From the IMG/VR virus record IMGVR_UViG_3300027563_000599: DNA of 64,000 bases; one strand, given 5' to 3'. The translations under genes and the position numbers were made by a program. The first letter of the stretch is position 1; each line of letters begins with the position of its first letter. The DNA comes from an uncultured virus (IMG/VR IMGVR_UViG_3300027563_000599). Taxonomy: Duplodnaviria; Heunggongvirae; Uroviricota; Caudoviricetes. Shown in pieces: positions 1 to 64,000 of the stretch. The notes below the pieces were generated by a model. The model saw nothing but the letters and a program-made list of their open reading frames with translations, was not told the DNA's origin and ran no database searches.

Positions 1-5
1 CGCAA

Positions 6-488
6 GTGTTTGAACAGGCCACTTTGCCAAGATTGTTTGTGGGCGAAGAATCACAACAAATGACCAGTTGCTGGTTAGGTAACTATACCGAAGCACAAGA
101 CAGCTTGGTATATGTGCCCACCGAAACACTATACTTTGGTCGCAGAACACACATAACAGAAAAAACATTCAAAGCCATTGCATTAGAAATGCCATTTGCA
201 TTGGTGGCGCCGGCACACAGTTTAGAGTATCTGCGCAGTTACGGATTCCAAACATTCAGTTCAGTGTTTGATGAAAGCTATGACACCGAAACCGACGACA
301 CGGTGCGTGTGGAAAAGGTCACTAGGTTATTAAAAGACCTAGACTGCTTGTCACCTAAAGAACGCCAAGAAATACATCGTGCTTGTTTACCTATTGTGGA
401 ACACAATTATAATCATTTTTACAAAGGTGGTTTGACAGATGTGCTCTGGCCCGAACTTATAGGTATGTTGGATGGCCTACGCAAATAA
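6..488 (+). CDS. Glycosyltransferase-like protein (GT10/fucosyltransferase-like C-terminal motif); 5'-truncated at window edge
   Basis: Motif ET...ITEKTFKAI...PF...LRSYGFQTF...DESYD, shared with 472..1659 and 14360..15499; frame is open back to the window start. Confidence 0.5.
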   Translation: MFEQATLPRLFVGEESQQMTSCWLGNYTEAQDSLVYVPTETLYFGRRTHITEKTFKAIALEMPFALVAPAHSLEYLRSYGFQTFSSVFDESYDTETDDTVRVEKVTRLLKDLDCLSPKERQEIHRACLPIVEHNYNHFYKGGLTDVLWPELIGMLDGLRK

Positions 489-1659
489 TTTTGTTGCTGA
501 TCGTGTGGTACGCGGCAAGGCATATCCGGCCCTGGCACGTTGGTCAGCAAATCCCTACACTGCTGAATGGCGACAGTTTGTACAGCATTGGCCCAATACT
601 GTGCCTGCAGAACTGTACGAGCATTTTAACACACACGGAATAGCATACAAATTATCAGACTTGAACAGTGCGGCCGCTGGCGCATACTACACAGTTGGTA
701 TAGGATTTTTTAACTTTGATGTTGATTACTTTGCCTTGATGAGCGAAACAGTACGACGACAACTACGTCGAGAAGAACTCACTGTAGTATTCTACTATCA
801 CGAAGGCGACAATCCATTCAGAATCAAGGACCGATTGGATGAGCTGTGCCAGAATCATTTGCTGCCGCCCCGCTGCTATCGGTTTGTTAGTGGCAATACA
901 GCAGCTGATGCTATTCCTGGCTTTGCATATTTTCCAGACCATGAACTGCTGTATTGGCATCGCAATCGAGAAATTGCGCCAATACCGATACACTCTAAAC
1001 AGCGATTGCGTGACTTTACAGTACTAAGCAGAACACACAAATGGTGGCGAGCCACTGTAATGACTGACCTGCATTGCACAGGACTGTTAGAAAACAGTTA
1101 CTGGAGTTATGGCACAGATATTGTTGCCGGCGAAGCCGAAACTGACAATCCTATCGAAGTGGATACACTGAATATTCGAGCAGATATCAAACAGTTCCTG
1201 GCCAATGGTCCTTACACTTGTGATGCAAAAACTGCATCGCAACACAACGATCATCATGTGATTGAATCAGACCACCATGCAGAAAGTTATTGCAACATAG
1301 TGTTGGAAACTCACTTTGATGCCGACGGATCTGGTGGCGCATTCCTGACAGAAAAAACATTCAAAGCAATCAAACACGGGCAACCATTTGTGATCGTGGG
1401 CTGTACAGGGTCTTTAGCCGCATTGAGAAAGCTGGGCTATCGCACATTTGATCATGCCATAGACAACAGTTACGATACTATACAAAACAATACAGAACGT
1501 TGGATTGCTGTTCGTCGAGCTATTGCACAATTAAAGTCGCAAGACCTGCTAGCCTGGTTTGAAAGTTGCCGCAGTGACACAGAACACAACCAACAGTTAT
1601 TTTGCAGCACAAAAGCTGACAGATTAAATACTCTACTAGAAAGAATACACAATGATTAA
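472..1659 (+). CDS. Glycosyltransferase-like protein (GT10-like C-terminal motif)
   Basis: NIVLETH...FLTEKTFKAIKHGQPFVIVG...LRKLGYRTFDHAIDNSYD; overlaps both neighbours. Confidence 0.5.
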   Translation: MAYANNFVADRVVRGKAYPALARWSANPYTAEWRQFVQHWPNTVPAELYEHFNTHGIAYKLSDLNSAAAGAYYTVGIGFFNFDVDYFALMSETVRRQLRREELTVVFYYHEGDNPFRIKDRLDELCQNHLLPPRCYRFVSGNTAADAIPGFAYFPDHELLYWHRNREIAPIPIHSKQRLRDFTVLSRTHKWWRATVMTDLHCTGLLENSYWSYGTDIVAGEAETDNPIEVDTLNIRADIKQFLANGPYTCDAKTASQHNDHHVIESDHHAESYCNIVLETHFDADGSGGAFLTEKTFKAIKHGQPFVIVGCTGSLAALRKLGYRTFDHAIDNSYDTIQNNTERWIAVRRAIAQLKSQDLLAWFESCRSDTEHNQQLFCSTKADRLNTLLERIHND

Positions 1660-2671
1660 TTCCTACACCAGTTGGCAGCCGTTAGAAGAAGTTATCGTGG
1701 GTCGTGCATACAGCCCAGACTACTTTGATTTTATCGAAGATCCACAGGTTCGCAACCAGTTGCAACAGATCCTGTACGAAACCCAAGAAGACCTAAACAA
1801 CTTACAAAAGACCATCGAGACCTATGGTGCTCGTGTGCGTCGACCCAACTTGCCGCCCAAGGATCAATTTGTTTGGTGGCAAACAGAAAACGGTGGTGCA
1901 CCGCTGCCGCCCTTGACACCGCGTGACTGGCAAATCAGTCTTGGCCAAAAGCTGTTACGTGTGTTGCCCATGGAAGAACTGGATGAAATTTGCGAAGAAT
2001 ATAAAGACCAAGTTGTTAGTCCACACAACGGGCGTTGGGACGCTGACTGTATCCTAAACCAAGCGTCAGCCAGTTGCATTGTGCGTGTGGGACGTGATGT
2101 ATTCTTTGACAACAGTGATTATCTAAAGCCTGAGCAAACTCGTTGGATTGTGGACAACTGTTTAGGTCCAGAGTATCGCATTCACGAAGCTGTCACAGAC
2201 GGCCACGGTGATGCTGTGTTTGCCATTCTCAAGCCGGGCGTTATCTTGTCAAGCAAACACGATGTCAACTTAGACCTGGCCAAAGACTTTCCCGGATGGG
2301 AAGTGTTAAAGATCTGGGACTCCAGTATCTGGGCTGCCATGGAAGTGGGCAAGTTCAAATACGAACAAAGCCCGGGCGCATGGTATGTGCAAGGGCAAAC
2401 ACCCACACAGGAGTTTACCAAGTTTGTAGACACCTACTTGAACAAGTGGACTGGCTTTGTGGCCGAAACTGTGTTTGATGTCAACTGCTTGGTGTTAGAC
2501 GAAGAAAACGTTATCTTCAGTGCTTACAACAGAGATGTGTTTGACTTCTGTAAGAAACATCGTATCAATCCCATCATTAGTGAACTGCGTCATAGCTATT
2601 TCTGGGACGGCGGCATCAGTTGCTGTACGCAAGACCTGCGACGTCGCGGTGGTCTAGAAACATATCTATAA
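1652..2671 (+). CDS. Amidinotransferase family protein (glycine/inosamine-phosphate amidinotransferase-like)
   Basis: N-terminal SYTSWQPLEEVIVGRA, TPRD, RVGRDVF, GHGDAVF..LKPG and C-terminal GGISCCTQDLRRRG carrying the catalytic Cys. Confidence 0.85.
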   Translation: MINSYTSWQPLEEVIVGRAYSPDYFDFIEDPQVRNQLQQILYETQEDLNNLQKTIETYGARVRRPNLPPKDQFVWWQTENGGAPLPPLTPRDWQISLGQKLLRVLPMEELDEICEEYKDQVVSPHNGRWDADCILNQASASCIVRVGRDVFFDNSDYLKPEQTRWIVDNCLGPEYRIHEAVTDGHGDAVFAILKPGVILSSKHDVNLDLAKDFPGWEVLKIWDSSIWAAMEVGKFKYEQSPGAWYVQGQTPTQEFTKFVDTYLNKWTGFVAETVFDVNCLVLDEENVIFSAYNRDVFDFCKKHRINPIISELRHSYFWDGGISCCTQDLRRRGGLETYL

Positions 2672-2689
2672 TACACTAGGACATATACA

Positions 2690-3358
2690 ATGAGAATCTT
2701 AGTCAACGGCGATAGTAACATGTGCGGCGAAGAATTAGAAGACCGCAGCCTAGGTATATCATCACAGGTGGCAAAAATATTAGGTGCTGAGACTAATAAT
2801 CTCAGTGTTAGCGGTAGCAGCAATGACCGTATATACGACAGCACTATGAACTATATTCTTACTCAACCCAAACCTGATTTAGTACTGATTGGCTGGAGCG
2901 AGATGTGTCGTGTACAATGGTTTTTAGATGATGTACACTCATTCGGTGAGTTTGTAGAAATAAACAACTTGGGTGTTGGTCGTAGAGAATATCCTGCTAA
3001 ATATACCAGACGACTGGAACGCTGGCACGAAGTGAGTAATAATTTGGAATTTCGCACACATTTAAGTTACTACTGGCATGAGCGCATTTTTAACCTACAC
3101 AAGTTTTTACAAAGTCGTTACATCAAACATTTATTTTTCCACTCGTTCCACGATTTTAAAATTTATGATGTCAACGATCAACTTGACTGGGATGGTCGTT
3201 TCATGGATCCCTACTGTGCTGACAATACTTACACACATTGGTGTGCCAACCAAGGATACCAAGAAATAACACCGGGTTGGTATCACTACGAGCCTGCCGG
3301 ACAACGTGCCTGGGCAGAGCGAGTTGTTGAGCATATTAAAAATTACAAAATTATATGA
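2690..3358 (+). CDS. SGNH/GDSL-fold hydrolase-like protein
   Basis: Block I ILVNGDSN, block II NLSVSGSSN, PDLVLIGWS, C-terminal WYHY..AGQRAWAE. Confidence 0.7.
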   Translation: MRILVNGDSNMCGEELEDRSLGISSQVAKILGAETNNLSVSGSSNDRIYDSTMNYILTQPKPDLVLIGWSEMCRVQWFLDDVHSFGEFVEINNLGVGRREYPAKYTRRLERWHEVSNNLEFRTHLSYYWHERIFNLHKFLQSRYIKHLFFHSFHDFKIYDVNDQLDWDGRFMDPYCADNTYTHWCANQGYQEITPGWYHYEPAGQRAWAERVVEHIKNYKII

Positions 3359-4443
3359 TTTATTCCATCGATCAAGTACAACATTTACATTTGGAATTAA
3401 GCAGTTTGTGCAATGCTGCCTGTCCACTATGCCCTAGAAATTTTTCCAGTTATCCACACAATTTTGGGTATGACGAACACAATATGACACTACAGGAAGC
3501 ACAGAAGATATTTCCAGTGGAGTTTGTTCAGCAACTAAAGCAGATGGTTATCAATGGAAACTTTGGTGATGCTGTTATGAATACAGAAACTGTTGAGATT
3601 GTCAATTACTTTAAACAACACAATCCCACGTTGCATATAAATCTCAGTACCAATGGCGGTGCAAGAGATGCTAAATTTTGGCGCGGGTTAGCTGAAGCAG
3701 GAATTGAAGTGACCTTCTGTATAGATGGCATTGATGATTATACTCATGCACTGTACCGCCGAAACACATTGTATTCTACCATCATGCGTAATTCTGCTAC
3801 ATTCATAGCAGCTGGCGGCCGAGCAGTGTGGAAAATGATCAATTTTGAACACAACCGCCATCAACAAGAACCGGCACGTGCGTTGAGCATCCAACGAGGA
3901 TTTGCTGCTTTTATAATAGTGGATGACGGCAGAGACAACGGGCCAGTCTACAACAACAACGGTGATCTAGTTTACATCATTGGAGAATCAAAGATAAACT
4001 TCACTCCCGAAAAACATGTACAATCTCCACTGTACCACAGCGATTCTCCACAACATCGAGAAAATCGTATGAAATGGGTTAATAAATCTGAAATTAAAAA
4101 TATCAAGTGCGAAGTTGCAGGCTCGCGCAGTATCTATGTCAGCAGCACCGGTGATGTTTTTCCATGCTGCTATACCGGTTTGAATCCGGCTCGATACAGA
4201 AATAACACAGACATAGGCTACAGCATGGAACAAATCAATCACATCATGACTCGGAATAATGCACTGGAATACGATCTTGCCACATGCATTGAATGGTTTG
4301 ATCAGATTGAGGCCAGTTGGGGTATCGATTCCTTTGAAAACGGAAGACTGCTAACTTGCAACAATGCTTGCGGCAACAACAGTGACAAAAATTTTAAGTT
4401 TCACGTCAAAGAAGTGGTCGTGTACAACGACAATGCTACCTAG
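3355..4443 (+). CDS. Radical SAM protein with C-terminal SPASM/twitch-like domain
   Basis: CNAACPLC (CxxxCxxC), GNFGD, STNG, IDG; C-terminal C...YVSSTGDVFPCC...CNNAC. Confidence 0.9.
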   Translation: MIYSIDQVQHLHLELSSLCNAACPLCPRNFSSYPHNFGYDEHNMTLQEAQKIFPVEFVQQLKQMVINGNFGDAVMNTETVEIVNYFKQHNPTLHINLSTNGGARDAKFWRGLAEAGIEVTFCIDGIDDYTHALYRRNTLYSTIMRNSATFIAAGGRAVWKMINFEHNRHQQEPARALSIQRGFAAFIIVDDGRDNGPVYNNNGDLVYIIGESKINFTPEKHVQSPLYHSDSPQHRENRMKWVNKSEIKNIKCEVAGSRSIYVSSTGDVFPCCYTGLNPARYRNNTDIGYSMEQINHIMTRNNALEYDLATCIEWFDQIEASWGIDSFENGRLLTCNNACGNNSDKNFKFHVKEVVVYNDNAT

Positions 4444-5245
4444 TACCAAATCCAGGATTGGGCCAGTTAAAAGCATTTTTATTTGGTAGATCAAAGTTGG
4501 TCAAGTCAATGGACCTGATACCAGGCTGATAGTCCTGTGCTGTTGCAATCACAATGTTGGCCAGTGCTGCATTATTGTGTGGATTGAAATGATTGACTCG
4601 CTGATCATCGGTCATGAAATTTTTAACAATTTCTGCATCAGTTCCTGTTGCTTCTCCCAGACTTATGTGTACCAAGGGTGTTGTGTACACAACACCGGGC
4701 AATATAGCAGTGGTGTTATCTACGGTAAATGGGTAGTTGTTAAAATGCACCTGCTTGACATGGCCGAATGTCCTGGCAATTTCATAAAACCATTGTTCAT
4801 GTGCCCAAGTTTGAAAAGGGTTGTCGATCAGATCCAATGTCCATCTTTGCAATAATTGCGCTAGTTCTATTTTATACTTGTATCGTTGATCTTCTTTGTG
4901 TGGTCGATAATTGACTGCAAGCATTTCGTTGCCAACATCGCCATTTCCTGTGTTGAGTCTATTGTCATCGGTGTGACAAAATACCATGAGATCCACAGTG
5001 TTGATCCATTCTGGATCGTATTCCATGTGATCAAACAGTTGTCGGCGACTGTAGTACCAGCTGCGACCCGCAAAGCCAAACGAATATAGATTCAATCCAA
5101 GTTTGGTTGCAGACCGATCAAGCCAGCTGACATGAGTTTTATTATCATCTTTTTGCTGTGCGTTACGATGTGGTATTACACTGGGACCGGCCCATGAACT
5201 GCAATAACTATCGCCCACAAATACTATATTTTTTTCAAATGGCAT
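4436..5245 (-). CDS. SGNH-fold hydrolase-like protein
   Basis: VFVGDSYC, GFAGRS, and NHF near the C-terminus. Confidence 0.6.
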   Translation of the reverse strand: MPFEKNIVFVGDSYCSSWAGPSVIPHRNAQQKDDNKTHVSWLDRSATKLGLNLYSFGFAGRSWYYSRRQLFDHMEYDPEWINTVDLMVFCHTDDNRLNTGNGDVGNEMLAVNYRPHKEDQRYKYKIELAQLLQRWTLDLIDNPFQTWAHEQWFYEIARTFGHVKQVHFNNYPFTVDNTTAILPGVVYTTPLVHISLGEATGTDAEIVKNFMTDDQRVNHFNPHNNAALANIVIATAQDYQPGIRSIDLTNFDLPNKNAFNWPNPGFGTR

Positions 5246-6647
5246 TATACCACCCCGCTAAATTAGGAAATGCTGTTGCAAAATCTTTTCCGCGACGTTG
5301 ATCGTACTGCGTGAAAAAACTTTTAAAATCTTTTTGCAATGCCAACACATTGGCATCTTCCACACTGCCAGCAAATGTATCGGCTGTGTGTGTTATCTGC
5401 TGTTCTTGGTGTGGCGCTGTTACCTCTAATAGATATTTGGAATATCTTTCAATGTGATCTATTTCAATAGGTGCAAACAACTTTTTAATATCTGGACCTT
5501 TTAAAAATTCTGTAATTTCATATGCGTATTGTTTACGCATTTCAACCGGCAGCACTACTATACTTTGAAATGTAGGGAAACGCACAGGATTAACACTCAA
5601 CATCAGTCCTTGGCTGCGGTTGCTGTTGCTTGGTGCAGAGCGTTTACGGTCTGCCAACCAGTACAAGAAATCTGTAAATCCGTCAGCGGCAGCAGCACTG
5701 AGTGTTCCGCAAATACCAGTGTTGGCAATTACCCCAGAATGTAATACCATATCTAAATTGTTGTTCCATAACTCCCAGTCTAGTCCATCTCGCACATATT
5801 CCATTTTGCTACCGGTAGTTTCAGCACTGGTGTATACCCACACAGGAACATCAATACGACTACATGCATCCAAGAAACGTTTCAGTGTATCTTGATCGTA
5901 GGCCAAGTTAGTGGTCATTTCTATACGGCAATCAGTTTTGGAAGTGTTGTTTGCCAACCAATCCAACAATTTCCAAGTGTGACCCGACATCATTGGCTCG
6001 CCGCCACTGATACGAATCTGTTTGATGGTTTTGTGTAAACTGCTATCCCACCACTTGAAAAATGCGTCAGCATAGGGATTGTTATCACCAAATGTGTAGC
6101 CAATCATTTCGTCGCCGGTGGTCATGTAATGCTTGCGGTGGTCCGTGGGCAGGTTCTCATAAGGACCATTTTTGCGTATGTCTTTGGCCCAGGTAGTACT
6201 GATGGTAGGAGCACAATAGCTACAGCCCAGATTGCAAGTGCGATCAAAACATATTTCCAAGTAGGTTAAATCGTAATCATCATCTGCACTGGCAGTGAAC
6301 GCAGTGTTCAACTGTTCTGGGCTCATTTGTCCGCCCCAGGTGGTCCATACGCGATCACTGAGTCCATCGGGTTCTACTTCTTCCATTACCCAACAGAACT
6401 GGCAGTTTTTAGGTTTCAGTCCCTGTTGCATCTGCAGTCGCTCTTGTTTTTTAATGGGCGTGTTATGCAAGGCCATAGGATTGGTTTTGATTGCTTCCAG
6501 GTCTATAGCATGCGGCGGGTTATGGTGACAACTGGTGGTCCATCCTTGGCTAAGCCACAGGCTACTGTTGTACCATTTAGATCCGCAAAAACTTGGACTC
6601 TTGGAATCCAAGTTTTCAATCTTCCATTGTTTCATATCGATACTCAT
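5235..6647 (-). CDS. Radical SAM protein with N-terminal twitch/SPASM-like module
   Basis: FCGSKW...SCHH...CQFC followed by CNLGCSYC, SGGEP, TTN, EYVRDG; start moved to the ATG in the TAATG overlap with the upstream stop. Confidence 0.9.
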   Translation of the reverse strand: MSIDMKQWKIENLDSKSPSFCGSKWYNSSLWLSQGWTTSCHHNPPHAIDLEAIKTNPMALHNTPIKKQERLQMQQGLKPKNCQFCWVMEEVEPDGLSDRVWTTWGGQMSPEQLNTAFTASADDDYDLTYLEICFDRTCNLGCSYCAPTISTTWAKDIRKNGPYENLPTDHRKHYMTTGDEMIGYTFGDNNPYADAFFKWWDSSLHKTIKQIRISGGEPMMSGHTWKLLDWLANNTSKTDCRIEMTTNLAYDQDTLKRFLDACSRIDVPVWVYTSAETTGSKMEYVRDGLDWELWNNNLDMVLHSGVIANTGICGTLSAAAADGFTDFLYWLADRKRSAPSNSNRSQGLMLSVNPVRFPTFQSIVVLPVEMRKQYAYEITEFLKGPDIKKLFAPIEIDHIERYSKYLLEVTAPHQEQQITHTADTFAGSVEDANVLALQKDFKSFFTQYDQRRGKDFATAFPNLAGWYNAI

Positions 6648-8155
6648 TAGCTGCACACTTTCACTTTATATAATTGTTCAAAACGATCTGCGTCTGCACG
6701 ATCATTGACCATGGGCTCGCCACGTATGTTTAGACTGGTATTCAGCAACATGGGACATCCTGTTTCAGCATACCAGGCTTCTAATAGCTGTCTAATTCCT
6801 GACCCATCTGATGGCACAGTCTGTACACGACTAGTACCGTCATGATGAACAATAGCAGGAAATAGGTCAGGATGCCTACAACGAGCGATGACTTGCATAT
6901 ACCTACTGTTATTGAAGCCATGAGGCATATCAAAATACTGATCAACATGCTCTTCGAGAATAACTGGCGCAAAGGGTCTAAACTGTTGTCTTCGTTTGAT
7001 TTCATTTACTTGATCCTTTATTTCTCGGCCTCTGGGGTCTGCGAGCAGACTTCTGTTGCCCAGGGCTCTGGGACCAAACTCAGCACGACCACTGGCCACA
7101 CCCACAATTCGATCACGTAGCAAACAACCCACAATATCATCGACAGGATAAGCACCAGGAATATCTGTGCCCAGATAGGCGTTGTTCCAATGTATCTGTT
7201 TGCCATACGCAAGCGCCGCTGCGCCCAGGCTACTGCCAGCATCACCAGGACAAGGCATAATCCAAATGTTATCAAAGTACTTTCCTAAATTACGGTTGGC
7301 ACTACAGTTGAGAGCAACTCCGCCCATGTACACCAAGTTGTTGCTCCATTTAAAGTCTCTTGCTCTACGCATTACTGAATAGATCAAACGCTCTGCCATG
7401 GCCTGTGCTCCGGCTGCAATGTCAAATTCTTCTAGATCCTGTAGGTATTTGGGATCTATTCCGGCATGTAGATTTTCACTAAATTCAATTTTGTCAGTGT
7501 CTTTTACTAGAGCATGCATGCTGACAGCGTTTGTGGCATTGCCATACGCAGCCATACCCATCAAGATGTATTCTTCATCCAGTGGCCGCAGTCCCACACT
7601 GGCTGTGGCTGCTGAATAAAACAAACCAATTGAGTGTGGATAACGTTGTTGCCACAGTCGTTTATACACAGCACGGCCGTTGACATATTCTGCGCCCCAG
7701 ATGCTTATGGTATCTAATTCGCCAATGGCATCAATTACAACCACTGTGGCCCGTTGATAGGGGCTGGTCTGGAATCCGGCTGCGGCGTGACTATGATGAT
7801 GGGACATATATTTTCTAGGGCATCGTAGTAACTGCTGCCGATGAACAGTATCAGATAGATGTTTATGCAGATACTGATCCAAAGTAAAATTGCCAAAGTC
7901 CAAAGCTTCTTCATATTGACCCGAATATAGTTGTTGTAGTTTTTTAATCCAAGGGCGTTCATAGTAGGCCACCATGTCAGGAGCACCATTGGCCAAGGCC
8001 TCGGCAACAATGTCATCATTGAGATGCGCATCGTTTTTGTTTTTACTGTAGCGTTCTGCATGTCCAGCAAACGCAATGCTGCCGTCATTCTGAATCACAG
8101 TGACCGCAGCGTCGTGAAAGCCCGCAGAGATACCTAGATATTTTTTCAATTTCAT
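6647..8155 (-). CDS. Carbamoyltransferase, NodU/CmcH family
   Basis: HDAA, HHHSHAAAGF, VIDAIGE, GGVALNC, PGDAGSSLGAA, EFGPRALGNRSLLADP, FRPFAP, HHDGTSRVQTV, LLNTSLN..GEP. Confidence 0.95.
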   Translation of the reverse strand: MKLKKYLGISAGFHDAAVTVIQNDGSIAFAGHAERYSKNKNDAHLNDDIVAEALANGAPDMVAYYERPWIKKLQQLYSGQYEEALDFGNFTLDQYLHKHLSDTVHRQQLLRCPRKYMSHHHSHAAAGFQTSPYQRATVVVIDAIGELDTISIWGAEYVNGRAVYKRLWQQRYPHSIGLFYSAATASVGLRPLDEEYILMGMAAYGNATNAVSMHALVKDTDKIEFSENLHAGIDPKYLQDLEEFDIAAGAQAMAERLIYSVMRRARDFKWSNNLVYMGGVALNCSANRNLGKYFDNIWIMPCPGDAGSSLGAAALAYGKQIHWNNAYLGTDIPGAYPVDDIVGCLLRDRIVGVASGRAEFGPRALGNRSLLADPRGREIKDQVNEIKRRQQFRPFAPVILEEHVDQYFDMPHGFNNSRYMQVIARCRHPDLFPAIVHHDGTSRVQTVPSDGSGIRQLLEAWYAETGCPMLLNTSLNIRGEPMVNDRADADRFEQLYKVKVCS

Positions 8156-8253
8156 TTGTAAATAAACGGATCGCGTTTGCGCAGTTCTTTTAATTTTTTA
8201 CGGTAGCGTATTTCCAAACGAATTCGATTGAATAAATTTTTAATCCAGTTCAT
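8152..8253 (-). CDS. 33-aa basic small protein (not in ORF track)
   Basis: Manual translation MNWIKNLFNRIRLEIRYRKKLKELRKRDPFIYK*; fills the gap exactly, with an ATGA overlap on the carbamoyltransferase start and 1 nt after the upstream stop. Confidence 0.7.
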   Translation of the reverse strand: MNWIKNLFNRIRLEIRYRKKLKELRKRDPFIYK

Positions 8254-8254
8254 G

Positions 8255-9307
8255 TCATGTTCCTCGTATTATTTTAATCTGCTGATCAGCATAGTCCGTA
8301 TCTGACCAATTGTATGTGTATGTAGCATTGGCGTGACTGGTTTGTATTTTAAATACATCTAAGTGTGATCCTAGCTGTGCCCATATGTCTTTGTAGTCAG
8401 TTGTTCCAAAACTACGCATCAAATCTACCTGGGCCACTTGTGGATGCCCAATGGTAAGACTTTTATCATCAGGGTCAAACCCATTGTTGATCAACCAAGT
8501 TTTAAACTCCCCTAGAATTCTTTGTTGCCAAGGTGCATTACCGGGATTATTGCCCCATTCAATGTCAAAATCTCCAGCAGCTTCGGTTTGCGAATTTAAT
8601 GTTGTAGTAGTTAATTCTCCTACACGGCTGTCTCGACCTTCGTCCCAAAAAACTTCCCAATGGTGTTTTCCCACTGCTTTATTTACTCCAACGAATACGC
8701 CGCCCAGTGGTCTATTGATTGTGTCAATGCCAAACAATTCATAATCTTCTGCGTCTAATTGAAATCGTGGCGCATGCAACCAGCACATGAGCTGACTAGG
8801 ACGCTGCCATTCTGGTGCAGTTATTACTTTGCGCATACTGAGCACTAGACTTTCATACTCGTGACACAGCAAATTCAATTGTCGTATGTGCCAACGAGTA
8901 CCTGCATCTGCTTGAGTATAAAATGGACTCATTGCGCCCGATACTCCTTGTAAATCTTCAAAGTAACGATGCAGGTGATTTAACTTATCATGCACCAATT
9001 TTAATTCTGGTGTGGTAGTGTTGGCCACTGAAAAGTGATCATCAATTTGATAACCAATGTTTGCAGAGTTGATAGCAGCAATGCTGCGATTCATCTGGTC
9101 AGTCAAGTATTCTGCGTTGCGTTGGCTAGCAACAAATCCAAAAAAACAATAATTTTTTTCCAAATGATAGTTGTCTTTTATCAATTGATTCAATGATGCT
9201 AGCCATTTGCGACTCAACGAATTGTCGGCCACGTCTATGTACACTGTGACAATGTCATTGTCGTTGTTGCCTCTTAGGTCTATTTTGATTTGATCAAGCA
9301 ATTTCAT
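8255..9307 (-). CDS. Hypothetical protein (350 aa)
   Basis: Long ORF overlapping the upstream gene in the operon; no motif recognised. Confidence 0.8.
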   Translation of the reverse strand: MKLLDQIKIDLRGNNDNDIVTVYIDVADNSLSRKWLASLNQLIKDNYHLEKNYCFFGFVASQRNAEYLTDQMNRSIAAINSANIGYQIDDHFSVANTTTPELKLVHDKLNHLHRYFEDLQGVSGAMSPFYTQADAGTRWHIRQLNLLCHEYESLVLSMRKVITAPEWQRPSQLMCWLHAPRFQLDAEDYELFGIDTINRPLGGVFVGVNKAVGKHHWEVFWDEGRDSRVGELTTTTLNSQTEAAGDFDIEWGNNPGNAPWQQRILGEFKTWLINNGFDPDDKSLTIGHPQVAQVDLMRSFGTTDYKDIWAQLGSHLDVFKIQTSHANATYTYNWSDTDYADQQIKIIRGT

Positions 9308-10598
9308 TCCACCATTTCTTTATTTCAGGACGAGCATCTAATATAGACCCCATTGTTGTGCTGTTGGGTCGTATGTTTTCTAATTTTAACACACGTTCCT
9401 TGCCTTTTGCAAGACCTGCTCGGTATTGATCAGGCCATTGTTCCTCAAATGTTGGACGATTTTTCAACTGTGCCAATACATCCTGCATTGCTCCACTAGG
9501 ACACTTTGCCACCAGTTCGTCCACCCAAGGGTTCAGCAGTGTTCGAGGCAGAGCAAGTGGACTCATCACAATGTCGGGCGTGAAGCTGAAAATTACCTTG
9601 GCCAAGATATCGGTGTCGGTGTCCTTGGCCAGTTGCACAATATTTTCCACTTCGAACATGCCCGGCAGGGTAAGAGTAAAATCAATTCTCACTTGACGTC
9701 TTTGTTTTCCGGCTTCGGCTGCTCGATGGTAGTTGTTTAACCAAGCAGTGTAGTCAAGCCCGGTTCTAATGTACTCTCCAATTGCGCCTGTTCCGTCAAT
9801 ACTGGCACATATCTGCCAACTGCGCAGATTGGAAAGAATGTCATCAAATAGATCAACACCTTTGTAATTGACTCGAGACAGATTGGTATTGTATCGTGCG
9901 TATACTCTGTGGCCGTCACCAAGATCCACAATACGTTTCATGTAGCGCCAGTGCTGTTCGTACATGAGTGGTTCGCCACCTACCCAGTACACTTCTTCCA
10001 CACGATGTTCTTCCACTGCTTGTGCAAATTCTTCTTCTACCTGTTGGTCCTGAAACTGTGAAATATTTTTTCTAACGTCGGGTTTCATCCAATTGTTTTT
10101 TGGATTTCCCCAGTCAACCATGTCATGCTGCCTTTGTTCGCTTTCCCATGCAGAACTCAGCATGTCACCGCAGGTTCTGCATTTGAAGTTGCAGAGGTTA
10201 CTGAATCTGTAATCCCAACTCACTGGTTTTACTGTGGTGAATCCAGTGTTGTCTGTTGCTAACATGGCTGCTTCGTACTTGTGACCAAACAGCTGATTGA
10301 AGTAACTGCGATAAACATCGGTGTTTAACAATTTGCTGTTGCAGACATCACACTCGGGCAAGGTTTCGCCAGCCATCATTCTTCGACGAACTGACCGCAT
10401 ATGATCGCTGTTCCAGTGCTGGTCCAGAGTGATAGGTGTATACTGGCCAGTGCCAACACTGGTATCAATATACTGTTCAAAACTCTGCGCAGGTTCTCTT
10501 GACGCACAGCACATGCGTCGTTCAGTTTGTGGACTCAAATAAGTATGTGTCCACGGAGCCATGCACAAGGTATCAGGTTTTGTTGTAGTCATAATCAA
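9294..10598 (-). CDS. Radical SAM protein with N-terminal twitch/SPASM-like module
   Basis: LCMAPW...MCC...CDVC; CNFKCRTC; VGGEP; YNTN; SIDG; EYIRTG. Confidence 0.9.
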   Translation of the reverse strand: MIMTTTKPDTLCMAPWTHTYLSPQTERRMCCASREPAQSFEQYIDTSVGTGQYTPITLDQHWNSDHMRSVRRRMMAGETLPECDVCNSKLLNTDVYRSYFNQLFGHKYEAAMLATDNTGFTTVKPVSWDYRFSNLCNFKCRTCGDMLSSAWESEQRQHDMVDWGNPKNNWMKPDVRKNISQFQDQQVEEEFAQAVEEHRVEEVYWVGGEPLMYEQHWRYMKRIVDLGDGHRVYARYNTNLSRVNYKGVDLFDDILSNLRSWQICASIDGTGAIGEYIRTGLDYTAWLNNYHRAAEAGKQRRQVRIDFTLTLPGMFEVENIVQLAKDTDTDILAKVIFSFTPDIVMSPLALPRTLLNPWVDELVAKCPSGAMQDVLAQLKNRPTFEEQWPDQYRAGLAKGKERVLKLENIRPNSTTMGSILDARPEIKKWWNEIA

Positions 10599-11793
10599 TC
10601 AATGCTGCGAACTCGGGCGCCACTTCGGCTAGATTTTGTTTTCGTTTATGATCAAGATCACGCAGATTCATGCGCAAAAGATTGCCATCCAGGCTGTTTC
10701 CTCTATTCATGAATTCAGCAGCACTGACAAATTCTTTCAGCACTCGCGGTGGAACTGCCGCTGTGGTCAGGCGTTGAGCGATTGCTGCCTTGGCAGTTTC
10801 GGGCAGTGTACTGATACTAAAATAGTAAGCATCGTGCATCATGTTCCAGTAGATAAAATCAAATTTCTGTTGCACTATCCAATTGGCCACTGTTTCAAGA
10901 TAGTAAACATTGAACACATTAATGGTACAGCAGGCCTGCAATGTTATATTGGTGTTGCGGCTGCGCAGTTGCTTAAAGCGTTCGACATTTTCGACCACTT
11001 CGGTCCAGACTGCATTACTGCGCTGGTATTCAAATCGCTGTTCTACGTCGTCGATACTGACTGCAATTTCTACATGTTTGAAATGTTTCCAGATTGCTTC
11101 ACCTTCTTCTGGATACTGTGTGCCATTGGTGTTGTAGTGTATTTCGACTTGTGCGGCTCGGCCTGTGTCTACCAGTTTTTGCAACAGCTGAAAATGTTCT
11201 CTGATCAGGAAAGGTTCGCCGCCAGTGAACTCAATATAACGTATGTTGTCCAGATGCTTGTCCAAGTCTGCCCAAAATTCTACGCTTTCTCTAGGCCATG
11301 CACCGTCTTTGAGCATTTGATAAGCAAAACTTCCGCGAGTTTCTTCTGCTCGGTTGAATCGAATCTCTTCGGCTGCAAACTGACTGCTGCTCCATGACCC
11401 GCAGATACGGCATTTTAAATTGCAGATGTTGCCCAGTTTAAGATCCAAGAACATTAACGGCATAGCGTCTGCAGTCCAGGAAACATCAGCGTCGATCATG
11501 TGCTTGAGTCTATCCAAGGTGTGCATGCGTTTACTGGTACGACCTGCACGTTCTTCATTCCAGCAGCGTCGGCAGTTCTGTGGCTTTTTACCAGCAAGAA
11601 AATCTTCACGCAGAGTCTGCATTGATTGGCTGTTTTGTATTTCTGTTAGACTGGCAGAGGCCAATTTGTATTTGTCTCCAGCATCATTGGTAATTTCGTC
11701 CATAGCCAGGCAGCATGGGCGTACTGTTCCAACTGGACTAGCTTCTAAACTGATCCAGGGTAGTACGCAAAAGGTATCGTGTGGTATATTCAT
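10573..11793 (-). CDS. Radical SAM protein with N-terminal twitch/SPASM-like module
   Basis: FCVLPW...PCC...CRRC; CNLKCRIC; TGGEP; YNTNG; SIDD. Confidence 0.9.
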   Translation of the reverse strand: MNIPHDTFCVLPWISLEASPVGTVRPCCLAMDEITNDAGDKYKLASASLTEIQNSQSMQTLREDFLAGKKPQNCRRCWNEERAGRTSKRMHTLDRLKHMIDADVSWTADAMPLMFLDLKLGNICNLKCRICGSWSSSQFAAEEIRFNRAEETRGSFAYQMLKDGAWPRESVEFWADLDKHLDNIRYIEFTGGEPFLIREHFQLLQKLVDTGRAAQVEIHYNTNGTQYPEEGEAIWKHFKHVEIAVSIDDVEQRFEYQRSNAVWTEVVENVERFKQLRSRNTNITLQACCTINVFNVYYLETVANWIVQQKFDFIYWNMMHDAYYFSISTLPETAKAAIAQRLTTAAVPPRVLKEFVSAAEFMNRGNSLDGNLLRMNLRDLDHKRKQNLAEVAPEFAALIDYDYNKT

Positions 11794-13055
11794 TTAAGTG
11801 CTCGCAATTCAGGTATTACATCCAGGCAATTTTCCTTACGCATGGTGTCTAGTTCATGTGTTTTACGCCAGAATGTGTCGATCAAGTGTGTGTTATCTGT
11901 GGCATTCAAAAATGTAATAGCACTGGTAAAGCCCTGTGAAGCACGACCTAGACTATCGCCTTGTGCAGTCAACCATGCTAGATGTTGTGTGTACAGCTCA
12001 GTTAACTCGTCTTTGTATTTGGCCGGGGCTATGTCTATTCTATAGTGTGCTGGATCTTGCAGGATGTTTACGTTTAAATCCTGCGCACGAATCAGTCCTT
12101 TTTCTACCCAGTCTCTATGGAAATTAGGCAAATGACGTGCATTCATTATGCTCAGTGTGGGGCTGATATAAAAGTCTACTTGAGGACAGATTGCCAACAT
12201 GTCTCTGCGATTCTGTTCTACCACTGCCCATTCAGTGCCCTTGCGTATGTATTCACCTCTGGCACCTGAATCGTCTAGGCTGGCACCTACTGCAACAGAT
12301 TTAAACTGCTTCCAGTATTCAAATACCGAACGTCCTTTGAGATCCGTGTGCGTAAAGTTGGTGTTGTAAATCAGTCTAACATCAAAGCGTTCACGACGAA
12401 CCAACTCGTCCAGGATACGATAATGTTCTTCCATCAACAAGGGCTCGCCGCCGGCGAAGTACACCTGTTCAACATGGTCTAAATGTGGCTCCAGTTGTTC
12501 CCATATGTCTGTTTCGGTACGACCGGCATAGTTGAGTACCTTGTTCTTTTGTTTCCAATCACCGCCGGCCAATTTGGCTTGGTCTTGATACCACGAACTA
12601 CTGAAGATATGACCACAACTGCGGCAACTTAGGTTGCACAAGTTTGAGAAACGGATATCCCAGTAGGTCAATTCAAACGGGTTCTCATCTAATTTCTTTA
12701 TATGATGCCCGTGGTGCTTGTTGGCACTACGGCGCCCTGAAAAGAATCCCGACTCTTCCTGTTCATAACAACGTGTGCAGGCAGCATGCGGAGTTTCTGT
12801 CAACATGTCACTGCGCAGTTTCTGCATGGGCTCGCCGCGCCATATTTCCGCTAGAGTATTTTTGCGACAGTTGCCCACTACACCGGGTTTCATTTCAGCA
12901 TGGCAGCAAGGATATGCTTCGCCCGTGGGATAGGCGTGCAGATGTATCCACGGATAGATACAAAAAGTTTTAGAATCTTTTAATAAAAATTCTTCACGTT
13001 CTGTCAATTCCGTGGCACGTACTAGATCACTGCTGTTGTATTTGTAAGTTGTCAT
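11790..13055 (-). CDS. Radical SAM protein with N-terminal twitch/SPASM-like module
   Basis: FCIYPW...YPCC...GN...CTRC; CNLSCRSC; AGGEP; YNTN; EYIRKG. Confidence 0.9.
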   Translation of the reverse strand: MTTYKYNSSDLVRATELTEREEFLLKDSKTFCIYPWIHLHAYPTGEAYPCCHAEMKPGVVGNCRKNTLAEIWRGEPMQKLRSDMLTETPHAACTRCYEQEESGFFSGRRSANKHHGHHIKKLDENPFELTYWDIRFSNLCNLSCRSCGHIFSSSWYQDQAKLAGGDWKQKNKVLNYAGRTETDIWEQLEPHLDHVEQVYFAGGEPLLMEEHYRILDELVRRERFDVRLIYNTNFTHTDLKGRSVFEYWKQFKSVAVGASLDDSGARGEYIRKGTEWAVVEQNRRDMLAICPQVDFYISPTLSIMNARHLPNFHRDWVEKGLIRAQDLNVNILQDPAHYRIDIAPAKYKDELTELYTQHLAWLTAQGDSLGRASQGFTSAITFLNATDNTHLIDTFWRKTHELDTMRKENCLDVIPELRALK

Positions 13056-14367
13056 ACCATTCTTTTAGTGAGGGAAATGCAGAGCCAAAGTCTTTGCCAC
13101 GACGCTGATCATACTGTGTGAAGAAACAGTGGAAATCGTTTAGTAGACGTGGCATATCAAACGCTTCACGATGCGGAGTCTTGACCACATCCAGGTAGTC
13201 TATCAATCGCTGAGTGTGATTGATTTCATGTTCGTGCAGGTAGGGCTGGTCTTGGTGCTGTGCCATCCAGGCAACCAGTCCTAATCGGCGTTGCTCGCGC
13301 ACTGTGGCATCAAGAATCAACGGGCTCTGAAAGCTAGGAAAGCGCAGAATATTCAAAGTAAAGTTCACTCGATCTTTACTGTAAATCTTTTTCCACTCAA
13401 CCAATTGATTCAACAAGTGCGGTAACGATTCCAAGCATAAGGCATTGATAGTGGCCATCACATGCACAGTGACACCAGCATCCAATAACTTCAATACATT
13501 TTGCTGCCACAGTGCATAGTCTAGTCCGTCACGAATGTATTCTGCCTGTGCTCCAGTGGCTTCCATACTGGTGTATATTTCTACCGCAAGGCTGTCAATA
13601 CTGGCCAGTAGGCGATCCACATCAACGTCTGGACCTAGATTTGAATTGATAGCCAATCGTGTGTTGCTCTTGCCTTGATTGGCCTTGAACCATTCGATCA
13701 GCTTCCAGGTATAGCCGGACATTAGCGGCTCGCCGCCGGTGATTCTCAGTTCTTGTAGGGTGCGATGGAGGTCTGTTTCCCACCATTCAAAAAACGCTTC
13801 AATGTAGGGATTTGTTTCACCAAAGCGATATAATTGAGCACTATCATGAGCATGAGTAAAGTGGTTACGCCCATCAGACACCAAGGACTGATAAGGGCCG
13901 TTGCGTCGGATATCATTAACCCATGTACTGCTGAAAGCAGGGTTACAATAGCTACAGGCCAATTGGCAAGTGCGATCGAATGCAATTTCAAGTGTGCGAA
14001 GATTGACATCTTGGTCAACTGGGGTGTTTGCTGCTTCATGTAGGGCCTCTATAGGATAAATTTTACTTTTGTACACACGGTCCGAGATGTTGTCTCGGCC
14101 AATGTCTTCGATCTTCCAGCAGTACTCACAACCAGCTGGGCGCTCACCTTTCAACATCTGCGCACGATCAGCTTTCTTTTGATCAGTGTTGTGTAGTAGT
14201 TTAGGATTGCTGCGTACTTTATCTATATCCACCAAGTGAGCCGGTGGATGGTGGCAGCTTGTGGTCATACCGGATCCTAGCCATATAGTAGCATTGTACC
14301 ATTTGGCTGCACAAAAACTGTCGGACAATGTGTCTAATACTGTGTGTTTAAAATCTAGATCATTCAT
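13027..14367 (-). CDS. Radical SAM protein with N-terminal twitch/SPASM-like module
   Basis: FCAAKW...SCHHPPAH...CEYC; CQLACSYC; TGGEP; EYIRDG. Confidence 0.9.
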   Translation of the reverse strand: MNDLDFKHTVLDTLSDSFCAAKWYNATIWLGSGMTTSCHHPPAHLVDIDKVRSNPKLLHNTDQKKADRAQMLKGERPAGCEYCWKIEDIGRDNISDRVYKSKIYPIEALHEAANTPVDQDVNLRTLEIAFDRTCQLACSYCNPAFSSTWVNDIRRNGPYQSLVSDGRNHFTHAHDSAQLYRFGETNPYIEAFFEWWETDLHRTLQELRITGGEPLMSGYTWKLIEWFKANQGKSNTRLAINSNLGPDVDVDRLLASIDSLAVEIYTSMEATGAQAEYIRDGLDYALWQQNVLKLLDAGVTVHVMATINALCLESLPHLLNQLVEWKKIYSKDRVNFTLNILRFPSFQSPLILDATVREQRRLGLVAWMAQHQDQPYLHEHEINHTQRLIDYLDVVKTPHREAFDMPRLLNDFHCFFTQYDQRRGKDFGSAFPSLKEWYDNLQIQQQ

Positions 14368-15499
14368 ATTGGCTTAAAAATTCTGTTAATCGATCAGGGA
14401 AGTTGCTTATTTCTTGTTGTCGCAATTCGACAAGGTGCTGTTGATTATACTCGCATACTTCCTGTGCCGCGGCTATAAATTGTACTAGATCTTGACCACA
14501 AAGGTCAACCACTACCTGTTCAATGCGGTCAATGCGTTCTTGGCTGTTGTCTATTAGATCAAATGATTCGTCTAGTAGATGTCCAAATGTTTTAAATCCC
14601 ATCTGTCGCAGGTCTCTGTAGTATCCTCTACTGGATGCAGCTATCCACGGGTGACCCATGGCAATCGGCTTCCAGATTTTCTCAGTGCGGAAACTGTACG
14701 GGTAATCAAACACTGTTTCGGTAACCAAGCTGAAGTATGTATCAATATAAGGCTCAGGTTTTAAATAAATTTCGCCCCAGGTATTGTTGAACAAGTGGCT
14801 TTTGATAAAATTATCAGTGCTATTAGGTGCCAATGTTAGTCTGTGCTGATATGCTTTGACTTCATACTCCGGGGGCAGATACTGCAACGGTAAACTCTGT
14901 GTCATCAAGTTTACATTGTCTTTGCTGTACAGTGTCAATGATCTCGATCCTGCTGGACCTATATCCAAATTGGTCCACAATGCTTGGTCCAGCAGGCCGG
15001 TTTCTTTGAATTTTTCCAGCAGGTATTTACGATGCGGTCTTATACGACCGTTTAGAAACAAAAACTTATAGGGTTTAGATGTTTTACTGTAGATTTCAGA
15101 CGTGCGTTTCATTGCTTCGCGATTGGTCACGTAGTCTAGTATTTTAACCATAAAACTGTCGTACCGTAGAAGGCAATATTCTGTACCAGCATCGCCACCT
15201 GCTAGTATAATAATTTTTCCAGACTTGACCAGATCTTCTATCTGCAGTCGTTTACACTGCCACACTATGGTGTCTGATCCTTCTGCTGGATTGCTCAGTA
15301 CAACACGAGCTGTGCCACTGTTGGCTATGCGTCTAATCAACTCAACGTTATTTGCAAATTGCAGTCTACCAATCATGTACCATGCATCCGGTACAATATC
15401 GTGATGTTCCAGATCCCAAAACTCTCCGTCGGCCCAGGGCTTTAATAACTCGTACACCTCACATTGTGTGTCTATAATAAGTTTATGATTGTTTAGCAT
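14360..15499 (-). CDS. Glycosyltransferase-like protein (GT10-like C-terminal motif)
   Basis: FLFLNGRIRPHR; SLVTET...FRTEKIWKPI..GHPWI...LRQMGFKTF...DESFD. Confidence 0.5.
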   Translation of the reverse strand: MLNNHKLIIDTQCEVYELLKPWADGEFWDLEHHDIVPDAWYMIGRLQFANNVELIRRIANSGTARVVLSNPAEGSDTIVWQCKRLQIEDLVKSGKIIILAGGDAGTEYCLLRYDSFMVKILDYVTNREAMKRTSEIYSKTSKPYKFLFLNGRIRPHRKYLLEKFKETGLLDQALWTNLDIGPAGSRSLTLYSKDNVNLMTQSLPLQYLPPEYEVKAYQHRLTLAPNSTDNFIKSHLFNNTWGEIYLKPEPYIDTYFSLVTETVFDYPYSFRTEKIWKPIAMGHPWIAASSRGYYRDLRQMGFKTFGHLLDESFDLIDNSQERIDRIEQVVVDLCGQDLVQFIAAAQEVCEYNQQHLVELRQQEISNFPDRLTEFLSQYE

Positions 15500-16868
15500 G
15501 ATACTCGCATTCGGCCCACCATGATCGCATTTCTGGAAAGGCTGTTAAAAAATCTGTACCACGTCGCTGATCATGTTCGTTAAAAAAACGATAGAAATCT
15601 GCACGGGCAACAGAATGACGATTTTGCTGACCTTCACGCATCCAGGCAATATCTCGCTCCAAGCGTTGCACTTCGTAGTCTTTGAATCCATGCAAAGGAT
15701 TTTCATCAGTGACAAGATTCTCCAGCATAAAATCTCTAGCATGCTCCAGTTGTTGTGCATAGCTTTCGGGTAGGATTTGCAGGCTCTGCCAGGCAGGCTC
15801 ACGCAGTACCGGAGTGTCAAACCACACACGTTGATAAGTGCTTGAATGCACTTTACGAAGATGCAAGATCCACTCCATGTATTTTTTAAACCCAGTTACA
15901 CTCAAGTTGTTCATGGTGATTATGAACGTTAGGCTGTTGCGTGTGGGCACTTCGGTTAGGAAACGGTTCACATTACGCACCACACGATCTGCACTCATGC
16001 CATGCCGGATGTATTCAGCCTGTGGGCCCGATCCTGAATCCAAACTCACATACTGCATAAAATGCTCAATGTCCGGCGTACAAAGACGTTTTACATAGGA
16101 TATGTACTTATTAAACAGCTGGTCTTCCACGCTGAAGTTGCTGGTCACATTCAAGTGCAGCCGCGGACTGGGGTTGGCCAACACATAATCAAACACTCGG
16201 TAAGTGTTTTTGTCCATGAGCGGTTCGCCGCCGGTCATTCTAAAGTGTTCTAATTTGGGATAAAGAGTTGGCCACCACTCCCAGAATGCATCCACATAAG
16301 GATTAGCTTCACGCACTGGAATTGGTTTGCGATTGCCCACAAAGTGTTCTGGGGCATTGTGCGGCTTGCTGGTAGGAAAAGCGCCGTGTCGTTCCACTTC
16401 TTCGCCCCAGCTGGAACTGAACTGTGGGCTACAATAGCTACATTTTAAATTGCAGGCATGATTAAAGTTTACTTCTACATAGCTGGGTACTACATCATCT
16501 TCAAGACCGGTGCCGGCTTTGATCTTTTCTAAATCAACAGCGGCCCAGGCTTCACCTGATCTATAATGACGGTCACTCAGCTTTCCTAGATTTTCCATGT
16601 TCCAGCAGTACTGGCATTCTGCAGGCTTTTGTCCCTGCAACATCATTACACGCTGTTGTTTTTTGTGTGCAGTGTTGTGCAGGCCGCCCGGACGTGATAA
16701 ATCATCTGAGGTGATCTGGTGCAAGGGCGGATGGTAGCAGGAGTTGTTAAGTCCAGTGGGCAGGTGAAAGCTGACCTGTTTCCATTTGGCCAAACATAAT
16801 GCGGGACCGAGATCCTGCTTCATCTGCTCGGCAGAACTCATGAATCGGCTTTGATCACCTTTGCTCAT
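15483..16868 (-). CDS. Radical SAM protein with N-terminal twitch/SPASM-like module
   Basis: LCLAKW...SCYHPPLH...CQYC; CNLKCSYC; TGGEP; EYIRHG. Confidence 0.9.
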   Translation of the reverse strand: MSKGDQSRFMSSAEQMKQDLGPALCLAKWKQVSFHLPTGLNNSCYHPPLHQITSDDLSRPGGLHNTAHKKQQRVMMLQGQKPAECQYCWNMENLGKLSDRHYRSGEAWAAVDLEKIKAGTGLEDDVVPSYVEVNFNHACNLKCSYCSPQFSSSWGEEVERHGAFPTSKPHNAPEHFVGNRKPIPVREANPYVDAFWEWWPTLYPKLEHFRMTGGEPLMDKNTYRVFDYVLANPSPRLHLNVTSNFSVEDQLFNKYISYVKRLCTPDIEHFMQYVSLDSGSGPQAEYIRHGMSADRVVRNVNRFLTEVPTRNSLTFIITMNNLSVTGFKKYMEWILHLRKVHSSTYQRVWFDTPVLREPAWQSLQILPESYAQQLEHARDFMLENLVTDENPLHGFKDYEVQRLERDIAWMREGQQNRHSVARADFYRFFNEHDQRRGTDFLTAFPEMRSWWAECEYHAKQS

Positions 16869-17794
16869 TACCAGCCTTCTTGCTTTCTAATCACATCAAT
16901 TTCACGAATCATAATGCCTTGGTTGTGCCATCCACTGCGATAATGATGTTTGAAGAACTTGCTGGCTTCATCCTCGTACCAGACCATTGGTAAGTCTAAC
17001 TGTGTGCTGAGCTCTTCGGCTACACGACCCAACACTAGTTCAGGTTCAGTATCTTTGACTGTGTCCCATAACTCAGTTAAAGAATCAAACCACTGCACTT
17101 CTTTGTGATCCCAATTGGTCAACATGGTCATGTATGTGCCCATTCTTGAGCCAGCAATGGCCCAGACTCCGTGTTCAGCATCTCTACCCACATTGTGCCA
17201 TACTGTTAGATTATCTAGGTTACGTTGATGCACACGGTCTTTAAATTCTGCCACTGTGGGCCGTGCACCTTTGTTCAAGCACATCTTGACACCTTCTCGG
17301 AAGCCGGCTCGCCAAGCATGAAAAGCCGAACCATTGGGATAGGTGGTTGAGTAACAGTCGTGCATGGCCCAGTACAAGGGATCAAAACAAAACTCCACTT
17401 CGGTAGCGGCGGTACCGTCGGTGTTTTCGTGTGTTTTCATTTCATTGACAAATGTACGTGTCCACGAACTCATACCGCCATTGCCATACATGAGTCCATT
17501 GATATTGTTGCGAGCACGCCACCGAAACACAGCACGTTCATATTCAGCAGTGGGAAATGTCAGTGTTTGATTAAAAAATTCTGGGTCCGGCATGTTATCA
17601 CCATCGATCAGAATAAAGCGTTCTGTGTCGCTGGCAGCGGCAGCGGCTTTGTGTGCGGCATCCGATCCTTTGACTCCGTCAACACGTTTGGCCCATGGCA
17701 CCATGTTGCGAATTTTTACCCAAAATTCTTCTTTCTGTGGTTCATCATAGGTCAAGTATATACAGTCTAGGTCTGCAATATCAATACGATTCAT
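16868..17794 (-). CDS. GT-A-fold glycosyltransferase-like protein
   Basis: IYLTYDEP, RVDGVKGSDAAHKAAA, FILIDGDN (DxD), YGNGG, AWRAGFREGVKM; start moved to the internal ATG at 17794. Confidence 0.65.
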   Translation of the reverse strand: MNRIDIADLDCIYLTYDEPQKEEFWVKIRNMVPWAKRVDGVKGSDAAHKAAAAASDTERFILIDGDNMPDPEFFNQTLTFPTAEYERAVFRWRARNNINGLMYGNGGMSSWTRTFVNEMKTHENTDGTAATEVEFCFDPLYWAMHDCYSTTYPNGSAFHAWRAGFREGVKMCLNKGARPTVAEFKDRVHQRNLDNLTVWHNVGRDAEHGVWAIAGSRMGTYMTMLTNWDHKEVQWFDSLTELWDTVKDTEPELVLGRVAEELSTQLDLPMVWYEDEASKFFKHHYRSGWHNQGIMIREIDVIRKQEGW

Positions 17795-18128
17795 TTGTTT
17801 GTAAACTCCATTTAATATGAGATTGTTGCTCTGACACAACAATGGAAACATTGTCGGGCAAGCAAGGTGTCCCTGCATCGCTGGGCTTTAATTTACTTGT
17901 GAGTTTTTTAGGTACAACGTGTACTAACTTGCCATCAATCACTCGCACAGACACAGAACTACGTGCATAAGTTTCTGCATCTATTTCGATGTAGTTACCT
18001 GGAATGTCTTCCATGCTGTAAGATACCGGCTCGCCGCGCTCATTATAATACAACCTGAAGAAAATAGGTGCAGGTGCTGGCACAGGTTCTGCCCAGGCCT
18101 TCCAGAAATTTTCTGTAGTTTCATTCAT
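17781..18128 (-). CDS. Hypothetical protein (115 aa)
   Basis: ORF overlapping both neighbours in the operon. Confidence 0.7.
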   Translation of the reverse strand: MNETTENFWKAWAEPVPAPAPIFFRLYYNERGEPVSYSMEDIPGNYIEIDAETYARSSVSVRVIDGKLVHVVPKKLTSKLKPSDAGTPCLPDNVSIVVSEQQSHIKWSLQTNESY

Positions 18129-18414
18129 TGTCAGGCGGAATACCGTTCGAATGTCGGTCTGTGGGTGTATCTATATCTTGAAACAGACGCTTTTCTTGTT
18201 GTGTTAATTCTTTAAAAGATTTTCGCGGATTCATACACATTACACAATTTGGATTACCGCAATTCATAGCATGTCGTTTAGCAAGTCTGTGTGGCTGATC
18301 AATTTCTTTGTTGCTCATGCCATACTGCTTGCCAATCTTGGTTTGTTTTTTTATGGCATTCTCATCTTTAAGCAGTCGTTTACTGTGTTTGAATTTATCT
18401 TCTTCTGTACTCAT
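18121..18414 (-). CDS. Small basic protein with CxxxxCxxC motif (possible metal binding)
   Basis: HAMNCGNPNCVMCMNPRK; ATGA overlap with the upstream stop at 18411-18414. Confidence 0.65.
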   Translation of the reverse strand: MSTEEDKFKHSKRLLKDENAIKKQTKIGKQYGMSNKEIDQPHRLAKRHAMNCGNPNCVMCMNPRKSFKELTQQEKRLFQDIDTPTDRHSNGIPPDNE

Positions 18415-19184
18415 GACAATCTCCATTGTTTGTTATGATAATGAAACAGCCCCCATTGCGCCACAGTGTTTATTCTCAAGCCCGGATTGACATTTTCCCA
18501 AACCAGTTCTTGTGTCCAATCATCACTGTGAATGGGAATTACATGTTGTTTCATATGTACTATATTGGGACCTAATCTCGGAGGCAGTGTAACCAGTTCT
18601 GGACTAATGATCTGTGCTGCCACTGCATACACTACATCTGTGCTGGGAACTTCTTCCGGAAACTTCAGCAGAGTTTTATAATCAGCCCAGTGTTGAAAAA
18701 TATATTTTACCAATTGAAAAAATTCCTGTGCTGTTTTGCTCACACGCCAGTAGGTGACAGCGTTGTACACATCAGGCAGGTAGTTGTCGTCAAACAGTTG
18801 GCGATAGTATCTGCTGGTGGCTGGTCGATCATAAAAGTCTCTGCAGCCGGTGCTGATCACAACATCACGTTTTTCCAGCATGGTCCACCAGTGATCAATT
18901 GGGCTGGTAGCAATCATGTCGGCCTCCAGTTTGATTGTTTGTCTATACGGGCTGGCGCGGAACACCTGCCAGTCATTGGCATATCCGCCCTGGTCACCAT
19001 ATGGCAGTTCAATCACATGATCAAACACTGACCAATCACACCGATCATTGGTCATAATAGACACACTGGCCTCCGGGTGCCAACTTTTTATACTCATGGC
19101 CAGCTGTTCTGCACAGTCAGTATAGCTGACAGTGTCTGTGTTCACAGCCGGAATCAAATATCCGCGTTCAGAGAGGATTGGCAA
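18411..19184 (-). CDS. GT-A (GT8-like) glycosyltransferase-like protein
   Basis: GYLIPAVN...SPYRQTIKLEADM (ExD), STDVVYA, FHYH; paralogue of the upstream ORF. Confidence 0.6.
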   Translation of the reverse strand: MPILSERGYLIPAVNTDTVSYTDCAEQLAMSIKSWHPEASVSIMTNDRCDWSVFDHVIELPYGDQGGYANDWQVFRASPYRQTIKLEADMIATSPIDHWWTMLEKRDVVISTGCRDFYDRPATSRYYRQLFDDNYLPDVYNAVTYWRVSKTAQEFFQLVKYIFQHWADYKTLLKFPEEVPSTDVVYAVAAQIISPELVTLPPRLGPNIVHMKQHVIPIHSDDWTQELVWENVNPGLRINTVAQWGLFHYHNKQWRLS

Positions 19185-19968
19185 CTATTGCTCCTAATTG
19201 TTGTTTTCCCATGGCATGAAAATCTTGAGTCAAGGTGATCCATCGTGCTTTTTTATCTGGTGTCAAAAAGTCTACTCGGTACGAATCTTTATCGAGTTGA
19301 GTTAAACGATGGTCTGGAGTAAGACTTGCCAATGTTCCAGGAATCGAATCAACACACAATGTGTTTCCATTCAAAGTATTTAACGCAATACTAAGCGCAT
19401 GGTCATTTCTATAAGTAGGGTTGGGATTTTTATACAGGTTCCTGTAGTGTGTCCAGTTGTCACGAATCATTTGCATCGAATCAAACAGCAACTCTGCGGC
19501 GGCGCTGCGGCGGAACATCATCACAGTGGCCCACCACATGGGCATGCGATGATTGCCAAAGTAATTTAAATCTTCAAACGTTTGCAAGCCTGTTACATCA
19601 GTTGCCCAACGATGGCACACAAAATCTCGATCACTTGCTAACACAGATGATAGATGATTGCTTGCCACCACATAGTCCGCATCTAACACCAGCGTTTGAT
19701 TCCACGGGCTTAACTTATATGCATCCATGCGATTTGTATTGTGCCAGGTCACTGTGGTATCATAGTCAGAAAAATATCTTTGCCCAGCACCTTCGGGTGC
19801 GGCAATTACTACGCGATCAAACACATGCGGCAGAGCGGGTAGGCGATCAGTGACCAAACAGACAGGAATATTCAAATGTCTATGAATATTGCCAGCTGTC
19901 CAATTGGCCATTGCAACATAGTCTATTTGCTCGTTGTTAAATGCAAATATCAATGCTCCTGTGGTCAT
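19168..19968 (-). CDS. GT-A (GT8-like) glycosyltransferase-like protein
   Basis: GALIFAFNN...SPWNQTLVLDADY (DxD), YRNDHALSIA, FHAMGK; start moved to the ATG at 19968 (ATGA overlap). Confidence 0.65.
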   Translation of the reverse strand: MTTGALIFAFNNEQIDYVAMANWTAGNIHRHLNIPVCLVTDRLPALPHVFDRVVIAAPEGAGQRYFSDYDTTVTWHNTNRMDAYKLSPWNQTLVLDADYVVASNHLSSVLASDRDFVCHRWATDVTGLQTFEDLNYFGNHRMPMWWATVMMFRRSAAAELLFDSMQMIRDNWTHYRNLYKNPNPTYRNDHALSIALNTLNGNTLCVDSIPGTLASLTPDHRLTQLDKDSYRVDFLTPDKKARWITLTQDFHAMGKQQLGAIVANPL

Positions 19969-20273
19969 CGTTGTTTGCTGATTTCTTCGTGTTCGGCCAA
20001 CCAGGCATTCATTTGTTCTTGCCAGCGACCCAGGGCCAGGTATTGTAATTCCACTGGAGTTATTTTTACAGGAGTTTCGTACAAATCTAAAAGTACAACA
20101 TCGTCTTCTACTGGGATTGCCTGTAGTAGTGTCAACAGTTCTGGCCCGGCACACCACATACCGCCACGATAGGCAAATGTCATTCGAGCTTGATATTTTT
20201 CTTTAAGAACTCTTCGGGCTGCCGCATGATCAAATCGAGCACGACCGTGTGCAATTAATTGTTCAGTATTCAT
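19965..20273 (-). CDS. Hypothetical protein (102 aa), first gene of the minus-strand modification operon
   Basis: ORF starts 6 nt after a TATAAT box and is coupled to the downstream GT gene. Confidence 0.75.
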   Translation of the reverse strand: MNTEQLIAHGRARFDHAAARRVLKEKYQARMTFAYRGGMWCAGPELLTLLQAIPVEDDVVLLDLYETPVKITPVELQYLALGRWQEQMNAWLAEHEEISKQR

Positions 20274-20279
20274 AGTGAT

Positions 20280-20308
20280 ATTATACAGGGGATATAGATA
20301 AAAGTAAA
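20280..20308 (-). promoter_or_regulatory. Sigma70-type promoter TTTACT-17-TATAAT, probably giving a leaderless mRNA
   Basis: Minus strand reads TTTACT tttatctatatcccctg TATAAT atcact ATG. Confidence 0.6.
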
Positions 20309-20326
20309 GGGCCCGGAGGCCCTTTT
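20299..20326 (-). terminator. Rho-independent terminator closing the structural operon
   Basis: Minus strand AAAAGGGCC-TCCG-GGCCCTTT-ACTTTT, about 20 nt after the stop of 20347..21351. Confidence 0.8.
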
Positions 20327-20346
20327 GGTAAACCGCTACAGTTTAA

Positions 20347-21351
20347 TTAAGAGCTGGTAACTGAGGCTGCAATAGTTGGTGTGCCCCAGGCTGCGCTGGT
20401 TAGATATGTTGAACTGGGCACAAACAGCGTGACCACTGTGGCCGGTGCTGTACCAAAACTTGTGAATGGTGATGCAGTGGCAGTACCACCAGTGATGATG
20501 TTGGTACCGCCTGGGGCTGGATCGCCGCCTGGGTCAACCCAAGTTGTGGTCAACACTAGTTGTGTGCCTGTGCCTGCTGTTTTGGCATTCAATGAAATGA
20601 ATTGTCCAGTATACGGAGCAGTATCAGCAAATTGGCGATACAGTTGTGTGTCTGTGGTTGTTAACCCGTACCAACCAGTTGTGGTGGTCAATGTGTTTGG
20701 AGTGCCAGTGCCACCAATTTTGGTAGTGCCGGTGTATGCAGTACTAGCAATGGTTTGTGTGCCAAATTGGCTGCCCATGGTGATGTACAGGTCGCCAACC
20801 AATGTAGTTGCTAGATCATTCCACTCAGCGTCACCAGGATTGCCGGTTGAACTCTTGTTGGTTTCCCACTTGATTCGTCCACCTGCATTGAAGAAATATC
20901 TAGCAGCATCGGCACTGGCCCAGGTAATGGTGTGCGTAAATGTGATTGTCCAAGCAGTGTCGCCACTGCCTGTTTGGCTAGTTTTAGCAGTGGTGCCGGA
21001 GAATGTGGTTGTTTGCGCACCACTGGCCGAGGCGTTGCCGCGAGCATTGGTGATGGCGGTTACGTCAGTGGCCAAGTTTGCTAAAATTGCAATGGTACTA
21101 CCAGTGGTCGGGTTTGAGCGACTGGTAATGGTTGTGCCTTGGTGGCTGGCCATGGACGAGATTCTACTGTTTAAGGTCGTCCACTGAGTGGCAGTGACTG
21201 TTGCAGCCGCAGCCACTGTGCTGACCGCGGCCTCGCCATAGCCAAATGTTGTAGCACCAGTGGACCAAATCCCGTTTATGTTTGCAGCATTGGTGCTAAC
21301 AAATCCATTATAATCTACTGCTTGTATTAAGCCGCCTACTGAATATGTCAT
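20347..21351 (-). CDS. Virion structural protein (Thr/Gly/Ala-rich, tail-fibre associated)
   Basis: T/G/A-rich composition, ARYFFNAGG motif, position downstream of fibre and baseplate genes. Confidence 0.65.
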   Translation of the reverse strand: MTYSVGGLIQAVDYNGFVSTNAANINGIWSTGATTFGYGEAAVSTVAAAATVTATQWTTLNSRISSMASHQGTTITSRSNPTTGSTIAILANLATDVTAITNARGNASASGAQTTTFSGTTAKTSQTGSGDTAWTITFTHTITWASADAARYFFNAGGRIKWETNKSSTGNPGDAEWNDLATTLVGDLYITMGSQFGTQTIASTAYTGTTKIGGTGTPNTLTTTTGWYGLTTTDTQLYRQFADTAPYTGQFISLNAKTAGTGTQLVLTTTWVDPGGDPAPGGTNIITGGTATASPFTSFGTAPATVVTLFVPSSTYLTSAAWGTPTIAASVTSS

Positions 21352-21365
21352 TTTTTATTATCCTA

Positions 21366-22649
21366 TCAATTGATTTTGACAATTGCTTCTACTGTGCCCT
21401 GCTCAGTAGACAGCTTGTTTTCTAATGATCTGCCAATCACATTAAATGCTGTAGCTTCTCCTGGTTGAGCAGCTCTGGCCAATCCGTTGCCAGCAGACAC
21501 TAGTCTATCACCTTTGTGAACAACACCAATGGTGTTAACTGGCACACGCCCGGTCATTGCCACAGGCGGATGTGTTTCATCGTTGCCAGCCACAGCGTTC
21601 ATTAGATATGCTGCTCTAGTACTTATGACACCGAACACACTTTCACTTAGTTCGTCGGTAACTTTGGTAATTTCTTGTGATCCGCCCAGTTCAACCACTG
21701 TGCCGGCTGCCAGCACTTCGTCAGCTGCAAAGCGTTCTGCAACGTCAGCATAGTTGGCTGTGATGCCATTGGTACCGGATACAATACCTGTAGTGCCACT
21801 GATATTCATCACTGTGGTTGGTGTTCCGGCAATGTTCACACTGAATGCAATGTTACCGTTGCTGGTTTGATTAGAAATTGTTGCTGTAGTGCCTGTTACT
21901 CCCACACGGAAATCAGAATTTGCACCAACAGTGAGACCAGTGTTGTTCAACACACCAAATGTGCCCGAAGTAGTTTGAGCAACATCCTTCAGCAAGAAGC
22001 CTGTTGAGTCAATGTTGTCCAGTGTTTCTGCATTACTTGCTGTGCCTTGGAACAACGGAATTACAGAACCTATGCCTGTACTCATTGTGATACCAGGACG
22101 CACTGTGGCAAATCCTGTCAAGGCTGCTTGCGGGGTAAATGCAGCATCTTTGCTTACAATAGCTACCACAGCGTCTTGAACATACAGCTTGATTACCACG
22201 TGACTCACTGATGTGTTGTCTGTGATTGTGTCAACAATGGCGCCTGTTATACCGGTACCTGCTGTAAATTGCGGACCAACCAGCAACCAGGCTGTACCTG
22301 TATAGACTTTTAATTGTGCGTTGACTGTGTCGTACCACAGATCGCCTTGTACGTTACTGGTAGGAGCAGTAGAACTGGCTGTTGCAGCACTGATAACTTT
22401 GAATCTAGTACCGTTGTAGACCTTCATCAAGCCATTGGCCTTGTCCCACCAAAGTTGTCCTGTTAGTGGTGCAGTTGGGGCAGTGGTATTAGAACCATTT
22501 TCCAGCAAGTGGATAAAGTTTTCGTCTAAAAATGCACCGTAGCCAGCGTAATTTTTACCGACTAATACCATTGAACTAGCGGTGTTGATGGTACCATCTG
22601 CAATAGTTGCAAATATGGTGTTATCGGTTAAAGTGATTGTATATGCCAT
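21366..22649 (-). CDS. Tail fibre-like protein with C-terminal intramolecular-chaperone/autoproteolytic (peptidase G2/S74-like) domain
   Basis: GQLWWD/GDLWYD repeats, LVGKNYAGYG..ENF, C-terminal YADVAERF...GTVVELGG...GVIST...VAMTGRVPV...KGDRLVS. Confidence 0.7.
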   Translation of the reverse strand: MAYTITLTDNTIFATIADGTINTASSMVLVGKNYAGYGAFLDENFIHLLENGSNTTAPTAPLTGQLWWDKANGLMKVYNGTRFKVISAATASSTAPTSNVQGDLWYDTVNAQLKVYTGTAWLLVGPQFTAGTGITGAIVDTITDNTSVSHVVIKLYVQDAVVAIVSKDAAFTPQAALTGFATVRPGITMSTGIGSVIPLFQGTASNAETLDNIDSTGFLLKDVAQTTSGTFGVLNNTGLTVGANSDFRVGVTGTTATISNQTSNGNIAFSVNIAGTPTTVMNISGTTGIVSGTNGITANYADVAERFAADEVLAAGTVVELGGSQEITKVTDELSESVFGVISTRAAYLMNAVAGNDETHPPVAMTGRVPVNTIGVVHKGDRLVSAGNGLARAAQPGEATAFNVIGRSLENKLSTEQGTVEAIVKIN

Positions 22650-22671
22650 TTGTTTATTACTCCATTAATTG

Positions 22672-22679
22672 TATTTATA
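22672..22679 (-). promoter_or_regulatory. T4-type late promoter TATAAATA (second copy CATAAATA at 22697-22704)
   Basis: Exact T4 gp55 consensus, upstream of a GGAG Shine-Dalgarno and the ATG at 22649. Confidence 0.7.
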
Positions 22680-22699
22680 ATGCAATTATATATCTATAT

Positions 22700-23320
22700 T
22701 TATGCCGCACTAAGGTTGGTCAGTGTCTGGATACGTATCGTGTAATCAATCTGTATCTGTCTGTTCAAACTCTTTTGCACAGGATGAAATATCACATGGG
22801 TAATCAGACGCAAATTATCTGCCGCTCCGTTCCATGTCTTGAGCCCTAATTCGTCGAACACATACTCACCGTTGAAGTTTGTACTGTTATCGAATGCCTG
22901 CTGTCCGGGTGGTTCGCCGTAGTCCAGCAAGCAAGTTACTAAGATATCCGTATAGACCTTGCCTGACGTGTGTAACACAGTCATTTTGTTGTTGGCCGAA
23001 TCGGTATTTGCTGCAGAATTGTCATTGACTACCTTGGCATAAGTTTCGTTATACAGCGTGGCATTTTGTCCTGTGGTGTTGGGCGGCAAATATGTGATGA
23101 TGCCGGTGGGGTCCACACTGGATCCGCCGTTGCCAAATGCCATTTGATATATCCAACCACCGCCCTGGGCCGACGTACGATCGCTCAAGGTTTGTGCCAT
23201 TGCAACACTTATGTTTTCGTAGTGAATTGCATTCTTTTTATCCACTAGTATTTCACCAGTAGCAGGATCATGAATTTTTACAAATCCTTCAATTTTAGCA
23301 AAGCCGGATTGAATTATCAT
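22700..23320 (-). CDS. Putative virion structural protein (206 aa)
   Basis: Lies in the structural operon; FGNGG, LDYGEP, FDELGL, THVIFHPVQKSLNR. Confidence 0.65.
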   Translation of the reverse strand: MIIQSGFAKIEGFVKIHDPATGEILVDKKNAIHYENISVAMAQTLSDRTSAQGGGWIYQMAFGNGGSSVDPTGIITYLPPNTTGQNATLYNETYAKVVNDNSAANTDSANNKMTVLHTSGKVYTDILVTCLLDYGEPPGQQAFDNSTNFNGEYVFDELGLKTWNGAADNLRLITHVIFHPVQKSLNRQIQIDYTIRIQTLTNLSAA

Positions 23321-23454
23321 GCTCGCTTCTCCACTAAGACTTCTTTGGTTTTGGGATCAAAAATACGAACATGCCCTTCAACAGAAATAGATCCTGTTTC
23401 ATTGGGTTTTTTGGCCGGTACTGTGGGCTGTGGTGATTTTGTATTTTGAGTCAT
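23317..23454 (-). CDS. 45-aa small protein (not in ORF track)
   Basis: MTQNTKSPQPTVPAKKPNETGSISVEGHVRIFDPKTKEVLVEKRA*; ATGA overlap with the next gene; GATAAATA ends 4 nt upstream. Confidence 0.7.
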   Translation of the reverse strand: MTQNTKSPQPTVPAKKPNETGSISVEGHVRIFDPKTKEVLVEKRA

Positions 23455-23458
23455 ACTT

Positions 23459-23466
23459 TATTTATC
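23459..23466 (-). promoter_or_regulatory. Late promoter GATAAATA
   Basis: Ends 4 nt upstream of the ATG at 23454. Confidence 0.6.
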
Positions 23467-23470
23467 TTGT

Positions 23471-26400
23471 TTAATCGCCCCGTAAAAACCTTGCGGCCGG
23501 CGTATTGGTATCTTGCAATGCTATACCATTACTTGGGGTATTGATTCCGGGAGCATACCAGGTCACACCTCTACGTACCAAAATAGTAACTTGTACGCCA
23601 TCCGGCGGTGCAATATTAAACTCAACAGTACACATTGGGCCCGGATCTATAATGGCGTAACCACCGTATTGACGTGTTCCGCCCACATAAACCTCAACTG
23701 CTTCTTCTATTGTGGTGCTGTCATCCAGGTCGGTTACATTGAGGTTTTCTGCCACAAATACTGTGTTTGTTCCGTTGCCTAAAATTGGGTACACTGCGGT
23801 GTTGTTGTTGAGATTGCTCACAACATAGTCTTGATCTTGCGGCGGTAACAAGTTTATACGGCTAATGTTGTACACATCTGTGCCAACTGTGTGATCAGCA
23901 GCAGCGGTTCCAGCTGTGCCTCTTCGTAAGCCAGTGACCTTGTTGTTTGCAATATCTAGGTCTCGATACATGATACGTTCTCCGTCCACAGTCAGTAGAC
24001 CCCATATGTTATTGGCCAAATTTGGTTCATTCAACGCAGAGGCATTATGTACATAGATTGTGTCACCATCAGCTGCCAATGGTTCAACCAAATACGTAGT
24101 AGTTGACGGTGTAATTCGATAAGTGGCCTGCACCCCGCGCATGTCTTGGAATATGCGGAATGCCATGGCTTCTGGCGCAACACTATTGGTGAATTCTGTA
24201 ATCATCACAACATCGGTCGGTGTCATAATATATCCACCTGCCAACACTATAGTATTGTCCACAATAGTAAAGTCGTCGTTGACAAATATTCGTCGACCGT
24301 TCAAGGTCACCCATAAGCTGTCAGCATTGGTTACTATTTTATTCAGATACAAATCGTTACTAGTAGCCGATTGTGTATCAGAATAGTCGTATGATCCCGG
24401 TGCGTCAGATAGTATACCAACGTCATAGTCAGTGCTGTCGTAGGGTTCCACCAGTGCAACTGCGGCCTGAACTGGACCAACATATACCTGTGTTAGAATA
24501 TCCTGTTGTCGAGTATCATTCCAGCTGGTCACTGCAATAACATCGCCGGTGACTGGCACCAAGCCGCCTGCAGAGTTAAACAGCAGTTGATTTCCAACTA
24601 CAACTGCCTGAGTGTCAGTAGTAACACAAATTAAAATTTTCTCAGCCAATGCAGGCGGAGAACTAAACAACACAGCACATGGTGTATATATCTCAGAAAA
24701 ACCTCCAACATCGTATGGTTCGCTGTCGTACGCAATAGCCGGATTCTCAGGTACCACAGTGAAATCAATGCCCAACACCTGTGGAATATTGTCAACATAC
24801 ACACGAACTTCGTTGGGTGAAATTATTGACTGCGAGAATCCCAGACGTTGTGCCACTGGGTAAAGCACTTGCGTTCCATCGGCCAAGTAAGCAATACCAG
24901 CTGATGTTCTTGCACGAACGCCGTTTACTGTAACAACCAGGTTGTCAGGGTTAACATACTCCATGCTGTTGGTTAGAGTATATTGCAAATTACCGGTTGC
25001 GCCAGCAATGTACTGTGTGACCGGCACAGACCAACTGTAATCTATTGCAACATTGTCTACTGTGGTTGGTCCAATTGCTCCAACCATCAAGTAATCATCA
25101 GCAGTATAGGTGTTGATGAACAATATTTGTGTACTGGTACTGGTGCGCTGAGAGAATGTATAATCGGTAGTTAATACTCCGTTGACAAAAATTACAAATT
25201 CATCTATTAGCGAATACTGCACTGGCACTGTGAGTGAGTTGCCGATTTCTAAACCATTGTACGAACGCTTGAACAATTGATTGCCGCCACCAATTTCGTA
25301 CAGGGCAATTGTTATTTCGGTGCCTACAGGCACAGTACTTGCCAGTGTGATTGATTGAGCGGCCCAATCGGCAGTGTATTCTATACCCAGAGTCAAATCA
25401 ACTCCTGTGGTTTGATTTGACACAATCATTGTGGCTGGATACGGCACAACTCCAGCAAAACTGTAAGTTCCTCCCACTGTGCTGACAGTGAATTTTTGCA
25501 CTTCGGTTCGGAATCCATGTCCGTCGCGGGCCCAGTCTGCACCCGGTGTGGTATACACACGAATGTCTAGTGTGTCAAATTCACTGCCTGGTATTAATTC
25601 TTCCGGGGCATAACTCGAATACTGATCAATGTATCCCCCACCTTCAACGTTGATACTTGTGGGTCTTGTGCCCAGGTATATATCAGTGTATGGACTTTCG
25701 TAGATAGCGTCCAGTATGCTTTCATCGAACGTGACTCGACCTTCGGGCCCGTATTGGAAGTTATCAAAAGGTGTAGAATCGTATGGTGAAATATCAAATC
25801 CAGGATATTGATCATAACCAACACCAAACACTTGCACTCCGGGGTATTCAACACCATCAATCAACAACGGCAGACTTAGACCAGGTTGATCAGCAGTTGG
25901 AGCATAGAATCCCATGGTACGGTCAACACCTGTCAGTGTACCGGCATTTACTTCTACCCAATCCAGTGGATCAAATGTAGCACTTTGAATGCCAGTACTG
26001 TCACTGTTGGCTGCTTGCCAAACGCGATTTAGATATCTGACCTGAGTGCCATTATCATAGTTTACATTTGGCTGCCATTCAACAATGTTAGACGAATATT
26101 CATATCTATCATATTTGATGGTAGTTTTAAGTTGGCGTACTAAATTATTGCCCATGACAACCGCAGCAGTGGCACCTGTACCATTGCCACCTACCAATGT
26201 TATTGTTGCAGTAGTAATATAGCCGCTGCCATAGTTATCAATTGTGATTGCAATTACCTGCCCGGCACTGTTGACAACCGCAGTCATTTCGGCCTGCGTA
26301 ACACAGTCACCTGTGACCACCACGTCTGGCGCTGTGCTATAACCTGTGCCGGGATTTGTAATCACAATAGATTGAACGTTCAATGTATAATTGTTGTACC

Positions 26401-29400
26401 ATTCATTCCAAGGAGTTTCTGTCCACAACACAGCACTGGCTTCAGTGTTTGCATCAAAATTAGTTCTGCTGTTGGCCGTCGATTGTGTATATGGCAGCAA
26501 CACTGGACTAATAAATTGTGGCACCACCAGACTGGTATCATAAAACGCAGGATTATCAAAATCCGTTAACATTCCATCATATTCATTGTTGCCGTTGTAC
26601 AGCAAATTAAATTCTCGGATTTGTGTGTGGTAAGGTTTGACCTCTTGAATGTAATTCAACACAAAATCTTGATTGTCTTGACGGAATGACTGGTAAGGCA
26701 ATAAGTTACGAATTTTATGATCAACATCAATCAAACTGGTTTTTATCAACCAGTCCGGGGCAGGGAATTCACTCATGATAAATTCAAACATCAAAATCAA
26801 CGAACGGTTGCGTTCAATTGCTAGTTCGTCAATAAACAACTGTTCATTGATTGCTTGAATTACTTTGCGTGTTTCAATTACAGGTTCTTGATCAAAGTAT
26901 TGAGCATCAAACACTTCCAGGTCAAATCCAAAATTGCCAATGGCGTAATCCCATAATTCTGCATTGAATTCAATTGTGCCGTCTTCAAGGCCTACACGAT
27001 CCCATCCAGTTAGTGTGCGTTGATAAATCTCATATTTGCCTGTTAGTGCATTGGATACTTCAACACTGGATCCAACAGGGGTTGTTTCCAGTGTTAACAC
27101 GGATAGACCAGCATAATTTGCAACTGTAGCAACAGGATTCAATGTGCTGTTGTAACCGGGTTGATACCAATTTATGTAACTCCAATAACGTCGTGTGTCG
27201 TAGTTCTGCACACGGATAAGTGACAGTTCTTTGGTAAATGCTACTGTGGTGCTAATGGTCACTTCGTAAATGGTCCAGAATCCCGAATTAGACGAGTCTG
27301 TCATCACTAGATATTTGTACCCAACAGGCACCAATGCCAGATTCTGATAACCCAGTTCTGTTAGATCAGCAACTCGTTTATTCCAGGCCCCTGTGCTGGC
27401 ACCAGGCTCTTGTTCTTTGCTGTTGAGCAAAGAAAAATCTTTGGTTTCAGCAATTGGATAATTTGCCAGTATTCGATTGGCACGACCCAGGTAATTTTTT
27501 AACGCAGCAAAGCGATCAACAAACATGCTTTGTCGTGGTCTAAATTCAACGCCGTAACGTTCTACCGGGCTTAGGTTGGTGTCAGGCACTGGGGCGCCAA
27601 GAATATTGATTCCACTCAGACTATCTTGCAGTTTGAGATATAAATTATCGCTAAGGAAACTGTCAGCCAGGCCGTCGGCAATCAGTTCATATTCTTGATG
27701 CACGTTGTCGTCGTTGAGTATTCGATCGTATTCTATGTGTAGGATGGTATCCTGGGCATTGATCAAACCAAATACATTGTAAATTGCAACTGTGCTTGCA
27801 TTCAACGGCGCAATATAAGAAATGCCACTGGCACGTGGATTGGCAATATAATTGGCTATGGCAGTTGTGCTTAATTTTTTACCTGCCACTGTGTCCACCG
27901 TGGATATGTTTCGCACCCAGTAATAATAACGAGTTGCAAAAATATTGTCAGCATTGAGTTCTGCACGAGTGGTGTAACTCAATACACTCAATGGTGTGCC
28001 TGGGCCTGCGTAATTGACCGGTGCCACATCACTTTCGATCCATTGGTAGATATCTATAGAACTACCCGGGAATACCTGGCCCCAACGACGACTTGCATAG
28101 ACAATATTGTCCTGGTTTGGATCAATGAAACGAACTGAATTTGTGTCCCACCATATTTGTCCAACTTTTAAGGATCCCCACGGATTGCCAACATTTCGAA
28201 CTGGACCTGTGTTGTAATTTGCAGGATCTACTGCTCCAATATAGTCAATGTTCTCTCTGGCAACTCCAAGAATTTTGCCCTGCAACGGATCAAAGAAATC
28301 CAAATACGATGTGATTTCAGAAGCCAATTTATCATACATGTAAACAGAGTTTAACAATGCAATATCGACCACTGGCTGTTGTATGTGTTTGACTGTCCAG
28401 GCTGGAGTTCTGTCAGCGTTTTCAAACACACTGACTCGACCAAAATTAAGACTGGTGCTGTCTCCAAGGTCACTGCCAGGCGAGCCGATCAGCAATCTAC
28501 CTGTTACATAACTGATTGCAGTGCCATAGCGATCAAGTTCAACTATGCTGTTGTCGTACATTTGTTGTCCGAACACAAACTTTCCTGGGTTTGTGACCGA
28601 GTCAGTTGAACTTGACAGATAATCAAAGGTATACACAACACCACTTTGAACTACCACAGTGGAAAACACTGTACTGCGATCATCAAAATATGTTGTTCCG
28701 GAATCAAAGGTCACTGGCTGGTACAAATTACCGCGAGGAGCACCAACCACTAGGTTGGTTGAATCTGTGTTGATAAACACAGTGGATCCAAAACTTGCGC
28801 CGGGTGTGGGATTGGGACTGGTTATTGTTTGCGTGTAGGCATAGTTCACAAATCCAATGTTTGCAAATGCAGAGCCTGTTAGTCCTGGTAGTACATCTAA
28901 TTTTGCCCCAGGCGTGGCAGCAGCAGAATTTATCACACTGAGAGTCAATACACCAGAAACAACTTTTATCACTGCGCCAGTGGCTGGTGCTGTAACAAAA
29001 TTGATCGTGCCTGTTGTGTTGTTGTAAGTGTAATCAACGTTGAAAGTTTGTAGTATATTGCCAATGTATACCACAGTGGTATAATTGGTGCCATACTGTG
29101 AGTATGTCACACCAATGTCAAATGTTTTTGTAATGTTGTCGCCTGCAAAGAACAAATCTGCAGATGTTGTGGCCACAGTGTTTGGTATACCGACTCCGTC
29201 ATTGGCATTGTTGATGGCAAAGGCCAAGCCAGCAACATTATTGCCAGGTACAGTTACTCCATCTTTGACATAGGTAGCTGGAACTGCTACTTCGTAGTTG
29301 TTGACACGCAGTGTGTTGCCAGTGGTCAATGTAGGGTTTGCAACAGGTGAAGATATTATTCCATACACTCGGGCTTGATTCACATTGCGCTGAACACTGC

Positions 29401-32400
29401 CAGCACCAATGTAGATTGTGCCATCTTCCGGTGCACCTATGTAAACACTGCAATTGTTTGGACACAAATCAACATCTGTGCCAAATTGTGCTTCGTCAAA
29501 TGGTGTGTCAATTGTGATCTGCTGTATTTGTTGAAATATATTGCTTTCAATTTCAATAATGTCGCCCACTGACAGTGTCAATGTGGCAGCTAGTACTACA
29601 TTGCTACCTGTTACTGTGAACTCGCCATTTAGAAATTGATCGCTGTTGTTCAAGAAAGCACCATTGAGCAATACCGACACTGGAGCAACATAACCCGACG
29701 GCAACGCAAATGTCTTTGTTGCGGTTTCGCCAATGCCTACTTGGTATCTCAGTACACTGCGATCGTATGCATATGTACTTCCTGCAATCAACCCATTGAC
29801 ATTGCTGGTCGGTGCTCCAACCAACAGTTGACGTCCGTCTGTGCCGGAACGAACGCTGGTTCCAAAGCCGGACCCAGCAGGGCCTGTAATAGTGTTAACA
29901 TATTTGAAATAAGTGCCGGTGTTGACTGTGATAATGGTGCCTGCTGTAGGAATTGATCCAGATCTAAAAGTCAATGTAGTTCCGGCAAAAGTATAGTCAA
30001 TGTAAGGACGTTGCAGTATTTCATTCACAGTGACATCAAAAGAATCAATATTTGTGGCAGTATACAAGTATGGTTCTAGATCAAACACAGAAGTGGTACC
30101 CACACCTGACCCAGAATAGGTAAATCCTGTTATTCCGCCGGCGGTAACACTGGTAACTGTGATAGTTAAATCATTAGCAGGCGATGATCCCCCACCTATG
30201 GCTGCTGCATTGATAGTGAGAGTATTGCCAACAGCATAGGCAATACCCGGTGCTGTCAATGTCACATAATAAGTTCCGCGCACACGCCCAACAGTGAATC
30301 TTGCCCCAGATCCACTGCCAACAGTTGAATTTTGCAATATATTGTAATATGTTTGTGCGTCTATTTGTTGAGAAAACTTTCTCACAATCAAAATTGGCAA
30401 ATCTTTAAGGGGCGGCGTGACAAATATCACGGCTGTTGAACTTATGTTAAAATCAACTCCATACTGTTGATTCACGTTGTTGACAAGAACAGAAATTTGA
30501 TCGGGCTGTGCCAAATCAAACACTAGATTATTGCTGTAGTCAAATGATGCTGTGACACTGTCGCCCATGTATTCCACTTGCTGAATTTCTTCATCCACGC
30601 GGCCGTATGCATATACTGCATTTTGTGCAGGCGCACCCACGTATGCCCAACGTTCGTCTCGGCTTATAGTGACTGACGTACCAAAGCTACCAGCACTGGT
30701 TGAATAGTTAGGTGCAATCAACAACTGTGTCTGTATAAATCTGTTGCTCGACGGTGCTCGATAGATTATAGCAGCATATCCAACACCACTGGCACTAAGG
30801 TTGGCACCTGCAATCGCCCACGATTGATAACCAATGTCTACTGCATTTCCATAACCAAGTGTACCAGTGGCACCCAATTGCAACACTGGGTTTTCTTCGT
30901 ATCTAGCATCTTTTCCTCTAAGATAAGGATATATCCCTCCAGCGGTGTTGTATGTTGGTGCGCCCACCAACGCTGCAATATTTTCATATGCTTGTGCAAT
31001 ACTTGTGCCATACCCGGAGTTTTCCTGGCGGTTATTGGAAGTAAGAGCGTAGCTGGGTGAAAATACATTTTGTTTTTCAAGCACTTCCCACAGCCCTGCG
31101 CCGTTGTTGTCAACCCAGGCCAAGGCGCCTGGCACCAATTCATTGGCATAAGATAATGTGCCGACATCACTGGCCTGAGATACACGCATGGTGTCAAGAT
31201 AGAAACCTATTCCTTCGCCAGCTATGGTTGTCTGATTGCCGTTTGTGAATGTGTAGGCCACTGTGAGTGTGGTTGGTGTGGTTGTTGTCAACACGCGGTA
31301 CACGCCGTTGAACGAATCGTTGAAAAAACGAACAATCAACAAATCGCCGCGTTTTAAATTGTGTATTTGACTGAACAATACCAGGCTGGTGCCGTCGAGA
31401 TTGTCAGTGACACGAGTTATTCTGCCCGGAACTTGTGTGGCACGATAAACGTCCCAGTCGTAGCTGTTGGTTTTTGCTACCCAGATTCGTGTGCCATTAC
31501 CAATGTTGTCTAGATCAGCGGAAATAGCACTTGGATCATCTAGAGAAAACACAGTTATGTCAACGTCGTCAATATTGACATAGCCGGCGGTTGGCAATGC
31601 TGTATCAGTAATTACAGTGGTAGTGGTTGTTAAGAAGTCCGGCGAGGTCAACTTATAGCTTTCGCGCCATACGTCATTCAACAGCACAGTTTGGTTTGCC
31701 AAACTTGATTCACCTGGTTCAATTATCTGTACCGTGGCCGGATCACTTTGCATCAAGGCTTCATTTAGCCGCAGTTCTACGTAGCTGCGATTTGCATTTG
31801 CTCCATACGTGCCGCGAAGCACTGCCCAGTTTTCGTATATTTGATAATCGGCAACTTCTTTTCCAAGATTGGCGCCGGTGAATATTTCAGCACTTAGTAT
31901 AGTTCCCTTGGATCCAATAAACTGTTTATATAGATTAACTTGACTTGTGTCATCAAGGTTCAGCGCAACCATGTAATCTCTTGGTTGGAAACCAATCAGT
32001 CCGTAACTCAATAGATCATTGTCACTTTCAAGGTTGGCAGTTTGCGTGTTGTAGCTGTTGGCCAACTGATCTGCCTTGTTGGCAATGTTGGGCAACAGTC
32101 CTTTTTGTATCTTGGTATAGTCACTCTTGACCCAGTCAGCATAGGCAAATTCCAATTTGGGTTGAATTATGGTTTGTGCTGACCAATAATTGTTTTTGTA
32201 GTTGACAATTTCGCCCTTGGCATACTTGCGATTCGGTACCCAGGTGGCAATGTTATCTTGATTGAGTACAAATCCCTGAGCATTTAGTGTACCGTTCCAC
32301 TCAGTGGTAGTAAAGGCTGATACGTACACCCGATTTTGTCTTGCACCGGTGGCTGGATTATAAATCAAGTCATCAAAGATACTGACGTTGTTAAGAATGA

Positions 32401-35400
32401 CAAGATTTTCATAATTGACAAATTGCAATTTAGCATAAGCAATGGACTGATTGTTTGCACTGGTCAGTGTAAATTTATTTTCCAGCCGTTCAATCACTAG
32501 ATTTCTAGCATCAAATGGTGTGCGATTTTGATCCAGCAACATGTTTTCTGGATTCTGTACTGTGACATTATCAACCACTGCGCCGGGCTTTTCTGCAGTC
32601 AGTTGTAGTGCAGCTGGATTCAGGTTGATCAGGCTGTTTGGTGCCCATCCTTGATTTGCCCAGTACAAGAACTCTCTGGCCATCTGTTGCCAATCAACTG
32701 TGTATCCATTTTCTCTAGTGTCAAATATCAATCCCAGTGATGCCAGGTACTGTCCGTAACTCAACAAGAAATCAACCACAGAGGACTGATTTGTAAACAC
32801 AAATCCATAAGGAACCTGTGCAATGTCATTGGTGTATTGTTTCGGAACTTGCACTGTGCTGCCGCCGGCACTGACTGTTTGCAACTGTCCACTGGCACGG
32901 CTTGCAAAAATATCAAAATACGGTTCTGTTGTGCTGTAGCCAAACACTGCATAACCGCCGGTGTCTGTGCTTTGCACAATCACCGCACTGTACGCAACAG
33001 TGCTGAATGGAGAGTTTTTGTACAACAACAAATCATAGCTCTCATCTGGCAGTAACAAACTTGAATTCTGACTGTTAGGGCTGGAACGCTCAGTATATAT
33101 TTTGAGATACTGTTTGTCGGTAAAACTGCCAGTTCTCCAGCACAAACGAACATCAAGACTTGCCAGTGCAATTTCCAAAGTCTCAGTTGAGTTGATGCCC
33201 AGTTGTTGATTGTAATCCACAATCCAGTTGATATAACTGGCTTTGCTGACAGGAGTAATTGCTCCAGTTGATACATTTACGTGTCCACCGTATACTTCTA
33301 CGCCATTGGCATCTAGTCTATAACGATTGTTGTAAAGGTACTGTTCAAATTCTTCACTGTACTTGTAAAGATCTCGATCTGCAAACAAGCTGAAGAATTT
33401 TGCCGGGCGTGTCAGTGCCAGCAGTCGCATCACAGCAAATGGATAACTGCTGCTGGTCCACCAGGCAGCTTCCACTGGGCCGCCGTCGCCTACTACCCAA
33501 CTCTTGCGCCAAACATTGGGATCGTATTGTCCAACAACACTGTTCAACGGAGGTAGTAACTGGCCTTCGGTTCCATTGGGAATAAAATATGTTGATAGGT
33601 TTGGTCTTACAAACTCAGGACGTACATAATAGCCAGCAGGATCAGCAACAATGCCGGCCTGGATGTCGTCCCACAGCACCAAGTTGTCTTGTGTGTATGG
33701 AGCAGGACCGTAACGATTTTCCCACCATGCGGGTTGTTGTGCAAAGCCCAACATCTCCCAAGGTGTGGTATTTGGACTCAGTGTATCATAAAAATATCTA
33801 CTGATGCCGCGCCATGCGCCCAGCAAGGGTTGATTTTTTTCTTTGTCACCAGCCTGACTGTAGTTGTAGGTGAACGGATTATTGGCAATGTATTGTTGTT
33901 CTTTATAGTCCAGTTTGTTTTGACCCACCCAGGTCAGAAAACTTTCGCTCAGAATATTTGTAATTTCTGCTTGAGAATAATCTGTCGTGCGGAAGTAACC
34001 AGGAATTACTTCTTCTGGTATAACTGGCACAGGATTGTTTTCAGTCTTTAAGTTGTTGAAAATTCTGCGTTCAAATTCCAGCAGTATGTCATCGCGTATG
34101 TCACCAAACGCAACAGTGATACTGCCGTCATGGCCGCGTATGACCACTGTGGGATTTACATAATTTTCATCCACAAACACTTTGGGTTCATATGATTGAT
34201 ACAATCCCAATTTGGTAGGTGTGTTGGGCACAAAGTTACCAGTTGTGTTGGCATATTCGCGAATCGTAACTTGATCGCCCACTGCCAGTGGCACAGTGAC
34301 AGTGACCCGCGGGCCGTCAGTGGCCACAGTGTAATCATAATTCAGCGTTAACAAATTGTTGTTTAAGTAGACCAAAAGTCCCAAGAAATTAGCTGAAGTA
34401 AATGTGTATGTCTGAACAGTGTCAAATGTTCCAATTGTGATTGGTGTTACTATGTGAACAATTTCTGTGTACACGTTTCCGCTTGGCAGCATGTCGCTGT
34501 AGAAGAAACTGTTGATATTGGTTTTGCCTGTGTTTAAATCAGTTACTACAGCGTCAAGAATCTGGCTGGTTGATAAATTTCCCCATTCACTGCGAATAAC
34601 ACTTTCCAACATTCTATTCTTGAATTTGTTGTATTCTCTATCGTTGAATTCTAGTGATTTAAAAATGTTGTATTCTTGGCTTCTCATAAAAAAGCCTGCC
34701 AGAGTCAAGGGCGCACTTTGTTGTAAGATAAGTGTGCCATACCGACCAATGTTGCCCAGATCTCTAGTGTTATTGGATCCGTTAATAGCACCAGAGAAAT
34801 TAATTAAATTTTCAGCAATACTTTCATAATGTGCTCTTATAGTGCCAAGGGTAAACTCAGGACTGTTGATGTTGAACGGATTGTTTTCTAGATTGTTAGG
34901 TATCTGATAAAATCCGTTTTCACTATCTTGGTTGCTCAACACTTGCACTTCAATTATTGAACCCGGCAAGTAAATGTTATTGAGAACGATTGTAGTAGTT
35001 GTGGAGGTGGTTGTTACAGTGTACTCGCTGGGCAACACAAATGCATTTGACACAAACAACTGAATAGCAGGCACTGTTGTGTTTGCAGGCACGTTGATGT
35101 TGAGACGCAACGGTGCACCATTGTATGTAAACTGAAACTGCTGGCGTATTTGACTGGGTGTTGCAGCAACTTGCCAGCCACTTTTTCTCTCGTACGCAAC
35201 TCGATCATTATATTGGTAAGCAAATCCATTGCTCACGTTGGTAGTAATACCAGCATTGTTGATAACATATACAAATGTGTCTGTGTAAAAATTATTATCA
35301 AACACAATATCGCCGATGTTGGTCAAACTCAGATAGCGTAATGGCAGACCCAGAACAGTATCAGCAACGCCTGTGCCCACGGCATAGCTGAATAGTTTAC

Positions 35401-37939
35401 TTCCAACAAATGTTGTACTAGGATACTTGTTGATGTTGCTGAAACTAACACCATCAGCATCATACACGTCAAACAACGGCGCTTGATTTACTTGTGTTTT
35501 TTCTTGTGCGGTAAGCCATTCTACTCCATCAAAGTAATAACTTTTGCCTTGCTGGTCAAGACCGGTGAGTACCACTACAGTTTGATTGGCCAGTACTTCT
35601 GCATCGTCAGCAGGTACCAGATTGATAATAGGTTGTGCAATCAACGGTGACTGAGTATCTGGAGTAATAAAATTTACCACATAGATTTTGTTTTTAACCT
35701 GTGGGTTTGTATCTGCTGCAAAAATAACACGTGAACCCTGAGCAAAGGTATAGCCGTCGGTACTGTAGCCAGTGGTGCCATTGATTTGACTCAATGCGTC
35801 GGTTGTGTCAAAGTCAACAACGTTAACTGGTTGTTTGCCCTGTGTGCCAAAGTTAAACAGTTGTATTCCTGCATAAAATTCCAGTATAGGTCTTTTGGCT
35901 CGTTGTGAGTTGTTCAACACCGGTGTGGTGTTGTTGTATGCAGCGGCTGCGTTGATTACATCAATGTGAAACCATCGATTGCCCCGTGACCATGCATTAA
36001 GATCTGGACTAGCGCGATTGATTGTGAGATAATCCGGAACCAGTGGAGCATTTAAATCAAAGTCATAATTGCCTATGTCAAAAGGCAAGGTGTCGTAGGG
36101 AATAGGAGAATTCTGTGTGAATGTTTCTGGAGTAATAAAATTACTAACCGGCAGCAGCTTGATTGCAGAACCAACTCCTTCAACATAGTATTCTTGATTT
36201 TCATATTCAGCAGGTACTGTAGTGCCACGGAATTGCACTTTGAGACCATTGGTAAACACCACACCATTGGAACTGGTATAATTTTGTTTTCCCAGTATGT
36301 CTTCAATGTAAGTTGTGGTTGCATTGTCTTGATCCAATAGACGAATTTGACCAAATATACCCGGGTCAGTGCCGTCTTGATAGTACAATACATCCTTGAT
36401 TGCAGTCAACAATGGGATCTGTTCAAAATATCCCGAGGCATCTTTGTACCACTCTGTATTTGAGTACTGCACTCCAGAGTTTATGGTAAATTTTTCTAAG
36501 TTTGCAACAGGTAACACACTGTTGAGTTGAATGTATTGTTGTCCGCCGCTGGTGGTTACATATTGTATTTGCCACACACTGTAACGCTGTGCTTGTGTAA
36601 GTGGGATTGCTTGATCAAATGTTGTGCTGTCAAACGATCCTGTGCCACTTTGAACGTTGCCTATGTTCGGCAGCGGATCAAATTGACTTGTAACTTCCCA
36701 GACGTCTTGTGCAGGATCCGGATTGACAAACACCAGAGTTTGTCCATTCAAATCAGTGATGCCATCAATACCCGAGGGATATGACTCAAAAAATTCAGAT
36801 ACAAAAATGTTATTGATTTGATCAAAGGTTAAATTGGTGACCAAATTCACTGTGCCAATACTGGCAAGAGTATAATAGAAATTTTGATCTGTGGCCAATG
36901 GCACATCAAAAGTTACTGTGCCAAGATCTTCTCCGTTGTTGGTTACTCCCAGCACATCTCTGCTGCTGATGTTGGGTGACCAGGGCAACACACCATTTAC
37001 CCCGGGTGTGGCTTGAATCCAAAATCCTGGCCCGGTGCCTGCAGTTCCGTCCACAATGTTCAGCCGTCCCTGCATGTTGAACTGTGTTTCGCTGGCATAG
37101 TACAAGATGTCAGGCGCATCTTGAGGAACAGTGAATGTGATGTTCCCAGTATTTGCACCGTTACGGCTTACGCCAGTGTTGTAAGAATCGCCACGACCTT
37201 GAGTTGGTGCTGTTTTGATCCAGAATGGAGATACCACACCCAATGTCAAATTAAACACATAGGTATTACCACGAACCAGAGTCAGTGTTGGATTTGGTAT
37301 GTAATCAATGATGTATGATGATGTGCTACTAGCAGTAACACGATAATTTACTGTTTCTTTGGCATTTTGTGCCACATCAAATTTGTAGTTGCCACTGCGT
37401 AGCAAAGTAATGACAGGATTTTCACCAGAGTAACCAGAAAAAGTATATACGCCGTTTTCTCTTGTTACTGTGAATTCATCTGTCAGGGGCACTGAAGTTC
37501 CGCCCACATCAACTGGCAACGGACCTGCTGGTAACCAGTAGTACTGACTATAATTTACAAACGCATCAAAATTGACCAGAGGATCCCAGGTATAATATTC
37601 GCTGGTATAAAGTCGATTGGTGTTGTTGACCAATGCACCTTGAGTGGCCAATGCATCAGTGATACCAGGATAGGTGATAGCATCTTTGACTGAATCAGAA
37701 TCTGGTTTTTTAATAATAACACCAGGCTCTAGTTGATAGTCACGACGTGTATCAGTGCTTTCTACCACATACTTGTCGTCGGCATTGACGCCGGGACCAA
37801 CTCGGCGTCCAACATAGCCCTGTGTTTTTTTAAATTGAGGTTCTTGTACCAGTTGGTCTAGTGTGGCAGACAAGACTTGCTTGTTGGTAGGTGTTTGAAA
37901 TATTTCTGGTAAAAAATCTACCGTTCTTACTTTTGCCAT
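23471..37939 (-). CDS. Giant (4,822 aa) baseplate wedge/structural protein with FG-GAP-like propeller repeats
   Basis: Follows the gp6-like gene (TAATG overlap); repeats FGTSV...VGAP; CBM-like WxPNxxYxxGxxVxYxNxxW; VKPYHTQIR; ITNPGTGY motifs. Confidence 0.8.
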   Translation of the reverse strand: MAKVRTVDFLPEIFQTPTNKQVLSATLDQLVQEPQFKKTQGYVGRRVGPGVNADDKYVVESTDTRRDYQLEPGVIIKKPDSDSVKDAITYPGITDALATQGALVNNTNRLYTSEYYTWDPLVNFDAFVNYSQYYWLPAGPLPVDVGGTSVPLTDEFTVTRENGVYTFSGYSGENPVITLLRSGNYKFDVAQNAKETVNYRVTASSTSSYIIDYIPNPTLTLVRGNTYVFNLTLGVVSPFWIKTAPTQGRGDSYNTGVSRNGANTGNITFTVPQDAPDILYYASETQFNMQGRLNIVDGTAGTGPGFWIQATPGVNGVLPWSPNISSRDVLGVTNNGEDLGTVTFDVPLATDQNFYYTLASIGTVNLVTNLTFDQINNIFVSEFFESYPSGIDGITDLNGQTLVFVNPDPAQDVWEVTSQFDPLPNIGNVQSGTGSFDSTTFDQAIPLTQAQRYSVWQIQYVTTSGGQQYIQLNSVLPVANLEKFTINSGVQYSNTEWYKDASGYFEQIPLLTAIKDVLYYQDGTDPGIFGQIRLLDQDNATTTYIEDILGKQNYTSSNGVVFTNGLKVQFRGTTVPAEYENQEYYVEGVGSAIKLLPVSNFITPETFTQNSPIPYDTLPFDIGNYDFDLNAPLVPDYLTINRASPDLNAWSRGNRWFHIDVINAAAAYNNTTPVLNNSQRAKRPILEFYAGIQLFNFGTQGKQPVNVVDFDTTDALSQINGTTGYSTDGYTFAQGSRVIFAADTNPQVKNKIYVVNFITPDTQSPLIAQPIINLVPADDAEVLANQTVVVLTGLDQQGKSYYFDGVEWLTAQEKTQVNQAPLFDVYDADGVSFSNINKYPSTTFVGSKLFSYAVGTGVADTVLGLPLRYLSLTNIGDIVFDNNFYTDTFVYVINNAGITTNVSNGFAYQYNDRVAYERKSGWQVAATPSQIRQQFQFTYNGAPLRLNINVPANTTVPAIQLFVSNAFVLPSEYTVTTTSTTTTIVLNNIYLPGSIIEVQVLSNQDSENGFYQIPNNLENNPFNINSPEFTLGTIRAHYESIAENLINFSGAINGSNNTRDLGNIGRYGTLILQQSAPLTLAGFFMRSQEYNIFKSLEFNDREYNKFKNRMLESVIRSEWGNLSTSQILDAVVTDLNTGKTNINSFFYSDMLPSGNVYTEIVHIVTPITIGTFDTVQTYTFTSANFLGLLVYLNNNLLTLNYDYTVATDGPRVTVTVPLAVGDQVTIREYANTTGNFVPNTPTKLGLYQSYEPKVFVDENYVNPTVVIRGHDGSITVAFGDIRDDILLEFERRIFNNLKTENNPVPVIPEEVIPGYFRTTDYSQAEITNILSESFLTWVGQNKLDYKEQQYIANNPFTYNYSQAGDKEKNQPLLGAWRGISRYFYDTLSPNTTPWEMLGFAQQPAWWENRYGPAPYTQDNLVLWDDIQAGIVADPAGYYVRPEFVRPNLSTYFIPNGTEGQLLPPLNSVVGQYDPNVWRKSWVVGDGGPVEAAWWTSSSYPFAVMRLLALTRPAKFFSLFADRDLYKYSEEFEQYLYNNRYRLDANGVEVYGGHVNVSTGAITPVSKASYINWIVDYNQQLGINSTETLEIALASLDVRLCWRTGSFTDKQYLKIYTERSSPNSQNSSLLLPDESYDLLLYKNSPFSTVAYSAVIVQSTDTGGYAVFGYSTTEPYFDIFASRASGQLQTVSAGGSTVQVPKQYTNDIAQVPYGFVFTNQSSVVDFLLSYGQYLASLGLIFDTRENGYTVDWQQMAREFLYWANQGWAPNSLINLNPAALQLTAEKPGAVVDNVTVQNPENMLLDQNRTPFDARNLVIERLENKFTLTSANNQSIAYAKLQFVNYENLVILNNVSIFDDLIYNPATGARQNRVYVSAFTTTEWNGTLNAQGFVLNQDNIATWVPNRKYAKGEIVNYKNNYWSAQTIIQPKLEFAYADWVKSDYTKIQKGLLPNIANKADQLANSYNTQTANLESDNDLLSYGLIGFQPRDYMVALNLDDTSQVNLYKQFIGSKGTILSAEIFTGANLGKEVADYQIYENWAVLRGTYGANANRSYVELRLNEALMQSDPATVQIIEPGESSLANQTVLLNDVWRESYKLTSPDFLTTTTTVITDTALPTAGYVNIDDVDITVFSLDDPSAISADLDNIGNGTRIWVAKTNSYDWDVYRATQVPGRITRVTDNLDGTSLVLFSQIHNLKRGDLLIVRFFNDSFNGVYRVLTTTTPTTLTVAYTFTNGNQTTIAGEGIGFYLDTMRVSQASDVGTLSYANELVPGALAWVDNNGAGLWEVLEKQNVFSPSYALTSNNRQENSGYGTSIAQAYENIAALVGAPTYNTAGGIYPYLRGKDARYEENPVLQLGATGTLGYGNAVDIGYQSWAIAGANLSASGVGYAAIIYRAPSSNRFIQTQLLIAPNYSTSAGSFGTSVTISRDERWAYVGAPAQNAVYAYGRVDEEIQQVEYMGDSVTASFDYSNNLVFDLAQPDQISVLVNNVNQQYGVDFNISSTAVIFVTPPLKDLPILIVRKFSQQIDAQTYYNILQNSTVGSGSGARFTVGRVRGTYYVTLTAPGIAYAVGNTLTINAAAIGGGSSPANDLTITVTSVTAGGITGFTYSGSGVGTTSVFDLEPYLYTATNIDSFDVTVNEILQRPYIDYTFAGTTLTFRSGSIPTAGTIITVNTGTYFKYVNTITGPAGSGFGTSVRSGTDGRQLLVGAPTSNVNGLIAGSTYAYDRSVLRYQVGIGETATKTFALPSGYVAPVSVLLNGAFLNNSDQFLNGEFTVTGSNVVLAATLTLSVGDIIEIESNIFQQIQQITIDTPFDEAQFGTDVDLCPNNCSVYIGAPEDGTIYIGAGSVQRNVNQARVYGIISSPVANPTLTTGNTLRVNNYEVAVPATYVKDGVTVPGNNVAGLAFAINNANDGVGIPNTVATTSADLFFAGDNITKTFDIGVTYSQYGTNYTTVVYIGNILQTFNVDYTYNNTTGTINFVTAPATGAVIKVVSGVLTLSVINSAAATPGAKLDVLPGLTGSAFANIGFVNYAYTQTITSPNPTPGASFGSTVFINTDSTNLVVGAPRGNLYQPVTFDSGTTYFDDRSTVFSTVVVQSGVVYTFDYLSSSTDSVTNPGKFVFGQQMYDNSIVELDRYGTAISYVTGRLLIGSPGSDLGDSTSLNFGRVSVFENADRTPAWTVKHIQQPVVDIALLNSVYMYDKLASEITSYLDFFDPLQGKILGVARENIDYIGAVDPANYNTGPVRNVGNPWGSLKVGQIWWDTNSVRFIDPNQDNIVYASRRWGQVFPGSSIDIYQWIESDVAPVNYAGPGTPLSVLSYTTRAELNADNIFATRYYYWVRNISTVDTVAGKKLSTTAIANYIANPRASGISYIAPLNASTVAIYNVFGLINAQDTILHIEYDRILNDDNVHQEYELIADGLADSFLSDNLYLKLQDSLSGINILGAPVPDTNLSPVERYGVEFRPRQSMFVDRFAALKNYLGRANRILANYPIAETKDFSLLNSKEQEPGASTGAWNKRVADLTELGYQNLALVPVGYKYLVMTDSSNSGFWTIYEVTISTTVAFTKELSLIRVQNYDTRRYWSYINWYQPGYNSTLNPVATVANYAGLSVLTLETTPVGSSVEVSNALTGKYEIYQRTLTGWDRVGLEDGTIEFNAELWDYAIGNFGFDLEVFDAQYFDQEPVIETRKVIQAINEQLFIDELAIERNRSLILMFEFIMSEFPAPDWLIKTSLIDVDHKIRNLLPYQSFRQDNQDFVLNYIQEVKPYHTQIREFNLLYNGNNEYDGMLTDFDNPAFYDTSLVVPQFISPVLLPYTQSTANSRTNFDANTEASAVLWTETPWNEWYNNYTLNVQSIVITNPGTGYSTAPDVVVTGDCVTQAEMTAVVNSAGQVIAITIDNYGSGYITTATITLVGGNGTGATAAVVMGNNLVRQLKTTIKYDRYEYSSNIVEWQPNVNYDNGTQVRYLNRVWQAANSDSTGIQSATFDPLDWVEVNAGTLTGVDRTMGFYAPTADQPGLSLPLLIDGVEYPGVQVFGVGYDQYPGFDISPYDSTPFDNFQYGPEGRVTFDESILDAIYESPYTDIYLGTRPTSINVEGGGYIDQYSSYAPEELIPGSEFDTLDIRVYTTPGADWARDGHGFRTEVQKFTVSTVGGTYSFAGVVPYPATMIVSNQTTGVDLTLGIEYTADWAAQSITLASTVPVGTEITIALYEIGGGNQLFKRSYNGLEIGNSLTVPVQYSLIDEFVIFVNGVLTTDYTFSQRTSTSTQILFINTYTADDYLMVGAIGPTTVDNVAIDYSWSVPVTQYIAGATGNLQYTLTNSMEYVNPDNLVVTVNGVRARTSAGIAYLADGTQVLYPVAQRLGFSQSIISPNEVRVYVDNIPQVLGIDFTVVPENPAIAYDSEPYDVGGFSEIYTPCAVLFSSPPALAEKILICVTTDTQAVVVGNQLLFNSAGGLVPVTGDVIAVTSWNDTRQQDILTQVYVGPVQAAVALVEPYDSTDYDVGILSDAPGSYDYSDTQSATSNDLYLNKIVTNADSLWVTLNGRRIFVNDDFTIVDNTIVLAGGYIMTPTDVVMITEFTNSVAPEAMAFRIFQDMRGVQATYRITPSTTTYLVEPLAADGDTIYVHNASALNEPNLANNIWGLLTVDGERIMYRDLDIANNKVTGLRRGTAGTAAADHTVGTDVYNISRINLLPPQDQDYVVSNLNNNTAVYPILGNGTNTVFVAENLNVTDLDDSTTIEEAVEVYVGGTRQYGGYAIIDPGPMCTVEFNIAPPDGVQVTILVRRGVTWYAPGINTPSNGIALQDTNTPAARFLRGD

Positions 37940-40900
37940 TAGATTACTCCGCTGCCCGGTGCAGTTCTAAGATTTGTACTTGTTAGTGCTTCGATCACTT
38001 GAATGTCTGCCACCGTGGCTCCGTTGACAAAAATTTCATTTGGTGCAGATCTAATTTCATACAAATCGCCAAAACTTTTTTGTGGGTTCAATGGTACCAA
38101 CACTACAGAACTTATTACGTCGCCAATTTGCTGGTGCAGGTATCCCGACAGTTCTGAGAAATAAAATGTGTCGCCAAAGTCCCAATTTTCAATTGCAAAA
38201 TATGCATCAATATTGGCCACTACCAAACTTTTGATTTCACTTACAGATGCAGTAGAGTTACTGGCACGGATAACCTTGATAGTTGCTTGCAACTGTTCTG
38301 CTGCTTTGGCACCAAACAATGGTTTGAATACCACAGAGTTGATGATCATGTTGTCGGAAATCATTTTGTAATCTTGCAGTCCAGCATACTCTGTGGTCAG
38401 CGTGTCTATAGACGGTGGCGCAGGTTCTGGTATAGACCCTGTTGAGTCTAAAATATAGTTTCGATATGCTGCATAATATGCACTGGTTACTACATATATA
38501 TCGATGATGTTGGTTGATCCTGGATCAATGCGGTTAGTAAGAGGACTATTGTGTCTATATTGGAAATACAGATCTTGACGTCCCACTCGGGTTATGTATT
38601 CAGTTGTTGGCACCAGTATTCTTGTTCCTGTGGCTGTTGCTGTCAGTACATAAAATGCTGGATCGGTGGTGTATGAGTTGCTTGTGGTATTGAACACACC
38701 ATAGGCATAAAATACCTGGCCTGGTATATATTGTGCTTTGTACAATTCAATTTCATCAAGAGTTGCATATTGATCATTGACCACGCCTTTGTTGATCAGC
38801 AAGTATCTTTCGAGATTGTCAATGTCTACAATTCGTTGGAAAAACACTTGTTTGGTTGTGGAGTCAATATTGGGTGCAACGATTGTGTCGAAAAAATCCG
38901 GATCGTCTGGAACGCCGTCTGAATCTCTATCTTGCCATGTTACCAAGACCTGATAGTCGTCTACATAACCATCGGGCTGCACAGGTTGGTCAATAATGCG
39001 CATGGAAACATCACTTTCCAATGGCAGGTTCGAATCTGGTCTGCTGTTTGTTTTTAACACTCGCACAAAGTCGCGAATGGTTGTGCCAGTTCGACTGTCA
39101 TAAATTTGTTCGTCGCCGTAAAAGAAGAATCGTGTTTGAATCACACTGCCAAAATAGTAATTCAAAGACCGAATGGTCACTGTGTATGATTCACCGTCGG
39201 TGACAAATTGCAAAAACCAACTGGCGTCTAGATTTGCTCCAGATGTATCGCCTTCGTAAGCTGGACTCCAGTCTGCGTCAATGTCAATATTGGTAGAAGT
39301 AATCAAGTACCACTCATTGGTCAAATTGTCGTAGCCGAGGCCAAAATTTCGATACAGTTCGATCTGTGCCAATGCACTGTTGCGCACCTCTGTTCCCAAG
39401 TCAGTGCTAAACAATGGAATAACTTGAGTACACACTGCACCGGTTGGCACATAGTTGTTGAGCACCACAGGACCCAATCCATTGCTAAAATTGCCCAGGC
39501 CTTGATTTGTTCCGTCAATGTATATTGCTTGGGCAGCGGCCCAAATTGTTAATTTTTCGTCAGCACGGGTAGGTACACCTAGCACCAATCGGTTGTTGGC
39601 GTCAAAATAGTATCCAGTGGGTGGCACAAATTTGATCAAGCTGCCAACTTTTACGTATTTCATGTTGTTGCTGGCGTAGATACCAAGCGACACAGGTGTG
39701 CCAGCTGGATTTTTAAAATAGCCGGTGGTTTCGTTTGCCAATGTTGTGCTTTGATTCCATGTCACTCCGAGTGCAGACAACAACGGTCTTGGATAATTGG
39801 CATAGTAAAATTGTGTGGCAGCATTGTCGGTCAATCGTGATTCAACTCGATTGGTAATGACATCACTGATGTCATTGGTGGTTAACCAGGTGAACAAAAA
39901 TGTTGGCAACACATTGCTTTCATACAAAGCACCGTCGCTACCAAATGTGTTGGTAGAAGAATATTTGCCGGTGTTGTCAACCAGGTCAAGATATCTACTG
40001 GTACCAATTGACGCACGGTTCAGTGCCTTGCTTTTGATAATTGAGTTGTAGGCTGTGAATGGAAAGTTGTTGTAATCTTCCCCGTTGACCATGCGGTTTT
40101 GTGTGTAGTATCGAGCAGGAGCACGTTGCTTTATTTCATTGATTGTTTCTCTAGCCAGAGCATTGCTCACTGGTTCTGTAATACCACAGGTCAAGGTGAG
40201 TGTTTCCAGTTGTCCACTACGACTGACATAACTGATACTCAAAATCACGTTTTGCATTTCTTCTGGATTGATAATGTACTGCAACCCATTGCTTGCACGA
40301 ACATAAGAACGGAATTGTCCAACTGGAATCTCAGAAAACACACCATCGCCAAAGTTCATGGTGATTTGATCATTTGCTCTGCTGGTGACTGAATACAAAG
40401 GACGCAACGAGGCCTGTTGCTCAACTGCGGCAGTATACACACTTTCAACAAATACCCACTCTCGAGCAACATTGCCCACGTTGTCCAATTGATACAACCA
40501 ACGATCAGTGTTGTTGATGCCTTCAATGTTGATGTTTACTGCCCGGTTGGCAATGCGTTCTGGCAAGTTGAAATCTTGATTTTGCAAAACACCTTGCTTG
40601 AACAACAAGAAGAATCCTGTGTTGGCACTTGCAAACCCCAACTGATCATTACGAAACAAGAAATTAAATTGTCCGTTGGGTCGCGGACTAGGCTCGTACA
40701 CATAATCGCGGCCACTGGCAGTGCTACTGACAGCTTCAAATGGCATGTTGATTCCGTCGATCACTGCGCTGTATGGCAACACAGGCAAAAAGCCTGGCAA
40801 CAGGTTAACGGTATACTCGTCTGTGCGAATTCCTTGAATTGTGGTTCTGTTGCCGGGGCGGCCAATGCGTTGAGTGTTTAGCAGTGCAGCATTGATGATG

Positions 40901-41373
40901 GCAGTGAACTGTTCTTGCCAATCAAAATTGGTTGGATCTGCCCAGTTCACCGTGATGTTGGCCAAGTTAATGCCGTTGTAGTCTACAATATTTTCTGTAG
41001 TTTGAATTGAAAATACTTTGAGATAGCCCGATGATTCGGTGTTGCGCTTGGGGGTATATCCCACCAGGTTGGCCAGTTTGACCACGCTGTCACGCCGCTC
41101 AGCAGTGTCTAGATAGTTTTCACGAGTGTTTAGATCTGTACGAAATGCCAGGGCCTGACCCATAAATGCCATGACATCCAGCAAGGCAATAAATTCACTT
41201 GACTCAATGTAGTCGTTGAATGTTTCTGGGTAGTATAATCGTAGATAATCTACAAAACTTTTGCGCAAAGTCTCAAAGTCATAACTTTGGAAGTCGGCTT
41301 CGCGGTAGGTCTGGTAGATTCTTTTCCAATCCTCTACACCAAATACCGTGGTTTGTCTAGTAGTTTTTGCCAT
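37939..41373 (-). CDS. gp6: Baseplate wedge subunit, T4 gp6-like
   Basis: ADFQSYDFETLRK..., FNDYIESSE, ENYLDTAERRDSVVKLANLVGYTPKR, FGDGVF, ETINEIKQRAPARYYTQNRMVNGEDY. Confidence 0.85.
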   Translation of the reverse strand: MAKTTRQTTVFGVEDWKRIYQTYREADFQSYDFETLRKSFVDYLRLYYPETFNDYIESSEFIALLDVMAFMGQALAFRTDLNTRENYLDTAERRDSVVKLANLVGYTPKRNTESSGYLKVFSIQTTENIVDYNGINLANITVNWADPTNFDWQEQFTAIINAALLNTQRIGRPGNRTTIQGIRTDEYTVNLLPGFLPVLPYSAVIDGINMPFEAVSSTASGRDYVYEPSPRPNGQFNFLFRNDQLGFASANTGFFLLFKQGVLQNQDFNLPERIANRAVNINIEGINNTDRWLYQLDNVGNVAREWVFVESVYTAAVEQQASLRPLYSVTSRANDQITMNFGDGVFSEIPVGQFRSYVRASNGLQYIINPEEMQNVILSISYVSRSGQLETLTLTCGITEPVSNALARETINEIKQRAPARYYTQNRMVNGEDYNNFPFTAYNSIIKSKALNRASIGTSRYLDLVDNTGKYSSTNTFGSDGALYESNVLPTFLFTWLTTNDISDVITNRVESRLTDNAATQFYYANYPRPLLSALGVTWNQSTTLANETTGYFKNPAGTPVSLGIYASNNMKYVKVGSLIKFVPPTGYYFDANNRLVLGVPTRADEKLTIWAAAQAIYIDGTNQGLGNFSNGLGPVVLNNYVPTGAVCTQVIPLFSTDLGTEVRNSALAQIELYRNFGLGYDNLTNEWYLITSTNIDIDADWSPAYEGDTSGANLDASWFLQFVTDGESYTVTIRSLNYYFGSVIQTRFFFYGDEQIYDSRTGTTIRDFVRVLKTNSRPDSNLPLESDVSMRIIDQPVQPDGYVDDYQVLVTWQDRDSDGVPDDPDFFDTIVAPNIDSTTKQVFFQRIVDIDNLERYLLINKGVVNDQYATLDEIELYKAQYIPGQVFYAYGVFNTTSNSYTTDPAFYVLTATATGTRILVPTTEYITRVGRQDLYFQYRHNSPLTNRIDPGSTNIIDIYVVTSAYYAAYRNYILDSTGSIPEPAPPSIDTLTTEYAGLQDYKMISDNMIINSVVFKPLFGAKAAEQLQATIKVIRASNSTASVSEIKSLVVANIDAYFAIENWDFGDTFYFSELSGYLHQQIGDVISSVVLVPLNPQKSFGDLYEIRSAPNEIFVNGATVADIQVIEALTSTNLRTAPGSGVI

Positions 41374-41392
41374 AATAATCCATCTTGTAGAT

Positions 41393-41412
41393 TATTTATG
41401 GCAAAAATAAAC
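41393..41412 (-). promoter_or_regulatory. Late promoter with extended upstream element GTTTATTTTTGCCATAAATA
   Basis: 19/20 identical to 50895..50914; lies upstream of the gp6-like gene. Confidence 0.6.
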
Positions 41413-41426
41413 CACCCAGTTTATGT

Positions 41427-41801
41427 TTAGGTGTAGCTGGCAGTGCGAGTCTGCTGGTCAAAATACAGTGTCAAGAACTCGGTGGTTTGCCCAGGCACCA
41501 TCATCAATGCTAACTGAATCAATATACCGTTGTCTTGCGGAAACATTTCAGCTGATTGAATATAAATTCTTGGATCCAGGCTGGCCACACGATTTATTTC
41601 TGCTAGAATAGCACGTTCAGTATCTTGGGTTTGATTTTCAAACAAATAACTCCAGATCACAGTTCCGTATCCGGGACGGCCGACCACCTGGCCCTGTTGT
41701 ATGTTAAATGCGTTCAACAGATCTCGCTTGACCAATTCAAAATCCACCAGTGTGAATTTTTTTGATTGCCCAATTGTGTTAAATCCTACAAATGTTGTCA
41801 T
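41427..41801 (-). CDS. gp25: Baseplate wedge subunit, T4 gp25-like
   Basis: LVDFELVKRDLLNAFNIQQGQVVGRPGYGTVIWSYLFE...DPRI; GTAAATA ends 5 nt upstream. Confidence 0.85.
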   Translation of the reverse strand: MTTFVGFNTIGQSKKFTLVDFELVKRDLLNAFNIQQGQVVGRPGYGTVIWSYLFENQTQDTERAILAEINRVASLDPRIYIQSAEMFPQDNGILIQLALMMVPGQTTEFLTLYFDQQTRTASYT

Positions 41802-41821
41802 GTTTGTATTTACTCAATTGC

Positions 41822-42973
41822 TTAGGCTGCGCGAACCGGCGGTAACCCCAACCGTGCTCTAATAACTGGGTCATCGCCGGTATATGGAGGCGCTTTGGGA
41901 TCCCCCAGTGCATTAATTTTACTATCAATGTTTGCTGCTGTTAGGCCGCCAGTCAAGCCAGATATAGCGCCGGCTCCAGGTAAGTTGGCCAATGCACCTG
42001 CTCCGGTCACAGTGCCCAGAGCACCCGAGGCTTTAGACAACAGGCCCTGAGCATCGAGGCTCCCACTCAGTGCAGACTTGGCCTTGCTGGCAGCGTCGGT
42101 TAATGCAGAAGTGTCAACGGCTTGAGGACTGAAATTAGGCAACGGTATTTTATCACTGCCAATCAACTTAGAAGTGGCTGCGTTCAGTGTAGATCTATCA
42201 ACTGTTCCTTTGAAACCTGCAGCAGGGACGATTCCTGCCACAGCAGCCGGCAGTTTGAAGTCGCTAAAATTCACTGCAAACTGACCTTGTTTGGCCAGTG
42301 AATCCATCTGAGTTTTCAACCCTGACGTCAGATTGCTGCCAGCACCGGATACTCCAGATATTGCTCCCGACACTCCACTGGCCAACGAGCCTGCTGCGCC
42401 GGATATTGCATCAGTTGCAGATGTTGTGCCTTTGGCCCAGGACACTGCATTGCCAACTCCAAATTTACTGGCATTGGCCAATAACCCACCAAGCTCAGCT
42501 GTGCCTCGGTTGGCCAAACTTGATACATTTGGTAATCCACTGGTTATGCTACCGAGAGCACTAGACGCTCCGCCGAACGCACCGGTTGCACTGCCAACTG
42601 CTCCACTGATTGTACCGGTTATTCCACCAAGGGCACCGGTTACTCCGCTGAGTGGCCCAGAAAGATTTGAAAGGCTGTCACCGGCCAGGCTACTCAGTGC
42701 CTTGGGTGCCGCCACCAGCCCGGCTGATGCTGATATCAAATTCTTTCCTGCATTGGCGGCAGCATCGTACAGTTGTCCTGTTGGCTTTTTTAAATCAGTA
42801 CCGGGTGTTACTATTTCCCCAGTTTTGACCAAGGTGTCAAAACTGGATTTCATTAGCCCAAATTGAATTTTATCTTGCAGTGGGGGATTCTTCAACAAAT
42901 CTGTCACGGCTGCTACACCGTCTTTGCCGGTCCAGACACTGGGACTTTTTAATACATCCATTGGTCTAATCAT
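41822..42973 (-). CDS. Gly/Ala/Ser-rich baseplate-associated protein
   Basis: N-terminal SPSVWTGKDGV..LLKNP.LQ, then low-complexity G/A/S; lies between gp5-like and gp25-like genes. Confidence 0.6.
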   Translation of the reverse strand: MIRPMDVLKSPSVWTGKDGVAAVTDLLKNPPLQDKIQFGLMKSSFDTLVKTGEIVTPGTDLKKPTGQLYDAAANAGKNLISASAGLVAAPKALSSLAGDSLSNLSGPLSGVTGALGGITGTISGAVGSATGAFGGASSALGSITSGLPNVSSLANRGTAELGGLLANASKFGVGNAVSWAKGTTSATDAISGAAGSLASGVSGAISGVSGAGSNLTSGLKTQMDSLAKQGQFAVNFSDFKLPAAVAGIVPAAGFKGTVDRSTLNAATSKLIGSDKIPLPNFSPQAVDTSALTDAASKAKSALSGSLDAQGLLSKASGALGTVTGAGALANLPGAGAISGLTGGLTAANIDSKINALGDPKAPPYTGDDPVIRARLGLPPVRAA

Positions 42974-43551
42974 TGTGTTTGTCCTAGAAATCTAGCAGTG
43001 GTACCGCACTTTAGGTATCCAGCGTCTTCTAATTGTTGCACACTTAGACCGTATTTGCCAACACCAAGTTCGTCGGTTGCTACATCAGCTGGCTGGCATA
43101 CACTGGCTGCTACCGCTGCCATCACAGCCTGTACTTGTGTGGTTGACAGTGGACCAATTGATTCTGTCACTGTTGATTGATCCACATAATCTGCTGTGGT
43201 TATGCCGTTGTTGATTGGTACGTCTGTCAACAAGGGCAAAGACGACACAATTATTGTATTGTTCAAGCCAGTATTGTTGGTTACACCAGTGGATCCAATG
43301 CCGCCACCTTTGTAAATTGCCAACAGTGGTACATCTGGAACACCAGCTGTTCCACGTGAGAGCCTTGACTGGCTAAATTCAATCACTGTGTCGGCAAGTG
43401 ACTGCAACTGATCCCCAGATCTCAGTCCAACAAATGCACCAGCAGCCAGTTGTTCAAGATAAATTTTTTCTGCTTGTGCCAGGGTTGAACCAGCAGGTCC
43501 TTCGAGTGTGAACAACTGCCCGTTTGGCAACACAAATGTAAATTTAGCCAT
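42970..43551 (-). CDS. Baseplate-associated hypothetical protein
   Basis: GGAG Shine-Dalgarno 6 nt before the ATG at 43551; C-terminal GVGKYGLSVQQLEDAGYLK. Confidence 0.6.
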   Translation of the reverse strand: MAKFTFVLPNGQLFTLEGPAGSTLAQAEKIYLEQLAAGAFVGLRSGDQLQSLADTVIEFSQSRLSRGTAGVPDVPLLAIYKGGGIGSTGVTNNTGLNNTIIVSSLPLLTDVPINNGITTADYVDQSTVTESIGPLSTTQVQAVMAAVAASVCQPADVATDELGVGKYGLSVQQLEDAGYLKCGTTARFLGQTQ

Positions 43552-45073
43552 TGGCATCTCCGGTTACTGTGCCTGACCAACCCGAAGGCACAGACGGAGT
43601 ATTGGGCGGAGTAGTTGGTTGTCCTTCTTCCATGGCCACTTCCACGCTGACACCTTGATTGTGAAATGGCCATGGTTCGTGTGTGGGTGCTCGTGTCACA
43701 ATGCTTTCTAATCCAGTGGCTGCAATTTGCCAGCCGGTGGCATTGTTGAATTCTGTGTTGGGCATTACACGTTTTTCCAATTTGACAGGTGCTGCAACTG
43801 ATTCGGCTGAGCCGCCATTAAGATCAATACCGCCTGCTTGCAGTACCATGGCGCCGCCGGCGTTCCAGGACCCCTTGTTGCTGACCATTGCGAGACTGCC
43901 ATCTGCTAATACTCCAATACGAGCTTTGCTGTAAAAAGTCATTTCGTCATTGCTGAACACAGTTAACTTTTTTTCAGTTTCCAGCGTGGTACCTGCCATG
44001 CTTTTCATGTTGATGGTTTTGCCGGCAAACATGTTGATATCTTCGTCTGCATGCAAATTGATTGTGCCTTGTGTTCTCACATTGACTGAGTTTGTGGCAT
44101 ATACATCTAAGGTGCCTTCTTGTCCAAACTCCAGCCATGTTTGTCCATTGGCATGAATGATATAGAAAAAATTGCCATCGTCGCTCATGGTGATCTGGTG
44201 TCCGCCAGCGGTGCGAATTCTTACTAAATTATCTTTCCCTTCAAGATCGCCATCATCCAATACAATACTATGGCCGCCTCGACGACCGACCACATTTACG
44301 TCTGTGGCAGTGATAGATCCGGCGGCAATGCGTTTTTTAATGTCAGACTCACTGATGCCACCTTGATACACTGCACGACCCGGAGTACTCAGTCCAAAGA
44401 CACCGCTGGGACTTTCTCGTTGACTGGTTGAACTGATTGGTCCTCGCTGAACGTCTGCCAAGGTACCTTGTTGAAACATTTCTGCTGTTACAAAACTGTG
44501 TACTGGTTTAGGTTGTTTGAAAAACTGCGGGTTGTCATCAATCTTGGAATTTTCCGGATTGATTTCTGTCACTGGCAACACAGTGGCGCCTTTGTAATAG
44601 CTTTTTTGATCACTGTTTTGCAAATCAAATGCAGAGCTTGCACCAATTGCTGGAATCATGTGAGTCATGCCTTGGTCCGGAATACAGCCAATGTAATATC
44701 CCAAGTTAGGGTCTCCGCTGGCAAACACACACAACACGCTCACACCCAGGTCTGGAGGAGTAAACCACATGCCGTAGCTTTGTGGATTGCCGCCAATGTA
44801 GCCGCCCACACTGTTAGTGTCGCCTTTGTTGCCGGGACTGCGTGGTGTTGCTCCGTAGAATGAAGGACAGTAACTCACTGTGCGCCACAATGTTTTATCT
44901 TCTGGATCTGTACCGGCAAACTGTTCAATGTACACTTGTAATCGGCCTTGTCTTGTGGGGTCAACGTTGTTTTTGACCACTCCAACAAAGGGTCCAAAAG
45001 CCGCAGTTGTGCCGCCACGATCAAGTTTGTAGTTTGGTGCAACTCCACTGTTTCTAATGATATTGTCTGACAT
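43544..45073 (-). CDS. gp5: Baseplate hub/central spike protein, T4 gp5/VgrG-like
   Basis: OB-fold GVVKNNVDPTRQGRLQVYI...SYGMWFTPPD.G..VLC.F; beta-helix region RIRTAGGHQITMSD...; IDLNG. Confidence 0.8.
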   Translation of the reverse strand: MSDNIIRNSGVAPNYKLDRGGTTAAFGPFVGVVKNNVDPTRQGRLQVYIEQFAGTDPEDKTLWRTVSYCPSFYGATPRSPGNKGDTNSVGGYIGGNPQSYGMWFTPPDLGVSVLCVFASGDPNLGYYIGCIPDQGMTHMIPAIGASSAFDLQNSDQKSYYKGATVLPVTEINPENSKIDDNPQFFKQPKPVHSFVTAEMFQQGTLADVQRGPISSTSQRESPSGVFGLSTPGRAVYQGGISESDIKKRIAAGSITATDVNVVGRRGGHSIVLDDGDLEGKDNLVRIRTAGGHQITMSDDGNFFYIIHANGQTWLEFGQEGTLDVYATNSVNVRTQGTINLHADEDINMFAGKTINMKSMAGTTLETEKKLTVFSNDEMTFYSKARIGVLADGSLAMVSNKGSWNAGGAMVLQAGGIDLNGGSAESVAAPVKLEKRVMPNTEFNNATGWQIAATGLESIVTRAPTHEPWPFHNQGVSVEVAMEEGQPTTPPNTPSVPSGWSGTVTGDANG

Positions 45074-46866
45074 TATGGTTCTCTGTTCATTATTTGATTT
45101 ACTGGAGGAATAGTTGTAAATGCAGCAGCATCATCATCGGCTGCTATTTGTTCTTGACGTATAGCCGCATCTTCCGCTGCCAACACTCCGTACGGATCAG
45201 TTGGAGGTCGGCGCAGGCTTGCAAATGCTTCTGCATCCCCTTGTGCTGCTGCATCCGCAGCTATGGCAGCATCTTCAGCTGCCAACACTCCATAAGGATC
45301 AGTTGGAGGGACAGTTTTAAATGCGGCAGCATCATTGGCAGCCACTGCTGCTTCTGCTATGGCTGCGTCTTCTGCTGCAAATATTTCGTTTCTTTGTGCA
45401 TCGGTCATGACGTTGGGTGGTCGTACCTGGCCAGCAGCTATGGCATTGTCAATTCTGCGAACATCTGCTTGAGAGGCGCTTTCAGCACGCTGAGTATTGT
45501 TGTTTTTGCCAGCAGCAGCGGCAGCAGTAGCTGGATCCAATAAATCAATAAAAGTTCCTTTGATGTCTTGTTCAAATCTACCTTTGCTGAATCTACTAAC
45601 AACTTGCGTAGTTTTGTATGTATACACCGCTGAGGCTGTACCTGTTTTGTTGGGGTTGGCTAGGCCGGTGCCTGTTAGATCATAGTCAACTCCAGGATTC
45701 CATTGTATATCAAAAATAATTTCCTGAGCGTCAAAATTGATTCCGCCATCGGGATTGAACGGATTAAAATTAAAGTTGAGTGAGCTGATGCCGGTAGCAG
45801 CTTCTCCTTGCTGTAGCCAGGCCGGATCGCCTACAATGTTCAACTCACAGTTGGCAATGTCTGACCTGCTGTACAAGTAATCCGCTGCTGATGCACCTAT
45901 TGAGTTTGTTCGGCCGTCGGCTCCCTGACTGCCGCTGTCTGCCACAGCCGCTTGATATTCACGAGGAGGTGTTTCTCTGTTGTTTGCAATTCGTGTGGCA
46001 GTCAACAACTGAGGGCTGGTAAATGTTGTGTGGTATAATTTGTTAAAACTTTGTTCGAATCTCAACACCTGAGTGTTTTGTCCTGTGAACCAGTATTTGT
46101 AGCTCTTGTGTCGGCCGCGCAAGGTTGCGTTTGAAAAATATTCACTTTCCATACTGTTTATAGGATACGCAGAAATCACATATGTGATGTTGTAAGCATA
46201 GTCATTGCGTTTTTTGTCCAGCTTGATTGGAGTGGTCTGCACTGAAATTTTGTACCAGACCAAATTTCCCAGTGGTTTTTGTGGTTTTGGTTTTTGCGTT
46301 GGTTCATCAATTATGGCAGATGCTTGATCAGCAATATAGGTGCTGTTTTTTAATATTTCATCCAGAATAACCACAATCGGTGTGCCGGCTTTGGCGTCAA
46401 AAGTTCTCACATCATAATCAGCAGAGTTGGTGTTAGGATTGACCTTGTCTGACGGGCTTTTTGACTGTTGCATAGGCACCTTGGCCTTGTTGGGCTTGCC
46501 GCCCTTGGTAACACGGGCATCTCCCAGGCCAGCAGGTGCAAATTCTATGCTGTAGTGATTGGCCACTTCCCAAATTCCAGCACTCACAAGGTCAGCTTCT
46601 TGTTTGTTCAATGCAGCGATGAGACCAACTGCAATATTTTTATTCACACTGGGCGCAGCGTTGGCCTTGGGTGGTGCAGATGTAGCAGATGCAGGTTTGG
46701 TTTGGAGAGTTGAAAGATCTACTGATCTTTCAGTGGGTGTGGAGCCTCGTACCAAAATTGCTTGTTTGGCCGCCAACTCCTCTGGCGTCGATGGTAAGGG
46801 AGTCCCATTGGGTCCGCCGAATCTTTTTTTAGAAATGCGCTCTGCATCAAATAATATATTGGCCAT
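45073..46866 (-). CDS. Baseplate hub-like protein, C-terminal part (gp27/Mu gp44-like), with acidic tail repeats
   Basis: KSYKYWFTGQNTQVL, LNIVGDPAWL, VVSRFSKGRFEQDI; directly upstream of the gp5-like gene. Confidence 0.6.
   Translation of the reverse strand: MANILFDAERISKKRFGGPNGTPLPSTPEELAAKQAILVRGSTPTERSVDLSTLQTKPASATSAPPKANAAPSVNKNIAVGLIAALNKQEADLVSAGIWEVANHYSIEFAPAGLGDARVTKGGKPNKAKVPMQQSKSPSDKVNPNTNSADYDVRTFDAKAGTPIVVILDEILKNSTYIADQASAIIDEPTQKPKPQKPLGNLVWYKISVQTTPIKLDKKRNDYAYNITYVISAYPINSMESEYFSNATLRGRHKSYKYWFTGQNTQVLRFEQSFNKLYHTTFTSPQLLTATRIANNRETPPREYQAAVADSGSQGADGRTNSIGASAADYLYSRSDIANCELNIVGDPAWLQQGEAATGISSLNFNFNPFNPDGGINFDAQEIIFDIQWNPGVDYDLTGTGLANPNKTGTASAVYTYKTTQVVSRFSKGRFEQDIKGTFIDLLDPATAAAAAGKNNNTQRAESASQADVRRIDNAIAAGQVRPPNVMTDAQRNEIFAAEDAAIAEAAVAANDAAAFKTVPPTDPYGVLAAEDAAIAADAAAQGDAEAFASLRRPPTDPYGVLAAEDAAIRQEQIAADDDAAAFTTIPPVNQIMNREP
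45118..45387 (-). repeat. Three copies (one degenerate) of the DPxGVLAAEDAAI...DAxAF coding repeat
   Basis: Visible in translation and in DNA; same unit as 49528..50299. Confidence 0.85.
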
Positions 46867-46869
46867 GTA

Positions 46870-48342
46870 TTATGCTCCTGCTCCTAAACTGTTGATGGTT
46901 CCGCCACCTACTTCTTGATTGGGTGTTCCATCAATCACGGTTGACGTCTGAGGTGTAGGTGTTGTTTGTCTGCCATCATCTGGTGATACTTCTGCCAATA
47001 CTACACCTTTGGTCAGCAGGTCTTTGACTGTGGCTCCTGATATCTCAATATCAGCTTTGATCACACCTAGGTTAGAACCAAATCCTATTGAGTAAGGAAT
47101 AGCTGTTGCTTTGACCTGATATTCAACCAACCTGTTGTTTACACTGAAATTGATGTCAGACAGTCTAAAAGGTATAATTTTTTCCACAACGGCATTGTTG
47201 TTGTCAGAGTCGCTGGCCTGCACAATTTTTCCATTTTGATCGTAGCCGTAAAACCGTATGATCAGTGCATAATAGGCAGCAACATAGGGAACTCCGTTCA
47301 CAGATTCTTCGGTGATTTTTTTGTACACTGATTGTACTGCTTTGTACAAGTTGTCGATCAGTGTTATGCCCGAAGTTTCAGTCACAGTAAAACTCAACTC
47401 AGTGGCGTTGTGGGCTCTATTGCTGCCTTTGCCGGTTATTGTGCTTTTTATTTCTAGATTGTCAAAATAGTAATCCAATCCAAAGAATGGGTTGCGACCT
47501 GCGTTGGTTGAGTTGCTGCCAGCAAAGGTGGTTGATCTAGGATCGCTTGATCCAGTCCTTCTTCCGGACGCATCTCGAAGTTCAGGTTGTACTCCAGCAG
47601 TTCCTGCTGGAGCTCCTCCGCTTTGAATCAATAGGTTGTATTGACTCACTGTTATTTTTGATGTTTTTTGCAGGGTAGTGTACTGCTCCGGTGTCAGCAG
47701 GTACCAGCCAATGTTGTAGGTATAACTGGCATATTGATCCAACACATTGTTTTTTGGCGCAAAAGTACTTTGGCCAGCAGTGGCAGCTGATATAATTTGC
47801 TGTGTGTTTGCAGCAGTAACACCATCATCACCTTTGGTGGCCGCACCGGGTTCACCGCCTGGGCGTCCTTCTGCAAGCGGAATGTACAGTTCTCCTGTTT
47901 CGGGATTTCGACGAGAAGTTGCCAGGGCGCCTTCTTCATTGTATATTGGCAATCCTCTGGTATTGTCGACCGATTGTGTTTCTGTTAAGGTCTTTACCGG
48001 AGGATTGGTTCCTGTTTCTGTGTTGCTGGCCAAGGTGGCAGCTTGATCCGTTGTTAATCTTCCTGTGCTGGTAGGAGCCGGTGCAGGATTCTGTGTGGCT
48101 CCGGTATCACTAGTAGCAACATCTGCGGCTGCTGTCGTTTGAGTCGGTTGTGTTTCATTTTCTTTGTCAACTACAGCTCGTGCTTCATTCAGCAGGCTTT
48201 GTTTGTCTACTGGTGCACCTTTTTCAATTGCAAGATTAATTGCATCTGATGGTAGCTCAGCTCGCGATATAGTTTTTCCAGTATCTGTATCAACGACTAT
48301 GAATAAGCCTGTAGTCGATTGGCGTTTAATTTCATAGGCCAT
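46870..48342 (-). CDS. Baseplate hub-like protein, N-terminal part
   Basis: NVLDQYASYTYNIGWY, DYYFDNLEI, LSFTVTE..GITLIDNL, IRFYGYD; lies between gp53-like and gp5-like genes. Confidence 0.6.
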   Translation of the reverse strand: MAYEIKRQSTTGLFIVVDTDTGKTISRAELPSDAINLAIEKGAPVDKQSLLNEARAVVDKENETQPTQTTAAADVATSDTGATQNPAPAPTSTGRLTTDQAATLASNTETGTNPPVKTLTETQSVDNTRGLPIYNEEGALATSRRNPETGELYIPLAEGRPGGEPGAATKGDDGVTAANTQQIISAATAGQSTFAPKNNVLDQYASYTYNIGWYLLTPEQYTTLQKTSKITVSQYNLLIQSGGAPAGTAGVQPELRDASGRRTGSSDPRSTTFAGSNSTNAGRNPFFGLDYYFDNLEIKSTITGKGSNRAHNATELSFTVTETSGITLIDNLYKAVQSVYKKITEESVNGVPYVAAYYALIIRFYGYDQNGKIVQASDSDNNNAVVEKIIPFRLSDINFSVNNRLVEYQVKATAIPYSIGFGSNLGVIKADIEISGATVKDLLTKGVVLAEVSPDDGRQTTPTPQTSTVIDGTPNQEVGGGTINSLGAGA

Positions 48343-48345
48343 ATA

Positions 48346-48645
48346 TTAGAATCCCAACGCTGAACGCAGTGTGCTGATCTTGGGTATGTAGATCAATGTG
48401 TTGATCACAAAGTCCAAGGGTGGCTTGGTCAAGGTGTTGGGATTGCGTTGATAGAACACCCACCACAGGCCCGCATTCTCGTACAGGTCAAAGGCCAAGA
48501 GATCTGGTCTGTACTGATAGGTCTGATTGATTGTAAACGGCAGATCATCACTCTGCGCAGGTATGGGTCTGTTGACCATGACATCTAGAAAAAACTGACT
48601 GTAGCCAGTGGCTGCGTACGGACTGGTTGCGTTGTAGGTTGCCAT
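48346..48645 (-). CDS. gp53: Baseplate wedge subunit, T4 gp53-like (LysM-like)
   Basis: YQYRPDLLAFDLYENAGLWWVF..RN. Confidence 0.8.
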   Translation of the reverse strand: MATYNATSPYAATGYSQFFLDVMVNRPIPAQSDDLPFTINQTYQYRPDLLAFDLYENAGLWWVFYQRNPNTLTKPPLDFVINTLIYIPKISTLRSALGF

Positions 48646-50876
48646 TACCAGAATCCTCCTTTGAGTAGGTCGCCATTGGCATATTGTCGTAGGCTAAACT
48701 GTTGGCTTTGTTGCTGGCGACTTTGAACTGGCAACAGTGTTAAGGCTATTTCAATCTTGGTAGGAACATATGTGGGACTGTTTAGTCCAAAGGTGGCCGG
48801 TGCTGGTTGTGCTGTTTTTCCGCCCTTGGGCAGGCCGGCATTGGCCAGTCGGTTGATTGCGCCGCCAAACAATGGGCCCAGGATGCCACCACCCCAGGTA
48901 GTGCCAGGTGAGCGAGCATTGCCAGCTTGCCGTTGATTCAGCATGTTGCTGTTGTTGACGTTGGGACTGCGAGCACGTATGTAGTCCACATCTGTTGGCA
49001 AGGTATAGGTAAATGAAGTGACCACACAAGGGTGTTCGTTGAATTGATATTCGCCCAGTCCTGTGAGATATACCAAAGGTGGCGGTGTGCCACGTTGGGC
49101 ATCTTGTCCGTAGAACATCTTGGTCACTGACTTGAAAAAATGTATCACTGCCAGCAAGTAGTTGGCTTCGGTTGTGCTTTGTGCAGTGAACGGACAAGAC
49201 AGAGTGACTGCGTCTACTGAACTGCTTTGGTAGTAGTAACCTTTGTAATTGGAGTGTGTGAGATCGTAACTGGAATAGTTGGCCTTGTAGGCAGTGCTGA
49301 TTGCAGGTGTGTAGGGGAATATCACACCGCCTTGATCTTTAAGAGGTTGCAAGATACCAGGTGCCGGTGCTGCATACAAATAATCAGCCTGTGGTGCCAA
49401 GCGTAGCTTAACCCGCCAATCTGCATTGTTGGGATTTCTACGCTGGTTAGCAATGGTGTTTTGTGCTCGTGCCTGATCCAGTGTGGCTTGTTGTTGTGCG
49501 GCCGCTTGTTGTGCAGCCACTTGGTCAAACAGTGCCGCATCTTCGGCTGCTATCTGATCCTCACGTATGGCAGCATCTTCGGCTGCCAACACCCCGTTGG
49601 GGTCAGCTGGACCACGTGATAAATTTTCAAACGCATCAGCGTCGCCCTGAGCTGCTTGTTGTTCTGCTATGGCAGCGTCTTCGGCTGCCAATACCCCCGT
49701 AGGGTCAGTGGGCAAGGTAGTGGGAAACGCTTCGGCGTCACTGCGAGCTATTTCTTCTTGACGTATGGCCTCATCCTCAGCTGCCAGTACTCCTGTAGGA
49801 TCGTTAACTGTTTCGTTCAATCGAAACGCGGCAGCGTCATCAGCAGCAATTTGTTCTTGACGTATGGCCTCATCCTCAGCTGCCAGTACTCCTGTAGGGT
49901 CAGCTGGACCACGTGATAAATTTTCAAATGCATCAGCATCGCTTTGTGCTGCTGCTTGTTCTGCTATGGCTGCATCTTCGGCTGCCAACACCCCATTGTC
50001 AGCCGGGCCACGTGATAAATTTTCAAATGCATCAGCATCGCTTTGCGCAATTGCCTCATCCTCAGCAGCCAGTACTCCATTTGGGTCAGCTGGGCCACGT
50101 GATAAATTTTCAAATGCATCAGCATCGCTTTGTGCAATGGCATCGTCTTCGGCTGCCAACACCCCATTGGGGTCAGCTGGGCCACGTGATAAATTTTCAA
50201 ATGCATCAGCATCGCTTTGTGCAATTGCATCGTCTTCGGCTGCCAACACCCCATTGGGGTCAGCTGGTCCTACTGTTTGGAACGCAGCAGTGTCATCATC
50301 ACCAAAGCCTGTGCCGGCGGTGGCTGGATTTACTGTAGGAGTACTTTTTGGTACTGCTGTGCTGGCCGGCAAAACATCCTTTGTGCTTTTGAAGATACCT
50401 CCAATCCTGCTGGCCAAGGCGGCAGTAGCCAATGGGTTGGCTACAGCAGCGCCCAGTGCAACTGCACCCAATGTGTCTAATAGTCCGCTTGAATTGCTCA
50501 ACATGCTGCCTGTTCTGGGCGACGGTGTTGACACATTGTAAGGCAGTTGTTTGTTGGCCGGGTCGATTAATGGACTCACACTACCATTTTGGTTGCCAGC
50601 TGCCGCAAGTGAATTAGGAACACCAGGACCGGTGGAGGGCGGGGTTTTTCCAGCAGCAGAGGTCACTGCCGCTGTGGCATTGTTTGAAGCCAGTTGTGTG
50701 GATTTTACTGCTTCGGTAGCAGCTTCAACTGCTGCCAGTGCCGCAGGAGAAGGTGTTCGGCCAGCTTTTTGTGCTGCAATCACTGTGTTTTGCGCCGCTG
50801 CCAGTGTTTTGGTCGCGACAGCAAGTTCACGCTGTGCTTGTGAGGCCTGTGCTGTTAGTGATGGGGTGGTTGCCAT
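48645..50876 (-). CDS. Baseplate/tail-tube junction protein (gp48/gp54-like C-terminal domain) with N-terminal repeat region
   Basis: DWRVKL, GVIFPYTP, THSNY, HFFKSVTKMFYG, GTPPP, PCVVTSF; start moved to the ATG at 50876 (AGGA Shine-Dalgarno). Confidence 0.65.
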   Translation of the reverse strand: MATTPSLTAQASQAQRELAVATKTLAAAQNTVIAAQKAGRTPSPAALAAVEAATEAVKSTQLASNNATAAVTSAAGKTPPSTGPGVPNSLAAAGNQNGSVSPLIDPANKQLPYNVSTPSPRTGSMLSNSSGLLDTLGAVALGAAVANPLATAALASRIGGIFKSTKDVLPASTAVPKSTPTVNPATAGTGFGDDDTAAFQTVGPADPNGVLAAEDDAIAQSDADAFENLSRGPADPNGVLAAEDDAIAQSDADAFENLSRGPADPNGVLAAEDEAIAQSDADAFENLSRGPADNGVLAAEDAAIAEQAAAQSDADAFENLSRGPADPTGVLAAEDEAIRQEQIAADDAAAFRLNETVNDPTGVLAAEDEAIRQEEIARSDAEAFPTTLPTDPTGVLAAEDAAIAEQQAAQGDADAFENLSRGPADPNGVLAAEDAAIREDQIAAEDAALFDQVAAQQAAAQQQATLDQARAQNTIANQRRNPNNADWRVKLRLAPQADYLYAAPAPGILQPLKDQGGVIFPYTPAISTAYKANYSSYDLTHSNYKGYYYQSSSVDAVTLSCPFTAQSTTEANYLLAVIHFFKSVTKMFYGQDAQRGTPPPLVYLTGLGEYQFNEHPCVVTSFTYTLPTDVDYIRARSPNVNNSNMLNQRQAGNARSPGTTWGGGILGPLFGGAINRLANAGLPKGGKTAQPAPATFGLNSPTYVPTKIEIALTLLPVQSRQQQSQQFSLRQYANGDLLKGGFW
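49528..50299 (-). repeat. Tandem coding repeat, 8 copies of a ~29-34-aa unit (GPADPNGVLAAEDDAIAQSDADAFENLSR); core period 87 nt
   Basis: Eight GVLAAED cores; near-identical DNA units such as ccacgtgataaattttcaaatgcatcagcatcgctttg. Confidence 0.95.
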
Positions 50877-50894
50877 GGTCTTTTTCCTATACAA

Positions 50895-50914
50895 TATTTA
50901 TCGCAAAAATAAAC
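50895..50914 (-). promoter_or_regulatory. Late promoter with extended element GTTTATTTTTGCGATAAATA
   Basis: Heads the baseplate operon; near-identical to 41393..41412. Confidence 0.65.
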
Positions 50915-50934
50915 TGGTCATATAATGATAAAGG

Positions 50935-50967
50935 TTGACAATGCAGTAAAAAGTGTTATAATAAATA
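50935..50967 (+). promoter_or_regulatory. Consensus sigma70 promoter TTGACA-16-TATAAT (extended -10 TGn) overlapping a late ATAAATA box
   Basis: TTGACA 50935-40, TATAAT 50957-62, ATAAATA 50961-67, Shine-Dalgarno AAGGAG then GTG at 50989. Confidence 0.8.
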
Positions 50968-50988
50968 CATTACAAGGAGACACTGCCT

Positions 50989-51978
50989 GTGGCTACAAAA
51001 CGCACAATATCAACCCTGGATCCTACCAAATCCATATCTGCACCCATTGCACCCAAAGTTAATTATCTCAACAACAGAGACATTTTAAAAGAAATTCACG
51101 CCAGCAAGAACACCTATTGCTACTACAGAGATCCTGCTGTGGACAGCCAATATGACATTATCTTGGCCAGCCTGGAGAAAATCAATCAGCGAACCATTGC
51201 TGAGGCACGTAGGAATCGAGCAGACCGGCTCAAACGCGAAGGCACTATTGTGGATCCGGTAAAAATTCCCAATACCGATCTAGTGTTTAGAATCGCCTGC
51301 TGGGATCATATCCCAATGGCAGAGAAAAAGATTCCCAAGTCTGCGCAGAAGAAAAAACAAAAACTCGAAGATCTATTGGAGTTTGATGCTGAAGAAGAAA
51401 TTGATGATTCCTTAGGTGAGTTACTGGATGATGTAATATTGAATCCTGTACGACAGCGTCTGAACTTTCCGCCGTTTGAACACTGGCGCCTGGACGAAAA
51501 CAAAGAACGTGTTTGTGTAGGCCGCAGTCACTGGCTGGGTGATTTAGAAACTGGTGTGTTCAGCCGAGACCATGGCAACATGACACGCAAGCTGGCACAC
51601 ATGTTCATGAAACTGTGTGAACGCTATGCCACACGATCAAACTGGAGAGGCTACACCTACAACGAAGAAATGCGCGGCCAGGCCTTGCTGCAACTCAGTC
51701 AAATTGGATTGCAATTCGACGAATCAAAATCACAAAATCCATTTGCCTACTACACCGCAGCCATCACCAACAGCTTTACTCGCATCTTAAATTTGGAAAA
51801 GAAAAGCCAAAACATCCGCGATGACATATTAGAAATCAACGGACTTAGCCCTAGTTGGACACGTCAAAATTCCGGGAAGGCCAGCATGGCAGCTCTGAGT
51901 GGACCAGTTACTGTTACCACTTACATTGTGGACAAGCCAGTGGAAGAAACCCATTTGGATTCCAACAACATTGTGTAA
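50989..51978 (+). CDS. gp55: Late-transcription sigma factor, T4 gp55-like
   Basis: NYLNNRDIL; LCERYATRSNWRGYTYNEEM..QALLQL....QFDESKSQNPFAYYT....NSFTRILNLEKK; 55-47-46 gene order as in T4. Confidence 0.85.
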   Translation: MATKRTISTLDPTKSISAPIAPKVNYLNNRDILKEIHASKNTYCYYRDPAVDSQYDIILASLEKINQRTIAEARRNRADRLKREGTIVDPVKIPNTDLVFRIACWDHIPMAEKKIPKSAQKKKQKLEDLLEFDAEEEIDDSLGELLDDVILNPVRQRLNFPPFEHWRLDENKERVCVGRSHWLGDLETGVFSRDHGNMTRKLAHMFMKLCERYATRSNWRGYTYNEEMRGQALLQLSQIGLQFDESKSQNPFAYYTAAITNSFTRILNLEKKSQNIRDDILEINGLSPSWTRQNSGKASMAALSGPVTVTTYIVDKPVEETHLDSNNIV

Positions 51979-51990
51979 TTTTACAAGCCC

Positions 51991-52875
51991 ATGACCATTG
52001 CTATTGTATATAACGGTGGAAGTTATGGTACCTATCTCGAATGGGTACTCACTACCTTAACTACTGATAATCCTATTATAGCCCCGTTTAGTTCAAACGG
52101 AAACAGCCATCAATTTGGGAGTGGTGCGGGCAACATACATTCTTCTAAATGGAAAGCAGTTGCCAACAAAGAAAAGTCCTGTTTGTTTGTTCGGCTGCAT
52201 CCAAAAAATCACCAACACGAAGTACTAGATAATAATTTAAATCAAATTTTGGATGTTGCAGAAAAAATTATATATCTGTATCCAGGCCACGATTCGGTGT
52301 TGTTAAATGTAAACAACTTCTATTCAAAAATTTGGTTAGATTGGTGGAGTGCGCGATTATTAGATCCAGTATTTGCTGACAACTTGTACAGCAATTGGCC
52401 AGTTGAACGAGATACGCCTGTTGATCAAATACCGGTCTGGATAAAGAGAGAAATACTCAGTTTTAACTTGATGCCGGCCTGGGAGGACCAAGTGGAATGG
52501 TATCACCCAGACCGATGGAATCACCCACGATGTCAATTGGTATTGATTAACCAACTGTTGTATGATTTTGAATTGACTCTGCTGAAGTTACAGGAATTTT
52601 GCAATTTGGAATTCAAAAAGGACATTGGTGATCTTGTTCCATTCCACCATACTATGTTGTCACTGCAACAGCATCTTTCTCAAGATCAATTGTGTCACCG
52701 CATAGTTGACTGTACGCTGAACAATCAAATGTTTGAATGGACAGACATTCCTTTGCCCAGTCAAAGTTGGATACAATGGCAATTGAGAAACCTGGGCTAC
52801 GAAATTCGCTGTTATGAGCTTGACATGTTTCCGACAAATAGTGTACAATTAAAAAAACTACTTTATACTGTATGA
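51991..52875 (+). CDS. Hypothetical protein, possibly P-loop sulfotransferase-like fold
   Basis: N-terminal IVYNGGSYGTYLEWVL and GNSH; paralogous start to 53882..54682. Confidence 0.4.
   Translation: MTIAIVYNGGSYGTYLEWVLTTLTTDNPIIAPFSSNGNSHQFGSGAGNIHSSKWKAVANKEKSCLFVRLHPKNHQHEVLDNNLNQILDVAEKIIYLYPGHDSVLLNVNNFYSKIWLDWWSARLLDPVFADNLYSNWPVERDTPVDQIPVWIKREILSFNLMPAWEDQVEWYHPDRWNHPRCQLVLINQLLYDFELTLLKLQEFCNLEFKKDIGDLVPFHHTMLSLQQHLSQDQLCHRIVDCTLNNQMFEWTDIPLPSQSWIQWQLRNLGYEIRCYELDMFPTNSVQLKKLLYTV
52820..52849 (+). promoter_or_regulatory. Sigma70-type promoter TTGACA-18-TACAAT inside the upstream ORF, in front of gp47
   Basis: TTGACA 52820-25, TACAAT 52844-49, gp47 ATG at 52872. Confidence 0.5.
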
Positions 52876-53885
52876 ATCTTTTTAAAAAAGCTGCGGTCTT
52901 TACTGACATACATTTTGGACTCAAGTCGAATTCGGTACTACACAACGAAGACTGTTTGGCTTTTGTGAAATGGGCCACAACCAAGGCTCGCGAAGAGGGT
53001 TGTGAAACCTGTTTGTTCCTGGGCGACTGGCACAATAACCGATCCAGTTTGAACATTGTCACACTGAACTACAGCCTACAAGCACTGGAGCACATGAATG
53101 CAAATTTTGACACTGTTTACTTTATCCCTGGCAACCACGATCTATATTATCGCGATAAACGTGATATACAAAGCGTGGAATGGGCTAAACATCTTCCGAA
53201 TGTGGTCATATGTAACAATTGGTTTAATAGTGGCGACGTGGTTATCGCTCCTTGGCTCTGCGGAGATGATTACAAGCGTATTCCCAAACTAACAGGCAAG
53301 TACATGTTTGGGCACTTTGAACTGCCCGGTTACTTGATGAACGCCATGGTAGAGATGCCGGACCACGGCGAAGTACGTAGAGAAGACTTCAACAACTTTG
53401 AACATGTGTTTACTGGACACTTTCACAAGCGGCAGACTAAAAAGAACATTACCTACATTGGCAATTGCTTTCCACACAACTATGCCGACGCTGGCGATGA
53501 TGAGCGTGGTATGATGATCTTAGAATGGGGCCAGGAACCAGCGTTTCATGCTTGGCCTGATCAACCGCGTTATCGTGTGCTGGGGCTCAGCAACATTATT
53601 GATAATGCACCCACTTTACTTGCAAAAGACATGCATGTTCGTGTGCAGTTAGACATTGAGATTTCGTACGAAGAAGCCAACTTTATCAAAGAGACCTACA
53701 TCAAAGAATACAGTCTTAGAGAAATGGCTCTGATTCCAAACAAGGCAGCCGGCGTAGATACAGACATGGCGCCAGGCGAAGTAAAGTTTGAGTCAGTGGA
53801 TCAAATTGTCACAGACCAACTTACCAATATTGAGAGTGAGTTTTACGATAACAAACTATTGCTAAAGATTTATCAGACTTTATGA
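52872..53885 (+). CDS. gp47: Recombination endonuclease subunit, T4 gp47/Mre11/SbcD-like
   Basis: Metallophosphoesterase motifs TDIHFG, LGDWH, PGNHD, GHFE, TGHFH. Confidence 0.92.
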   Translation: MNLFKKAAVFTDIHFGLKSNSVLHNEDCLAFVKWATTKAREEGCETCLFLGDWHNNRSSLNIVTLNYSLQALEHMNANFDTVYFIPGNHDLYYRDKRDIQSVEWAKHLPNVVICNNWFNSGDVVIAPWLCGDDYKRIPKLTGKYMFGHFELPGYLMNAMVEMPDHGEVRREDFNNFEHVFTGHFHKRQTKKNITYIGNCFPHNYADAGDDERGMMILEWGQEPAFHAWPDQPRYRVLGLSNIIDNAPTLLAKDMHVRVQLDIEISYEEANFIKETYIKEYSLREMALIPNKAAGVDTDMAPGEVKFESVDQIVTDQLTNIESEFYDNKLLLKIYQTL

Positions 53886-54682
53886 TTTATTGTGTTTGGT
53901 ACCCCAGTGGTGGGTTTGGTCACTTTGTTAATGCTGTGCTGACCCTTCACGGTATTGGATTTGTTAGACCAAAGAATCAACTGAGATTTTCCAAAAACGG
54001 CAATAGTCATAATCTTGATCTAGTGGTCCCTAAGTATTCAAAAGAATGCTGGCCCGGTGGGATAGAATTTCTCAACGATAAAAATTATTGTGTGCTAGTG
54101 GACAACGGAATCAATAGCGAATCAACTCAATTCAAGTCTAATTTTCCTAACTCAAAAATTATTAAAATTTGCTATTCTGACCGCAGTTGGCCTGTGGTGG
54201 CTCGTACCATGATTGAAAAAACCATGAAAAGTAGCATTGACAAACAATTGCCAACTGATAACTGGGACACCAGTGCTCCGTGGGCACAACGAGAAAAGTA
54301 TTTTTTATTTTTACGTGATCATGATCTAAGACATGCCTGGAGATCCACAGATGACAGTGCATTGTACATAGAAGAATTATATGAAAATTATGATGAGTTT
54401 TTTAACATTGTAAACTCTTTTGTCAAAATAGAACAGTGTGAAGATTTATGGATGCAGTGGAGGAAATCAAATGCTGTTTATATTGATCCAGTTGTAATTG
54501 CCAAAAACATAGTAGGTGATGTACTTGCAAAATGGTCTACCGACTTAACCCATATCAAAGATGTTTGGACCCAAGCTGTGGTTTACTATTATATTTGGTT
54601 AAAGTTCGGAATAGAAGTTCCGCACAACGATTTTGCTGATTTTTTTTCTAATACCAAACAGATCATAGAGTTAGTTGAATGA
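53882..54682 (+). CDS. Hypothetical protein, possibly P-loop sulfotransferase-like fold
   Basis: N-terminal VWYPSGGFGHFVNAVL and GNSH. Confidence 0.4.
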   Translation: MIYCVWYPSGGFGHFVNAVLTLHGIGFVRPKNQLRFSKNGNSHNLDLVVPKYSKECWPGGIEFLNDKNYCVLVDNGINSESTQFKSNFPNSKIIKICYSDRSWPVVARTMIEKTMKSSIDKQLPTDNWDTSAPWAQREKYFLFLRDHDLRHAWRSTDDSALYIEELYENYDEFFNIVNSFVKIEQCEDLWMQWRKSNAVYIDPVVIAKNIVGDVLAKWSTDLTHIKDVWTQAVVYYYIWLKFGIEVPHNDFADFFSNTKQIIELVE

Positions 54683-55422
54683 AATTATTAACAATAGCAG
54701 ATGGCTACGGAGATAGTGTCGCAGTACCGTTGTGGTACACCAAGTACTGGAAATGGCCGGAAATTATTAATTTGATGACCAAGGGTGTAACTCTCAATAA
54801 CTGTAGTAGGTACGGAGCCGGCAACGAGTTTATTGTTAATCAGTTAAAAAATAATATTGATTCTGCCGACGTGGTAATGATACAGTGGGCAAAACCTAAT
54901 AGATTAGATCTAGTTCTTGCCCATCTTGATTCTAAATTTTGGAAAGATGTTATTGCAAGTGATCAAGTGTACCACAACAATGTGGCAGATTGTGGCAACA
55001 ATAAATTTTGGATTAGCAGTGGGTCTCAGACTGAGGCCATTCAAGAATACCACCAACGGTATATATCTGTCAAACAGCACCAAATGCGATCGCAAATATT
55101 TGTAGAGTATGCTAAAATGTTACTTGAGCATCACAATATTGATTATCGATTCATGCTTGTGGATGATAGTGAGTATCTCGGAATTGATGCCAATTGGGTT
55201 TGTCACGAACCATTCAAGGGCATGAATAATTTTAGGTACAAAAGCAAATATCGTGAGTTAGAATTAGGTATCAAACAACCTACTCCGTTAGTGGCATTTG
55301 ATTTTATCAAGCAGTATATTATGCCCAGCATCGACTTACAATGGCGCAGTAGTCGCGAAATTGATGCAGTTGAAAACATGCTGTATCGACATTACCAGGA
55401 AGCCGTAAAAAATAAACCATGA
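54679..55422 (+). CDS. Degenerate SGNH-fold protein
   Basis: LLTIADG, W..WPEII, SRYGAGNEFI, IQWAKPNRLD, QPTP; catalytic Ser and His apparently lost. Confidence 0.5.
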   Translation: MKLLTIADGYGDSVAVPLWYTKYWKWPEIINLMTKGVTLNNCSRYGAGNEFIVNQLKNNIDSADVVMIQWAKPNRLDLVLAHLDSKFWKDVIASDQVYHNNVADCGNNKFWISSGSQTEAIQEYHQRYISVKQHQMRSQIFVEYAKMLLEHHNIDYRFMLVDDSEYLGIDANWVCHEPFKGMNNFRYKSKYRELELGIKQPTPLVAFDFIKQYIMPSIDLQWRSSREIDAVENMLYRHYQEAVKNKP

Positions 55423-57500
55423 TCCAAATTAAAAATTTAACTGTTAAGAACTTTATGAGTGTGGGCAATGCTACACAAGGTATTGACTTTAACCGTAACG
55501 ACCTTACATTGGTACTGGGCGAGAACTTAGACTTAGGTGGCGATGGCTCGCGCAACGGCACAGGCAAGACCACAATCATCAATGCATTGAGTTATGCCCT
55601 GTATGGACAAGCATTAAGCAACATTCGCAAGGATAATCTTGTGAACAAAACCAACAGCAAAGGCATGTTGGTCAGTTTGGACTTTGTTGTAAACGGTCAA
55701 GAATACAAGATTGAGCGTGGGCGTAAACCCAACGTATTGCGTTTTTATGTCAACAACGAAGCTCAAGTGGCCACAGACGAAGCACAAGGTGACAGTCGCG
55801 AAACACAGGATGCCATTGAACGTGTTATGAACATGAGTCACGACATGTTCAAACATGTGTTGGCCTTGAACACCTACACTGAACCATTCTTGAGTTTGAA
55901 GGCCAACGACCAGCGTAATATCATTGAACAGTTGTTGGGCATTACCTTGCTTTCGGAACGTGCAGATGCTATCAAAGAACTCAATCGTCAAACCAAAGAC
56001 AGTGTCAGTCAAGAAGAATTCCGTATCCGTGCAGAACAAGAAGCTAACCGACGCATTGAAGAACAGATCGAAAGTTTGAAACGCAGACAAGTGCTGTGGC
56101 AGAAGAAGTACGACAGTGATGTTGCGTACCTTGTGGCACAATATGATGATCTAGCAAAAATTGATATTGAGGTAGAACTGCTGGCTCACAAAGATCTAGC
56201 TGTGTGGACCGCAAGAAAACAACAGCAAGACGCATACATTGCTCTTGTGGGTCGACAGACTGCATGGAAGCAAAAACAAGACCGAGACATTAGAGAGTTA
56301 GAATCATCTTACAATGATCTCAGTCATATTGATATTCAGGCAGAATTACAGGCACACGTGGACTTGGCCGCACACACACAACAAGCCAAGGACATTGCTG
56401 AGCTTGAGAAGCTGATTGCTAGGTGTGTAGTTGACGAAGAAAAAGAACAAAAGACCATTGACAAACTTCGGACCGAAATTGAAGAGTTAAAAAATCACAA
56501 GTGCTATGCCTGTGGGCAAGACTTTCACGACGCCAATCACGAAACAGTGTTGGCCACTAAAGAAAAAGCCCTACAAGAAGCCGCACTGCAAGCACTGGCT
56601 ACCAACGGTCAGTGGATGGAAAATACAGATGCATTACGAGCACTAGGTGCCTTGGGTGCTAAACCTACCACACACTACCGAACAGAAACAGAAGCCATTC
56701 GTCATTCAAGTGAACTGGAAAACATTCAGCACAAGATTGATGCCAAACGTGCAGAAACAGACCCATATGCCGAACAGCTGGCAGAGCACACGCCTGTAGA
56801 AGCGGGCACACCGCCTGTTACACACTACGATACAGAAGCACAAGCTGTTGATCATCGCGGTCGTATGAACACCTTGCTGACACAGATTGCCACTAAGGGT
56901 GAAGAGAAAGATCCTTATACTGAACAAATTGCCGAAATGCAACACCAGGCATTGCAGACTGTGAGTTATGATGCACTCAACGAACTCACACGCTTGCAAG
57001 AGCATCAAGACTTCTTACTCAAACTGTTGACATCAAAAGATTCATTTGTTCGCAAGAAGATCATTGATCAGAATTTGAGTTACCTAAATTCAAGACTCAC
57101 ACACTATTTGGATCGTATTGGATTACCACACACTGTAAAGTTCCAGAATGATTTAACTGTAAGCATTGAAGAACTGGGTCGTGAGTTGGACTTTGACAAC
57201 TTGAGTCGTGGCGAACGTAACCGATTGATCTTGAGCATGAGCTGGGCATTCCGCGATGTATGGGAAAGTTTATACAGCCCAATCAACCTGTTGTTTATTG
57301 ACGAACTGATTGACAATGGACTAGACACGCAAGGCGTGGAGAATGCATTGGCCTTGCTGAAGAAAATGAGTCGTGAACGTCACAAGTCAATCTGGCTCGT
57401 GAGTCACAGAGATGAGCTTGCTGGACGTGTGGAGAACATTCTCAAAGTGATCAAAGAAAACGGCTTTACTAGTTACAACACGGATGTTGACCTTGCGTGA
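55419..57500 (+). CDS. gp46: Recombination endonuclease ATPase subunit, T4 gp46/Rad50/SbcC-like
   Basis: KNFMSVGN, Walker A NGTGKTT, zinc hook CYAC, signature LSRGE, Walker B LFIDE, VSH. Confidence 0.95.
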   Translation: MIQIKNLTVKNFMSVGNATQGIDFNRNDLTLVLGENLDLGGDGSRNGTGKTTIINALSYALYGQALSNIRKDNLVNKTNSKGMLVSLDFVVNGQEYKIERGRKPNVLRFYVNNEAQVATDEAQGDSRETQDAIERVMNMSHDMFKHVLALNTYTEPFLSLKANDQRNIIEQLLGITLLSERADAIKELNRQTKDSVSQEEFRIRAEQEANRRIEEQIESLKRRQVLWQKKYDSDVAYLVAQYDDLAKIDIEVELLAHKDLAVWTARKQQQDAYIALVGRQTAWKQKQDRDIRELESSYNDLSHIDIQAELQAHVDLAAHTQQAKDIAELEKLIARCVVDEEKEQKTIDKLRTEIEELKNHKCYACGQDFHDANHETVLATKEKALQEAALQALATNGQWMENTDALRALGALGAKPTTHYRTETEAIRHSSELENIQHKIDAKRAETDPYAEQLAEHTPVEAGTPPVTHYDTEAQAVDHRGRMNTLLTQIATKGEEKDPYTEQIAEMQHQALQTVSYDALNELTRLQEHQDFLLKLLTSKDSFVRKKIIDQNLSYLNSRLTHYLDRIGLPHTVKFQNDLTVSIEELGRELDFDNLSRGERNRLILSMSWAFRDVWESLYSPINLLFIDELIDNGLDTQGVENALALLKKMSRERHKSIWLVSHRDELAGRVENILKVIKENGFTSYNTDVDLA

Positions 57501-58356
57501 TATAAAAGTTCTACACCTAGAGCCCACTGATGTGTGCCAAGCGGCCTGCGCTTTGTGTGCTCGCGAAACAGATCAAAATTTTAGAAAAGATCTTCAACAT
57601 CATCTTTCAATGAGTCAAATCATCAAGGTATTTGGCCAAGAAAAAATCCAACAACTGGACAAAATGTTCATGTGTGGAGTGTATGGTGATCCTGCTGCTG
57701 GCAAGTACACATTGGACATCTATAGAGAATTCCGAAAACTTAACCCCAACATTGTGTTGGGCATGAACTCCAATGGCAGCATACAAAGCACAATTTGGTG
57801 GCATGAACTGGGCACAATGTTCAATCAATCCCAAGACTATGTGGTATTTTCAATTGATGGTCTCGAAAGTACCAATCATGTGTATCGTAAAAATGTCTCT
57901 TGGACCAAGCTCATGCAAAACGCACAAGCGTTTATTGCAGCCGGAGGTTCTGCACACTGGGACATGTTGGTTTATCGACACAATCAACACCAAGTGGATG
58001 AATGTGAGCAGTTGGCACGAGACATGGGGTTTACATGGTTTAGAGCCAAGGTCAGTCGACGAGGATTTACAGATAACCTAGAACAGCCCATTGGTTGGCA
58101 GCTGCCAAACGTGCAAGGCACAAAAATAAACTGTCATGCACTCAATGAACAAAGTACATATATCGATGCACAGGGTCGAGAAAGTCCGTGCTGTTGGTTG
58201 GGGTCAAGACAAAAAGATTTTGTAACAGACTTTGAAGAAGTCAAGAACTCCTGGACCAGCATTCAACCCAATATTGTTTGCATGGATGCTTGTGGTACTA
58301 CCGATATTGAGACTAGTTTTAGCAAGCAATGGCAACGAGCAGTAGAATTATGTTAG
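57484..58356 (+). CDS. Radical SAM protein with C-terminal SPASM/twitch-like domain
   Basis: CQAACALC, GVYGDP, SNGS, FSIDG; C...YIDAQGRESPCC...CMDAC. Confidence 0.9.
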   Translation: MLTLRDIKVLHLEPTDVCQAACALCARETDQNFRKDLQHHLSMSQIIKVFGQEKIQQLDKMFMCGVYGDPAAGKYTLDIYREFRKLNPNIVLGMNSNGSIQSTIWWHELGTMFNQSQDYVVFSIDGLESTNHVYRKNVSWTKLMQNAQAFIAAGGSAHWDMLVYRHNQHQVDECEQLARDMGFTWFRAKVSRRGFTDNLEQPIGWQLPNVQGTKINCHALNEQSTYIDAQGRESPCCWLGSRQKDFVTDFEEVKNSWTSIQPNIVCMDACGTTDIETSFSKQWQRAVELC

Positions 58357-59360
58357 CAACTTGGCATTTTCATATTGAGATTTCCAGCAAGTGTACCTTG
58401 CGGTGCCCCCGGTGTTCTCGGCAGGAAGTGCCCAACGGCCTTGTCAACACAGAACTAGATTTGGAATTTTTCAAACGTAACTTTACTCCAGAGTTTGTAC
58501 AAACACATATAGAGAAAATTACATTTTGTGGCGACGACGGCGATCCCATCTATGCACATGACTTGATCCCGGTTATAGAATACATCAAAAGCATCAAGCC
58601 GGTAGAGATTGTGATCGTGACCAATGGCTCACATAAGAAAGTTCAATGGTGGACACAGTTGGGCCAACTGTTAGACTCCAATGACAGTGTACATTTCAGC
58701 ATCGACGGGTATGATAACGACAGTAATAACATATATCGCATCAACAGTGATTACGACAGTATCATTTTAGGACTAAAAACATTGCGAGCCACAAGTGATT
58801 GCAAAATTATCTGGGCCGCGATTGCATTCAAGTTCAACGAAGAACACTTGGACACTATGAAAGCGTTTGCACACACTGTGGGAGTTGATCGATTTCAATT
58901 GACCAAGAGCACCAAGTTTGGCAGTGTGTATCCATCCTACGGGGTCAGCGATCCACTACAACCCAGTGTAAAATACATCAGCAGTACACATCGCTTTGAA
59001 CGTGAGTTCACTGCCTTGACACCACGGGACAAAGTGGAATCAATTTCCACTACCAACATTAAATTATTCAATCAAATTAAAAGCAGCAACGGCATTACTC
59101 CGTTGTGCATGATAGGCAACAAAGGCTTGTACATTGATGCCCGCGGTAGGTTATTTCCCTGCTGTTGGGTAGCAAATAGATACAGCCACAATTCAGACTG
59201 GCAGCAACTGGCAAACAATTTTGATCTACATAAAAAAACTTTAACAACTGTGCTGGCAGACACATTTTGGTCTACAGAATTTCAAACATTTAAATGGCAG
59301 GAATGCCAGACCAAGTGCAAGAGTTCAGTGGTAGATAAAAATTATGCAACTGCCTGGTGA
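58350..59360 (+). CDS. Radical SAM protein with C-terminal SPASM/twitch-like domain
   Basis: CTLRCPRC, GDDGDP, TNGS, FSIDG; C...YIDARGRLFPCC...CQTKC; start could also be 58329. Confidence 0.9.
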   Translation: MLATWHFHIEISSKCTLRCPRCSRQEVPNGLVNTELDLEFFKRNFTPEFVQTHIEKITFCGDDGDPIYAHDLIPVIEYIKSIKPVEIVIVTNGSHKKVQWWTQLGQLLDSNDSVHFSIDGYDNDSNNIYRINSDYDSIILGLKTLRATSDCKIIWAAIAFKFNEEHLDTMKAFAHTVGVDRFQLTKSTKFGSVYPSYGVSDPLQPSVKYISSTHRFEREFTALTPRDKVESISTTNIKLFNQIKSSNGITPLCMIGNKGLYIDARGRLFPCCWVANRYSHNSDWQQLANNFDLHKKTLTTVLADTFWSTEFQTFKWQECQTKCKSSVVDKNYATAW

Positions 59361-59377
59361 TCCGATAACTATGTTAC

Positions 59378-59806
59378 ATGACATGGTTCTACAACAATCA
59401 ACTGATAGAAACTCTACCCGACGATTGTGTGGGCTTTGTCTATTTGATTACAAATAATCTTTCTGGACGCAAGTACATAGGCAAAAAATTAGCAAAATTT
59501 AGTAAAACAACGCAACGCACTGTCAAACTTAAAAACGGCACAAAGAAGAAGAAAAAGATACGATCAAAGGTCGACTCAGACTGGAGAGAGTACTATGGGT
59601 CAAGCCCAGAATTGACTTCGGACATCGAAAAACTAGGCACCGAAAACTTCACCAGAGAAATACTTTACTATTGCAAATCCAAAAGCGAATGCAGTTACAT
59701 TGAGGCACGGGAACAATTTGCAAGACAAGTATTAGAATCACGAGATTATTACAACGGCCATATACAAGTGCGTGTACATGGCTCACACATTATAAACAAA
59801 CTGTAA
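59378..59806 (+). CDS. Short GIY-YIG-family nuclease-like protein
   Basis: GFVYLITN...RKYIGKK, YYGSS, F.REIL, E, YYNGHI; Lys-rich insertion; GATAACTA late-like box ends 6 nt upstream. Confidence 0.8.
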   Translation: MTWFYNNQLIETLPDDCVGFVYLITNNLSGRKYIGKKLAKFSKTTQRTVKLKNGTKKKKKIRSKVDSDWREYYGSSPELTSDIEKLGTENFTREILYYCKSKSECSYIEAREQFARQVLESRDYYNGHIQVRVHGSHIINKL

Positions 59807-59809
59807 GGC

Positions 59810-60094
59810 AGCATTAACGACACTGTGTTGGGTGACATGGCCCAACCCCATTGAGGATATGTGAGATACCATATTCAGATTCTTGGGCGTCAAAGGCAAT
59901 TGCTAACTTAAGGCAACAAATGGTTTGGGCTCCGTTGAAAAAGATACGACCCATGCTTATAGGACTTGGATCTACATCGGGTTACTAGGGTTCCGTTGAT
60001 ATGTGAAGCTTGAGTAGGGGGTACCGGTCAACCGCCTCCGCGCAGGAAACTGCAATCTCATTATGATAGATGACTGGGCTACTCAGATAATGCT
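59810..60094 (+). ncRNA. Candidate structured non-coding RNA (unassigned family)
   Basis: ORF-free; closed by AGCATTA(59810-16)/TAATGCT(60088-94); nested helices including TGAGTAG/CTACTCA and a GCAG-GAAA-CTGC GNRA hairpin; many G-U pairs on the plus strand. Confidence 0.6.
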
Positions 60095-60104
60095 AGGCTC
60101 ATCG

Positions 60105-60124
60105 TTCACCGTGCTTACGGTGAA
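60105..60124. other. Perfect 8-bp hairpin TTCACCGT-GCTT-ACGGTGAA (possible 3' processing or termination element)
   Basis: Inverted repeat between convergent transcription units. Confidence 0.55.
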
Positions 60125-60215
60125 TTATGACCAGTTAATCTAGATAATACTTAAAGAAGAAGACAAAGAAAAAATTGACGAGCAGAGCGAAGTCAATAGA
60201 ACTTCGCAGAAGTTC

Positions 60216-60758
60216 TTAAATGGTTACGCCAAGTTCTTGCAGTTTAGCAACAAAGAATGATTGGCCTTGAGAAACAGATTGTTGCCATGAGGTATGAGCA
60301 GAGTGATCTGCTTGATCAGTGATGTACTTGAAACAACGAAATTCAATACGATTACGCAGACAGACTTTGGCAATGGCATAGGCTTCCATGTCTACTAGAT
60401 CTGCAGGAATGTCTAGCTCTGGGTTCATCACAAAGTCATCGCCGGTGCTGCAGGTGAGTCCTGCTGTGCCAGTGGTTAAGATAATATCATCTTCAAATGG
60501 TGTTTGGCCATTGCTGCATCCTAGCCCCAGGCATCGGATATCACGTTGTACAAAATGACTGCATTCATGTAGTCCGGGCCCAACTGTTATGCCACCCGCT
60601 GTGCCAAGATTGATCACACGATCGGGTTGATATCGTTCAATCACCTGCGCCGCAGTCATGGCAGCATTTACTTTGCCAACTCCGGTATAAAACACATTCA
60701 TCATGTGCCGTAGACCCGGAGCTTCAGCCTGCAAGGCAATTAAAACTATGGTTTTCAT
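60216..60758 (-). CDS. mtnN: 5'-methylthioadenosine/S-adenosylhomocysteine nucleosidase (PNP_UDP_1 family)
   Basis: ALQAE, TGVGKVNAA, INLGTAGG, STGDDF, VDMEAYAIA, KYITDQAD. Confidence 0.85.
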   Translation of the reverse strand: MKTIVLIALQAEAPGLRHMMNVFYTGVGKVNAAMTAAQVIERYQPDRVINLGTAGGITVGPGLHECSHFVQRDIRCLGLGCSNGQTPFEDDIILTTGTAGLTCSTGDDFVMNPELDIPADLVDMEAYAIAKVCLRNRIEFRCFKYITDQADHSAHTSWQQSVSQGQSFFVAKLQELGVTI

Positions 60759-61090
60759 TCAAAAGTGTCGGGCCAGTCACGGAACAGGGCATGTTGAATA
60801 TCACCACTGACAAACTGATTGAAGCTCTTGTGTTTGACTTCCAGTTCGCCTTCCAACGGTGCTACACGTTTAAATGCTGAGTCCATTTGACCCATATCTT
60901 TAAATTCCATAAGTATCATCCATTCTGGCATATCTGCAATTGAACGAAACCCCATCTTGCATCTAGTGATGCGATAGTTTTCCATCTTGCCCTCAGATAC
61001 CAAATGATCAAAAAAACTCCGCATCCCTGTGACCCAGTCAATATCAGAAATGTCACCTTCTTTGTTTGCCCAAATTGTATAAATGTCCAT
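60755..61090 (-). CDS. Hypothetical protein (dimeric alpha/beta-barrel-like; recalled similarity to DUF6614)
   Basis: YRITRCKMGF...PEWMILMEFKDMGQMDSAF; coupled in the operon. Confidence 0.5.
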   Translation of the reverse strand: MDIYTIWANKEGDISDIDWVTGMRSFFDHLVSEGKMENYRITRCKMGFRSIADMPEWMILMEFKDMGQMDSAFKRVAPLEGELEVKHKSFNQFVSGDIQHALFRDWPDTFE

Positions 61091-61092
61091 AA

Positions 61093-61527
61093 TTACTCCA
61101 GTGGTCCTAGTATTTCAAAGCCATCCATGTCAGACTTGTATAGATGTGCCTGTTCAAGATACAAGTATCTAAATCCGCGATCTTTGTAAATTGCACACTC
61201 TGCTTGTAGTGTTTCGATACCCAATCTCATTTTGGGTCTATTATAATTCCATGCAAACTGATCACACAAGGCATTGTGATCGTCGTAGCGCCGTATCAGT
61301 GAAAATGCCACCAAACGATCCACATCGTAGTAGCCGATCACATCGGTCATTGGGTCTGTGTATCTGCTGTCAAATATCGGCATCACCGATGCAAAGTGCT
61401 TGTATTTGCAGTAGTCTCGATAGATCAGATTCAGCTCAGCAATGTTGGGTGTGCGCAGATACTCCCACTTGACATTGATTTTGTAATTGGTCTTAGCTAA
61501 ATCAATTCTAGCAAACTGGTAGCTCAT
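61093..61527 (-). CDS. GNAT-like protein resembling the C-terminal domain of arginyl/leucyl-tRNA-protein transferases (ATE_C/Bpt)
   Basis: GYYD..RLVAFS...W.Y..P...LG......E....K..G..YLYL.....YK....GFE. Confidence 0.55.
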   Translation of the reverse strand: MSYQFARIDLAKTNYKINVKWEYLRTPNIAELNLIYRDYCKYKHFASVMPIFDSRYTDPMTDVIGYYDVDRLVAFSLIRRYDDHNALCDQFAWNYNRPKMRLGIETLQAECAIYKDRGFRYLYLEQAHLYKSDMDGFEILGPLE

Positions 61528-62027
61528 GTTCTGGGATCCTGTCTGTGCTGAAACAGGCCGGTTAGATATTCTTCAGGCCAGTCATGATAAAATCCTCGGC
61601 TGGCCATGAGTCGAGCCTTGGTGTTTAGATCACTGAGACTCTGCACCAGAGCCAAGGCATAAGTGCCTTGATTCATGCATACTCCGTTGACCATTTCCAC
61701 ATCTGCAGGATGGTCTTCCAAGGCCAACATGTCTCTAGGCAGCAGAACTTCTTGGTTTGCCAGTTCAATGCTACCAGCCAGCTGTTCATGCGTCCATTCT
61801 TGAGGATCATACACATAGATGACAACTTCTTTATCGCCCATGCCCTGTCGGCCACGGTGTTTAAGATCATAATAAGGATCTGCACCAAGATACACTGCAT
61901 AACTGTTCTTTATTCGTGCTGACCGTGCGTAGGGACAAGGCGAAAAGCCCCCCAGGGCTGGATGCGGAACTTCTAGGAAGTTTGCAATCCACAGTTCTAT
62001 ATCTTTTTTAACTTGTTCGATATCCAT
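61524..62027 (-). CDS. Hypothetical protein (DUF1415-like)
   Basis: WI..FLE.P......PCPYAR.A, LEDHP, GFYHDW. Confidence 0.5.
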   Translation of the reverse strand: MDIEQVKKDIELWIANFLEVPHPALGGFSPCPYARSARIKNSYAVYLGADPYYDLKHRGRQGMGDKEVVIYVYDPQEWTHEQLAGSIELANQEVLLPRDMLALEDHPADVEMVNGVCMNQGTYALALVQSLSDLNTKARLMASRGFYHDWPEEYLTGLFQHRQDPRT

Positions 62028-62036
62028 GGTTGATTT

Positions 62037-62273
62037 TTAGAAAAACGGTAGTCCTGATTTTTTAGTAGTTTCTAAATTGTCTTTGATAATGTCAGACACT
62101 GAATTACGCTCTTCATAGCTGAGATTTAGTGCAGCTTCATATGATAGGCCACCGCGCATGTACCATACCATTTTTAACGCCTCTTGTTTGATGGACTTGC
62201 TTTCTTTGTCTAACTGATCAACCCATTTGGAAATTTGATCAGAATCCAGCACTAGGAGGCGTCCGCGAAAAAA
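62037..62273 (-). CDS. gp51-like baseplate/tail assembly chaperone segment, probably expressed by -1 frameshift from the upstream gene
   Basis: WYMRGGLSYEAALNLSYEER; its frame overlaps the 3' end of the gp26-like ORF at T-TTT-TTC. Confidence 0.6.
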   Translation of the reverse strand, partial: FFRGRLLVLDSDQISKWVDQLDKESKSIKQEALKMVWYMRGGLSYEAALNLSYEERNSVSDIIKDNLETTKKSGLPFF

Positions 62274-63088
62274 CTTGTCATGTCCAATGTAATGGCCTGT
62301 AGATATTCTTTGGTGCATTCTGCACACTGCAAGGTCACCGGTTGTAGTTCAGCATTGGCCTTGGCTTCCACAATGTGATCACGTATCTTGGCAAACAGTC
62401 TTCGATCGCAATTTTTCAACATGTCTTCAATGAACTCACGTTCGGTCACAAGTGCAGCAGGTGTTTTGACAGCCTTGATGCTTTGTCCCAAAACATTCAC
62501 AGTGATTTCTGTAATTTTCATCAATGCTGCACTCAATGCACTCATACGTTGATCATCGGGCATGTCTGCGCCCGGTAAGACCTGTAGAATTTTTTGTTCT
62601 TCAAACTGGCGTAGATTATTGGCATTGAGGTCTTGGTAAGTCATGGGCTTGAAAAAGATTTCAAGATCGCCGTCAGTTATTGGCTGTGAGTAATCTGGTG
62701 CTCGCATGTTTTCTAGCACTCTTCTTAGATCCAGTCCGTAGTCTGCTTCGTGACTGCAATTTGGACATCTGGTTGAAATTTCCATGTTGTGTCCGTAACT
62801 GGCAATGCGAATTGCAACCAATATAGTGTCAACATCCACAGCAGGTATAGCCCATGGGTCTCGAATGGCAGGAATACAACTTTTGATAACATTGACAACA
62901 GCATTGCCGTTAAACAATGCATCGGGTGTGCGATAGGTAATTTCGTCAATTGCAGTCATTGGATACACCGGCAATTCTCTCGTAGGTGGCATGGCCAATG
63001 CACCATCAGGATAATATTTTCCGTCGCTGGGCAGACGGATATACACCGCTGGCTGTCTGAAATACTGTGTTAATGGGTTATTTTGCAT
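62252..63088 (-). CDS. gp26: Baseplate hub assembly protein/tail assembly chaperone, T4 gp26-like
   Basis: YIRLPSDG, VYPMTAIDE, DVDTILVAIRIASYG, CPNC...CAEC, ends ...FF; start moved to the ATG at 63088 (AGGA Shine-Dalgarno). Confidence 0.75.
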   Translation of the reverse strand: MQNNPLTQYFRQPAVYIRLPSDGKYYPDGALAMPPTRELPVYPMTAIDEITYRTPDALFNGNAVVNVIKSCIPAIRDPWAIPAVDVDTILVAIRIASYGHNMEISTRCPNCSHEADYGLDLRRVLENMRAPDYSQPITDGDLEIFFKPMTYQDLNANNLRQFEEQKILQVLPGADMPDDQRMSALSAALMKITEITVNVLGQSIKAVKTPAALVTEREFIEDMLKNCDRRLFAKIRDHIVEAKANAELQPVTLQCAECTKEYLQAITLDMTSFFADAS

Positions 63089-63100
63089 GTGGTTTTCCTG

Positions 63101-63108
63101 TATAAATA
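63101..63108 (+). promoter_or_regulatory. T4-type late promoter TATAAATA
   Basis: Exact consensus ending 5 nt before the ATG at 63114. Confidence 0.7.
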
Positions 63109-63113
63109 TAGTT

Positions 63114-64000
63114 ATGGCAAATGCATACACCCCAGAAGAAATCGCAGAACTCAAAGCACGAGAAGCAGATGAGATAAAACGCTTTGGTAAAGCCACAGTC
63201 GAAACCAGAATGGCTCTGATAGACATGGCTGTGGGTGCCAAAGGCGCCACAGCCGCAATGACCAAAGGATTCAATAGTCTAGGTACATCGGCACTGGGTC
63301 TTACCAAACAACTGTACGACGGGGAAGTTGGCGCCAGTGTGTTCAACAAAAGCATTGGCGGTGTCACTGACGCATTGGGCGATCTAGTTGGATTGATTCC
63401 TTATGTGGGCGGCGCTCTTAAAACACTGGTAAAGGGTGCCAGTGAGTACACACAAGCTGTAAACAAACAAGCAGATTTACTATACAGTAATTATCAACGC
63501 ATGTCCGAAATGGGTGCTGCTGGCGCCAAAGGCATGCAAGGAGTTTATGATAATTTAAAACGCATGAACTACGGTACTGAAGAACTGGACAAGTTTGTTA
63601 GTATTGTTAAAGAAAATTCTCAGACGCTGGCACATTTTGGTGGCACAGCAACCCAAGGACTTGATCAAATTTCCAGTGTGGCACAAGCCATACAGCAGAG
63701 TAATCTTGGGACAGAATTCCGCAACATGGGTATCAGTGTTGACGAAATCAACAAAGGTATTGCTGGTTTTACAAAAATGCAATCTCTCTACGGCACACGC
63801 CAGAGAATGACTTCTGAAGAACAGGCCGCAGCAGCTTCTAATTACATTAGAGAAATAGACTTGCTGGCCAAAATTACTGGCAAAAATAGAGAACAGCAAC
63901 AGGCGCTGGAAGAAAGCGCCATGGCAGAAGAACGTTTTGCTGGCTACAGACAAGAATTAAAAAAACGTGCAGAAATGGGTGACCTTGCTGCCGCAGAACA
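63114..64000 (+). CDS. Probable tape-measure protein, 5' part (runs off the window; absent from ORF track)
   Basis: Manual translation MANAYTPEEIAELKAREADEIKRFGKA...LLAKITGKNREQQQ..., open to the window end; helical, Ala/Gly/Gln-rich; adjacent to the chaperone gene. Confidence 0.7.
   Translation, partial: MANAYTPEEIAELKAREADEIKRFGKATVETRMALIDMAVGAKGATAAMTKGFNSLGTSALGLTKQLYDGEVGASVFNKSIGGVTDALGDLVGLIPYVGGALKTLVKGASEYTQAVNKQADLLYSNYQRMSEMGAAGAKGMQGVYDNLKRMNYGTEELDKFVSIVKENSQTLAHFGGTATQGLDQISSVAQAIQQSNLGTEFRNMGISVDEINKGIAGFTKMQSLYGTRQRMTSEEQAAAASNYIREIDLLAKITGKNREQQQALEESAMAEERFAGYRQELKKRAEMGDLAAAE

What the first reader, a model, noticed from the sequence alone, without database searches (positions are those of the whole stretch)
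59365..60124. Short GIY-YIG nuclease gene followed 3 nt later by a ~285-nt highly structured non-coding element: candidate nuclease-RNA system
Seen: this is the only large ORF-free gap in an otherwise tightly packed 64 kb, and it starts right after the GIY-YIG stop codon. By eye it folds into a closed multi-domain RNA. Outer helix: AGCATTA(59810-16)/TAATGCT(60088-94). Hairpin: GTTGGGT/GCCCAAC(59827-46). Junction: CCATT(59848-52)/AATGG(59919-23) enclosing GGATATG/CATATTC and TTGCT/GGCAA. Hairpin: TGGG/CCCA(59926-53). Domain: TGAGTAG(60011-17)/CTACTCA(60079-85) enclosing CGG-TCAA-CCG and a GCAG-GAAA-CTGC GNRA tetraloop. TCCGTTGA occurs twice (59931-38, 59992-99) and its TTGA could pair with the TCAA loop as a pseudoknot or kissing loop. 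Frequent G-U pairs favour a plus-strand RNA. The protein is only a catalytic GIY-YIG domain with a Lys-rich insertion (KTTQRTVKLKNGTKKKKKIRSK) and no C-terminal DNA-binding modules like those of I-TevI/Seg homing endonucleases. Inference: a co-transcribed RNA partner (RNP, possibly guide or scaffold), or an independent phage ncRNA/ribozyme. I cannot assign it to a known family.
Basis: partly seen in the sequence, partly recalled or inferred. Interest (0 to 1): 0.82.

Follow-up and report, generated by a model that had tools for sequence, protein, structure and literature searches.

The report
Phage structured RNA beside GIY-YIG gene
The gap after this phage nuclease gene encodes a real, roughly 400-base folded RNA that is a divergent form of an RNA motif described in 2010 whose function is still unknown, and nothing yet shows that it works together with the nuclease.

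Summary
The 409-nt ORF-free gap (59807-60215) is real and is the largest in the window. It encodes a plus-strand structured RNA. On 57 distinct relatives, 93% of cells pair in my 93-pair model, against 81% in shuffles and 35-45% when partners are slid. 65 of 93 pairs show compensatory changes.

Three long-range helices do not. Single-sequence folding is no better than shuffles.

The window's RNA has no Rfam hit. A sister subtype at the same position matches RF01718, the Polynucleobacter-1 RNA, in 11 of 13 loci tested. The 2010 published alignment of that motif already contains the shared core GGUACCGGNCAACCGCC. So this is a new subtype of a known RNA of unknown function, now placed in uncultured T4-like phages and extended to about 400 nt.

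Linkage to the 142-aa GIY-YIG gene is strong: 127 of 128 genes of this clade have such an RNA downstream. It is also separable. Unrelated genes are inserted between them, some RNAs have no GIY-YIG gene nearby, and five cultured phages carry GIY-YIG homologues without the RNA. A nuclease-RNA complex is possible but unsupported.

The parts
59378..59806 (+). 142-aa stand-alone GIY-YIG nuclease gene (catalytic domain only)
   Evidence: Pfam PF19835 SegE_GIY-YIG, E 9e-34, covering profile positions 1-123 of 123. phrog_447, E 1.5e-38. Motif residues are invariant in 14 homologues.
59808..59818 (+). 5' leader with the AGGCA motif directly after the stop codon
   Evidence: An (U)AGGCA(R)C motif follows the stop of whichever plus-strand ORF lies upstream in most contexts, but not all.
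59819..59891 (+). 5' domain closed by P1 (GAC 59819-21 / GUC 59889-91). It holds P2 (hairpin 59827-46), P3 (59847-50 / 59884-87) and P3a (hairpin 59855-76).
   Evidence: P1 shows G-C 45, C-G 9 and A-U 51, G-C 5. P2, P3 and P3a have compensatory changes in 6 of 7, 3 of 4 and 6 of 7 pairs.
59900..59916 (+). P4 hairpin with a nearly invariant loop AACUUAA
   Evidence: 3 of 5 pairs have compensatory changes and 94% of cells pair. Loop conservation is seen.
59926..59953 (+). P5 hairpin (UGGG/CCCA plus an inner CG/CG)
   Evidence: The closing pair appears as G-C 24, U-A 21, C-G 6, A-U 4.
59960..59987 (+). P6 hairpin. Its loop (59970-76) forms pseudoknot PK2 with 60064-71.
   Evidence: P6 has 6 of 10 compensatory pairs. 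PK2 has 5 of 7 compensatory pairs and 91.9% of cells paired. One example is AUUUAUUAU/AUAAUAAAU in L048.
59995..60032 (+). Pseudoknot PK1: GUUGA 59995-99 pairs with UCAAC 60028-32
   Evidence: 124 of 127 distinct 3' domains are fully complementary, in 8 sequence versions. Caveat: this was a best-5-mer search within a 50-nt stretch.
60011..60060 (+). Conserved three-way core: P7 (60011-14 / 60057-60), P8 (60017-21 / 60035-39, holding the core GGUACCGGUCAACCGCC) and P9 (GNRA hairpin 60042-53)
   Evidence: P7 and P9 have compensatory changes in 4 of 4 pairs each. P8 is 100% paired. The same core is present in the published Polynucleobacter-1 alignment.
60070..60092 (+). Box 1: AUGAC-N6-ACUCAGAUAAUG
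   Evidence: It co-varies as identical, not complementary, with box 2 (mutual information 1.03 for 60089/60146). No internal pairing partner was found.
60104..60125 (+). P10 hairpin between the two boxes
   Evidence: 93.7% of cells pair and 5 of 9 pairs are compensatory. Other subtypes have different stems at the same place.
60127..60150 (+). Box 2: AUGAC-N6-AAUCUAGAUAAUA
   Evidence: The same box-hairpin-box layout occurs in the type 1b and type 2 RNAs.
60153..60215 (+). Purine-rich tract, then hairpins P11 (60174-97) and P12 (60199-60215). These are likely back-to-back terminators of the two convergent transcription units.
   Evidence: P11 and P12 each have 6 of 6 compensatory pairs. The terminator role is inferred from the neighbouring A and U runs. 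The consensus scan found none.
60216..60758 (-). Convergent neighbour: nucleosidase/phosphorylase-like gene (context only)
   Evidence: Pfam PNP_UDP_1, E 4e-18. NCBIfam nucleosidase families. It is absent at this place in most related loci, where DUF6614 abuts the RNA.

Best explanation
The gap encodes a plus-strand non-coding RNA of about 400 nt with two pseudoknots. It is a divergent subtype ('type 1a') of the Polynucleobacter-1 RNA family (Rfam RF01718, function unknown) and is carried by uncultured T4-like phages.

The RNA begins within a few bases of the stop codon of whichever plus-strand gene lies upstream, which is usually the 142-aa GIY-YIG gene. It is therefore most likely made as the 3' end of that transcript and ends at the P12 hairpin.

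It most likely acts on its own as a folded RNA. Its nearly invariant pseudoknotted core and its two identical single-stranded boxes probably bind a protein or ligand, or form a catalytic centre. It probably does not guide or scaffold the GIY-YIG nuclease.

Shown: the RNA is real, its strand, its fold, its family link and its gene linkage. Inferred: co-transcription, the RNA ends, and independence from the nuclease. Unknown: what it does biochemically.
For: Structure: 93 pairs, 93.0% of cells paired against 81.0% in shuffles (0 of 500) and 35-45% when slid; 65 pairs with compensatory changes. RNAalifold independently found 43 of 80 pairs compensatory.

Strand.

Family link:
- RF01718 scores 75-122 bits, starting 7 nt or more after the GIY-YIG stop, in 11 of 13 non-1a loci tested. 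It scores nothing in 0 of 9 type 1a (window not counted) and 0 of 4 type 2 loci.
- The core GGUACCGGNCAACCGCC and a 'pseudoknot?' label appear in the 2010 supplement.
- The 3' domain is shared by nhmmer.

Phage context: gp46-like, GIY-YIG, RNA, then a convergent baseplate block. Only 3 of 95 pattern matches in prokaryote genomes are real, and all three are in MAG contigs.

Transcript position: the RNA abuts the upstream stop in every context, and four or more unrelated genes have been inserted between GIY-YIG and the RNA on the same strand.

Independence from the nuclease:
- 6 of 74 informative RNA loci have no GIY-YIG within 2.5 kb.
- None is found in 5 such contigs of 16-93 kb.
- GIY-YIG homologues occur in 505 phage records, but no phage record matches any of the three RNA types.
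- 5 of 5 inspected homologues are followed by 150 nt or less.
- The RNA subtype switches about 18 times on the GIY-YIG tree.
Against: - No expression data.
- Linkage is very tight: 127 of 128 GIY-YIG genes of this clade have an RNA downstream, and this holds down to 44% protein identity. That would also fit a functional pair.
- The GIY-less contigs are fragments (5-26% complete), so a GIY-YIG gene elsewhere in those genomes is not excluded.
- The two identical boxes are unexplained.
- The window RNA itself fails the RF01718 model, so family membership rests on the shared 3' core and shared position.
- The GIY-YIG tree is built on only 142 residues.
Confidence: 0.6

Rival explanations
1. Nuclease-RNA partnership. 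The RNA is a cofactor, scaffold, regulator or guide of the short GIY-YIG nuclease, which has no DNA-binding domain of its own.
For: - Same strand, with the RNA starting 2-13 nt after the stop codon.
- 127 of 128 GIY-YIG genes of the clade are followed by one of the RNA subtypes.
- 68 of 74 informative RNA loci have GIY-YIG upstream on the same strand.
- The linkage persists at 44-65% protein identity.
- The protein is a catalytic domain only.
Against: - RNAs occur without GIY-YIG.
- Unrelated genes are inserted between gene and RNA in 12 loci.
- The GIY-YIG family is widespread without the RNA.
- The Lys/Arg loop is family-wide and does not track the RNA.
- Very different 5' domains (types 1a, 1b, 2) sit beside GIY-YIG proteins that are 87% identical.
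- The variable parts are base-paired stems, not a free guide.
- T4 endonuclease II shows that a short GIY-YIG enzyme can bind DNA unaided (PMC2764454, abstract seen in the listing).
Confidence: 0.15
2. Cis-acting 3' UTR element. The fold stabilises, terminates or regulates the upstream message, and has no role in trans.
For: - It always abuts the stop codon of the upstream plus-strand ORF, whatever that ORF is.
- In most loci it sits at the convergent boundary, followed by the hairpins P11 and P12.
- Weinberg et al. scored the motif 'cis-reg? y' (Table 1 of PMC2864571).
Against: - About 330 nt with two pseudoknots, a GNRA hairpin and nearly invariant junctions is far more than protection or termination needs.
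- In some loci plus-strand genes follow it (L050, L105, L116, L149, L085).
- In L140 the upstream gene is divergent.
Confidence: 0.15
3. Homing-endonuclease arrangement. The GIY-YIG gene is a Seg-like mobile gene parked beside a conserved RNA gene that holds or flanks its cleavage site, as T4 segB sits among tRNA genes.
For: - Best Pfam and NCBIfam matches are to SegE and group I intron endonucleases.
- There is a precedent in PMC2330249 (abstract seen in the listing).
- Some RNA loci lack the gene.
Against: - No DNA-binding domain and no remnant of one.
- The gene is present in nearly all related loci. Its divergence tracks its neighbours: for example GIY 98/86/72% against DUF6614 97/88/76% in L002, L023 and L089. 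That is vertical inheritance, not sporadic spread.
- Homologues in cultured phages sit at other fixed places, after the nrd genes.
Confidence: 0.07

Closest known systems
Polynucleobacter-1 RNA motif (Rfam RF01718; Weinberg et al. 2010, PMC2864571. I saw Table 1, the supplementary alignment and the consensus drawing)
   Same: - Same strand and same position, directly 3' of the GIY-YIG homologue.
- Same core GAGG-UACCGGNCAACCG-CCUC.
- The same kind of pseudoknot, between a hairpin loop and the strand 3' of the core.
- Fresh-water metagenomic origin.
- Function unknown.
   Different: - The window's 5' domain (59819-59990) is unrelated in sequence, and the RF01718 model (141 positions, 5' part only) does not match it even at E up to 10.
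- The published alignment stops at the pseudoknot strand. Box 1, P10, box 2 and the terminal hairpins were not described there.
- The paper lists the taxa as Burkholderiales and fresh water/estuary, and scores the motif as possibly cis-regulatory. It does not give a phage or GIY-YIG context in what I read.
T4 SegB, a GIY-YIG homing endonuclease in the tRNA gene cluster (PMC2330249, abstract only)
   Same: A GIY-YIG gene of a T4-type phage lying next to stable RNA genes.
   Different: By that abstract, SegB is a site-specific homing endonuclease, and the two-domain build of GIY-YIG homing endonucleases is stated in PMC3664794 (abstract). The protein here is 142 aa, catalytic domain only, and looks vertically inherited.
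T4 endonuclease II (DenA), a stand-alone GIY-YIG nuclease (PMC2764454, abstract only)
   Same: A short phage GIY-YIG enzyme without a separate DNA-binding module. Homologues of the window protein in Melnitz, BUCT-ZZ01 and C48C1 lie after the nrd genes, which is where I recall T4 denA lying.
   Different: No sequence match to any solved structure at useful E-values. No fold was obtained, so orthology is untested.
HEARO / IscB omega-RNA and TnpB reRNA (recalled, not read here)
   Same: A nuclease gene with an adjacent, large, conserved structured RNA.
   Different: Those RNAs carry a variable guide and are obligatory partners encoded within a transposon. Here there is no guide-like segment, no transposon ends and no Rfam match, and gene and RNA occur apart.
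Large ornate RNAs GOLLD, ROOL and OLE (10.1101/2024.12.08.627333, abstract only)
   Same: Large, intricately folded RNAs of unknown function. I recall that they are often phage-associated.
   Different: No sequence or model similarity. This RNA is smaller. Self-assembly was not tested.

Membership tests
Polynucleobacter-1 RNA (RF01718) | Match to the Rfam covariance model at or above 37 bits | tested here: not met
   The window has no hit at gathering score or at E up to 10 over 59300-60300. 0 of 9 other type 1a loci hit. 11 of 13 non-1a loci score 75-122 bits.
Polynucleobacter-1 RNA (RF01718) | Conserved core hairpin GAGG-UACCGGNCAACCG-CCUC, as in the published seed alignment | tested here: met
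   Window 60017-60039. The core is nearly invariant in A1 and A2 and is present in the 2010 alignment rows.
Polynucleobacter-1 RNA (RF01718) | Pseudoknot between a hairpin loop upstream of the core and the strand just 3' of the core ('pseudoknot?' in the published drawing) | tested here: met
   PK2, 59970-76 with 60064-71, has 5 of 7 compensatory pairs. The type 1b equivalent is UAGCGU/ACGCUA with variants. The drawing text was seen.
Polynucleobacter-1 RNA (RF01718) | Same genomic place and strand as bona fide members | tested here: met
   RF01718 hits start 7-50 nt after the GIY-YIG stop on the same strand. The window RNA starts directly after the stop.
GIY-YIG nuclease superfamily (Pfam PF19835 SegE_GIY-YIG) | Profile match and conserved motif residues | tested here: met
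   E 9e-34, full profile. Y22, Y33, R93, E109 and N126 are invariant in 14 sequences. Their catalytic roles are recalled, not tested.
Seg / I-TevI type homing endonucleases | C-terminal DNA-binding domain joined to the GIY-YIG domain | tested here: not met
   The protein is 142 aa. Homologues end at the same residue. Downstream there are stops in all frames and no conserved ORF.
Seg / I-TevI type homing endonucleases | Sporadic, mobile distribution among related genomes | tested here: not met
   The gene is upstream of 68 of 74 informative RNA loci, and its divergence tracks that of its neighbours.
RNA-guided nuclease systems (IscB/TnpB type) | Variable guide segment next to a conserved scaffold, and obligatory co-occurrence | tested here: not met
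   Variable segments are paired stems. No complementary target was found in the window. RNA occurs without the gene and the gene without the RNA.
Group I intron with intron-encoded GIY-YIG | Intron_gpI model match and flanking exons of one gene | tested here: not met
   No Rfam intron hit in the window or in 19 related loci at E up to 1-10. The flanking genes are convergent.
tRNA / tmRNA | ARAGORN detection | tested here: not met
   0 genes in the window and in 13 related loci.
T4 endonuclease II (DenA) orthologue | Sequence or fold similarity to T4 EndoII | tested here: inconclusive
   No PDB sequence match with one sequence or with a profile.

The most novel reading that the evidence does not exclude
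The Polynucleobacter-1-type RNAs are dedicated partners of a short, domain-less GIY-YIG nuclease in T4-like phages. The shared 3' core and the twin boxes would bind the enzyme, possibly as a dimer or tetramer. They would either hold it inactive or direct it, for example sparing phage DNA while host DNA is degraded. The exchangeable 5' domains (types 1a, 1b, 2) would tune specificity. This would be an RNA-controlled GIY-YIG nuclease, for which I know no precedent.
Probability: 0.12. Interest if true: 0.85.

Novelty: new variant of a known kind. Interest (0 to 1): 0.48.

Why it matters
Polynucleobacter-1 has been an RNA motif of unknown function since 2010. In the searched library only the discovery paper names it.

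This analysis adds four things:
- It places the family in uncultured T4-like phages.
- It shows the RNA is about 400 nt, with two covariation-supported pseudoknots and an undescribed 3' tail.
- It shows at least three subtypes with exchangeable 5' domains on a shared core.
- It ties the RNA to one gene neighbourhood, the 3' end of a GIY-YIG nuclease transcript.

Large RNAs with nearly invariant pseudoknotted cores have often turned out to be ribozymes or specific binders. A defined phage context and a candidate protein neighbour make the motif experimentally approachable. The current Rfam model covers only the first 141 positions and misses the 1a and 2 subtypes, so the family is under-annotated.

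Tried and rejected
1. Decayed C-terminal domain of a longer Seg-type gene. Rejected: stops in all frames, no conserved ORF, base-pair-preserving substitutions, and homologues ending at the same residue.
2. tRNA or tmRNA. None found.
3. Group I intron, HEARO or other Rfam families for the window. None.
4. An internal pairing partner for the two boxes. The best candidates pair in only 70-80% of cells, with no consistent site. Leader-box pairings fit some lineages only (by eye).
5. The box motif as a genome-wide site. 3 matches against 1.6 expected.
6. Consensus sigma-70 promoters and intrinsic terminators. 1 and 0 found, not above shuffles.
7. A host chromosomal homologue. 95 pattern matches in prokaryote genomes is about the chance number. 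Only 3 are real, and all are in MAG contigs.
8. Cultured phages carrying the RNA. None for types 1a, 1b or 2 by blastn.
9. The catalogue of 10,000 viral structured RNAs (PMC10690425). The main text and 6 supplementary files had nothing relevant. Its two large files and one further file could not be searched, so the motif may be listed there.
10. The Minerva preprint. No nuclease-linked RNA of this kind.
11. Expression evidence.
12. Fold of the GIY-YIG protein.
Full report
THE OBSERVATION

Window 59378-59806 (+) encodes a 142-aa protein that matches the whole Pfam SegE_GIY-YIG profile (E 9e-34) and phrog_447. The stretch 59807-60215 lies between this gene and a convergent nucleosidase-like gene (60216-60758, minus strand). 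It is the largest ORF-free gap of the window at 409 nt. The only other gap of 150 nt or more is 23321-23470. All three plus frames are full of stops.

Folding the single sequence gives no signal. The MFE is -93 kcal/mol against -91.8 for shuffles, z = -0.25, and the minus strand is no better. The claim 'highly structured' therefore cannot rest on this one sequence.

IS IT A REAL RNA?

The GIY-YIG protein has at least 587 relatives in IMG/VR. By blastn, 33 of the 81 loci then held (80 fetched loci plus L001, the near-identical record) carry the gap sequence at 76-100% identity, mostly directly after the stop codon. No reading frame is conserved.

An alignment of 28 sequences shows obvious compensatory changes. 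RNAalifold predicts 80 pairs, 43 of them with double changes.

I then built a 93-pair model in 19 helices, including two pseudoknots, from mutual information. I counted it on 57 distinct sequences (alignment A2). The results are:
- 93.0% of 5224 cells pair, against 81.0% in 500 shuffles (none reach the observed value) and 35-45% when partners are slid by 1-3 columns.
- 65 pairs carry compensatory changes.
- The covariation score is 0.344, against 0.137 for shuffles and at most 0.079 for slid partners.

Read as the minus strand, only 85.6% of cells pair, and there are 444 G-U cells. The RNA is therefore on the plus strand, the same as the GIY-YIG gene.

Supported:
- Hairpin 59827-46.
- GGATATG/CATATTC.
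- TTGCT/GGCAA.
- TGGG/CCCA.
- The GNRA hairpin 60042-53.
- The proposed TTGA/TCAA tertiary pairing. As GUUGN/N'CAAC it is fully complementary in 124 of 127 distinct 3' domains, in eight sequence versions. That count took the best 5-mer within a 50-nt stretch, so some matches could be chance, but most lie 20-26 nt upstream.

Not supported: the outer helix AGCATTA/TAATGCT (58% paired), CCATT/AATGG (no double change) and TGAGTAG/CTACTCA. Together these pair in 73.5% of cells against 72.8% in shuffles.

Replaced or added:
- UGAG 60011-14 pairs with CUCA 60057-60.
- GAC 59819-21 pairs with GUC 59889-91.
- The loop of hairpin 59960-87 pairs with 60064-71 (PK2).

It runs through box 1 (60070-92), hairpin P10 (60104-25) and box 2 (60127-50), then a purine-rich tract and two covarying hairpins (60174-97, 60199-60215). 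I read these last two as the terminators of the two convergent units. That reading is an inference, because the consensus scan found no terminator.

The two boxes change together and stay identical to each other (mutual information 1.03). I found no partner for them inside the RNA. This remains unexplained.

WHAT IT IS

The window itself has no Rfam match, either at gathering score or at E up to 10. Many related loci share only the 3' half with the window (nhmmer; sequences).

In those 'type 1b' loci the 5' half is Rfam RF01718, the Polynucleobacter-1 RNA:
- 11 of 13 non-1a loci tested score 75-122 bits over the whole 141-position model, starting 7 nt or more after the GIY-YIG stop.
- 0 of 9 type 1a loci (the window not counted) and 0 of 4 type 2 loci match.

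The motif comes from Weinberg et al. 2010 (PMC2864571). Its Table 1 lists it as a likely RNA, possibly cis-regulatory, from Burkholderiales and fresh water/estuary. Its supplementary alignment holds sequences of about 280 nt. These run through the very core shared with the window (…CGAGGUACCGGACAACCGCCUCUG…) and stop at the pseudoknot strand. The drawing is labelled 'pseudoknot?'.

So the window RNA is a subtype with a different 5' domain on the same core. The Rfam model covers only the 5' part, which is why it misses this subtype.

A third form ('type 2') occupies the same place in 8 loci. It has its own covariation (21 of 95 pairs in 6 sequences) and the same box-hairpin-box tail. In the paper library only the 2010 paper names the motif.

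CONTEXT

The locus is the boundary between a rightward gp46-like (Rad50/SMC) block and a leftward baseplate block. This holds in the window and in distant relatives.

None of the 50,697 phage records matches any RNA type by blastn. The core pattern in 596 Gb of prokaryote genomes gives about the chance number of matches. Only three are real, and all lie in MAG contigs: two of one Haliscomenobacter MAG and one of a Flavobacteriales MAG. These are probably binned phage DNA. The RNA therefore looks phage-borne, and its host is unknown.

LINKAGE TO THE NUCLEASE

Starting from the gene: of 128 viral loci with a full GIY-YIG gene and at least 450 nt downstream, 60 have type 1a, 59 type 1b, 8 type 2 and 1 none.

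Starting from the RNA, for 80 loci picked by the core pattern alone:
- 48 have the gene adjacent.
- 8 more hold partial or diverged GIY-YIG matches. Seven are adjacent; L122's lies about 1.1 kb upstream.
- In L148 the gene is adjacent, although the locus ends too soon for nhmmer to see the RNA.
- 11 have the gene 1.0-1.3 kb upstream with another plus-strand gene in between, making 12 with L122.
- 6 have no GIY-YIG within 2.5 kb.
- 6 are uninformative.

An independent metagenome sample agrees: of 103 real elements, 52 are adjacent, 3 further away, 16 have none within 700 nt, and 32 are too short to judge.

The inserted genes belong to at least four unrelated families without Pfam matches. Five GIY-less contigs of 16-93 kb hold no homologue, but they are fragments.

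The GIY-YIG family itself is widespread. It occurs in 505 phage records, mostly cyanophages, at under 60% identity. In 5 of 5 records inspected the gene is followed by 150 nt or less of non-coding DNA.

On a tree of 98 GIY-YIG proteins the RNA subtype changes about 18 times, against 38 on average for shuffled labels (minimum 31). Subtypes are therefore exchanged between close GIY-YIG relatives. For example, L003 carries type 2 beside a protein 87% identical to the window's.

HOW IT MOST LIKELY WORKS

The RNA always begins within a few bases of the stop codon of the upstream plus-strand ORF, whichever ORF that is. An own sigma-70-like promoter is seen only in a GIY-less locus, L149 (by eye). 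I therefore infer that the RNA is normally made as the tail of the upstream transcript. This alone would explain the persistent same-strand order GIY-YIG, (insert), RNA without any physical partnership.

The size, the two pseudoknots, the GNRA loop and the nearly invariant junctions point to a folded RNA with a specific biochemical role: binding a protein or small molecule, or catalysis. I cannot say which. A partnership with the nuclease stays possible at roughly 15%, a purely cis-acting 3' UTR role at about 15%, and a homing-endonuclease-and-target arrangement at about 7%.

LIMITS

- No expression data could be obtained.
- No protein fold could be obtained.
- Parts of the supplement of the viral structured-RNA catalogue could not be searched.
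- The roles I give to the GIY-YIG motif residues, the map position of T4 denA, and the properties of HEARO/omega RNAs are recalled, not tested here.

EARLIER NOTES OF THIS SCAN

Earlier notes on other genomes concern the neighbouring DUF6614 / aminoacyl-transferase-like cassette and the gp26/51-like frameshift, not this RNA. They helped only in naming the neighbours.

VERDICT

This is a real RNA, a new subtype of a known RNA family of unknown function, with a new phage and gene context. The nuclease-RNA system reading is not supported by present evidence.

Noticed in passing
L003:3430-3896, L028:3693-4160, L037, L049, L050, L029, L035: A third conserved RNA of about 400 nt ('type 2') replaces the window's RNA at the same position after the GIY-YIG gene. 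It shares only the motifs UUGAUAU-GU-GAA and AUUGAGG and the box-hairpin-box tail. RNAalifold finds 21 of 95 pairs compensatory in 6 sequences. No Rfam hit.
   Followed up: partly
window 60070-60092 and 60127-60150: Two direct repeats of about 23 nt (AUGAC-N6-AYUC-YRGAURAW) flank hairpin P10 and change in step across phages, staying identical to each other. The second contains the palindrome AUCUAGAU. No pairing partner was found.
   Followed up: partly
L004, L015, L062, L077, L091, L134, L144 and others, between the GIY-YIG stop and the RNA: This is a hot spot for gene insertion. At least four unrelated ORF families of 257-341 aa, none with Pfam matches, have been inserted on the plus strand exactly between the GIY-YIG stop codon and the RNA 5' end.
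   Followed up: partly
Rfam RF01718 versus loci L012, L040, L014 and others: The Rfam model of Polynucleobacter-1 has 141 positions and covers only the 5' third of an RNA of about 400 nt. The published 2010 alignment is about 280 nt long. The 3' tail is in neither.
   Followed up: yes
window 57484-59360 and 60216-60758: Two tandem radical-SAM genes (290 and 343 aa) lie upstream of the GIY-YIG gene, and a 5'-methylthioadenosine/SAH-nucleosidase-like gene is convergent with the RNA. This could be a SAM-radical chemistry module with by-product salvage.
   Followed up: no
window 60755-62027 (minus strand): A DUF6614 gene (111 aa) is followed by 144-aa and 167-aa ORFs with no Pfam or NCBIfam match. 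Earlier notes of this scan on other genomes describe the equivalent trio as an aminoacyl-tRNA-transferase-like / haem-protein cassette. In most related loci DUF6614 directly abuts the RNA.
   Followed up: no
L242 and L255 (two contigs of one Haliscomenobacter MAG) and L225 (Flavobacteriales MAG): Complete copies of the GIY-YIG / RNA / DUF6614 locus sit in contigs of 148 kb and 183 kb that were binned into a bacterial MAG. This is probably phage DNA mis-binned, or possibly a hint to the host.
   Followed up: no
L096:2673-3347: In one GIY-less locus a diverged copy of the RNA follows a PDDEXK-type endonuclease gene (Pfam PF24608, E 1e-26) instead of the GIY-YIG gene.
   Followed up: no
window 23321-23470: The only other ORF-free stretch of 150 nt or more in the window.
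   Followed up: no
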